From positions 1 through 37,361 of IMG/VR virus record IMGVR_UViG_3300030376_003912: DNA of 37,361 nucleotides; one strand, 5' to 3'. This DNA comes from a virus. Taxonomy: Duplodnaviria > Caudoviricetes. The notes below the pieces were generated by a model, which worked only from the letters and a program-made list of their open reading frames with translations, ran no database searches and was not told the origin of the DNA. Position 1 is the first letter of the stretch. The number at the start of each line of letters is the position of its first letter. A program made the translations under genes and the position numbers. Shown in pieces: positions 1 through 37,361 of the stretch.

Positions 1-282
1 GCAACTGGCTTACTGAATAAAAACCACGCAAAAGCGTTTCGCAACTCGCTTACTGAATAAAAACGACGCAAAAGCCGTATTCAATAAAAACCGCCACGCT
101 GGTGATCCTGCGACGCGCCACGCTGGATATCCTGCGACGCAACTCGGTTACTGAATAAAAACCACGCAACTCGGTTTCTCAACTCGGTTACTGAATAAAA
201 ACCACGCAACCACGATTTCAGAATCGCAACTGGGTTTCTGAATAAAAACCACGCAACCTCCTGGCTGCTGGTCTTTCGCATT
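1..282. repeat. Modular repeat array, left part (continues from right end)
   Basis: Recurrent GCAACT(G/C)G(C/G)TT(A/T)CTGAATAAAAAC(C/G)ACGCAA core plus CGCCACGCTGG modules; the same modules occur at 35870-37361. Confidence 0.95.
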
Positions 283-388
283 GAATCTTTTTGAATCTTT
301 TGAATATTCCGAATCTCTTTGAAGATTTTTGAAGATTTTTGAAGATTTTTGAAGATTCCGAATAGTTTTGAATATTCTGAATATTTTT
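283..388. repeat. AT-rich ~10-bp periodic tandem repeat (GAAGATTTTT-like)
   Basis: Three exact GAAGATTTTT copies at 321-350, with degenerate GAAT-led copies on either side. Confidence 0.85.
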
Positions 389-626
389 ATATCATGCTCG
401 CGGTGTCGTCGCCTACCGGAATAACGGTGGCGATATAGCCTTTAATAACTGCAAGAGCGGCAGAAGCTCCGGCGGCTACTACCATTTTCCAATTTTCAAT
501 ACCGAGACTCATGACGCTGTTGGTGCCTATCGCTCCTATTGCGGCTTGAAAAAATGTTGCGATGGAACGTTCAAAAACATCGCGTAGTTGTTTGAGATTT
601 AAGGTCATAATATGTTTGCCTTTCAT
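387..626 (-). CDS. Putative holin (r1t-like)
   Basis: Short hydrophobic protein with an ERSIATFFQA motif resembling r1t-type holins; lies in the lysis region; TAAACT 6 nt before the ATG suggests a leaderless start. Confidence 0.7.
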   Translation of the reverse strand: MKGKHIMTLNLKQLRDVFERSIATFFQAAIGAIGTNSVMSLGIENWKMVVAAGASAALAVIKGYIATVIPVGDDTASMI

Positions 627-740
627 GTCGTAAGTTTATTCCGGCAAACATTTGAAGCGATGCGAGGCTTAAATGCTTTTTCTTTAACCGGAGTTTCTTT
701 AACCCTACGCCACTCAACTGGAAGAAGGGGAACGGTTGTT

Positions 741-1817
741 TCACCAGCCTTCTGCGGCTCTGTCTACGCAGAAAATAGGAGCTGAAACTGTTACCCCATG
801 CTCCGGTGTTACTAGCATAAAAGATTGAGCGGTGTCTTGTTCGTGGAACTCAAAACCAGAAGTGGCTGCGTATTCGTCCCAACCTTTAGGTGAACCATTA
901 ACAACTAGACCGGCGGAAGGAGCGAGGACTAGCTGGTGCCAATGACCGATACACATGATGTCGTGCGCCGTTTGTGGATTTGCTTTTAATCTGAACTGCA
1001 TGCGTTTGATTGGTGGCCAGATACCGCCGACTCCTCCTCCGCCGCGAACTTTGTCGCCGTGAGTTAATAAGAATTTGGTGTCGTGAACCTTTACTACTGT
1101 GTCTGCCGCTTCTGGTATTTGCCACGTGATTCGTTTGTCGTCTTTTAGCATTGTTGAAACTGACTGATAGATTAGCCAATCAAAGTTGTCTCGTACTCGT
1201 CTTTTTGATCTGCTTTTTCTTGTTCGTCTGCCGTGATTTCCGACAACGCCTGCGATGTGAACTTTGCCGAAATGCTCGGTTAGAGTTGTTATAGCTGATG
1301 CGAGTTGTCCGGTCCAATGCACAACTGTTTCCAGCATCGTTCCTTCGTTTGATTCTGTTAGTTCTTCATGGATATCTCCTGAAACCATATCTCCACCAAG
1401 AAACAACGTGAGGCCTGTTACTTCAACTGGTCCGGTTACATAATCTCTAGCGAGAGCGATTGTTCTATCTACGAAACGGTATAAGCGTTTCTCTGCAATG
1501 TCTCTGTCATATTTATTTACCCACTCCACTTCTTCGGGTTTTACTACTTCGTCCCAATGTGTGTCGCTCAACATTGCGACAGCTATTGCTGACGACTTCT
1601 TCGGCTTTTTCAATGAGAGCCATTTAGGAGCCGTTTGAGAAGTTGTTGCTTCATAAACGGAAAGTCGTACTTCTGCTGCTTCCAATTCAGCGGAGAGGTT
1701 CTTTATGTCGCTCTTAGCGGCAGCCAGATTAACTTTGTTCTTGACTGCGTTGCGTTCTAAACGTGCGACCTGGCTGAGGAGTTCTTCTCCCTCTACAAAA
1801 TCTTCAAGATCAGCCAC
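741..1817 (-). CDS. Calcineurin-like metallophosphoesterase with N-terminal coiled coil
   Basis: Motifs SDTH, GGD, GNHG, THGD, GHWH. Confidence 0.85.
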   Translation of the reverse strand: MADLEDFVEGEELLSQVARLERNAVKNKVNLAAAKSDIKNLSAELEAAEVRLSVYEATTSQTAPKWLSLKKPKKSSAIAVAMLSDTHWDEVVKPEEVEWVNKYDRDIAEKRLYRFVDRTIALARDYVTGPVEVTGLTLFLGGDMVSGDIHEELTESNEGTMLETVVHWTGQLASAITTLTEHFGKVHIAGVVGNHGRRTRKSRSKRRVRDNFDWLIYQSVSTMLKDDKRITWQIPEAADTVVKVHDTKFLLTHGDKVRGGGGVGGIWPPIKRMQFRLKANPQTAHDIMCIGHWHQLVLAPSAGLVVNGSPKGWDEYAATSGFEFHEQDTAQSFMLVTPEHGVTVSAPIFCVDRAAEGW

Positions 1818-2025
1818 GATTTCTTCTCCGTTGTTCTATGAGAGGGTCAATTCTTCTAGGCGTGGCATCTGTGTATCCGATGTTGATTAACCATCTGGTA
1901 ATTTGTGCGGCACCGATAGACGAATTCAATATTTGGTCTTGGACTTCTTGCGGCAAATTATCTACCCAACGTTGTCGCCGGTTATCTTCGTTCTCAACAA
2001 ATTCGTCAAGGTTCATAGAAGGCAC
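1810..2025 (-). CDS. Hypothetical small protein
   Basis: ORF overlaps both neighbours on the same strand. Confidence 0.6.
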   Translation of the reverse strand: MPSMNLDEFVENEDNRRQRWVDNLPQEVQDQILNSSIGAAQITRWLINIGYTDATPRRIDPLIEQRRRNRG

Positions 2026-2795
2026 GCTTCTTTCTTAATGTCGTCTAAACAATTATACAAGTGATCGCCTGGACATACTGTTTTTCCTCCTGCGATGTGA
2101 CGATGAGGAATAATTTCAACTTCTGGAATCACCCATTCCTCGTCAATCATTTTCTTAATCAACCAACCGCAAGCTTCAATAGCTACGCCACTCGGTTTCT
2201 CATTTACATGAGGGTGAAAGTATCCTTGAAAAACTATTCCGTATGATCTGCGAACTCCTAAACCTTTTCCGGCTGGTCTTATACCGAATCCTCTGCCTTC
2301 AATAATTCGGCCCGATGGAGTAATAATAAAATTGTATGCGAGATCGTTCCAACCATTTATATCCATGTGCCGATCTTGGTGCCGCCTAGCGTCAGCGAAC
2401 TCTCCGGCGATAGACGGTCTAGGGCTGGCTGTGTGATGTATATAAATAATCGGAACATGTTTCAAAAGAGGTGCCGTCTGTTTCGGTTGCCTGGCACCCC
2501 ATTCATGTTTCGGAATGATTCTAAACTCTTTCGGCTTTCTGGATTCAAGACTTCCAAAATTACGTTCCATAGATAACGCGCATTTGAGAGCTTCCCATGT
2601 TTGTTGAGATACGACCCCATCCATTTTGAGTCCGGCGTTTGTTTGGAAGTTGATAACGGCGCGCTCAACTTTTTTGCCAAATACGCCATCCACTATTCCT
2701 GGCTTGTGTCCGATTTCTATTAGCCATTGTTGAAGGGTCGGGACATCGGCGTGTCTCCGTCGTCGCTTGCGAGAAATCGTAGTGTACGAGATCAT
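2013..2795 (-). CDS. Endolysin: PG-binding domain + N-acetylmuramoyl-L-alanine amidase (Amidase_2/PGRP-like)
   Basis: VDGVFGKK...FQ...GL..DGVV PG-binding motif; IHHTA, GWNDLAYNF, EGRG, PHR, TVCPG amidase motifs. Confidence 0.9.
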   Translation of the reverse strand: MISYTTISRKRRRRHADVPTLQQWLIEIGHKPGIVDGVFGKKVERAVINFQTNAGLKMDGVVSQQTWEALKCALSMERNFGSLESRKPKEFRIIPKHEWGARQPKQTAPLLKHVPIIYIHHTASPRPSIAGEFADARRHQDRHMDINGWNDLAYNFIITPSGRIIEGRGFGIRPAGKGLGVRRSYGIVFQGYFHPHVNEKPSGVAIEACGWLIKKMIDEEWVIPEVEIIPHRHIAGGKTVCPGDHLYNCLDDIKKEACLL

Positions 2796-2841
2796 GAAAA
2801 TAGTTTAGTTGATATTTAATAAGATAATGTGTATTAAAAGG

Positions 2842-2870
2842 TTGCAACCTTCCCCGACCTATGGCATACT
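2842..2870 (+). promoter_or_regulatory. Phage promoter, family copy 1
   Basis: TTGCAA-N17-CATACT with extended TG; spacer conserved with the other copies. Confidence 0.8.
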
Positions 2871-2876
2871 AGAGAC

Positions 2877-3146
2877 ATGAAGCAAACAGAGATTCAAAAG
2901 GAGAATCAAATGAACACAGTAAGATCAGCAGCAGAAAAGTCTGGTAAGACTTTCAGTAAAATGGAAACAGTAAGAGATACAAACAAGCCACAATTCAAAG
3001 TGATAATTGATTTGGACGGAGAAATAACTGAACACATCTTTGATGATAAAAACCCAGCAAAGATGATGGCTCACAACTACAATTATATTCCAAATTGTGT
3101 TGCCAAAGTTATATCACTTGCACGCTATCGCAAAGGCAGCAACTAA
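2877..3146 (+). CDS. Hypothetical protein (second, SD-led in-frame start at 2910)
   Basis: Downstream of promoter; AAAGGAG before ATG 2910; followed by a terminator. Confidence 0.75.
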   Translation: MKQTEIQKENQMNTVRSAAEKSGKTFSKMETVRDTNKPQFKVIIDLDGEITEHIFDDKNPAKMMAHNYNYIPNCVAKVISLARYRKGSN

Positions 3147-3168
3147 TCTTCCCTACGGAGACAGATTG

Positions 3169-3192
3169 GACCGGCCTTCGGGCCGGTCTTTT
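3169..3192 (+). terminator. Intrinsic terminator
   Basis: GACCGGCC-TTCG-GGCCGGTC-TTTT. Confidence 0.85.
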
Positions 3193-3393
3193 CTATTTCA
3201 TGTGTTGGTAGTATTCCGCGACGTTGCCGGTTGTGTTATCTACGAACTCTTGATAATCGCCGATGTCCTGAATAATGATTTGAGTGATTGGTTGCGGCAT
3301 AGCTTCGCCGCCTCCTCTTAAGGCTACGATCATTCCGCCTGCTGCTGTGATTAGTGCTGTGATGCCTGCGAGTAATTTAGTTAGGTTGCTCAT
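3193..3393 (-). CDS. Small membrane protein
   Basis: N-terminal hydrophobic helix; in line with the tail operon. Confidence 0.6.
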   Translation of the reverse strand: MSNLTKLLAGITALITAAGGMIVALRGGGEAMPQPITQIIIQDIGDYQEFVDNTTGNVAEYYQHMK

Positions 3394-3583
3394 CTTCCTC
3401 TTGTTTCCCTGTTGAGTTGGGAGGGCAGTTACAAGATTCGCATTCGCAGTTCATGTTCTGTATTTGAGTTGCCTGGTTCTTTATTATCGCCCGAAGCGTG
3501 GCGAGTTCTAGATGTTGCCTGCCCTCTGGTGTTGTTTGTAATTCGTTGAATACTTCTTCTATTGTTGCTGTTGGTTCGTTCAT
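3377..3583 (-). CDS. Hypothetical protein
   Basis: ATGA overlap with the tail fibre gene. Confidence 0.6.
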   Translation of the reverse strand: MNEPTATIEEVFNELQTTPEGRQHLELATLRAIIKNQATQIQNMNCECESCNCPPNSTGKQEEDEQPN

Positions 3584-4854
3584 GGTTTCATGTCTGCTTT
3601 CTCATCTTCGCCTTCGTATTCTGTAATGAGTTTTCCATTACTGTCTGCGATAGAACTTTGTGACTTCATGTGGTCGTCATGGCGTTCTCCAATAACGAGC
3701 CAACTGCATACTGCTTTGTCTGGTCCGGTAATCGTTAGCGTCTTTCCTGACAGTGACCATTCAACAGCATTTCCTGAACTTGCAACCATCGCCCAACCGT
3801 TCGTGTTTAATGCTTCCCAAGTTCCGGCTGTCATATTTGAAACAGCATCTAAATCTACGGTTACTGAACTGCCGCTAATCGTTGCCGTTCCTCTGTAGAT
3901 ATTGTCTGCCTGCGGACCCTCAATGAATGAATGTCGCAGTCGCCAGTCTCCTTCTTTGATTGGGTGTGGAATATCAAACGACCCTGATCCTTTAGACAAG
4001 GCTCCACCAATTATGCAGTCACCATTTGACTGAACTGTGAACAGTTTGTAAGTTCCACCGTGTGCGGCATCAGTGGCAAGGCTTGACGTGCTTGACTTTC
4101 TACAAATTCGCCATGAGTCTGAGTAGGCGTAAGGGTTGCCCCAATACCATGTCGTATCGTTGGCTTGATTGAATCCATAATTTCCAGTGCCTCTGTCGGT
4201 TCCAGAAGTTCCATTCTCTCCTGCTTGCAACATGATTGCTGCATGTGTGTATCCCGAAGCAGCACCAGCCATCCAAATATCAGCACTTGAATCTGAATCC
4301 TTAATTGTTAAGTCACCATCGTTGATAGTTATGTCTCCCTCAACTCCAATAACTAAAGCGTCATTTGTTATGCCATCACCATAAGCATTTGAAGTACCAA
4401 AGTGAAGTTCAGAACCTCCACCGGTGTATTTCATACCGATGCGTGCGGCTGGGTCCGTACTATTCCCATCAAAATCAAGACAAGTAAAATCATCAACAGC
4501 CCCATCGCTGTTATACAGCGTCACAATTCCTCTAGTGTCATCTGTGAAATCAGTAATGTCTTGGTCAGAACTAATACGCACCGCACCAGCAAGAGTCGTT
4601 GTCCCAACTACAGATAAAGTTGTGTCAGCGTGGTTTGCATCTTCAGGAGTTGTTGAATCTGGATCAGAAATATAAACCCTGTCATTCACTAAATCTATCC
4701 CGATAGGCAGCGCTGAATTATCTGTCGTGCCTGAACCTGTCGTCTGATCTATGAACGCACGAAAGTTCCCAGCAAGATCGTTCCAATCTGTAGCTGTGAC
4801 GATGTAACCGCCTGCCCTGTTGTTTACCTGGTACTGCCAATTTATTTGTGTCAT
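3580..4854 (-). CDS. Tail fibre / receptor-binding protein
   Basis: G/S/T/D-rich beta-type sequence; C-terminal KGSGSFDIPHP...LRHSFIEGP segment typical of phage fibres; position after tail genes. Confidence 0.7.
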   Translation of the reverse strand: MTQINWQYQVNNRAGGYIVTATDWNDLAGNFRAFIDQTTGSGTTDNSALPIGIDLVNDRVYISDPDSTTPEDANHADTTLSVVGTTTLAGAVRISSDQDITDFTDDTRGIVTLYNSDGAVDDFTCLDFDGNSTDPAARIGMKYTGGGSELHFGTSNAYGDGITNDALVIGVEGDITINDGDLTIKDSDSSADIWMAGAASGYTHAAIMLQAGENGTSGTDRGTGNYGFNQANDTTWYWGNPYAYSDSWRICRKSSTSSLATDAAHGGTYKLFTVQSNGDCIIGGALSKGSGSFDIPHPIKEGDWRLRHSFIEGPQADNIYRGTATISGSSVTVDLDAVSNMTAGTWEALNTNGWAMVASSGNAVEWSLSGKTLTITGPDKAVCSWLVIGERHDDHMKSQSSIADSNGKLITEYEGEDEKADMKP

Positions 4855-4863
4855 GTTTATTCC

Positions 4864-6138
4864 TTAGAAGAAAAGTCTAGTCGTATTTCCGAGTTCAGAG
4901 AAGGCGGCATAAGTTCCAGAACCATCGTCTAAGGTCCAATAGCCTGCCGTGTCTGCTGGCGACATTTCCATTTGTGTAACCCATTTTGATCCGGTGCCTT
5001 TATGAATAATTCTTTCACAGATGACCGTGTTGCTAATTGCGTTTCCTGCCGCCGGTGTTCGTTCTACTGTGTAAGCGTTGCCGAGTTCAGCCTGTAAAGC
5101 TACTGCCCATAATGCGTCTTGGTCTTGTGGTTGGAGGGTGATAGATTTCACCCTGTTTGCTGGTTCCGCTAAACGACCTATGTTGTATTGCGCCCAAGAA
5201 TTTGCTTCTGAAGTTCCAGTAAGCATCAAGCCGGTTTCACTCTTTGACCTGATGCCGTATTTGGTTTGACTGTCGGTGTCGTTCTGGGTAGTTCCAGAAG
5301 CACCTGAAGCGATTTCTGTGCTAATACGATTCGTGATATCTAAATCTTCCATCTCAAAATCAAGTTGATGGTATTTGACTCTGCCTCCTGATGTGCTGCT
5401 GTCGGAGAACGTTCCGGCAATAGAAGCAAAGGCGGCGATTCTGTTTGTCCTGTTTTTGAAAGTCATAACACCGGAACGAGAAACAAAAAACGAACCGATT
5501 TCAGCGTTCTCAATATCTTGGCATTGAAGTAAAACGTCAAGAGTCGTCGCATAAGTTTTTGCTGGCACATTTTCGTTGTCTGCCGTGTCGTCAATGTCTC
5601 TATATCCTGCAACAGAAGTGGCTCCGGCTGAACCTCCGTTTGGCCATTCTGCTTGATCTAACAAGTTTGCTATTCGGTCACCTGAACCTTCTTGCGATTC
5701 ACTGGAACCATCACAAGCGGCAAGGGATAATGATTTGAAAGCATCAACGCATTCAATTCGTGCCGCCTGGTCTTTGTCGCTAGGATATTCTTGCACCCAT
5801 CGTTCCACGAACCCTCTGAAAATAACGTGCGTGGTGGAAGTGCTAGGGTCTGTAGCTTTCACCCTGATGTGCCTCATCGGTATAACGTTTGTTGCTCCAC
5901 TCACATAATATGGAGAACCGGAACTTGTGTTTGTCGGGTCTAGTTTTCCGTTTGTGTTTGAGCAAACGATTACAGCTCGCCCTGCTTGGTTGGTTGCTAA
6001 CTCCATTTTTCTTCCGCGAACAATTTGGAAGGATCGGACAGGGTTATCGGTTGAGATTGTCGTGAAATCCACATCGGCGGCTGTCTCTGTTATGCCTTTA
6101 GTGAAAGCCACTTCCACCGTTAAAGTTGCGAGTGCCAT
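4864..6138 (-). CDS. Minor tail (tail tip/hub) protein
   Basis: Directly downstream of tape measure; RGR...AG...N..G..DP and IFRGFVE motifs. Confidence 0.7.
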   Translation of the reverse strand: MALATLTVEVAFTKGITETAADVDFTTISTDNPVRSFQIVRGRKMELATNQAGRAVIVCSNTNGKLDPTNTSSGSPYYVSGATNVIPMRHIRVKATDPSTSTTHVIFRGFVERWVQEYPSDKDQAARIECVDAFKSLSLAACDGSSESQEGSGDRIANLLDQAEWPNGGSAGATSVAGYRDIDDTADNENVPAKTYATTLDVLLQCQDIENAEIGSFFVSRSGVMTFKNRTNRIAAFASIAGTFSDSSTSGGRVKYHQLDFEMEDLDITNRISTEIASGASGTTQNDTDSQTKYGIRSKSETGLMLTGTSEANSWAQYNIGRLAEPANRVKSITLQPQDQDALWAVALQAELGNAYTVERTPAAGNAISNTVICERIIHKGTGSKWVTQMEMSPADTAGYWTLDDGSGTYAAFSELGNTTRLFF

Positions 6139-6139
6139 A

Positions 6140-9064
6140 TTATGCGAACTCTAGTGAAGCGTTACGGTTCTTCGTTCTAATAAGTTGAGCCTGAATTGCA
6201 TCTGATAAGTCCATTTCTGAAAGAACTGAACCTTGAACAGTAACATTGAGAACAGTTGTGTCACCGCCCATTGAACCGAGAGGAGAAGCGCCTGCCGCTT
6301 GATTCAGAGGCACTACAGCTTCTGGTCCTGCCTCACCAATCAGACTCAATGTTGGTTGAGAAACTATCGCACCCGAAGCTCCGACAAACATTCCGTCAGC
6401 GGCAAGCATTCCGGTTGCCGCTAAGTGGTTAATCATCATGGAACCCTGTTCGGCAGTTAAGCCTGAACCGTCTAAGCCAAATTGCTCAAAGAGTTGATTG
6501 ACTTTAATGTCAATAGAGAAACCAGATATGGAACCAAGAATATCTAGTTGAGCAGATAATTCTTCTAATTCTTTTGTTGTGGCTCCGGCATCTAAGGCGG
6601 CTAACAATATCTGATCTCGCCACTTTTCAAACTCTGCGATGGACTCTGACATCGGCGTGTTTGTTTCTCTCAAAGTTGCTGCCACGTTTGCGAGTTCATC
6701 TAGCATGTCTCGGTTCGCGGCTCTTGCGTTTATTGCTTCCTCACTGTAACCTTGCAACCCAGTTTCCGATGCTATGAGAGCATTAGCAAAATCTACGATT
6801 GAAGTATGGAGGCTATCTTGTGCTTCTTCCAGAGAAAAGATTGGATCAAAAGCATTTCTAATTGAGTCTATGAATGCCTCAAAGCGTTCCTGTTCTTCTT
6901 CAAGAGCGTCTGCGGCTTCTTCTGCGGCTTGTTCTAGTTCTGCTTGTGAAGCCGCTGCTTCCTCTACTGCCTTGACACTATCTTCAATAGTTTGAATTCT
7001 GTGTAACTCTTGCTGGTTTACAACATTCATTGCGGCTTTCTGTGCTTCCAGTCTCTCTTTTTCTTCTGCTATTTCTGCATTTCTAATTTCCATTAAACCA
7101 TTAAGTTTGTCAGCGACAGCCGCATAAGTTTCAGCCTCGCCTGCCGATTCAATAAGTTTGGTTGCTTCTTCACCGAGAGCCTCCACCCAGATTGCTTGTG
7201 CTGTGGCATTTTCTATTGCGGCTTTAGCGTCTGCTTCCAGTGCTTCTCCGTGATCGTCCCAACCGTCAGCTGTTTCGTCAAGAGCGTCAAGCATTTTGGC
7301 TAGTTCATCTCTTGTTATTTTCTCGGCTTCAAATTGGTCAGCCAATGCATTTGTAACACTTCCGGTGGCACCTTCTCGTCTGCGTAATGATGCAATCAGT
7401 GTCGCATCGCTGAAAGAAGCGTACCTCTTTGCCATTTCTTCTAATTCTTGAAACTCATCGGTTCCACTTCGTAAAGCCTCATCAAGTTTCTCTGTGTCCA
7501 TCGCTAAATCTTGAAACGCTGTAGCGACTTTCTTATCTAATAATTCAGCAAGTAAAACATTAGAACCGATGAAGTCACCGACGGTTGCTTCTACCGCTTC
7601 TGATGCAGGGACCATCTCCCTGTATTCATCATTCAATTCTTGAAGTCTTGAAATTAAGGTTGAAGCCGGATCACCTGCGGCGACCATTGCGGCAGTGATT
7701 TCTTCTTGTCGTTCTTTTGCATCTGCGGCGGCTTCGCTGTTACTTTTCCACCAGAAGAATAATGGAAGGGCAACGAGAGCGACAACGGCGGCGACGGTTC
7801 CAACTACTGCCGCTGAAAGTCCTGCAAATAATGGCATGAGCGCCGATATTCCTGTTGCAATTTTTCCTACAATTATCAACAACGGTCCTATTGCGGCAAG
7901 AAGTCCACCAATAACCATAACAGTCTTTTGCATGAACGGACTAAGATTTGAAAACTTGTCTGCCATGTTTTTAATCCACTCAGCCAATTTTTGAATAGCT
8001 GGAACAAGAACCGGAATAAGTTTTTCACCGATTTCAATAAACGCCAATTTAATATCTGACATGGCGGCGTTGAGTTTGAACTCTGCTGTTTCAGAAGCAA
8101 TACCGAAAGCCGTGTCTAGGGTTCCGGTTACGTCTGCCATATTGCCAAAGATGTCTGCCGTCGTTTCAGCGTTAGCGCCCATTAGATCCATGACACCTAC
8201 GAGCGCTCTAACGTTGCCGAATACTTGCGCGGCGGCATCTGCGTTGCCGTCAAATTCTGTAGATAAAGTTTGCAGGGTAGATAGTAAGCCTTCTTCCCTC
8301 ATTTGAGTTCTTAATTGTTCAGAAGAAAGACCCATACCAGCCAAAGCATCTTCGGCTTGTTTGGTTGGCTTCAATAGTGAAACCATTATTGAGCGAAGTT
8401 GTGTTGCCGCTTCGTTTGCGTTTGTTCCGGTTCTTGACATTGAAGCAAAAGCGGCACCTACTTCATTGAAACTTACGCCCATTGAAGAAGCAACCGGCAG
8501 AACACGACCCATTGATCCGGCGAGTTCGTCTGCTTCTAATTTACCTTCGCGGACTGCGGCAACCATTACGTCGGTTGCTTGGGTTGCTGAAATGACATCG
8601 CTTCCGTATGCGTTAAGAGCTGATGTTGCTAGGTCAGCAATTGTGGCGGTGTCTCCTAGTCCTACGGCGGCGGCTTTCGCGGAAGCTGCAAGAACTTCGG
8701 TTGCTTCTGCACCTCGTAAACCGGCAGAAGTAACGAAGAACATAGCGTCGGCGAGTTCTTTTGGCGCTCTGGCGGTTTCTCCTGATAACCCTTTTACGTC
8801 TTTCGTGAAACCTTCAACGGCTTCGGCAGATAATCCAACTAGTGATTGAATCTTTGTCATTGAAGATTCAAAACCGACAGCTGATTTAAGAGCGGCACCT
8901 GCCGCCAATGCCATTGGAAGGGTCACGCCCTTCGTCATGGTCTTACCGGCTTTGGTTGCCTTCTGACCGAAAGCGCCTAAAGACTTTTCAGCCTTAGCCA
9001 GGCCTGCTTTCATTTGGGTAGCGTCGGCAGTAATAATCGCTTTGACGATTGTCGTTAATGCCAT
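6140..9064 (-). CDS. Tape measure protein (TP901-like)
   Basis: 974 aa, Ala-rich helical; C-terminal IGEAGPEAVVPL motif; follows the chaperone genes. Confidence 0.92.
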   Translation of the reverse strand: MALTTIVKAIITADATQMKAGLAKAEKSLGAFGQKATKAGKTMTKGVTLPMALAAGAALKSAVGFESSMTKIQSLVGLSAEAVEGFTKDVKGLSGETARAPKELADAMFFVTSAGLRGAEATEVLAASAKAAAVGLGDTATIADLATSALNAYGSDVISATQATDVMVAAVREGKLEADELAGSMGRVLPVASSMGVSFNEVGAAFASMSRTGTNANEAATQLRSIMVSLLKPTKQAEDALAGMGLSSEQLRTQMREEGLLSTLQTLSTEFDGNADAAAQVFGNVRALVGVMDLMGANAETTADIFGNMADVTGTLDTAFGIASETAEFKLNAAMSDIKLAFIEIGEKLIPVLVPAIQKLAEWIKNMADKFSNLSPFMQKTVMVIGGLLAAIGPLLIIVGKIATGISALMPLFAGLSAAVVGTVAAVVALVALPLFFWWKSNSEAAADAKERQEEITAAMVAAGDPASTLISRLQELNDEYREMVPASEAVEATVGDFIGSNVLLAELLDKKVATAFQDLAMDTEKLDEALRSGTDEFQELEEMAKRYASFSDATLIASLRRREGATGSVTNALADQFEAEKITRDELAKMLDALDETADGWDDHGEALEADAKAAIENATAQAIWVEALGEEATKLIESAGEAETYAAVADKLNGLMEIRNAEIAEEKERLEAQKAAMNVVNQQELHRIQTIEDSVKAVEEAAASQAELEQAAEEAADALEEEQERFEAFIDSIRNAFDPIFSLEEAQDSLHTSIVDFANALIASETGLQGYSEEAINARAANRDMLDELANVAATLRETNTPMSESIAEFEKWRDQILLAALDAGATTKELEELSAQLDILGSISGFSIDIKVNQLFEQFGLDGSGLTAEQGSMMINHLAATGMLAADGMFVGASGAIVSQPTLSLIGEAGPEAVVPLNQAAGASPLGSMGGDTTVLNVTVQGSVLSEMDLSDAIQAQLIRTKNRNASLEFA

Positions 9065-9070
9065 TTTTTG

Positions 9071-9289
9071 CTACCTCCTACGGCTTTTGCTTTTCGCTTT
9101 CTCTACTTGTCTTTGGTGTTCGTCGGCTTCAATCTGATAAAGAGCCGCCCATTCTGTGATCTCGGCTGAACTGATACGGTCTAGGAGTTCCGCAACGGTC
9201 ATGCCTAAATCTCTAGCTAGGCGGAAGTAGAATCTTCTTTCAGGTTCTACTCGTCCTCTACTGTCTGCGAATCCGAGAAGTCTTTTCCC
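9071..9289 (-). CDS. Tail assembly chaperone C-terminal extension via -1 frameshift
   Basis: Slippery G GGA AAA at 9289-9283; the -1 frame stays open to 9071 and reads ERRFYFRLARDLGMTVAELLDRISSAEITEW. Confidence 0.8.
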   Translation of the reverse strand, partial: GKRLLGFADSRGRVEPERRFYFRLARDLGMTVAELLDRISSAEITEWAALYQIEADEHQRQVEKAKSKSRRR

Positions 9290-9633
9290 GCTTCATCAAC
9301 TGCGCCTTCAACTATTCCGGCCACCTGCAGGCAGACGTTTGAAAGGCGATCTAAAACGTTTGAGGATTTCTCATTCAATAACCACTCTGCATCATCTTCT
9401 GCGAATACGGCTTCTCCTGTTTCAGGGTCGTATACGCAAGACACCAACATGCCGCCCCAGAGGGCTTCCATCTTGTTGTCGTCGTCGCTGGTTAAAGCTG
9501 TGACAATTTGCGAGCGTTGAGTTCCGGTCATTGATCGGACTTCAACTGTTACCCCCCATTCAGGTACTTCCACTATTTCAGAAATACGATCTTGAGCTTT
9601 TCTAATTTTATCTCTAATGGACACTGTGGTCAC
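9247..9633 (-). CDS. Tail assembly chaperone
   Basis: VEVPEWGVTVEVRSM motif; between tail tube and tape measure. Confidence 0.85.
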   Translation of the reverse strand: MTTVSIRDKIRKAQDRISEIVEVPEWGVTVEVRSMTGTQRSQIVTALTSDDDNKMEALWGGMLVSCVYDPETGEAVFAEDDAEWLLNEKSSNVLDRLSNVCLQVAGIVEGAVDEAGKDFSDSQTVEDE

Positions 9634-9657
9634 TCCTTAGTTGTTGTTGTTATTTGA

Positions 9658-10062
9658 TTAGAACGTTCCGCGAGTTACGTTTCCGGTTACCTGAAGGTCA
9701 GCGGACCAAGTTACAACATCGCCAACAGAAGTTGAAACGCTGTAATTCGTGAGAATGCACTCTCCGGTGTATTTTACGAGACCGCTGGTTCCGCCTGCCG
9801 GTCCGAACTCAAATGTACGGCTTGCTGGCTCGGTGCCTATCATGTAGCCGTCAAGAGTTGCGTCCCATTTACCGGATATAGAAATTGTTGCGTCACGCAA
9901 GCCTACGATGTATGACTTTGAAGTCGCACCGAAAGCGGTTGTCTCTGCCGTGTCTATTGTCTCTGGAAATGATATGTCATCACAATAAGTGCTTATGTTT
10001 TGTATACCAGATGATGCGTCGTCAAGCCTAAAGTAGCCTGACTTACCATGTACAAATGCCAT
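9658..10062 (-). CDS. Tail tube protein
   Basis: ETTAFG...YIVGL.D..ISISG and SADLQVTG motifs; position. Confidence 0.8.
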   Translation of the reverse strand: MAFVHGKSGYFRLDDASSGIQNISTYCDDISFPETIDTAETTAFGATSKSYIVGLRDATISISGKWDATLDGYMIGTEPASRTFEFGPAGGTSGLVKYTGECILTNYSVSTSVGDVVTWSADLQVTGNVTRGTF

Positions 10063-10074
10063 TTTTGATTCCTC

Positions 10075-10824
10075 CTAGAATCTTGTTGCCGCCACCATAA
10101 AGGTGATGGACCCTGATGAACCGGCAGTTGAAGCCGTCACCCGAAGATAACGATTTACTGTACCAGTTACTGCTTTGATTTCACCGAGTTTGGTTGAAGC
10201 ACCAACCACCGTGAAAGTAATTAGATCAGCCCACGATGAGTCGTTTGCTGAATGTTGAACTTTGATTGTTGTGTTTCCGTTCACTGTGTTTGTTGGAACG
10301 TGAAGCGTTGCCGCTCCGCCACTTGCGGAAGATGCGGCGTTATCTACTGAACTTAAAGCACCGAGTGAACCGTGAGCGATACTAGCTCCTAACGTGAGTT
10401 GCACTCCTCCGGTTAATCCGAGAGTCAGGTTGCTGGTTGAACCGCTGTCGCTTTGAAAGTCTGCACTTATGGCACTAATTCCGGCGACAGGAGTTGATAC
10501 TGCATAACTGGTTTCGTGAGCCTGACCAAGTATTGCCCTGCTGCCGATTGCGGCGGAACCTTGACGGATAGTTATTACTGGTGTCGTTGTTGAACCTAGT
10601 ATTGCCTGGAGTTCTTCGTCTGATCCGTCTGTGTCTGCCGCCCACATTCCTGCCAAACTTAATGTGCCGTCTTGTAATCCAGTTATGTAAGATTTGGAAG
10701 TGGCACCGAAAGCAGTTGATTCTTCTGCTGAAGTGGTAACGCTTATGTCGGCGCTATTGAAATATGCAGATAGGTCAAACTCGTCTACATAAACAGCGGT
10801 GTCTTTGCCTGTGATGAAAGCCAT
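10075..10824 (-). CDS. Second tail-tube-like protein with extra C-terminal domain
   Basis: Shares TAFGATSKSYI.GL.D.T.S..G.W with the next gene; C-terminal VQHS..D...W.D...RYLRV beta domain. Confidence 0.7.
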   Translation of the reverse strand: MAFITGKDTAVYVDEFDLSAYFNSADISVTTSAEESTAFGATSKSYITGLQDGTLSLAGMWAADTDGSDEELQAILGSTTTPVITIRQGSAAIGSRAILGQAHETSYAVSTPVAGISAISADFQSDSGSTSNLTLGLTGGVQLTLGASIAHGSLGALSSVDNAASSASGGAATLHVPTNTVNGNTTIKVQHSANDSSWADLITFTVVGASTKLGEIKAVTGTVNRYLRVTASTAGSSGSITFMVAATRF

Positions 10825-11027
10825 TACTCGTCATCTCCTGATTCTTCTTCTGCTTCTGGTTCTGGTTCTGGTTCAGATTGAGGAGCGGTTTTTCCTGCTG
10901 GAGAAATGTAGCCGTCATCTACGAGCCACTTGACATCTTTCGGCGCAGCTTCAAAAGATTCGCCTGGTGCGTATTCAATGTCTTTGATCGTGATGTTAGC
11001 TTCTCCGGTGACTTTGTATCTCGGCAC
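10824..11027 (-). CDS. Small structural-region protein with acidic Pro/Glu tail
   Basis: GTG start with GAGG RBS; stop overlaps the next ATG. Confidence 0.65.
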   Translation of the reverse strand: MPRYKVTGEANITIKDIEYAPGESFEAAPKDVKWLVDDGYISPAGKTAPQSEPEPEPEAEEESGDDE

Positions 11028-11191
11028 TGTTCCTCGCTTCTAATTTCTGAGCATCACGAAGAAGGGCCACAAGTACCGGCCACTCGGACACTCGGACACT
11101 CTGGTCACTTCGGTCTATGTTGATATTGTAACCGGCGGTTTCTTGCCTGGTGTAACGGTTAAAGAAATCTTGATAAATATGTCGCAAATGT

Positions 11192-11220
11192 TTGAAACCT
11201 TGCCCCACCTATGGCATACT
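11192..11220 (+). promoter_or_regulatory. Phage promoter, family copy 2
   Basis: TTGAAA-N17-CATACT; identity with copy 3 extends upstream to ~11161. Confidence 0.85.
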
Positions 11221-11226
11221 AGAAAC

Positions 11227-11508
11227 ATGAAGCAAACGAACAAAAAAGGAGAAGCTTCCAAAATGATAGAAAAAATAACACATGCAACTCGGATAGACAG
11301 AACAGAAGATGAAGCGATAGCCGAAATACTAGAGGACTATGCAGACTACATCGCAGAAGGCTGGGAATTTGATACCGGCGCTGAACTCATAGAAGAAGAG
11401 ATCGGAAGTTTCGGACAAATAAACGTTTGGGAAATAAGAGTTCAAACCACACCAGCCTTGTACGACGGACTTACCGCAATAGACATGGAACTTCTTGGTT
11501 TAGAATAA
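11227..11508 (+). CDS. Acidic hypothetical protein (second in-frame start at 11263)
   Basis: Promoter, AAAGGAG RBS and downstream terminator. Confidence 0.75.
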   Translation: MKQTNKKGEASKMIEKITHATRIDRTEDEAIAEILEDYADYIAEGWEFDTGAELIEEEIGSFGQINVWEIRVQTTPALYDGLTAIDMELLGLE

Positions 11509-11595
11509 AGATTTCCTGATTTCTTGAACCGCTCCGAAGGCAAACCATAGCAGAACAATCTGTTCCCTGCGAAGCCAAGCGAAGTTCATAGAGTG

Positions 11596-11627
11596 GAACC
11601 CTCGCCCGAAAGGGTGAGGGTTCTTCT
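11596..11627 (+). terminator. Intrinsic terminator-like hairpin
   Basis: GAACCCTCGCCC-GAAA-GGGTGAGGGTTC-TTCT between convergent genes. Confidence 0.75.
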
Positions 11628-11829
11628 ATTGAAGTAAGAAACCAGACGAGGCGTTGATGTGTTTACATCTCCAACATTGAATACGAAACGGAGTTGAAAT
11701 AAGTTCAGCAATTAAAGCTGGTCGCCCTCCACGCTCGGCTGCTGGTCCGGCGCATTCTGGATTGGCACAACGTAACATCTCAAAAGTTCGCCCAACCGGA
11801 ATTGGCATCTCGCCGTAAATGTCATTCAT
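11626..11829 (-). CDS. Zinc-ribbon protein, Mu Com-like
   Basis: RC....C ... IQCWRCKHIN pattern. Confidence 0.55.
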   Translation of the reverse strand: MNDIYGEMPIPVGRTFEMLRCANPECAGPAAERGGRPALIAELISTPFRIQCWRCKHINASSGFLLQ

Positions 11830-12169
11830 CTTCTTCTGTCATGTTCTCCAGTTGAATTTCTACATTCATTAGCCGGTTATGGATATCGTCTACGGTCCAA
11901 CTTTTAACGCTGGTGCTTAGATCAGAAATTCTTAATTGGTTGAGTCCTGAAATGCTTTCTTCTACTTCAATCATGCGTTCCGTTAAACTATCTAGTTCGG
12001 CGGTTGTTCTGGATTCTAATAGTTCTTCCAATGTAGCTATGCGGGAAATCTGTCCTGAACCGTAAACGCCTAGACTGACTCCGGCGCTGATTAGAGAAAT
12101 AACTAAACCGAGTTTGACTTTGCTGACTGAAATTTGTCGCCACGATGTGAGCGCTTCTTCTTCGCTCAT
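11822..12169 (-). CDS. Membrane-anchored coiled-coil protein
   Basis: One TM segment followed by heptad-like sequence. Confidence 0.6.
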   Translation of the reverse strand: MSEEEALTSWRQISVSKVKLGLVISLISAGVSLGVYGSGQISRIATLEELLESRTTAELDSLTERMIEVEESISGLNQLRISDLSTSVKSWTVDDIHNRLMNVEIQLENMTEEDE

Positions 12170-12171
12170 GG

Positions 12172-12576
12172 TTATGTCTCTTTGGTAACGTAATAATTTG
12201 CCACAAAAATTATTCGGTCTTGCGTGTCACGTTCTAATGGGAGTGGCGATTGTTGTGCCTCTATTCTCAAATATCTTGTAGAAGTTAACGTTTCATTTAG
12301 AATTAAAACTAGAACGCCCCAAACATCATTTGCTAATGCTTCTCCGGTTGCGTATGAAGCTGCGCGGCAGCGAACTTGTAATCCTGGCACTTCTAAATTA
12401 GGTGCCGCTGTTCCGAGTTGGTCTATTGGTGCTAGTCCTCCGGTTTGGTAAATAGCTACGCAAGTGTCTGGCGATTCAGGTAGCCGTCCGAGAAAAAGGT
12501 TTGTGCCAAGTGTCAGGTCTTGTGTTGAGATTGAAGCGGCAGCGAGTTTGGTGCCTATGTCGCTTAGCATTGTCAT
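12172..12576 (-). CDS. Tail terminator-like protein
   Basis: LFLGRLPESPD, QVRCRA..Y, D...R..FVAN motifs; position. Confidence 0.7.
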   Translation of the reverse strand: MTMLSDIGTKLAAASISTQDLTLGTNLFLGRLPESPDTCVAIYQTGGLAPIDQLGTAAPNLEVPGLQVRCRAASYATGEALANDVWGVLVLILNETLTSTRYLRIEAQQSPLPLERDTQDRIIFVANYYVTKET

Positions 12577-13004
12577 TTGATTAGTCCTTTAATCATTTTT
12601 ACGATCTTCTTGTCGTAACCTATGAAAGCTTGTGTCGTAGGATATTCAAGATATTTTGATCCTCTGCCGGAACCTTGACCGGCTTCAACTGGTCCGGTTC
12701 CGCCACGATTTTTAGCAGGATGCCAATAATCAGGGTTCTCATGTTGGATCGCGGCGTAAGGAGCGGCGGTTCCTCCGTAACTAACTGTTCCTTCTATTTT
12801 TGCTCCTCCTACCGGAAACGTTACTACTTGAGAATCTGATAATTCGCCTTCCTCATAAGGCACGAGGTCGTTTGCTTTCTGTGCGATATCTGCTGTGACA
12901 TCTTGAACAGCCATTCTTGTCGCCTGGATTACTTGACGGTTTCCTTGTGCGATAAGTCGTTGCACATCTTTTATGCCGGTAATCCTGATTGGTTCTTTAG
13001 CCAT
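12573..13004 (-). CDS. Neck/tail completion protein (HK97 gp10-like)
   Basis: VP...G.L..S, YAAIQHE, KYLE motifs. Confidence 0.7.
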   Translation of the reverse strand: MAKEPIRITGIKDVQRLIAQGNRQVIQATRMAVQDVTADIAQKANDLVPYEEGELSDSQVVTFPVGGAKIEGTVSYGGTAAPYAAIQHENPDYWHPAKNRGGTGPVEAGQGSGRGSKYLEYPTTQAFIGYDKKIVKMIKGLIK

Positions 13005-13366
13005 TATCTTTTCTTTCTACCGACATAAGCTACGACACCGACTTGTCCTTTCGGGTCGCGTCTGGTTTCAACCTGAACTATCGGGCGCGTGGCAGAAATA
13101 GGAGCAGGGAGTGTTATCTGGTCGTCAACATCTAACGTGAGCGAAGTGTCTGGAATATAAACCACCCATTCAACTTCTATTAAATCGTTTATGTCTCCAC
13201 GATCTGATTCTTGGCTTCTGCGAATATATGCGTCGTAAGAGGTTGCGTCACCGGAGAACGATCTTTCTCCGTAATTATTGACAGTTGAAGATGTGCGAAT
13301 GCTCACCGTGTCTGGTGTCATGTTGACTTTCAGGTCGGTTGCGAACTGTGCGGAAACGGCTGTCAT
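13004..13366 (-). CDS. Head closure protein
   Basis: Size and position; NNYGE motif. Confidence 0.6.
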   Translation of the reverse strand: MTAVSAQFATDLKVNMTPDTVSIRTSSTVNNYGERSFSGDATSYDAYIRRSQESDRGDINDLIEVEWVVYIPDTSLTLDVDDQITLPAPISATRPIVQVETRRDPKGQVGVVAYVGRKKR

Positions 13367-13830
13367 TATTCCACGCTACTTTGTGCCTTGATGCCGCCTT
13401 CGTCTTTGTTTGTGAATTGACCACTAGAGAAATAAGGTTGTATGCGATCTGAATTATCTCTGTCTGTTTCTTTATCTGAAATTGTTAAGCCGCCAGCGTA
13501 AGGTGTTGGTACTGAACCTTCACGAGTTGAAAGTGCTTTTAGTTCTTCTGCTTGTATCCGGTAAGCTACTGCTTTCTGCGACATGGAAACCTTCATGTCT
13601 CCAACGGCTTGATCGGCCAGGCGTGAGAACTTAGAAGCGATAGTTGTGCAACAACGAGAAGCTACATCGTAAAGAGAGTCTGTTGATGTCGTGCTTCCTG
13701 TTACTTGTTTATTGACCCACGTGATTTCTTCGTTTGCTAATAATTGATCGTTTGTGTCCGTATCGCCACACAGAAACCTGATTGCATTTAATGCTGATGA
13801 GTCTGGATCACCTGAATAAGTCCATGCCAT
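13366..13830 (-). CDS. Head-tail adaptor
   Basis: WTYSGDP...IRFL.GDTD...LL.NEEI motif; follows the capsid gene. Confidence 0.75.
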   Translation of the reverse strand: MAWTYSGDPDSSALNAIRFLCGDTDTNDQLLANEEITWVNKQVTGSTTSTDSLYDVASRCCTTIASKFSRLADQAVGDMKVSMSQKAVAYRIQAEELKALSTREGSVPTPYAGGLTISDKETDRDNSDRIQPYFSSGQFTNKDEGGIKAQSSVE

Positions 13831-13851
13831 AGTTTGTCCTCGTCTTGAATA

Positions 13852-13904
13852 GGTAAAGCCGGAACGTCCAACCGAAACAAGTCGGTGTCGTTCCGGCTAT
13901 TACC
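13852..13904. other. Long stem-loop downstream of major capsid gene
   Basis: GGTAA-AGCCGGAACG...CGTTCCGGCT-A-TTACC with inner ACCGA/TCGGT. Confidence 0.65.
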
Positions 13905-13924
13905 GTGAGTTATTTAGTTGTAAA

Positions 13925-14884
13925 TTAAGCAGCTACAGGATTGCTAAAGAAGTAACCGAGAGCGCTGGAAACTAATTTGAAGTCCCACGCGCTTTGGATT
14001 TCTATACGATCCGAACGTAAGTGTTCCATACGGAAACGGCTTACGGCTGTGTTGCCACCCATTCCACCTGATTGGTTAAGACCTGACCAGATGAAGTTGT
14101 AACCGCCGGTTGGTGTTAGAAGTGACGGCGTGCTGGCTGAGTGAACCAGTAGTGCGTCACGATCACCAATTTGAGCGTAAGAAGCAGAAGCTCCTTCGTC
14201 GGCGGTGTTCTTAATTCCTGACATGACCAGAACTTCGTCAAGTCCCAAAACACGAGCCATAAGATCAGCGGTAACTGAATCAGAGGTGGTGTATTTGAAA
14301 CGATCAACGAAATCTGCGTGGTTCTTCAAGATTGAAAACACCTTGTACGAAACAACCAATTTGTTCGGCAAGTAGCCGGTGTTGGTTAGGACTGTGTTTA
14401 TTCCTGCTTGAATATCAGCGATTGGTGTTGAACCAGAAGCGGCGCTCCACAGTGTGGAAGGCGTGCTGTCAGTTCCCCAAACGGAAGTCGTGAAATAAGT
14501 TGATGCCCAGTCAATTTCTTGACGGATAAGCATTTGTTGAGTTAGAAACCGAGTCGCATCGGAATCAGGGCTTAGTGGGTCATCAGAATTGGCTCTTACC
14601 TGGTCGCTTATGTCTTTGTGTAGTCCATAGACGGCGCTGCTGTAAGAGTCGGTTGATAAGTTGTAACCGCTTCCGGCTGATTCGGTGCCTGGCGCGCGTA
14701 GTTCGGCCTGGTCACGCATAAAGTCAGCTTGAGTATAGGTAAAAAATTTATCTGATTGTTTCGCAACCGGAACGCTCGGAAAAACTTTTGGTGCCACAAA
14801 GCGATCTAGCTCTTGTTGGTAGGCGACTGAAATGTTGGATAATACTTGATCCACATGTACGTCGGAAATAGTTGGTTGTGCCAT
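13925..14884 (-). CDS. Major capsid protein
   Basis: HVDQVLSNISVAY...FP.VPV.KQSD N-terminus; 319 aa; strong RBS. Confidence 0.88.
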   Translation of the reverse strand: MAQPTISDVHVDQVLSNISVAYQQELDRFVAPKVFPSVPVAKQSDKFFTYTQADFMRDQAELRAPGTESAGSGYNLSTDSYSSAVYGLHKDISDQVRANSDDPLSPDSDATRFLTQQMLIRQEIDWASTYFTTSVWGTDSTPSTLWSAASGSTPIADIQAGINTVLTNTGYLPNKLVVSYKVFSILKNHADFVDRFKYTTSDSVTADLMARVLGLDEVLVMSGIKNTADEGASASYAQIGDRDALLVHSASTPSLLTPTGGYNFIWSGLNQSGGMGGNTAVSRFRMEHLRSDRIEIQSAWDFKLVSSALGYFFSNPVAA

Positions 14885-14898
14885 TTTTTTAGTTCCTC

Positions 14899-15285
14899 CT
14901 ATGCCGCACGACTATTTGAAATAGTTATGAGGGCGGATTGTAAAGTGCCTGCGGCTCCACCTGTGATGACTTGACCGCAGTTGTATACGGTTGTCTCGGT
15001 GCCTGCGACGACTGGTTGCCCTTGACCGTCAGCTGAGCTGCCGAGACAGTCACCGGCGGCGACTGTTGCATCTACGGAGAATTTGGATATTCCAAATACT
15101 CTTACGACTGCTTGTTCGCCGGATTCTGGTGTGTTCTGGAGAACGCCGATTGGTTTGTCGGTTACTGCCGCACAAACTGTCACGGTATTATCACCGGACA
15201 TTTTGACAAAGTAGTATTGTTTTGAGGATAGATCGGCGGAAGCTGTAAAAGTTCCGATGTCCTGTCCTATGGATTCGTATGCCAT
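14899..15285 (-). CDS. Capsid decoration/cement protein (DUF2190-like)
   Basis: ADLS.KQYYFVK...IGVLQN.P..G..A.V...G.SK pattern. Confidence 0.7.
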   Translation of the reverse strand: MAYESIGQDIGTFTASADLSSKQYYFVKMSGDNTVTVCAAVTDKPIGVLQNTPESGEQAVVRVFGISKFSVDATVAAGDCLGSSADGQGQPVVAGTETTVYNCGQVITGGAAGTLQSALITISNSRAA

Positions 15286-15288
15286 TTG

Positions 15289-15996
15289 TTAGGCTCCCAT
15301 CTCTGTTACGTATGCTGCGTACATTTCAGGATTGGCTTTAGCCGCTTTTGAAATGCCGTCTGCAAGGTTGTTAGCTTCGCCACTTTCAACGAGTTGCTTA
15401 GCTAGGGATTCAATACGATCCCATGCGCCTGTTTCAACTTCGTCGCTGGCTTCTGTGCCGAGTTCTTTTAATACGCCCGACTCATTAAGAGCTGTGGCGC
15501 AACCATCAAAAATGTTTTCAATGACTTCTGCGGCTTCTGGTGCTGATTGTTGTAGAGAGCGAAGAACTGGTGCGAACTCACTAGGGACAACACCTGGAAG
15601 GATTGCCCAATCGTTAGCTCGTTCTGTTGCCTTCTCTAAAGCGCGTTCGTTCTTTACTGCATCTGCTTCGGCGCGAGCCTCGTCAAGTGCTTTTCGTAGA
15701 TCAGAAACTTCCTTGCGGAAATCTTCGTCTACGACTGGAACCGTTACGGCTTCTTTCTCTACTTCAGCAGTAGGTTCGTGAGTTAGTTCACTCATTTCTT
15801 CTCCTGTTGTTTCAGTAGTTGTTGCCTCATGTGCGTCGGCTAATGCTTTGTCTAGTGAGTCGTCACTTGACTTCATCACTAGCCAGCCTTCATGAAGATT
15901 CGCAGGGTGATCCACGCCACTGATTTCGTTGAGTTCTAATTCAACAAGTTGTGTCGGTTGTTTCGCCATGCGTCTTTCTTCCGTCATTGAGGACAT
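15289..15996 (-). CDS. Scaffold protein with N-terminal prohead-protease fragment (start may be the downstream MAKQ)
   Basis: LVELELNEISGVDHPAN motif, then acidic coiled coil. Confidence 0.7.
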   Translation of the reverse strand: MSSMTEERRMAKQPTQLVELELNEISGVDHPANLHEGWLVMKSSDDSLDKALADAHEATTTETTGEEMSELTHEPTAEVEKEAVTVPVVDEDFRKEVSDLRKALDEARAEADAVKNERALEKATERANDWAILPGVVPSEFAPVLRSLQQSAPEAAEVIENIFDGCATALNESGVLKELGTEASDEVETGAWDRIESLAKQLVESGEANNLADGISKAAKANPEMYAAYVTEMGA

Positions 15997-16039
15997 TCAT
16001 AATAATAGGCAACGTTTGAAAGGTTGTGGTGACGGTTGC

Positions 16040-16264
16040 TTATATCTCGTCGCCGTGTCCTCTGTGCCATCCTTCGTGAGCGGCCAGGCGTTCAGATGTT
16101 TGGTCCAACTTCCGGTCTATGTTCTCTGTCCGGTGGTCTATGGATTTGAGTAGCGAATAGTTTTCGTTTACTGAATTTCGTACTTTAGCTGTGAAGAAAG
16201 AAAAGATGCCGGTTACGACAGCGATGACGGTTCCACCGACGGCGGCTATTAGTTCGTTTGTCAT
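16040..16264 (-). CDS. Small membrane protein with coiled coil
   Basis: TM helix, then ...ERLAAHEGWH; TACGAT upstream of ATG 16264. Confidence 0.6.
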   Translation of the reverse strand: MTNELIAAVGGTVIAVVTGIFSFFTAKVRNSVNENYSLLKSIDHRTENIDRKLDQTSERLAAHEGWHRGHGDEI

Positions 16265-16335
16265 GTCGGGTATCGTATCGGATTTCCTGGCGATCATTTG
16301 ACCAAAAGAAATCTTGATAAATATGTCGCAAATGT

Positions 16336-16364
16336 TTGAAACCTTGCCCCACCTATGGCATACT
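16336..16364 (+). promoter_or_regulatory. Phage promoter, family copy 3
   Basis: TTGAAA-N17-CATACT; ~60 bp identical to copy 2. Confidence 0.85.
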
Positions 16365-16370
16365 GGTCTA

Positions 16371-16437
16371 TGTAAGAGAAAGCATGCGTAGCTTGGATTA
16401 GGTAAAGACCGACGACGAGGCGCGTGTTTCTCTTACA
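16371..16437 (+). ncRNA. Candidate small hairpin ncRNA
   Basis: Starts at the expected TSS; TGTAAGAGAAA/TTTCTCTTACA stem extended by G-U-containing pairs; no ORF (ATG TAA). Confidence 0.6.
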
Positions 16438-16472
16438 CAAAAAAATAAATCTTCCCTACGGAGAAAAGATTT

Positions 16473-16519
16473 GAGGGTCGCTAGGTTTGGGGAAACAACT
16501 AGCGGCCCTCATTTTTTTT
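16473..16519 (+). terminator. Intrinsic terminator
   Basis: GAGGGTCGCTAG...CTAGCGGCCCTC-A-T8. Confidence 0.8.
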
Positions 16520-17699
16520 ATGTCGCTATAGGATTTATGCCAGGCGTGAAACCATCGGCGAACTGATACCGGAACGGATCGTCGGGCGTATTGGAACCGA
16601 TAAGCTGCGGCGGTTGAGTAATCACAGGGTCCATTAAAGTTTTGCAACGGCAATTCGGGTGAGCCGGATTTCCTAAACCGCTTCCGCCTCTGAAACCACC
16701 TGACCAATAAAACAAAGATTTGATCGGAATTCTCTTACCTGATAACGGACTACAAATATTGCAGACATCAAAGCCTGCCGTGTTCCAAGTCTTTGTTGCT
16801 TGTGGTCCACAGATTCCCGAATCTATGCATGCTTCATACGAGGCTTGTCTTGCTGCCGCTTGAGCGATTGATGTTTCTGTTCTTGCGATCATTTTCGCTC
16901 TGCTTCTTCTTAGCTTGTCGGCGTATCTTTTTGTTCGCTTGTCTAGAAGTTCTGCGGCTCTTTCTCCGGTGATGCCTCTAGCTGTTAGTTGTTCTGCTGT
17001 TCTGTCTGCGTAATTGTTTACGGCGTTTGCCCATCGTGGAAATAATCCGTTTGTGTATTGGCTTCTATAGATTGTGGCTGTTTCAGGAGTGATTGTCGGA
17101 GCTGTTGTTTCAAGAATTTGAAAGATGCCTCTTGCTGTTTGCGTTCTTGTTCTTCCAGTAACAGTTCTTCCGGTGTTGAACTCTTGAACCTGTGTGTACC
17201 CTAATTCAATTTGGGCGAGAATTGTGTCTCGTTCTGTTGCTGCTATGTGGGAAAGTATTTCACCGGCTTGTCGTCTTGCCTGGACGCGAAGAACCATATC
17301 TGGGTAAGCAACGTTGAAAGGGTCATAAGGAACAGAACTCCATTCTGGAAACTCTGGAAAATCTGGTGTCAATACTGCTTTTTCTATAGCTGGTTTCTTC
17401 AACCGGACCGGCGAACCAAGTTGGCGCATGTTGCGATTAACAGCTTCACGGATTTGTTCGTCTGATTCTTTAGTCTCTTGTAAAAGAATCGCATACAAGG
17501 CTTCTTCTATCTTGAACCATTCACGATCCATTTCTGTGGTGACTCGTTCCGTGAATTCAATTCCGTCAATTTTTCCCTGCACCAATTCATCAACACGGCG
17601 GCGTGGCATACTATCCAGAACTTCTCTGAAAACATTTTCTAATGCTTTCTCTCCGTACCGTTGCCGCCTCTTACGAAACGAAACGTGAACGTGGGTCAT
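16518..17699 (-). CDS. Head morphogenesis protein (Mu gpF / SPP1 gp7-like)
   Basis: RAKMIARTE, C.IC..L.G, HPNCRC motifs; TGATG overlap with portal. Confidence 0.85.
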   Translation of the reverse strand: MTHVHVSFRKRRQRYGEKALENVFREVLDSMPRRRVDELVQGKIDGIEFTERVTTEMDREWFKIEEALYAILLQETKESDEQIREAVNRNMRQLGSPVRLKKPAIEKAVLTPDFPEFPEWSSVPYDPFNVAYPDMVLRVQARRQAGEILSHIAATERDTILAQIELGYTQVQEFNTGRTVTGRTRTQTARGIFQILETTAPTITPETATIYRSQYTNGLFPRWANAVNNYADRTAEQLTARGITGERAAELLDKRTKRYADKLRRSRAKMIARTETSIAQAAARQASYEACIDSGICGPQATKTWNTAGFDVCNICSPLSGKRIPIKSLFYWSGGFRGGSGLGNPAHPNCRCKTLMDPVITQPPQLIGSNTPDDPFRYQFADGFTPGINPIAT

Positions 17700-19033
17700 C
17701 AGATTTCTTCTGATTCTCCTGCTGGCATACCGACTAGATCTCTCAACCATTCACCCATTGATTCATCTGGTAGTAACGCTCCGGCAGAAGAAAGCTTTGA
17801 AACGTAATCTGATATTTCTGGCAGGTTCACGTTCTTCGGTGGTGTAAATTCTAGGGTCGGGTGGAGTTCATGTTCTACGCCGTTTAATCTCATGAGTCGT
17901 GGGATAGCGTATTTGTTGAACACATCGGCGATGCCGGTTAGCCATGCTGTGATGGATTCTTGAAAGAGGCTGATCTTTGAAACGCTTAACGCTTGGGTTC
18001 CTACTTTGTCGTGTCCGAGCATAATAAAGTCGGCGAGAACAGACATTGCGATTCTTGCGTCGTACCTGGTCGCGATTTCGTTTGTGTCAAACTGGCGGCG
18101 GCCTCCTGTTGTCATCAGTTGAATGTCGTAAGCTTTTTGTTTCGTGTCTGGATCGTATGCCAGAGGGAAAACTAATCCTTCTTGCTCATCTCGTCTGATA
18201 TTGCGAACGATTTCTTTGATCGCATTAAGGGCGGCGGTTTCTTGTGATGTCGCATTGTCTGAAAGCAGTTGTGGTGGAACAAACGCAACTGGCAGTCCTG
18301 CGAGGTCGCGTTCTATGCCTATAGCCTCTATCTCCAGAATGCGTCTTTGGTAATACCATGACACGTAAGCGTTGCGAAGAATAGAACGGCCTCTTGGATT
18401 GTTTAGCTTCGTGGTTGTTCTGAACAGGAGCGCCTTCTCTATCGGCATGAATACTCTGCCTCTGCCGGAAGTGTAATCGTTCTGATAGATGCCTTCTATG
18501 CCGCCGTTGTGGTCAAAATCCCAACCGTCAATCGTTGTCTGTGCGCGGACGGGCATTTTTCTCCACCCGATACGCCCATCGTTGAAGTGGGAACTTTCGC
18601 CGTCGTTCTCCATATAACCGAACCGGCGTTTGTAAACGATTTCGTTTACGCAGAATCCGTATGTGAGCATTGATAAAATATTGGAAAGTAAATCTAGCCA
18701 TGAGTGGCTCATGTCATTCATGCAACTGGCAACGAATTCGGCTTCTTGGACTGCTCGCTCGTTGTTTTCGTCTGCTGGTTTCACGGTCCATTCAACTGAA
18801 CGGAATTGCATTTCTATTGCGTGAAGGATCGCACCGATGATTGGGTGGTTGTCTGCCATCTCCCGAAACGTGGCTGTTCCTCTGTTGCCTTGCAGAAACT
18901 TTAAGAAATCTTCTTCTACTCTGCCAGAATACTGAACAAGACCAGATGAACCTATTTCACCGAAATCGGTTGATGATGGTTTCTCTTTTTTGACTTGCTG
19001 CTTCGGTTGTTGTTTCGGTTTAGCGTTACTCAT
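17699..19033 (-). CDS. Portal protein (DUF935 / Mu gp29-like)
   Basis: YGF...EIVY, NPRGRSILR, IGIERDLAGLP motifs; follows TerL. Confidence 0.88.
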   Translation of the reverse strand: MSNAKPKQQPKQQVKKEKPSSTDFGEIGSSGLVQYSGRVEEDFLKFLQGNRGTATFREMADNHPIIGAILHAIEMQFRSVEWTVKPADENNERAVQEAEFVASCMNDMSHSWLDLLSNILSMLTYGFCVNEIVYKRRFGYMENDGESSHFNDGRIGWRKMPVRAQTTIDGWDFDHNGGIEGIYQNDYTSGRGRVFMPIEKALLFRTTTKLNNPRGRSILRNAYVSWYYQRRILEIEAIGIERDLAGLPVAFVPPQLLSDNATSQETAALNAIKEIVRNIRRDEQEGLVFPLAYDPDTKQKAYDIQLMTTGGRRQFDTNEIATRYDARIAMSVLADFIMLGHDKVGTQALSVSKISLFQESITAWLTGIADVFNKYAIPRLMRLNGVEHELHPTLEFTPPKNVNLPEISDYVSKLSSAGALLPDESMGEWLRDLVGMPAGESEEI

Positions 19034-20364
19034 TTAATGACCCAATAATTCTCCTGCGACAACCCTGATGGTATCACTGTTGGCGGTGCTTGGTTGCCCA
19101 CTAATAGTTCAGTAGCTCCCCAAACAAGTGCGTCAAGTCTATCCGGCGACGCGCTTTCGCCTGGAACCCACGAACAGAGTTGATCTTCTAACTGGTTGAA
19201 AGCTCCGACATGGTGGACTTTCCCTTGCTCATAAAGTGCCGCCACTGGTTCGGCTCTGGTTCTTTTCCCTCTTGAAGCGTGAACCAATCTGATTGGCACG
19301 TTGTCATCAACTGTCGCCAAAGTGTGTTTCACCATGTCGCCTCCTTGATTTGATTCGGCGATTATCTTGTCGGCTTTTAATGTGTGGTAAAGAGCTATCG
19401 CTTGCCTGGCCCATTCGTTAGGTGTTCCTCTGGTTGATCTATCTTCTAAAACGTAGCCGTGATTTCTTTCATCAACTCCGACAGCGACTATTCCTGTTTC
19501 CGCCGAATCAGTGTTTGAAGATATGGCAGGGTCTATAGCTATTACGATACGCTTTAAGAATGGCAATTCAGTTACTCTGTTCGCATCTAGCATGTCTCGG
19601 TTCCACAACGCGCCGTCTACGTCGTCAAGAATTTCGGCGTGTAGCTCCTGGCGGCCCAATCGGGTTCCCTCATAGCGAGCCGTCACTTCATCAAGAAAGG
19701 CAGATGCAAGATTCGCAGCATTATCAAAGGTACTTCCTCTAGTTGTGTGAACATCGGACCGTGTTATGAGGCTTTTGATTAAACTTGTTGGTCTTGGTGT
19801 GGTCGTTACGACTGCTCTTGGGTTTTCTCCGATGCGTAATCCAAAATTGAGCATGTCCCACGCTTCTGGATACCGCCAAGCAGCAAGTTCATCACACCAA
19901 GCAAGATCGTGATTAGGACCGCGAAGGCGATCAGGCTCGTCAGCAGAATAAGTTGTCGCAACCGCTCCGGTATGGAAAGTGATCCTTCTCTTTGATGGTT
20001 CATAGGTTGGTCTTTGGTCTGATGGGAATACTCCTAGTAAACCAGATTCTCCTTCTATCATGGTATCTCTTGCGTCTGCTGCTGTTGGAGCTATGAGTGC
20101 GATGTGTCCTGCTCTGTTTCCGTCTACTTCTTGACGTATGAACTCAGCACCGCATCTTGTCTTGCCAAAACCGCGACCTGCAAGTAACAACCACACGCGC
20201 CAATTCCATTCTGGAGAAAGTTGTGACGGCCTGGCCCAAGTTGGCCAGTGGTATAATAGTTTTTGTTTCTGAACCTGTGAGAGTCCATTAATGATTGCCA
20301 TCCGGTCTTTGAGTGGCAGTTTTGCTAACTGTTGAGCCGGTGAAAGATCATTCTTCAAGGACAT
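19030..20364 (-). CDS. terL: Terminase large subunit
   Basis: AGRGFGKT Walker A, WCDE Walker B, TTTP, IAIDP, SPDRLDALVW. Confidence 0.95.
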   Translation of the reverse strand: MSLKNDLSPAQQLAKLPLKDRMAIINGLSQVQKQKLLYHWPTWARPSQLSPEWNWRVWLLLAGRGFGKTRCGAEFIRQEVDGNRAGHIALIAPTAADARDTMIEGESGLLGVFPSDQRPTYEPSKRRITFHTGAVATTYSADEPDRLRGPNHDLAWCDELAAWRYPEAWDMLNFGLRIGENPRAVVTTTPRPTSLIKSLITRSDVHTTRGSTFDNAANLASAFLDEVTARYEGTRLGRQELHAEILDDVDGALWNRDMLDANRVTELPFLKRIVIAIDPAISSNTDSAETGIVAVGVDERNHGYVLEDRSTRGTPNEWARQAIALYHTLKADKIIAESNQGGDMVKHTLATVDDNVPIRLVHASRGKRTRAEPVAALYEQGKVHHVGAFNQLEDQLCSWVPGESASPDRLDALVWGATELLVGNQAPPTVIPSGLSQENYWVIK

Positions 20365-20800
20365 CGGCTTCTAGAACTGTCGGGTCACGTTCTGCGATAG
20401 CGTTTATGCGATCTTCCAACAATTTGCCGATGTCGCTGGATATTTCAAGAGGTCCGCCATCTGCTCCTGTGACTGTGTGTTGTTTCGGTGCATCTAAACC
20501 CCACAATTCTGCACGACGTTTTTCAATTTTTAAGCATCGGTCTATGGCTTGCAGGTTTCCGTTTCGTGCTTCCAAATATGCTTGCGTAAATATTCGGTCT
20601 AGGCGTTCCGATTGAATGATGCGTTGCTGTTCTACTGTTTCAATAGCCCACCGTTTCATCGCTGCGTCGTAAGCTTTTTTCGCTCCTTGCCTGCCTGCGT
20701 ATCCGGTTCGTTTCGCTATTTCTTCAAATGATAGACCGGCGCATCGTAGCTCTAAAACTTCGCGGTACCGTTCTGCTCTTGATGGAGTTAGTTGCTTCAT
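20348..20800 (-). CDS. Terminase small subunit
   Basis: N-terminal HTH; C-terminal TGADGGPL motif; directly upstream of TerL. Confidence 0.75.
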   Translation of the reverse strand: MKQLTPSRAERYREVLELRCAGLSFEEIAKRTGYAGRQGAKKAYDAAMKRWAIETVEQQRIIQSERLDRIFTQAYLEARNGNLQAIDRCLKIEKRRAELWGLDAPKQHTVTGADGGPLEISSDIGKLLEDRINAIAERDPTVLEADVLEE

Positions 20801-22302
20801 AACCTTTCTGCCGTTCCTCCTGTGTGATCTTCCCAGCGTTTAATAATCAGGTCGCAATATCCTTCATCAAGTTCAGTAATGAAACACCGGCGGTTTAGTT
20901 TCTCGGCAGCAATAATTTCCGGCGCTGTTCCTCCAAACGGCACACCTATCGTGTCTCCTAATTTGGTGCTGGTTCTTATTATTCGTTCCATAGCTTCAAC
21001 AGGTTTTGGTGTTGCGTGGTTGAATCTTTCTTCGCCGTAAACTCTGGACAAATCCCAAACGTCTGTCATGAGTTCGTACTCATTATTGAAAGTTGATCTT
21101 TCTTCTCTTAATTTTTTACTTAGATCCCTTCTGTATTCGTTGCCGCCTTCTTTTACTTCGGGAAAGAACTTATAGAAAAGATCATCGTAAGGAATATCAA
21201 AAGCTTCGCCTTGAGCGGCTTTTTGAAGAATGTTGTAATTGTTTCTGCTTAGGATTTGAAATTGTGATTTGCTAAACCAGTGTCCTGCCATAAATGTTTC
21301 GGTTAAACGATTCACATGGTTTTTGGTCCATTGAACTTTTGCGAGTTGTTCGTTGAGCCAGGTTAGGAGAGGTTCGTATCCTTCCCAGAAGTCATCTTTG
21401 TTTTGGTTGCCGAGAAATTGTTGACCCATCATGAAGAATAGGCACCGCTCGGAAGCTGTCGGATACATGTGGTGGCTAGGAGAACCCATACCCATGCCGC
21501 TTCCTTTATCCCAAACAATTTCGTTTCTGAAAGTTAAGTCGTCGTCTTTGCTTAGTCCTGAACTCCACCAGAGTCTCCACAAATCTTCGGCGTTCCCCCA
21601 AATATATAACGATGAATTGTCGGCCATTACTGGTTTCCACGCCTTCCACCATTCAAGCTGAAATTTGTCTAGTTCTTCTCTGTAAAGATTATCGTTTGCG
21701 ATTCCATCTTTTTCTTTTCCCATTCCGTATGGCGGATCGGCATGCAGAAGATCAACTTTGCCACCGTCTAAAAGTTCTTCTATGTTTTTCGGGTTGGTTG
21801 TGTCTACACAATAAAGAACATGCGGCCCTAAACGAATCTTGTCTCCACTTTTCGTAATGGGCGGCGGCGGTGTTACTGGTTCCGTCATTTCTTTTTCCGG
21901 TTTCGGGTCCAGATTAATTTCTGCCATCAGTTCATCTAAATCGTCGCCGTCGTATCCGGTTCCTAATAAGTCATTAGTGGAAGCGAGTTCAGTCAATAAG
22001 CCGAGCAGGACATCTTCGTTGTGTGATGCGAGATCGTTTGTTCTGTTGTCTGCCAACATTATTTTCCTGGCTGTCGTGTCGTCTACGTCTACCCAATAGA
22101 CCGGAACTTCTTTTATGCCTAGCTGTTGCGCGGCTTGCAGTCGGTGGTTACCTGCTAGAACGTGTCCGGTTGATTTCTGTGCGACGACTGTTCCGTACCA
22201 TCCGTTCTGCTCAATACTGACAGCGATTGCTCCTATGTCGCCTTCTCTAGGGTTTTCTGGGTGTAGTGATAGGTCTTTGATTTTTTCGGTTTTAATTTCC
22301 AT
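20797..22302 (-). CDS. ParB-like N-terminal domain + N6/N4 DNA methyltransferase
   Basis: HPENPR, LAGNHRL, ADNR (ParB-like); DPPY, HATPKP, PFGGT (beta-class MTase); start reassigned to MEIK. Confidence 0.85.
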   Translation of the reverse strand: MEIKTEKIKDLSLHPENPREGDIGAIAVSIEQNGWYGTVVAQKSTGHVLAGNHRLQAAQQLGIKEVPVYWVDVDDTTARKIMLADNRTNDLASHNEDVLLGLLTELASTNDLLGTGYDGDDLDELMAEINLDPKPEKEMTEPVTPPPPITKSGDKIRLGPHVLYCVDTTNPKNIEELLDGGKVDLLHADPPYGMGKEKDGIANDNLYREELDKFQLEWWKAWKPVMADNSSLYIWGNAEDLWRLWWSSGLSKDDDLTFRNEIVWDKGSGMGMGSPSHHMYPTASERCLFFMMGQQFLGNQNKDDFWEGYEPLLTWLNEQLAKVQWTKNHVNRLTETFMAGHWFSKSQFQILSRNNYNILQKAAQGEAFDIPYDDLFYKFFPEVKEGGNEYRRDLSKKLREERSTFNNEYELMTDVWDLSRVYGEERFNHATPKPVEAMERIIRTSTKLGDTIGVPFGGTAPEIIAAEKLNRRCFITELDEGYCDLIIKRWEDHTGGTAERL

Positions 22303-22350
22303 GTCTACTACTCTAGCGTCGCTAGTTGCGTCCACCGTAACTTTTCCGAT

Positions 22351-22379
22351 TTGCATACTAGGTCGGGGTATGCTAAAAT
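22351..22379 (+). promoter_or_regulatory. Phage promoter, divergent family copy 4 (start of early arm)
   Basis: TTGCAT-N17-TAAAAT with extended TG; followed by the ATGAAGCAAAC leader. Confidence 0.75.
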
Positions 22380-22385
22380 GGTTTT

Positions 22386-22844
22386 ATGAAGCAAACGGCA
22401 AAGGAGCCAAATATGGAAACAGATAGGTGCGACATATTTATTTATGGTGGCACAGTTCATTCTAAAAGAGACTTAGAGTTTGAAGCGATAGTTGAAAAGG
22501 AAATGGCTGATTACTACATCTGGCAAGAAGCAACCAAAATGAGAATGACATACAATCAGTACGTCGCTCATCTTGAAGCTAACCCAGAAGAATCATCATC
22601 GGCTGGAACTGTGAAAGAGATTAAGCGAGAAGGGCAACGGACATTGAAGCGAGGAGCGAATGTTCGGGTTCAACTCAAACAAGTTAAAGGCACGAAGAAA
22701 GATGACGGCTATGTTGTTGAGTGTTACGACGACAACACGGTCCGAGTCTATTTGGAAGATTACGGCAACAGCCGAATCGTTACTGTTAATGAGTTCATTA
22801 AAGGAAGAGCCGGAACTACGCCGGTTCGGAAAGAGCAAGCATGA
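22386..22844 (+). CDS. Hypothetical protein (second in-frame start 22413)
   Basis: Promoter and AAAGGAG; ATGA overlap with the next gene. Confidence 0.7.
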   Translation: MKQTAKEPNMETDRCDIFIYGGTVHSKRDLEFEAIVEKEMADYYIWQEATKMRMTYNQYVAHLEANPEESSSAGTVKEIKREGQRTLKRGANVRVQLKQVKGTKKDDGYVVECYDDNTVRVYLEDYGNSRIVTVNEFIKGRAGTTPVRKEQA

Positions 22845-23494
22845 GTATTTATGATCGGCCAGAAGATAGGCAACAGCAAGAAATGTATGCTGCCGAACGT
22901 TCTGTTGATTGGTCAAAGTATCAGGGTGAGATTAGGAAGCCGGAACACATACCGTTTGGCGCAACGAAACATTTCACTCAAGAAGGTTTTGAGACTCTTG
23001 AAGATTGTTGGCAATATCTAAACGGCGTGATGAATAAGGCATGGTTTCGGAAACGGTATTTGCGAACTGCGAACAGGTTGGCATCTCCTAAAGGAACTAA
23101 GACATTCAGAGAACACGGCGGCAAGGTTATTCCGGTGGGATACAGAAGAAATGAATATACGACTCACGGTTTGGAACTTGTCCCTTCTGCGCGAGGAGGG
23201 TTTGCTCTGGGCGGTTACAGAATCGGGTTGAGTAATTGGGCAAGACAGGAACGTGTCATACTTCACGAGTTGGCTCATCTCATAAACTATGTAGAGAACA
23301 AAAGCTCTAGAAAATATAATCAGGATCATGGTTGGCAGTTCTGCTCTATCTATTTAACTCTGGTCGGGTTCATGATGGGACCGGAAGCGAAAAGCGAACT
23401 TCGTGAAGCCTTCAAAAAGCACAACGTGAAATACTTACGCCCGCGAGGGTTGGGTGTCATACCTGGCGATGAGCCTGAACGGTGGGTTGCCTAA
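22841..23494 (+). CDS. HEXXH zinc metallopeptidase-like protein
   Basis: ILHELAH and downstream HG..F motif. Confidence 0.7.
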   Translation: MSIYDRPEDRQQQEMYAAERSVDWSKYQGEIRKPEHIPFGATKHFTQEGFETLEDCWQYLNGVMNKAWFRKRYLRTANRLASPKGTKTFREHGGKVIPVGYRRNEYTTHGLELVPSARGGFALGGYRIGLSNWARQERVILHELAHLINYVENKSSRKYNQDHGWQFCSIYLTLVGFMMGPEAKSELREAFKKHNVKYLRPRGLGVIPGDEPERWVA

Positions 23495-24468
23495 TGAAAG
23501 TGGTTTCTCTGTTCTCTGGTGCTGGCGGTTTAGATTTAGGATTTACCAAAGCAGGGTTTGATGTTATCTGGGCAAATGAATACGACAAAACAATTTGGGA
23601 AACATATAGATTGAATCACCCAGACTCTTTGTTGAATACCCGAAGCCTGGTGGACGTTCTCAGCAAAGATATTCCTGACTGTGATGGGATTGTTGGTGGT
23701 CCACCATGCCAAAGTTGGAGTTTGGCTGGTTCTCAAAAGGGTATAGAAGATAAGCGAGGGCGATTATTTTTTGAGTTTGTAAGGGTGTTGGAAGATAAGC
23801 AACCAAAGTTTTTTGTAGCTGAAAACGTTCAAGGAATTCTTTCACCCAAAAACAGTCACGTTGTGGAACGTCTAACAAAATTGTTTAAGGATTCCGGTTA
23901 TCGTTTATACAGTAAGTTATTTAATGTTGCCGACTATGGGATTCCACAAGATAGAAAACGTATAATATTTTTAGGCATACATAAGGATTTTGATTTCTCT
24001 TACAATTTTCCCACTCCAAACAAAAAAGCTAATCTAAGAAATGCAATTTATGACTTGCAAGAATACGAAGTAAAATCTGCGAAGTATGGCCAGAAGTCCA
24101 CCGACTGCGAATTTGTAAATCATGAATTTATGGAGGGTGGTTACTCATCTTCTTTTATGTCTAGGAATAGGGTTCGGAACTGGGACGAGCCTTCATTTAC
24201 AATTGTGGCATCAGCGAGACATACGCCGTTTCATCCACAAGCTCCTAAAATGGTAAAGAAAGAACAAGATGTTTTTGCTTTTGAAAGTGGGAAAGAAAGT
24301 CTGTATCGCAGGTTATCTATACGAGAGTGTGCCAGAATTCAAACTTTCCCAGATGACTTTGAATTTATTTATAGCAAGATACAAGACGGATATAAAATGG
24401 TTGGCAACGCAGTTCCTCCTGAATTTGCATACCGATTAGCAACTAGCATTAAGGAATGCCTGACCTAG
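23494..24468 (+). CDS. C5 DNA cytosine methyltransferase, M.HaeIII-like
   Basis: FSGAGG, GGPPCQ, ENV, QDRKR, GNAV; FMSRNRVR.W.EP and HPQAP as recalled for M.HaeIII. Confidence 0.92.
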   Translation: MKVVSLFSGAGGLDLGFTKAGFDVIWANEYDKTIWETYRLNHPDSLLNTRSLVDVLSKDIPDCDGIVGGPPCQSWSLAGSQKGIEDKRGRLFFEFVRVLEDKQPKFFVAENVQGILSPKNSHVVERLTKLFKDSGYRLYSKLFNVADYGIPQDRKRIIFLGIHKDFDFSYNFPTPNKKANLRNAIYDLQEYEVKSAKYGQKSTDCEFVNHEFMEGGYSSSFMSRNRVRNWDEPSFTIVASARHTPFHPQAPKMVKKEQDVFAFESGKESLYRRLSIRECARIQTFPDDFEFIYSKIQDGYKMVGNAVPPEFAYRLATSIKECLT

Positions 24469-24537
24469 TAACCTAAATGTCACTAGGTCGGGCTATAATT
24501 AAAAACAACAGAAAAGAAAGTAAAGGAGAAGCAAGTA

Positions 24538-24693
24538 ATGGAAGACCCAAATTTTAGCAAGAGCAACACGTTTCCGGAATTAGTTAAGACTTTAAGGTCT
24601 TACGGTTTGCCGGAAGAAGAAATAGCAAAAATTATTCCTGCAGAATATTTGAAAACAGAAAGTAAAGGAGAAAACATTGACAACATTAGTTGA
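24538..24693 (+). CDS. Small hypothetical protein (51 aa, not in ORF track)
   Basis: TATAAT at 24494, AAAGGAG RBS, open frame MEDPNFSKSN... Confidence 0.55.
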   Translation: MEDPNFSKSNTFPELVKTLRSYGLPEEEIAKIIPAEYLKTESKGENIDNIS

Positions 24694-25486
24694 GATGAAC
24701 GAGGGCGAACATTTTGCCCTCGTAACTAAACAGGCAGAGATGCTGGCTAACGCAAATATCATTCCGGCGGCATACAGAAGAAAACCAGCTGACATTATCG
24801 CGGCAGGATTAGCTGGTCGCGCATACGGTTGGGACGTAATGTCGGCGATGCGGAACTTTCACGTTATAGAAGGTACTGCATCTATGCGACCAGAAGCGAT
24901 GCTCGGATTAGTGAGACACGCTGGCCACTCGGTTCTGATTGAAGTAAACAACACGAAAGCGGTGGCAATAGGTAGGCGCTGCGATACTGGCGATGAGCAT
25001 AGAGCCGAGTTCAGTATGAAAGATGCGGAGGTGGCTGGTCTTAATCAGAAACGGAACTGGAAGCAATACGGAGAAGCGATGCTTACCTGGCGCGCTGTTT
25101 CAATTCTGTGTCGTGTCTTGTTTCCTGATGTGGTTCTCGGAGCTGGGTACGTTCCAGAAGAATTAGGAATTGAAAACACAAATCAAAATGGTGAGATCAT
25201 AGAAGTTGAATTTGCTAAAACACCAGATTCTTCTGGCTCTGAGATCCATTCAGAGAACCAAAAAGAAATTGGGAGCGATAATATACCAACCGAAATAAGT
25301 GAACTGGTTGAAGAAACAACAGAAACCGAACAACTGAAAGAGTTGATTAGTTCTCTCGGAGAAGTTGATAAGGCATTGTTGAAAGAATGGTGGAAGTCAG
25401 AAGGGTTTCCTTCTATATCTTCTGGCGATATGACCGACGAACAAATTGACACGGTTTCAGAACGAATCCAATGGTTGTTGGGTTAG
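24677..25486 (+). CDS. RecT-like single-strand annealing protein
   Basis: IPAAYR.KPAD, AGL...NWKQY..AML..RA, FPDVVLG..Y.PEEL. Confidence 0.75.
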   Translation: MTTLVEMNEGEHFALVTKQAEMLANANIIPAAYRRKPADIIAAGLAGRAYGWDVMSAMRNFHVIEGTASMRPEAMLGLVRHAGHSVLIEVNNTKAVAIGRRCDTGDEHRAEFSMKDAEVAGLNQKRNWKQYGEAMLTWRAVSILCRVLFPDVVLGAGYVPEELGIENTNQNGEIIEVEFAKTPDSSGSEIHSENQKEIGSDNIPTEISELVEETTETEQLKELISSLGEVDKALLKEWWKSEGFPSISSGDMTDEQIDTVSERIQWLLG

Positions 25487-25555
25487 GGTTAGAAGGGAGG
25501 GACCGTCACAAGGAAGCAGTCCCTCCCATAGCACGACGGAAAGGAGTTAAACATC

Positions 25556-26008
25556 GTGCCAGAATTGAACCCTACACCATCGCCTCCTGGCCGTTTCACA
25601 TTTTCAATTATTCCCGAATGGATATTAGATCATGAAAAACTTTCACACGGTGCTGTCCGCCTTTATGGGATTCTCGCTCGTTATTCAGATTCAAGCGGTG
25701 TTAGTTGGCCGAGTAGAACTACTCTTGCGAGGCGGCTTCGTTGCACTCCGATCACGATTGACAGATGGGCGGCTGAACTGGTGGAAGTTGAAGCTTTGAC
25801 GATCACAAGAAGGAAGGGTGAGACAACTAAAAATAATTTGACGAACTTATGGGAAATCCACAGGGTGGCATCATCGGTGTTACTATCTAGTGAAGCCTAT
25901 GTGGACACGGTGGCATCGTCTGTGTTACACAGAACTAGAACCAAAAGAACTAAAACCAGTGAAGGTAAAAACCTATTAGATGAACTTATTGAAAAGGAGA
26001 TTCAATGA
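25556..26008 (+). CDS. Replication initiator-like HTH protein
   Basis: FSIIPEWI, LS.GA.RLY..L, WPSR.TLA HTH; internal direct repeats. Confidence 0.75.
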   Translation: MPELNPTPSPPGRFTFSIIPEWILDHEKLSHGAVRLYGILARYSDSSGVSWPSRTTLARRLRCTPITIDRWAAELVEVEALTITRRKGETTKNNLTNLWEIHRVASSVLLSSEAYVDTVASSVLHRTRTKRTKTSEGKNLLDELIEKEIQ

Positions 26009-26211
26009 CTGAACTGAAAGAACCAGAACCAAGAGACTTGAAAACAGATTTGCAAGTTATTGACTATGCCAGAGAGGTTGTTGTCAAATACCGGAACCGC
26101 AGTTCTGATTCTCAAGAGAAACGAAACTTGATGCATTTGATTCTCCACTTGTCAGACATCAAAGCCATTCTATTTCGCGAGGGAGAAGTTACCTTGAAGG
26201 AGAAGGAGTGA
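26005..26211 (+). CDS. Hypothetical protein
   Basis: AAAGGAG RBS; overlapping stop/start. Confidence 0.6.
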   Translation: MTELKEPEPRDLKTDLQVIDYAREVVVKYRNRSSDSQEKRNLMHLILHLSDIKAILFREGEVTLKEKE

Positions 26212-26423
26212 TGACATTGAAAAGCAAATTTAAGGTCGGCAATTTGGAATGGGAAATTGAGATATTTGATAACGGTGGAGAGTTTTACGGCATTGCAAGT
26301 TGTGAACACATTTCGGTTGTTGGGTTGCCTCAGCCGACTGTGAGAAAAGCATTATCCGATACTCAGTCTTTTGCTAAAAGAGTTGTGATTCCTAACTCGT
26401 GGTTTGGAATAAATAATGTCTAG
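26208..26423 (+). CDS. Hypothetical protein
   Basis: AAGGAG RBS; coupled to neighbours. Confidence 0.55.
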   Translation: MMTLKSKFKVGNLEWEIEIFDNGGEFYGIASCEHISVVGLPQPTVRKALSDTQSFAKRVVIPNSWFGINNV

Positions 26424-26877
26424 GGTTGGAGCTTTGAAAGCATTAAAAATTTTATGTATCGCTCACGATGTTGAACTCAAACAAGACCGGATAGATGTTT
26501 ACTGCATAGCTCTTGAAGATTTGCCAGACCCAGAACTTATTTCTAGTGCGGAACGCCTGGTGCGGATTAGTAAGTGGTTTCCTAAACCGGCAGAGATCAG
26601 AGAAGAAGCAACAATGAATATGGTTGGTGGTGCAATACCTACCGCGACTGCTGCATGGGGAGAAGTAGTCCACCAGATCAGATCGGTTGGCGCTAGTGGA
26701 GTTCCTGATTGGTCGCATGAAATTATCAAACAGGCGGTCTGGGATACAGGTGGTTACGGAAACTTATGCAGATCAACAAAACCAGATGCAGATAGAAACC
26801 GATTTATCGCTGCTTACAATTTAGCGGCGCTTCAAGTCAGGCGAGAACTGATGTCTGGTCGCGGAGGGACTTACTAA
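26416..26877 (+). CDS. Helicase loader/inhibitor-like protein (SPP1 G39P-like)
   Basis: L.DL, FP.PAEIR, A..AWGEV, R..FI.AY pattern; near the initiator. Confidence 0.65.
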   Translation: MSRVGALKALKILCIAHDVELKQDRIDVYCIALEDLPDPELISSAERLVRISKWFPKPAEIREEATMNMVGGAIPTATAAWGEVVHQIRSVGASGVPDWSHEIIKQAVWDTGGYGNLCRSTKPDADRNRFIAAYNLAALQVRRELMSGRGGTY

Positions 26878-27731
26878 TGAAGAAACTAGGAAGCCTCTGC
26901 ACCGGATACGGTGGTTTGGATTTAGCTGTTGAAGAATACTTTGGCGCTGAAATGGTTTGGTATTCAGAAATAGGAAAAGCGCCTTCAAAAATAGTTGACT
27001 ATCATTGGTCTGCAATTAACCCACCCAACTTAGGCGACTTAACAAAAACAAACTTTGATACAGTAGAGCCGGTAGACATTCTTTGTGCCGGATTTCCGTG
27101 TCAGCCTTTTTCAGTTGCCGGAAATAAGAAAGGAAGTAGCGATGAAAGGCATCTTTGGCCCATTATCAAAAACACTATCAGCTCATTACGACCCCGACTC
27201 AAAACAGTCGTCTTGGAAAACGTGCCAGCAATCTTTGGATTTCGGAACGTTGTCCCAACCATACTTGGAGACTTGTTCCAAATGGGGTTGCGTGACATCA
27301 GATGGTGCGTTGTGGGAGCTTACCAAGTCGGAGCGCCGATTAGAAGAAACAGATGGTTTTGCGTTGCTACCGAGTCCGGCAGTAAACGATATGGGGCGCG
27401 GCTACAAGACTCCGGCAGATTGGGAAGCGTGGGTTCAAACATTAAGCACGAAGTCTCACGGCAAAAGTATGAAAATAGAACTTCAAAAGATTATGGAGAG
27501 TACGCTCAAGCAATCCGACGATGGGAAGAAATAACAAGACCTGCACCAGATGAACTGTACGACGAAAAAGGCGCTCATAGTTTATTTGTGGAGTGGGTCA
27601 TGGGTTTGCCTTCTGGTTGGCTGACTGGTCATGGGTTAAGTCGTGCTGCTGAATTAAAATTATTAGGCAACGGTGTAGTTCCACAACAAGCGCTCCTGGC
27701 ATTCAAACAATTAGAAGGCTTCCCGAAATAA
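26877..27731 (+). CDS. C5 DNA cytosine methyltransferase
   Basis: GSLCTGYGG, GFPCQPFS, LENV, R.RWF, FVEWVMGLP, LGNGVVP. Confidence 0.88.
   Translation: MKKLGSLCTGYGGLDLAVEEYFGAEMVWYSEIGKAPSKIVDYHWSAINPPNLGDLTKTNFDTVEPVDILCAGFPCQPFSVAGNKKGSSDERHLWPIIKNTISSLRPRLKTVVLENVPAIFGFRNVVPTILGDLFQMGLRDIRWCVVGAYQVGAPIRRNRWFCVATESGSKRYGARLQDSGRLGSVGSNIKHEVSRQKYENRTSKDYGEYAQAIRRWEEITRPAPDELYDEKGAHSLFVEWVMGLPSGWLTGHGLSRAAELKLLGNGVVPQQALLAFKQLEGFPK
27142..27534 (+). CDS. Overprinted alternative-frame ORF inside the methyltransferase (possible beta subunit)
   Basis: AAGGAAG before ATG 27142; SSWKTCQ.SL and LLPSP...D motifs. Confidence 0.5.
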   Translation: MKGIFGPLSKTLSAHYDPDSKQSSWKTCQQSLDFGTLSQPYLETCSKWGCVTSDGALWELTKSERRLEETDGFALLPSPAVNDMGRGYKTPADWEAWVQTLSTKSHGKSMKIELQKIMESTLKQSDDGKK

Positions 27732-28048
27732 TGCCACGCTGGCCGGAACGTACTTTTGATGAAATGGTTGGGTTCAGAAAGAACCAGCCGACGGTCAAGA
27801 GTCAAGGGTATGTGAATTATGTTGATGCGAAAGTTTTGGTTCATCATCATTTCAGTTTGATGAAAGCTTTTGATGAAAGAGTTGCTGAGCTAAAAGAGTT
27901 TATTGCCGAATGCTATGACAGAGAACTCAAGACCGGAGAGGACTTTGAACCTGACGAAGAAAGAGCGAAAGAGTTGCGGAAAGAGTTGAGAAGTTTAGAG
28001 GACGGCATGAGCAGGTTGTTGGCTCATGCGAAATGGAGTAGTAATTAA
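27731..28048 (+). CDS. Hypothetical protein
   Basis: TAATG coupling. Confidence 0.6.
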   Translation: MPRWPERTFDEMVGFRKNQPTVKSQGYVNYVDAKVLVHHHFSLMKAFDERVAELKEFIAECYDRELKTGEDFEPDEERAKELRKELRSLEDGMSRLLAHAKWSSN

Positions 28049-28072
28049 TTTAAAGAAATATGCCGCAAAGTG

Positions 28073-28101
28073 TTGAAACCTTCCCCCACCTATGGTAAAG
28101 T
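28073..28101 (+). promoter_or_regulatory. Phage promoter, family copy 5
   Basis: TTGAAA-N17-TAAAGT; conserved spacer. Confidence 0.85.
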
Positions 28102-28107
28102 ACTTAT

Positions 28108-28245
28108 ATGAAGCAAACAGAGATTCAAAAGGAGCAAGTAATGGAAGATTCAAATATAGAGTTTGAGTTCAATGAAGAATTAGGGGACTTTCAAGTCTTT
28201 ATAGAAGAGGGAGAACCTAACCCTTTAGAAACAGAAAGAGAGTAA
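28108..28245 (+). CDS. Small acidic protein (second in-frame start 28141; not in ORF track)
   Basis: MKQTEIQKEQVMEDSNIEFEFNEE...; promoter and RBS. Confidence 0.6.
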   Translation: MKQTEIQKEQVMEDSNIEFEFNEELGDFQVFIEEGEPNPLETERE

Positions 28246-28248
28246 GCA

Positions 28249-28410
28249 ATGGGTAATCAAGAAGCAAGAGAAATGAAAGAACTCAAGCAAGAGCTTGAAG
28301 TTCTGAAAATGGAAAACGCAGGTTTGCGTTTATGTTTAACAAAACCATTATATAAATTTACTAGTAAACCAGAAGATGTCACAGTTGATGCTTCTAGGTT
28401 GACTTGGTAA
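28249..28410 (+). CDS. Small hypothetical protein (53 aa; not in ORF track)
   Basis: Open frame filling the gap between neighbours. Confidence 0.5.
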   Translation: MGNQEAREMKELKQELEVLKMENAGLRLCLTKPLYKFTSKPEDVTVDASRLTW

Positions 28411-28419
28411 GTTCAAGAT

Positions 28420-28818
28420 ATGAAGCGGACACCACTCAAACGAAAAACACCGCTACGGTCAAAAACTTATTTGAAACGTAAGACGAGATTGAAACCGATT
28501 TCAGATAAGCGCCGAAAGCTCCTGGCGCAGAGGCGAACATTTGTTCGGGAACAATTAGCCGCACGACCTGTCTGTGAAGCTGGTCCGGTTATTTCTGATT
28601 ACTACAGAACAAACCCTGTCCTGATTGAATGCGGAGTTGAATATCGTTGCAACAATCAGGCGGTGGATATTCATGAACCATTGACAAGAGCGAGAGGTGG
28701 TTCCATTGTTGATGTGGATAATTCTATGGCGGTTTGCCGTATGTGTCACGATTGGATTCACCGTAATCCACAACTAGCGACGGACCTTCATTTGCTCAAA
28801 AGAGCGAACATAGACTAG
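28420..28818 (+). CDS. HNH-like endonuclease
   Basis: DIHE...R.RGG...N...VCRMCHDWIH. Confidence 0.75.
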   Translation: MKRTPLKRKTPLRSKTYLKRKTRLKPISDKRRKLLAQRRTFVREQLAARPVCEAGPVISDYYRTNPVLIECGVEYRCNNQAVDIHEPLTRARGGSIVDVDNSMAVCRMCHDWIHRNPQLATDLHLLKRANID

Positions 28819-28821
28819 GAT

Positions 28822-29217
28822 ATGGAAATGCCGATAACGAAAACAGTTGTCCCACGCCGATGGGTTTTGGAAGATAGAGAAAAGTCTTGGACCGTGAACC
28901 AAGAACGCACCTGGCATTTCCATAAGCGAGCAAAAATGGTTCGTGATTGTCGGGAACGGTTTGGCTGGTTGGTAGCTGAACAGAAATTGCCTAGACTAGA
29001 CAAGGTAAAGGTTTCAATAGTTCCACTAGCGAAAGACAAACGTGGGATTCAAGATGTCGGAGCTTGTCTGCCTGCTGCAAAAGCGGCGGTTGATGCTCTG
29101 GTTGATATGGGCGTTATCCCTGATGACGATCCGAAACACGTGTTGGCATTAAGTTTTTATGCCACACAAATAATAGGCTACGACGGTTTGCGAGTCGTCA
29201 TACAAGAAACAAATTAA
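28822..29217 (+). CDS. RusA-like Holliday junction resolvase
   Basis: D......K...DAL...GVI.DD motif. Confidence 0.75.
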   Translation: MEMPITKTVVPRRWVLEDREKSWTVNQERTWHFHKRAKMVRDCRERFGWLVAEQKLPRLDKVKVSIVPLAKDKRGIQDVGACLPAAKAAVDALVDMGVIPDDDPKHVLALSFYATQIIGYDGLRVVIQETN

Positions 29218-29225
29218 GGAGAAAT

Positions 29226-29459
29226 ATGGAAACAACAGAATCAGTCGGTGCAACTCTGACGAAACAAATGAGAATAGGTTTAGACAAAGTAAACGAGTTG
29301 TCTATTCAGCGACGCGCCTGGTGGTATAAACAAAATCAGGAAGGTGTTCCACAAGCGACCCTTGCAAAAGAAGCAGGTGTTGTTACTCATACCGTTTACA
29401 CAGAAATCAGAAAATATAAGGAGAGCAAGCTATGTCACGAAATATCCCAGACCATTTAA
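29226..29459 (+). CDS. Small HTH protein
   Basis: QATLAKEAGV...TVY; AAGGAG RBS. Confidence 0.6.
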   Translation: METTESVGATLTKQMRIGLDKVNELSIQRRAWWYKQNQEGVPQATLAKEAGVVTHTVYTEIRKYKESKLCHEISQTI

Positions 29460-29653
29460 GACACTCGGCACATAAAGAAATCGTTGATGCGATAATTGCT
29501 GAACCAAAAAACCAAACATTGAGTTCTGCCGATATTTACAAAAACAAATTAAGAGCGGAGAAGCTTGAGGCAGAGCGTTACGACTCTGTGATGAGTGGAA
29601 TAGACGAGATGTTTAATTCTCTGCTTGAACAAATGGTAAAGGAGAACCAGTAA
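29432..29653 (+). CDS. Hypothetical protein
   Basis: AAGGAG RBS. Confidence 0.55.
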   Translation: MSRNIPDHLRHSAHKEIVDAIIAEPKNQTLSSADIYKNKLRAEKLEAERYDSVMSGIDEMFNSLLEQMVKENQ

Positions 29654-29859
29654 TGTCAGAAACTATTTCGCATGAACCGCCGAAAGACGAAAACGGCAGA
29701 TACACAGAAGAAGGTTTCATCGTTTCTTGCCGGAAATGTGGCGACTGGTCTTGGGTTAAAGACGCAGAACACAAGGAACAGCTTGAAGGGATAGAACGTG
29801 AACCGTTGAAAGGTCGTAGCAAATATATGTGCCGAGCTTGCATGGTTTCGTTGTTCTAA
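29653..29859 (+). CDS. Small zinc-binding protein
   Basis: CRKC...CRAC; RBS. Confidence 0.55.
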   Translation: MSETISHEPPKDENGRYTEEGFIVSCRKCGDWSWVKDAEHKEQLEGIEREPLKGRSKYMCRACMVSLF

Positions 29860-29952
29860 TGAAAGTCACAAGAGAAGATCGGGAACTTTACGACATTCCT
29901 CATCTTGACGAAATACAAAAACAGAAAACAGAAACAGAAAGAGAGAAAGAAT

Positions 29953-30231
29953 ATGAGCGACAGGTTTGCTGCAAACCGGCCCAAACCTAAACGGATTACC
30001 TATTGGTTTGGGATTCAGGAAAACTATCTTGACGACGACGGCACACCGCTTCAAGAAATAGACGTAAGTAAGTTTGAAGGTTTAGAAGATCAAGGCGTTC
30101 AAAAGGTTTACTGGTTCTGGTGCCGTAACTGCATCAGCACCGCTTTCGTTTTAAGTGAAGAAGATCGGAGCCGATTAACTGGTGTCTATAAAGAAGGCGA
30201 CAGAAACTATTTTATGTGTTGCATAGCTTAG
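29953..30231 (+). CDS. Hypothetical protein
   Basis: Open frame in the operon; ATG start chosen. Confidence 0.5.
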   Translation: MSDRFAANRPKPKRITYWFGIQENYLDDDGTPLQEIDVSKFEGLEDQGVQKVYWFWCRNCISTAFVLSEEDRSRLTGVYKEGDRNYFMCCIA

Positions 30232-30239
30232 GAGCGAAT

Positions 30240-30569
30240 ATGACCGAGACAACAAATAAACATAAGAGGCACGAATACAATCTGCCGCTTGATCAGCGCC
30301 TGGCTAAAGTAAAAGGAAAACGTAATGAGGGATATATTACGATTGAAACTCAAATGACGACTTTGAAGTTCCGGCAAATTGTTGAAGCTATAGACCACAG
30401 AATTGAAGAATTAGAGGACTTCGCGAACGATGCTTTTGATTCTGAAATAGTTGACGCGATTGAAGATCAGAAGGCAGGCAAACGATATGAGCGACATTTG
30501 CGACAACTGAAAGAAGCGAAAGAAACTTTGTGGAACGGAACAAAATGGTCAGGAAACCCTTTTAAATGA
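30240..30569 (+). CDS. Hypothetical protein
   Basis: AGGAG RBS before ATG 30240. Confidence 0.6.
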   Translation: MTETTNKHKRHEYNLPLDQRLAKVKGKRNEGYITIETQMTTLKFRQIVEAIDHRIEELEDFANDAFDSEIVDAIEDQKAGKRYERHLRQLKEAKETLWNGTKWSGNPFK

Positions 30570-31177
30570 AAATATTAAATCTGTATTCGGGAATTGGTGG
30601 CAACAGAAAGTATTGGAACGATCACGAAGTCACAGCGGTTGAAACAGACGAAAAGATTGCCGCCGTCTATAAATCTTTATATCCAAACGACACAGTTTTA
30701 ATTCAAGACGCACACGAATTTTTATTGCATAACCACAACGATTTTGATTTTATCTGGTCCAGTCCTCCATGCCAAAGTCATTCACGAATGCAGTTAGCGG
30801 GAAGAAATAGAAAACCTAGATATCCGGACATGAGACTTTACGAAGAAATTGTTTATCTTCGGCAATTCTCAAACGCTTACTGGATAGTTGAGAACGTGAA
30901 ACCCTATTACGGCGAACTGATTCCAGCCACTGTTATAGGTCGCCATTATTTCTGGTCCAATTTTTCTTTCACAGCTCAGGACGTTCCACGCCCTAAAGGA
31001 TTTATTAACCCGAAGCGAGTAGGGAAACAAGATTTGATGGATTGGTTAGGAATTTATTATGAAGGGAATGTTTATTACGATGGGAACCATTGCCCTTTTC
31101 AAGTCTTGAGAAATTGTGTGCATCCGGAAATAGGTCGCCAGATTTTAGATTGCCTGGAACCGTTAAAAATGACTTAA
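30566..31177 (+). CDS. Short C5-methyltransferase-like protein
   Basis: LNLYSGIGG, SPPCQSHS, VENV, RNCV. Confidence 0.8.
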   Translation: MKILNLYSGIGGNRKYWNDHEVTAVETDEKIAAVYKSLYPNDTVLIQDAHEFLLHNHNDFDFIWSSPPCQSHSRMQLAGRNRKPRYPDMRLYEEIVYLRQFSNAYWIVENVKPYYGELIPATVIGRHYFWSNFSFTAQDVPRPKGFINPKRVGKQDLMDWLGIYYEGNVYYDGNHCPFQVLRNCVHPEIGRQILDCLEPLKMT

Positions 31178-31207
31178 AAGAAATAGTAAGAAATATGTCG
31201 CAAATGT

Positions 31208-31236
31208 TTGAAACCTTGCCCCACCTATGGCATACT
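31208..31236 (+). promoter_or_regulatory. Phage promoter, family copy 6
   Basis: TTGAAA-N17-CATACT. Confidence 0.85.
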
Positions 31237-31242
31237 AGAAAC

Positions 31243-31566
31243 ATGAAGGAAACAACAACAAAAGGAGAAGCTTTCATGTTAAACAAATCATTAGAAATGG
31301 AAATAGAGTTTCAGGCACACATGTTTATTTCAGCAACAAGCAAAGCTGTTGAAACTATTTACAGTGTAGAAACAGCAGAAGAAGCAGACGAGGCAATCAC
31401 TGAATTGATAGAAGCAATACAAGATCACCGACTAGCATTTCAAAGCTCTTACGGCGAAATTGGCGAACTATATGAAGCAATTCAAGAAGCAAGATGGCAA
31501 CTAGACAGAAGGTTCATTGAAGAAAACGGAGTTCCTCTTAACTGTGGATTTATCCCACAAGTTTAA
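31243..31566 (+). CDS. Acidic hypothetical protein (second in-frame start 31276)
   Basis: Promoter and RBS. Confidence 0.7.
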   Translation: MKETTTKGEAFMLNKSLEMEIEFQAHMFISATSKAVETIYSVETAEEADEAITELIEAIQDHRLAFQSSYGEIGELYEAIQEARWQLDRRFIEENGVPLNCGFIPQV

Positions 31567-31598
31567 CAAACTCAACAACAACAGAAAGAGCAAGCAAA

Positions 31599-31934
31599 TT
31601 GAAAACATTTACTCAAAAACAAGAGCAGCAGTTAATTAAAAACCATCAGGCAAACTTTGGTAAAGAAGAAACCACAGATTTCAAACCTGTCGTAAAACTT
31701 ATGGTCCGTGTCGGCGGTAATGCGACCTGGTTATTGTCTGAACTAGAACCAGAATCACGCATCGCTTTCGGCCTCTGTGATCTCGGAATGGGATCACCTG
31801 AATTGGGATATGTAAGCATTGACGATCTTGAAAAATTAGGTTGGCAATTAGAACGCGACATGTATTTTGAAGCTAAGAAAACTTTGAAAGAATACACCGT
31901 TTCTTCACGGAACATGGGAAGCATTGTCGCATGA
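31599..31934 (+). CDS. DUF2958-family protein
   Basis: PVVKL...ATWLLSE, FGLCDLGMG.PELGYVS, ERD.YF. Confidence 0.8.
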   Translation: MKTFTQKQEQQLIKNHQANFGKEETTDFKPVVKLMVRVGGNATWLLSELEPESRIAFGLCDLGMGSPELGYVSIDDLEKLGWQLERDMYFEAKKTLKEYTVSSRNMGSIVA

Positions 31935-32479
31935 GAATTCCTGATCGTGTCCGAATCATTTTCGCTCTTGCTGTGACTGTCAGTTGTGGCGCTCATCAAG
32001 TTGCTGTCGGGTTATCCGGCGAGCCGGTTGAGAGCTGGACCTATTCTGATTCAGTGCAGCAACGAACAACGATTTTGCCGGAACCAAAGCCAACTGTAGA
32101 GACCGACCCCTTTCTGGTTTCTACGACTACATATATTGAAGCTGATACGACTTCAACTTTGGTTCCGGCAGTTACGCTTCTTGACTTGATTCAAGAATAC
32201 TTTCAACCGGAAGATTGGGACTGGGCATTGCGAGTGGCTTTCTGCGAGTCGTCTGCTCAATCCTACGATACGACTAGCGACGCTCGTCATCCGAGTTCGG
32301 GTGCTTCTGGCTGGTTCCAGCATCTTCCAAAATTTTGGGAGGAACGATCACGGAAAGCTGGAATACCTGGCGGAGACATTATGGACCCAAGAAACAATGT
32401 TCTTGTTGCTGCATGGCTTCTGTATGAAACTTCGCAGGGTACTTCTCACTGGTATCCGTCAGAGCATTGTTGGGAATAA
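31931..32479 (+). CDS. Exported lytic transglycosylase (SLT-like)
   Basis: N-terminal hydrophobic segment, Thr-rich linker, CESS...ASGWFQ...DP..N. Confidence 0.75.
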   Translation: MRIPDRVRIIFALAVTVSCGAHQVAVGLSGEPVESWTYSDSVQQRTTILPEPKPTVETDPFLVSTTTYIEADTTSTLVPAVTLLDLIQEYFQPEDWDWALRVAFCESSAQSYDTTSDARHPSSGASGWFQHLPKFWEERSRKAGIPGGDIMDPRNNVLVAAWLLYETSQGTSHWYPSEHCWE

Positions 32480-32505
32480 AGATGTCAAATAATAAGGAGA
32501 AAGAA

Positions 32506-32844
32506 ATGCAAAATTATGCTAGTTTCGCTGTCGCTAGAAATAGTGATCCTGACACAAGTTGGGAGGCGGCTGAATCGTTAGGCGATTTAGGCAAACTACA
32601 ACAGAAGGTTCTTGAAGTGTTGAAGCAAATAGGACCGGCTACAGATGAAGCTATTCACGAATTTTATGAGTGGATGTACGATACAAGAGTTTCACCATCA
32701 ACAACACGGACACGGCGCAAAGAATTGCAAGACATGAACCTGGTAGTTCTGGTAGATAGGAACGGAACGACTAAAGGTGGCAGGCGCTGTCAAAGATTTG
32801 CAATTAACCATGTCGCTAATCATTTACAGTTGGAGTTGATCTGA
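32506..32844 (+). CDS. Winged-helix-like phage protein
   Basis: AR.SDP.TS..AA, TDE, RTRR.EL motifs; AAGGAG RBS. Confidence 0.6.
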   Translation: MQNYASFAVARNSDPDTSWEAAESLGDLGKLQQKVLEVLKQIGPATDEAIHEFYEWMYDTRVSPSTTRTRRKELQDMNLVVLVDRNGTTKGGRRCQRFAINHVANHLQLELI

Positions 32845-32846
32845 AT

Positions 32847-33092
32847 ATGTCGGAACCGGAAGAAGAAACCCACCCGACCCTATGTTGGGAAATTAACGAA
32901 ACAGAATACGAGCTTGCATTTGGTTATGTAGATAATGAACCTACTGCCGCTTTATTTATTAAAGACCGGCCAGAAGTTCAGGCGTTAATTCCACAGGAAG
33001 TTCTCGGCATAGCTGCTGAGCAGGGTTGGCTTACGCAGGAATTGTTGTGGGAAGAAAACGATAAGCGATTATTGGATAAGCGTTCCGAATAG
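32847..33092 (+). CDS. Acidic hypothetical protein
   Basis: ORF in the operon. Confidence 0.55.
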   Translation: MSEPEEETHPTLCWEINETEYELAFGYVDNEPTAALFIKDRPEVQALIPQEVLGIAAEQGWLTQELLWEENDKRLLDKRSE

Positions 33093-33109
33093 AGGCTATC
33101 CTTTATTTC

Positions 33110-33337
33110 ATGACGAAATTATTAGAAGAAACTGACGACTGGTTTTTGTTCCAAATTGGGAACGAGGGTTATGTTCCGTTTGGGGAAAAGTATGTTTTTA
33201 AGCGTGATGTGAATAAGGGCGACATAAGAGGGAAAGCTGGTACCACGAAAATGTTTTACACTGAAACTCTTGGCGATGGTTCTCCTTGCCTGGAACCACG
33301 CAAAATAGGACTTAGAAAGAAATATAAGAAATCTTGA
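33110..33337 (+). CDS. Hypothetical protein
   Basis: ORF; TATCCT 7 nt upstream suggests a leaderless start. Confidence 0.5.
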   Translation: MTKLLEETDDWFLFQIGNEGYVPFGEKYVFKRDVNKGDIRGKAGTTKMFYTETLGDGSPCLEPRKIGLRKKYKKS

Positions 33338-33355
33338 TAAATATGCCGCAAAATG

Positions 33356-33384
33356 TTGAAACCTTCCCCCACCTATGGTAAAGT
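33356..33384 (+). promoter_or_regulatory. Phage promoter, family copy 7
   Basis: TTGAAA-N17-TAAAGT. Confidence 0.85.
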
Positions 33385-33390
33385 ACTTAT

Positions 33391-33636
33391 ATGAAGCAAA
33401 CAAACAAAAAAGGAGAAGCTTCCAAAATGAAATCACAAATTGTTTCTTACAAAGGTCACCAGATACAAGTAGAGGAAGATGGCGACATCACAGTATGGGA
33501 ACTAAACACTGACGGTAATGCGCTTGGTCACTTCTTGGTTAGTTCTTTTAAAGAAGCCAAAGAAGAAATTACTAGGATCGTTAATGAACAACGCGAATAC
33601 GAAAAAACTGTGAAGATATTCGGACTGAATGGTTAA
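33391..33636 (+). CDS. Hypothetical protein (second in-frame start 33427)
   Basis: Promoter and RBS. Confidence 0.7.
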   Translation: MKQTNKKGEASKMKSQIVSYKGHQIQVEEDGDITVWELNTDGNALGHFLVSSFKEAKEEITRIVNEQREYEKTVKIFGLNG

Positions 33637-33661
33637 GTCGGGTTCAATTCCCGACAGTCCA
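33622..33661 (+). other. tRNA-like minihelix (acceptor stem + T arm)
   Basis: GGACTG-N10-TCGGG-TTCAATT-CCCGA-CAGTCC-A. Confidence 0.6.
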
Positions 33662-33697
33662 CGATAAGATAAAAAAGTACTTGAAAACTAAATAACT

Positions 33698-33788
33698 AAC
33701 GGCAGGTAAGCGGTGTCTGTTTTTCTGTATTCCAGACATCATCACTCCTTTTGTGGTTTGCTTCATATCTAGCTTGCCTGCCGTTTTT
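33698..33788 (+). ncRNA. Candidate trans-acting antisense sRNA
   Basis: 14-bp closing stem, inner hairpin, exposed CTCCTTTTGTGGTTTGCTTCATAT complementary to the leaders of six phage transcripts. Confidence 0.65.
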
Positions 33789-33846
33789 CTTCTGCTAGTG
33801 CTAACTGAACAGAAAGCACCTTCTTAGGAAGTCCGATAGCAGAACC

Positions 33847-33893
33847 GAAATGGCCCACTGTGCTTGCTTGCTCCGGTGGGTCATTTCTTTTTT
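33847..33893 (+). terminator. Intrinsic terminator ending the early arm
   Basis: GAAATGGCCCACTG/CGGTGGGTCATTTC 14-bp stem (2 G-U) + T6. Confidence 0.8.
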
Positions 33894-34120
33894 CTATGTA
33901 GCTTTTCCCGATGTCGTCTGCGTTGCCGTTCTCCTTTACCACCCCAGATGCCATGCTCAAGTGGCCAGAGTGAAGAATTGAGGCATTGCTGTTGGACTTT
34001 GCAACTGCCACAGATTTCGGCGGCTTGCGGACTTATGCGTTCTCCTACTTCGGGAAACCACCATTCGGTTGGTTGGCCTAAACAGTTGGCTTTCTTTCTC
34101 CAGTTGTCATCTTTTGACAT
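33881..34120 (-). CDS. whiB: WhiB-family transcription factor
   Basis: Four conserved Cys (C...CxxC.....C), GIWGG turn, basic C-terminus. Confidence 0.9.
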   Translation of the reverse strand: MSKDDNWRKKANCLGQPTEWWFPEVGERISPQAAEICGSCKVQQQCLNSSLWPLEHGIWGGKGERQRRRHREKLHRKKK

Positions 34121-34144
34121 TCCTTAATGATACCGGAACGTTAT

Positions 34145-34924
34145 TTAGTTGATGAGTTCCTGCCAGGTAGCCGGACCCACTACGCCATCAACAGTTAGCG
34201 ATTCTTGCCTTTGGAAAAGCCGGACTGCTCTGTCTGTGCCAGAACCAAAAATTCCATCTATGCCGATTCCTTGACGAGTTCGTTTCTTAGATTTAGCTGT
34301 CGGAATGTTCTGGTTCTCTAAAAGCATTTGCAAAAACTTGACTGCTTCTCCTCTGGAACCTCTACGGAGAACATGTTTTCTGGCTCGTTCAACACCTTCA
34401 GCGATTATTTGCAGTGGGTGTTTCTCTGGTGCCGGAGGCGTGTAAGTTGTTCCGTCAAGTGCTGGCGCTGGAAACCAACCCCATTGTCCGTTTGCTTGTT
34501 TGCCGTATGGCTGGTGATGCCACCATTCAGATTTTACGGTTGGGTAAAGTCCAAATGTCTTTGCAATATTATTTGTCTCCCACGTTGAGATGGCGCTTTT
34601 TTTAATGATGCGAAAATCAACTGCATACCCTAGCGCGACACCTGTCGCAGTAGGATTGTCTGGATCAAAAGATTGGCACATATGGAAGCTTCCGCGCCAT
34701 ACGGTTCCTGGCCGAACATAATTTGGATTCGCTGCGAGGTTGCCTTTCCCTGCTAAAAATTTTTCATATAAGGCTGATTGCTGGGCCACCGTCCTAACTG
34801 CCGAGCAGACACTTACGTTTCCACGAATTTGTGGGTGGTCAAAAAATGCTGTCAGTCTTGTTTTGAAACGAGGGTGCAACTCATCAAGACGGACCCATTG
34901 AGAAGTTGTTGGTATGTCTGTCAT
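34145..34924 (-). CDS. Peptidase M15-like cell-wall hydrolase with C-terminal PG-binding domain
   Basis: S..RT..QQ, SFH, AVD, EWWH; GSRGEAVK.LQ...DGIFG..T...V..FQ...DGVVGPATW. Confidence 0.85.
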   Translation of the reverse strand: MTDIPTTSQWVRLDELHPRFKTRLTAFFDHPQIRGNVSVCSAVRTVAQQSALYEKFLAGKGNLAANPNYVRPGTVWRGSFHMCQSFDPDNPTATGVALGYAVDFRIIKKSAISTWETNNIAKTFGLYPTVKSEWWHHQPYGKQANGQWGWFPAPALDGTTYTPPAPEKHPLQIIAEGVERARKHVLRRGSRGEAVKFLQMLLENQNIPTAKSKKRTRQGIGIDGIFGSGTDRAVRLFQRQESLTVDGVVGPATWQELIN

Positions 34925-35091
34925 ATTTTTACTGCATCTCCTGAAGCTACAACCGTTTTTACTTGTGCGGCGGTGGCTTCAAACTGGTCGCCGTATTGAA
35001 ACTGTGAAGCGCCAAGAATTAGTCCCTTCTCAAATGTTCCGGTTACTTGATTGAAATACATTTGGTTACATTCCACGCGATATCTGCTCAT
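34921..35091 (-). CDS. Small protein (56 aa; not in ORF track)
   Basis: ATGA overlaps at both ends; MSRYRV...GDQFEA resembles 10824-11027. Confidence 0.6.
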   Translation of the reverse strand: MSRYRVECNQMYFNQVTGTFEKGLILGASQFQYGDQFEATAAQVKTVVASGDAVKI

Positions 35092-35807
35092 GCCGCTTGT
35101 GGTTCAGGTAGTTCAACTTCAAGCCGTCTGGCACGACCACCGATTGAATAGCCGCGCAGCTCTCCGTCTTTTACTAAGTCCCATGCCCAACTGTCCCAAA
35201 TGACTCCCATGAAAGGAGTGTCTTTAGGAAAGCGGTATTTAGTGACTCCTTGATTCGGAACATCTAACGACGTTTCAATTTCAAAAGGCCATGTCAGTAG
35301 CTCCACCATTTCACCAGCCGGTTTGTCTGTGTGTTGAAGGTAAATTGTGCGATCACCTTTTTGTACCCAATCCCACAATGATTTTTGTAGGTCTTTGGCT
35401 GTGATGGTTTCACCGTCTGAATCTTCTAAACCTGGAACGTAAACAGGGGCAAGTGTGAACCGATCTTCTTCTTTGATTACCGGAACTGTTAAAGAAACTG
35501 CCGCCAATTTTTGTTCTATATTTCCTGTCGTGTACGGAGGGGAATATCCTCTGCCTTCTAATTCGTATTCTATAAGATCATGGGCCGCTACCAGTTCATC
35601 TGATGAAGCTGCTTTGTGGCAGCCATCATGTAAATGTATGAGTTGGTCGTCAGGCATTTCGCCGAGTTTCTTGCCGAAGCGTTCTATCTGTGCGAGTCGT
35701 GCCTCTGCTAATTCTCTATTCTGGTAGCAGCCAAAGTTGCGTCCTGTCTCGTATGAGTAGACGCAGAACTGATTGCCCTCTTGTTCTATTCGTTTCTGAA
35801 AAGACAT
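35088..35807 (-). CDS. XkdF-like prohead serine protease
   Basis: VYVP...D.DG, LQH, W..VK.GELRGYSIGG; GGGAGA RBS before ATG 35807. Confidence 0.8.
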   Translation of the reverse strand: MSFQKRIEQEGNQFCVYSYETGRNFGCYQNRELAEARLAQIERFGKKLGEMPDDQLIHLHDGCHKAASSDELVAAHDLIEYELEGRGYSPPYTTGNIEQKLAAVSLTVPVIKEEDRFTLAPVYVPGLEDSDGETITAKDLQKSLWDWVQKGDRTIYLQHTDKPAGEMVELLTWPFEIETSLDVPNQGVTKYRFPKDTPFMGVIWDSWAWDLVKDGELRGYSIGGRARRLEVELPEPQAA

Positions 35808-35869
35808 TACATTCTCCCGACAGTCATATTTGTATCCTAATATAAGATTACGAGAAGGTGTTGAAGGTT

Positions 35870-37361
35870 CACGCAACTGGTGGTAATTTTTTACTGAATA
35901 AAAACGACGCAACTGGGTTTCTCAACTGGCTTACTGAATAAAAACCACGCAACCACGTAAAAGCCGTATTCAATAAAAACCACGTAAAAGCCGTATTCAA
36001 TAAAAACCGCCACGCTGGATATCCTGCAACGCGCCACGCTGGTGATCTTGCGACGCAAAAGCGCCTATATTTACTGAACCAAAAGAGACAACTTTGCATA
36101 ATTAAACTACTTTTTCAGAGCTAAACCGGATTTAAGCCTGATTTTCCGGTGATGCAACTGGGTTACTGAATAAAAACGCCGCAAAAACACGGTCACAACT
36201 GGTCATAATTACACTACTTTTTCAAAATCGCCACGCTGGATATCTTGCGACGCAACTGGCTTACTGAATAAAAACGCCGCAACTCGGTTTCTCAACTCGT
36301 TTACTGAATAAAAACGCCGCAACTAGCTTTTGCACCTGGAAACCGCCACGCTGGATATCCTGCAACGCGCCTTGCTGGTGATGTCTTGCACGCAAAAGCG
36401 CCTATATTTACTGAACCAAAAGAGACAACTGGTCATAATTACACTACTTTTTCAGAGCTAAACCGGATTTAAGCCTGATTTTCCGGCGATGCAACTCGTT
36501 TACTGAATAAAAACCACACAAAAACACGGTGACAACTTTGCATAATTAAACTACGTTTTTAGAGCCGCCACGCTGGATATCCTGCGACGCAACTGGCTTT
36601 CTGAATAAAAACGCCGCAACTCGGTTTCTCAACTGGCTTTCTGAATAAAACCACGCAACCAGATATTCAGAAACAAAAGCCGTTACTTTTTTACTGAATA
36701 AAAAAACCAACTAGGTTTTGCACCCTAGAAATCAGCTTCTCAACTGGCTTTCTGAATAAAAACCACGCAAAAGCCGTATTCAGCTATAAAACCGCCACGC
36801 TGGTGATCTTGCGACGCAACTCGGTTACTGAATAAAACCACGCAACCAGATATTCAGAAACAAAAGCCGTTACTTTTTTACTGAATAAAAACCACGCAAA
36901 AGCCGTATTGAATAAAAACCACGCAAAAGCCGTTACTTTTTTACTGAATAAAAACCACGCAACCACGATTTCAGCTATAAAACCGCCACGCTGGTGATGT
37001 CTCACACTCAAAAGCCGTTAGTTTTTACTGAATAAAAACCACGCAACCAGATATTCAGAAACAAAAGCCGTTAGTTTTTACTGAATAAAAACCACGCAAC
37101 CAGATATTCAGACATAAAAGCCGTACTGAATAAAAACGACGCAAAAGCGTTTCGCAACTCGGTTTCTGAATAAAAACGACGCAAAAGCGTTTCGCAACTG
37201 GCTTACTGAATAAAAACGACGCAAAAGCGTTTCGCAACTGGCTTACTGAATAAAAACCACGCAAAAGCGTTTCGCAACTCGCTTACTGAATAAAAACCAC
37301 GCAAAAGCGTTTCGCAACTCGCTTACTGAATAAAAACCACGCAACCACGATTTCAGAATCG
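35870..37361. repeat. Modular repeat array, right part
   Basis: Many CTGAATAAAAAC cores; 40-bp tandem units at ~37140-37345; higher-order duplication ~36005-36300 vs ~36343-36640. Confidence 0.95.

Follow-up and report, generated by a model that had tools for sequence, protein, structure and literature searches.

Can a single small RNA of a phage address the 5′ leaders of a whole set of that phage's own transcripts? The question is raised by positions 33698-33788 of the window (the whole stretch of DNA analysed, an entire virus record, 37,361 bases long, with an estimated completeness of 74%), which the original prediction had taken for a phage-encoded RNA complementary to a leader shared by six transcripts. 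The minus strand of the window carries structural and lysis genes and the plus strand, between 22386 and 33636, recombination, replication and methylase genes; the RNA element lies at the junction of this plus-strand region and a convergent whiB gene.

The leaders combine two conserved blocks, the +1 AUG block and the Shine-Dalgarno (SD) block. As claimed, the pattern ATGAAGCAAAC-N-AAAGGAG occurs five times on the plus strand (at 2877, 11227, 22386, 28108 and 33391) and once on the minus strand, inside the element (33745-33766), and the leader at 31243 matches with one mismatch; the pattern is absent from 100 shuffled sequences. The six leaders, with their rank in the genome-wide pairing scan described below, are:

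2877..2912, plus strand: class I leader, +1 AUG in frame with an SD-led AUG; pairing rank 2
11227..11265, plus strand: class I leader; pairing rank 6
22386..22415, plus strand: class I leader at the head of the plus-strand early region; pairing rank 1
28108..28143, plus strand: leader with class I and class II tags; pairing rank 3
31243..31278, plus strand: class I leader with one mismatch; pairing rank 10
33391..33429, plus strand: class I leader after the promoter-like site 33356-33384; pairing rank 4

Each of them begins 6-7 nt past a -10-like hexamer, which probably puts the leader ATG at +1, as the first codon. The two translation starts per leader of the original prediction are present in 6/6 window leaders, where the +1 ATG is in frame with the SD-led start; among 12 records, such in-frame double starts occur in 47 of 51 leaders, and seven further leaders have no SD-led start by the pattern. 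The six leader-led proteins of the window have no Pfam match above the cut-off.

Other features accompany the early transcription units. The spacer of the early promoters contains an asymmetric, operator-like motif, TAGGT(C/G)GG, in either orientation (minus strand at 2861, 11211, 16355, 28092, 31227 and 33375; plus strand at 22359 and 24484), while two relatives, L169 and L335, have another spacer motif in their early promoters. At 16306-16515 (plus strand), a seventh early-type promoter, without leader tag, lies ahead of two hairpins, one long and one small, and a terminator; this is a candidate second non-coding RNA of ~150 nt (z -6.6, similar on both strands; no Rfam family). A structured 3′ region (11510-11630, plus strand; z -4.1; no Rfam family) lies between the gene led by the 11227 leader and a terminator, and a short repeated element, AATCTTCCCTACGGAGA..AGATT, stands just before two terminators, at 3147-3170 and 16447-16470.

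The element itself is probably a plus-strand RNA of ~217 nt (33677-33893), with the following predicted parts:

33665..33670, plus strand: predicted -10 box TAAGAT of the RNA's own promoter, with a predicted start near 33677
33678..33692, plus strand: boxA-like single-stranded 5′ segment CTTGAAAACTAAA
33698..33785, plus strand: domain 1, consisting of the outer stem P1, the variable hairpin P2 (33712-33740) and the small hairpin P3 (33741-33757)
33745..33751, plus strand: anti-Shine-Dalgarno seed CTCCTTT in the P3 loop, complementary to AAAGGAG of the leaders
33756..33766, plus strand: anti-leader seed GTTTGCTTCAT, complementary to the +1 AUG block of the leaders
33790..33844, plus strand: domain 2, optional, a three-way junction with the closing stem TTCTGCTA/TAGCAGAA
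33847..33893, plus strand: terminator-like hairpin of the intrinsic type and U tract; loop 33861-33874 complementary to GGAGCAAGCAA
33881..34120, minus strand: whiB gene (Pfam Whib, E 1.5e-13), convergent with the RNA element

Comparison with relatives gives a conserved unit from ~33665 to 33893, so the extent first proposed, 33698-33788, covers only the region of the first domain. Within that region, P1 (33698-33711/33772-33785; 14 bp, one G-U), the inner hairpin (33712-33719/33733-33740) and the T tract are where they had been placed. The view that 33745-33768 is unpaired needs amending, as ATCAC (33741-45) pairs with GTGGT (33753-57), but the seeds themselves are predicted to be open: the anti-SD seed occupies the 7-nt P3 hairpin loop (predicted probability of being unpaired 0.97) and the anti-AUG segment is part of the multiloop (0.93 for 33758-33768). 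Domain 2 is missing in the homologues L335 and L338, and the 3′ arm of the terminator overlaps the stop codon of whiB. No Rfam family reached its gathering score in the window or in eight loci of relatives.

Folding gives -36.9 kcal/mol for the plus strand (z -7.5) and -27.7 kcal/mol for the minus strand (z -4.9), and the z-score is better on the proposed strand in 13 of 15 elements, and also in G040; the exceptions are the first hairpin of G009 and the fold of L335, slightly better on the other strand. G-U pairs outnumber A-C mismatches 60 to 1, but since this count is biased toward the folded strand, we relied on the z-scores instead. By these and with support from the relatives, the plus-strand RNA of the original prediction remains the favoured one.

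In all, eight distinct versions of the element were compared (window, L334, G001, L169, L335, L336, L339 and L338), found by the leader pattern, by a whiB search of viral contigs and by a whiB search of metagenomes; five metagenome loci were used as partial loci, not as whole records. In these, 96% of 106 P1 cells are paired, with changes on both sides at 9 of the 14 pairs; none of 500 shuffles paired as highly, although the relatedness of the homologues can inflate this test, and slid controls were 27-51% paired. RNAalifold recovers 13 of the P1 pairs unaided. The terminator stem is 98.6% paired (4/10 pairs with both-side changes) and the closing stem of domain 2 is 96% paired in seven rows (one pair changed on both sides), which makes 5/18 such pairs for these two stems together. 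The terminator loop TGCTTGCTTGCTCC is invariant in 7/7 aligned rows; the loop of L338 differs. Conservation in relatives, on which the prediction depended, is thus seen in eight distinct homologues, with compensatory changes in P1 and in the terminator.

Wider searches added little to this set. A search of IMG/VR with the leader pattern yielded 68 single-match loci, three of them from relatives; a terminator-loop pattern gave 15 loci with no homologue beyond the three already known, and a box-plus-seed pattern at least 119 loci, again with none beyond those three among the matches listed. Of 50 records, model R1 matched two, both of them training sequences; it leaves the distant RNAs described below undetected and so gives no evidence of their homology with the RNA of the window.

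The original prediction had the RNA made at the end of the transcript from the promoter at 33356. This need not be so: the RNA element probably has a promoter of its own, because a TAnnnT box is kept in 8/8 homologues whatever gene lies upstream. The box precedes TTGAWAAYT by 10 nt in seven of the eight and by 11 nt in one, and contigs of two runs join the RNA module, at 33660, to a different upstream stretch. The -35 element is poor in the window; TTGAAA/TTGTCA is found in L169, L336 and L339. The eight TAGGTNGG motifs of the window are all at plus-strand promoter-like sites and none is at the promoter of the RNA, which may therefore escape whatever controls the early promoters.

At the 5′ end of the predicted RNA, TTGAWAAYT is conserved in 8/8 homologues. 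Upstream of 16S, two MAGs have a motif that the TTGAAAAC segment matches: CCTTGAAAAC stands there in both leaders that were readable, and CTTGAAAAC is shared by the element with both, though these MAGs, which hold capsid relatives, may not be the host. The TTGAAAAC segment also resembles the boxA consensus given for B. subtilis, AUGAUCUUUGAAA (PMC13753749).

Directly upstream, at 33622-33665 (plus strand), we noticed a tRNA/tmRNA-like mini-helix with a short acceptor-like stem, a 10-nt linker and a T-arm, ending in ACGA. Its fold z is only -2.2 and it is absent from the other seven RNA homologues; copies occur on the minus strand at L081:13641, L116:10637, L135:5642 and, in G038, near 940, 2685 and 50971, and in distant relatives they show compensatory changes and immediately precede leader-like gene starts. 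The mini-helix may serve as a signal for processing. A role of this tRNA-like hairpin as attP was considered and rejected, as no integrase was found and ARAGORN finds no gene there.

Does the RNA single out the leaders? In a genome scan with loop 1, the six leaders rank 1, 2, 3, 4, 6 and 10 among non-overlapping sites drawn from 24,884 windows, close to the top places that had been foreseen for them, and they are six of the top seven among 63 gene starts, the seventh being 26208. The window seed forms 11/11 pairs with five leaders and 10/11 with the one at 31243. When each leader was folded with the full RNA by RNAcofold, the seeds were not where the leaders bound, and the gain of -1.0 to -6.6 did not exceed that for 50 other gene starts (0 to -10.5). 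Since binding within a closed multiloop is beyond a nested two-strand model, we take this result as uninformative, and it lends no support either.

Seeds and leaders also vary together. L169, which was found via whiB and independently of the seed, has the seed GTTTTGTTCAT, two bases different from that of the window. Its two promoter-linked leaders form 11/11 pairs with their own seed and 9/11 with the window seed, while the L169 seed forms 9/11 pairs with five of the six window leaders. This is the covariation between RNA and leader that the prediction implied for relatives; it is independent of the search route for L169 only.

We placed 15 capsid relatives on a tree and examined them for leaders and an antisense copy. 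A leader family together with a stem-enclosed antisense copy is present in eight of the 15 (G001, G006, G037, G023, G008, G009, G038 and G040). All but G001 are distant records (MCP 64-76%) with other tags, and each has a stem-enclosed antisense copy that matches its own tag, a match that is partly built in because it was the leader tag that led to these RNAs. Terminator-like or further hairpins lie downstream in all these elements but one, G023a, which was folded only to the end of the stem. The element of G040 was predicted from its leaders and then found (z -6.5). When 13 seeds were paired with 12 leader sets, the best-pairing set always had the tag of the seed, partly by construction for the distant records; an automated test recovered the element in 4/9 records (in two more, the match lay elsewhere) versus 24/225 control 9-mers. 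The two seeds stand in swapped order in G008 and its sister phage G009, as would be expected of independent RNA modules more than of a copied leader.

Leaders for which no antisense copy was found occur in G007 (25% complete), G022 (one leader; 69%), G015 and G010; the latter two are both estimated to be 100% complete, so the tag can exist without the RNA. No leader family was found in G021, G033 and G013 (the search of G013 did not include the tag of G015), nor, in an ATG-only search, in nine short records. Two variations on the theme were noticed. G023 has two separate antisense elements, at 9441 and 21640, against one leader tag, and most G040 leaders (e.g., 9948, 20116 and 39544) begin with AACAGCAAC, without a +1 AUG, where those of its sister phage G038 read ATG(G/A)CAGCAA, so that a tag can persist without a leaderless start.

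A second tag, GGAGCAAGCAA, is complementary to the loop of the terminator (loop 2). The GAGCAAGCAA tag stands before other, internal early genes, at these sites:

22833..22843, plus strand: class II tag GAGCAAGC, preceding an internal early gene; best gene start for loop 2
28240..28251, plus strand: class II tag, preceding an internal early gene
31588..31601, plus strand: class II tag, preceding a DUF2958 gene

In eight records, 20/20 hits of a class II tag with a start codon have the strand of the RNA, and the six gene starts that loop 2 pairs with best all belong to plus-strand genes. Loop 2 is not selective on the scale of the genome, where only one of the 15 sites that pair best with it is a gene start, and its match is weaker than that of loop 1.

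As for the setting, capsid relatives occur in five genome contigs, among them one of an Acidimicrobiales MAG (76%) and those of two Chloroflexota MAGs, by which a marine actinobacterium is the likely host. The whiB gene is directly convergent with the RNA element in 6/8 homologues and ~1 kb off in L336 and L339, and it also adjoins the antisense RNA elements of the distant relatives G006 and G037; that the neighbouring WhiB has a role is speculation. The capsid/connector gene block (11675-16266 in the window) sits elsewhere in G001, G002 and G004, the RNA-whiB module has also been relocated between these and the window, and several of the block edges are near repeated promoter cassettes. From 35900 to 37361 and on from 1 to 260, ~1.7 kb of degenerate repeats built on CTGAATAAAAAC, with periods of 24, 27, 40, 53 and 337, span the ends of the record, possibly an origin or packaging region.

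From these comparisons, we consider it probable that a conserved plus-strand RNA with its own promoter pairs in trans with the six tagged leaders and jointly represses their translation. Transcription would start at ~33677 and a stable RNA would accumulate, the P3 loop of which would pair with the SD and the multiloop strand of which would bind the +1 AUG block. With the seeds separate, a spacer of variable length between the leader blocks would be tolerated, so that leaderless and SD-led starts would both be covered. Translation of the tagged mRNAs would be lowered, a sign that we assume from the position of the seeds, and the terminator loop would add the internal early genes tagged GAGCAAGCAA. 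More speculatively, the boxA-like segment would help transcription to pass the U tract behind P1, so that a short form would have one seed set and a long form both. As these phages look lytic, the RNA likely serves to shut off early protein synthesis with a delay, as an RNA counterpart of T4 RegB. A more far-reaching version, in which a lytic marine phage lineage places a phage-specific tag over a leaderless AUG at every early promoter and silences all the tagged mRNAs with one structured RNA of modular, reorderable seeds, with Nus-dependent read-through adding the second gene class to make a two-step RNA timer without protein repressor, is possible, and we put it forward tentatively.

The leader-pairing RNA might instead be a factor for immunity or superinfection exclusion in a lysogenic or carrier state, its seed setting immunity groups as c4 does in P1/P7. 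A two-seed design with a specificity switch of a few bases, as described for C4 (PMC5320573), would suit such a function, and so would a promoter devoid of the early-promoter motif TAGGTNGG. However, no tyrosine integrase or resolvase was found in 9/9 records searched, five of which are at least 90% complete, no HTH_3 repressor matched above the cut-off in these nine records (one weak HTH_3 match fell below it), and antirepressor, repressor and integrase families are absent among the 66 ORFs of the window. The phages of the RNA-bearing lineage look lytic, which favours early shut-off over immunity, and we regard the latter as unlikely.

We hold it to be quite unlikely that the RNA, once paired with the leaders, moves initiation from one AUG, leaderless or SD-led, to the other, or that it activates the mRNAs or makes them more stable, instead of simply repressing. 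Two in-frame starts are kept in nearly all leaders (47/51), the two seeds are separable modules and there is a precedent in the sas RNA of P22, described as switching between two sieB peptides (PMC12197685), but both seeds directly cover initiation signals and the leaders, short and A-rich, would have little structure for an activator to open. It is very improbable that host mRNAs are the main targets through the anti-SD loop, with the match to phage leaders secondary: CACTCCTTT does resemble the 16S 3′ end, GATCACCTCCTTT, read in the MAGs, yet the second seed tracks each phage's own leader tag, and an RNA for host shut-off would be expected to spare phage genes rather than match them. Equally improbable is a function of the element as minus strand or DNA, whether as a seventh leader or as a decoy protein site beside a bidirectional terminator: although a perfect leader on the minus strand opens a 40-aa frame and convergent genes need terminators anyway, that frame, named at the outset as the rival reading, is not conserved (40, 25, 11, 58, 5, 5 and 10 aa in seven homologues, none of which has a -10 box for it), the stems are compensatory and the natural variant CT>TC at 33858-59 shifts a G-U pair that is still G-U on the plus strand.

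We return to joint repression by an RNA that pairs with tagged leaders. Of the marks of a trans-acting small RNA, the element has a conserved structure with predicted promoter and terminator signals as well as covariation of seed and target. No RNA run was listed as containing positions 31000-35000 of the window, and one RNA run that was examined yielded no contig, which speaks neither for nor against transcription. A literature search, in which few subscription papers were covered, found no published description of a tagged-leader RNA system. If the proposal is true, one small RNA addressing a whole early regulon by a shared 5′ tag would be a distinct solution to early shut-off, which in lytic phages is known mainly via proteins such as RegB of T4, and the RNA would change in step with the tag over at least seven tag types. 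The window and L169, two seed bases apart, form a natural pair suited to a compensatory experiment, and the set of elements would supply mutually orthogonal RNA-leader pairs for leaderless starts.

T4 RegB is similar in acting as one factor on many early mRNAs, which it inactivates at a GGAG-containing translation-initiation motif common to them, and this is described as easing the early-to-late transition (PMC3014915). It differs in being a protein nuclease that needs S1, whereas here RNA would pair with a tag that varies by phage. The sar RNA of P22 and the OOP RNA of lambda are of cis origin. Together with aQ, they are described as phage antisense RNAs that lower the expression of phage regulatory genes, but with one target each, and aQ is cis-acting (PMC12197685). 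PreS of lambda and VpdS of VP882 are, like the RNA proposed here, phage-encoded and seed-based with many targets, but they depend on Hfq and act mainly on host mRNAs (PreS) or on host and phage mRNAs (VpdS), and the portions of these reports that deal with them describe no shared tag on the phages' own early leaders (bioRxiv 10.1101/2024.10.31.621285; PMC12197685).

The closest likeness is to c4 of P1/P7 (Rfam C4, RF01695), described as phage-encoded and trans-acting, with two looped seeds in a multi-stem fold, one on the ribosome-binding site and the other for specificity, where few bases separate the phages (PMC5320573; PMC12197685). By prediction, the window RNA has the same two open seeds, the anti-SD loop (0.97 unpaired) and the anti-AUG strand (0.93). 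Membership of the C4 family was rejected: the model RF01695 has no match in the record at E up to 10, and there is no antirepressor or lysogeny target (66 ORFs; nine records without integrase). Moreover, c4 has one target, the ant mRNA, and serves the upkeep of lysogeny, in contrast to six or more leaders in phages without integrase, and it is an RNase P product of ~77 nt, whereas promoter and terminator are predicted for the window unit itself. At its 5′ base, P1 reads AAC, GAC or ACA in 7/8 homologues, not the GGW of the C4 RNase P cut, a difference that concerns the motif and not processing itself. As modelled here, the window RNA is one that would act like c4 of P1/P7 but stands outside the C4 family.
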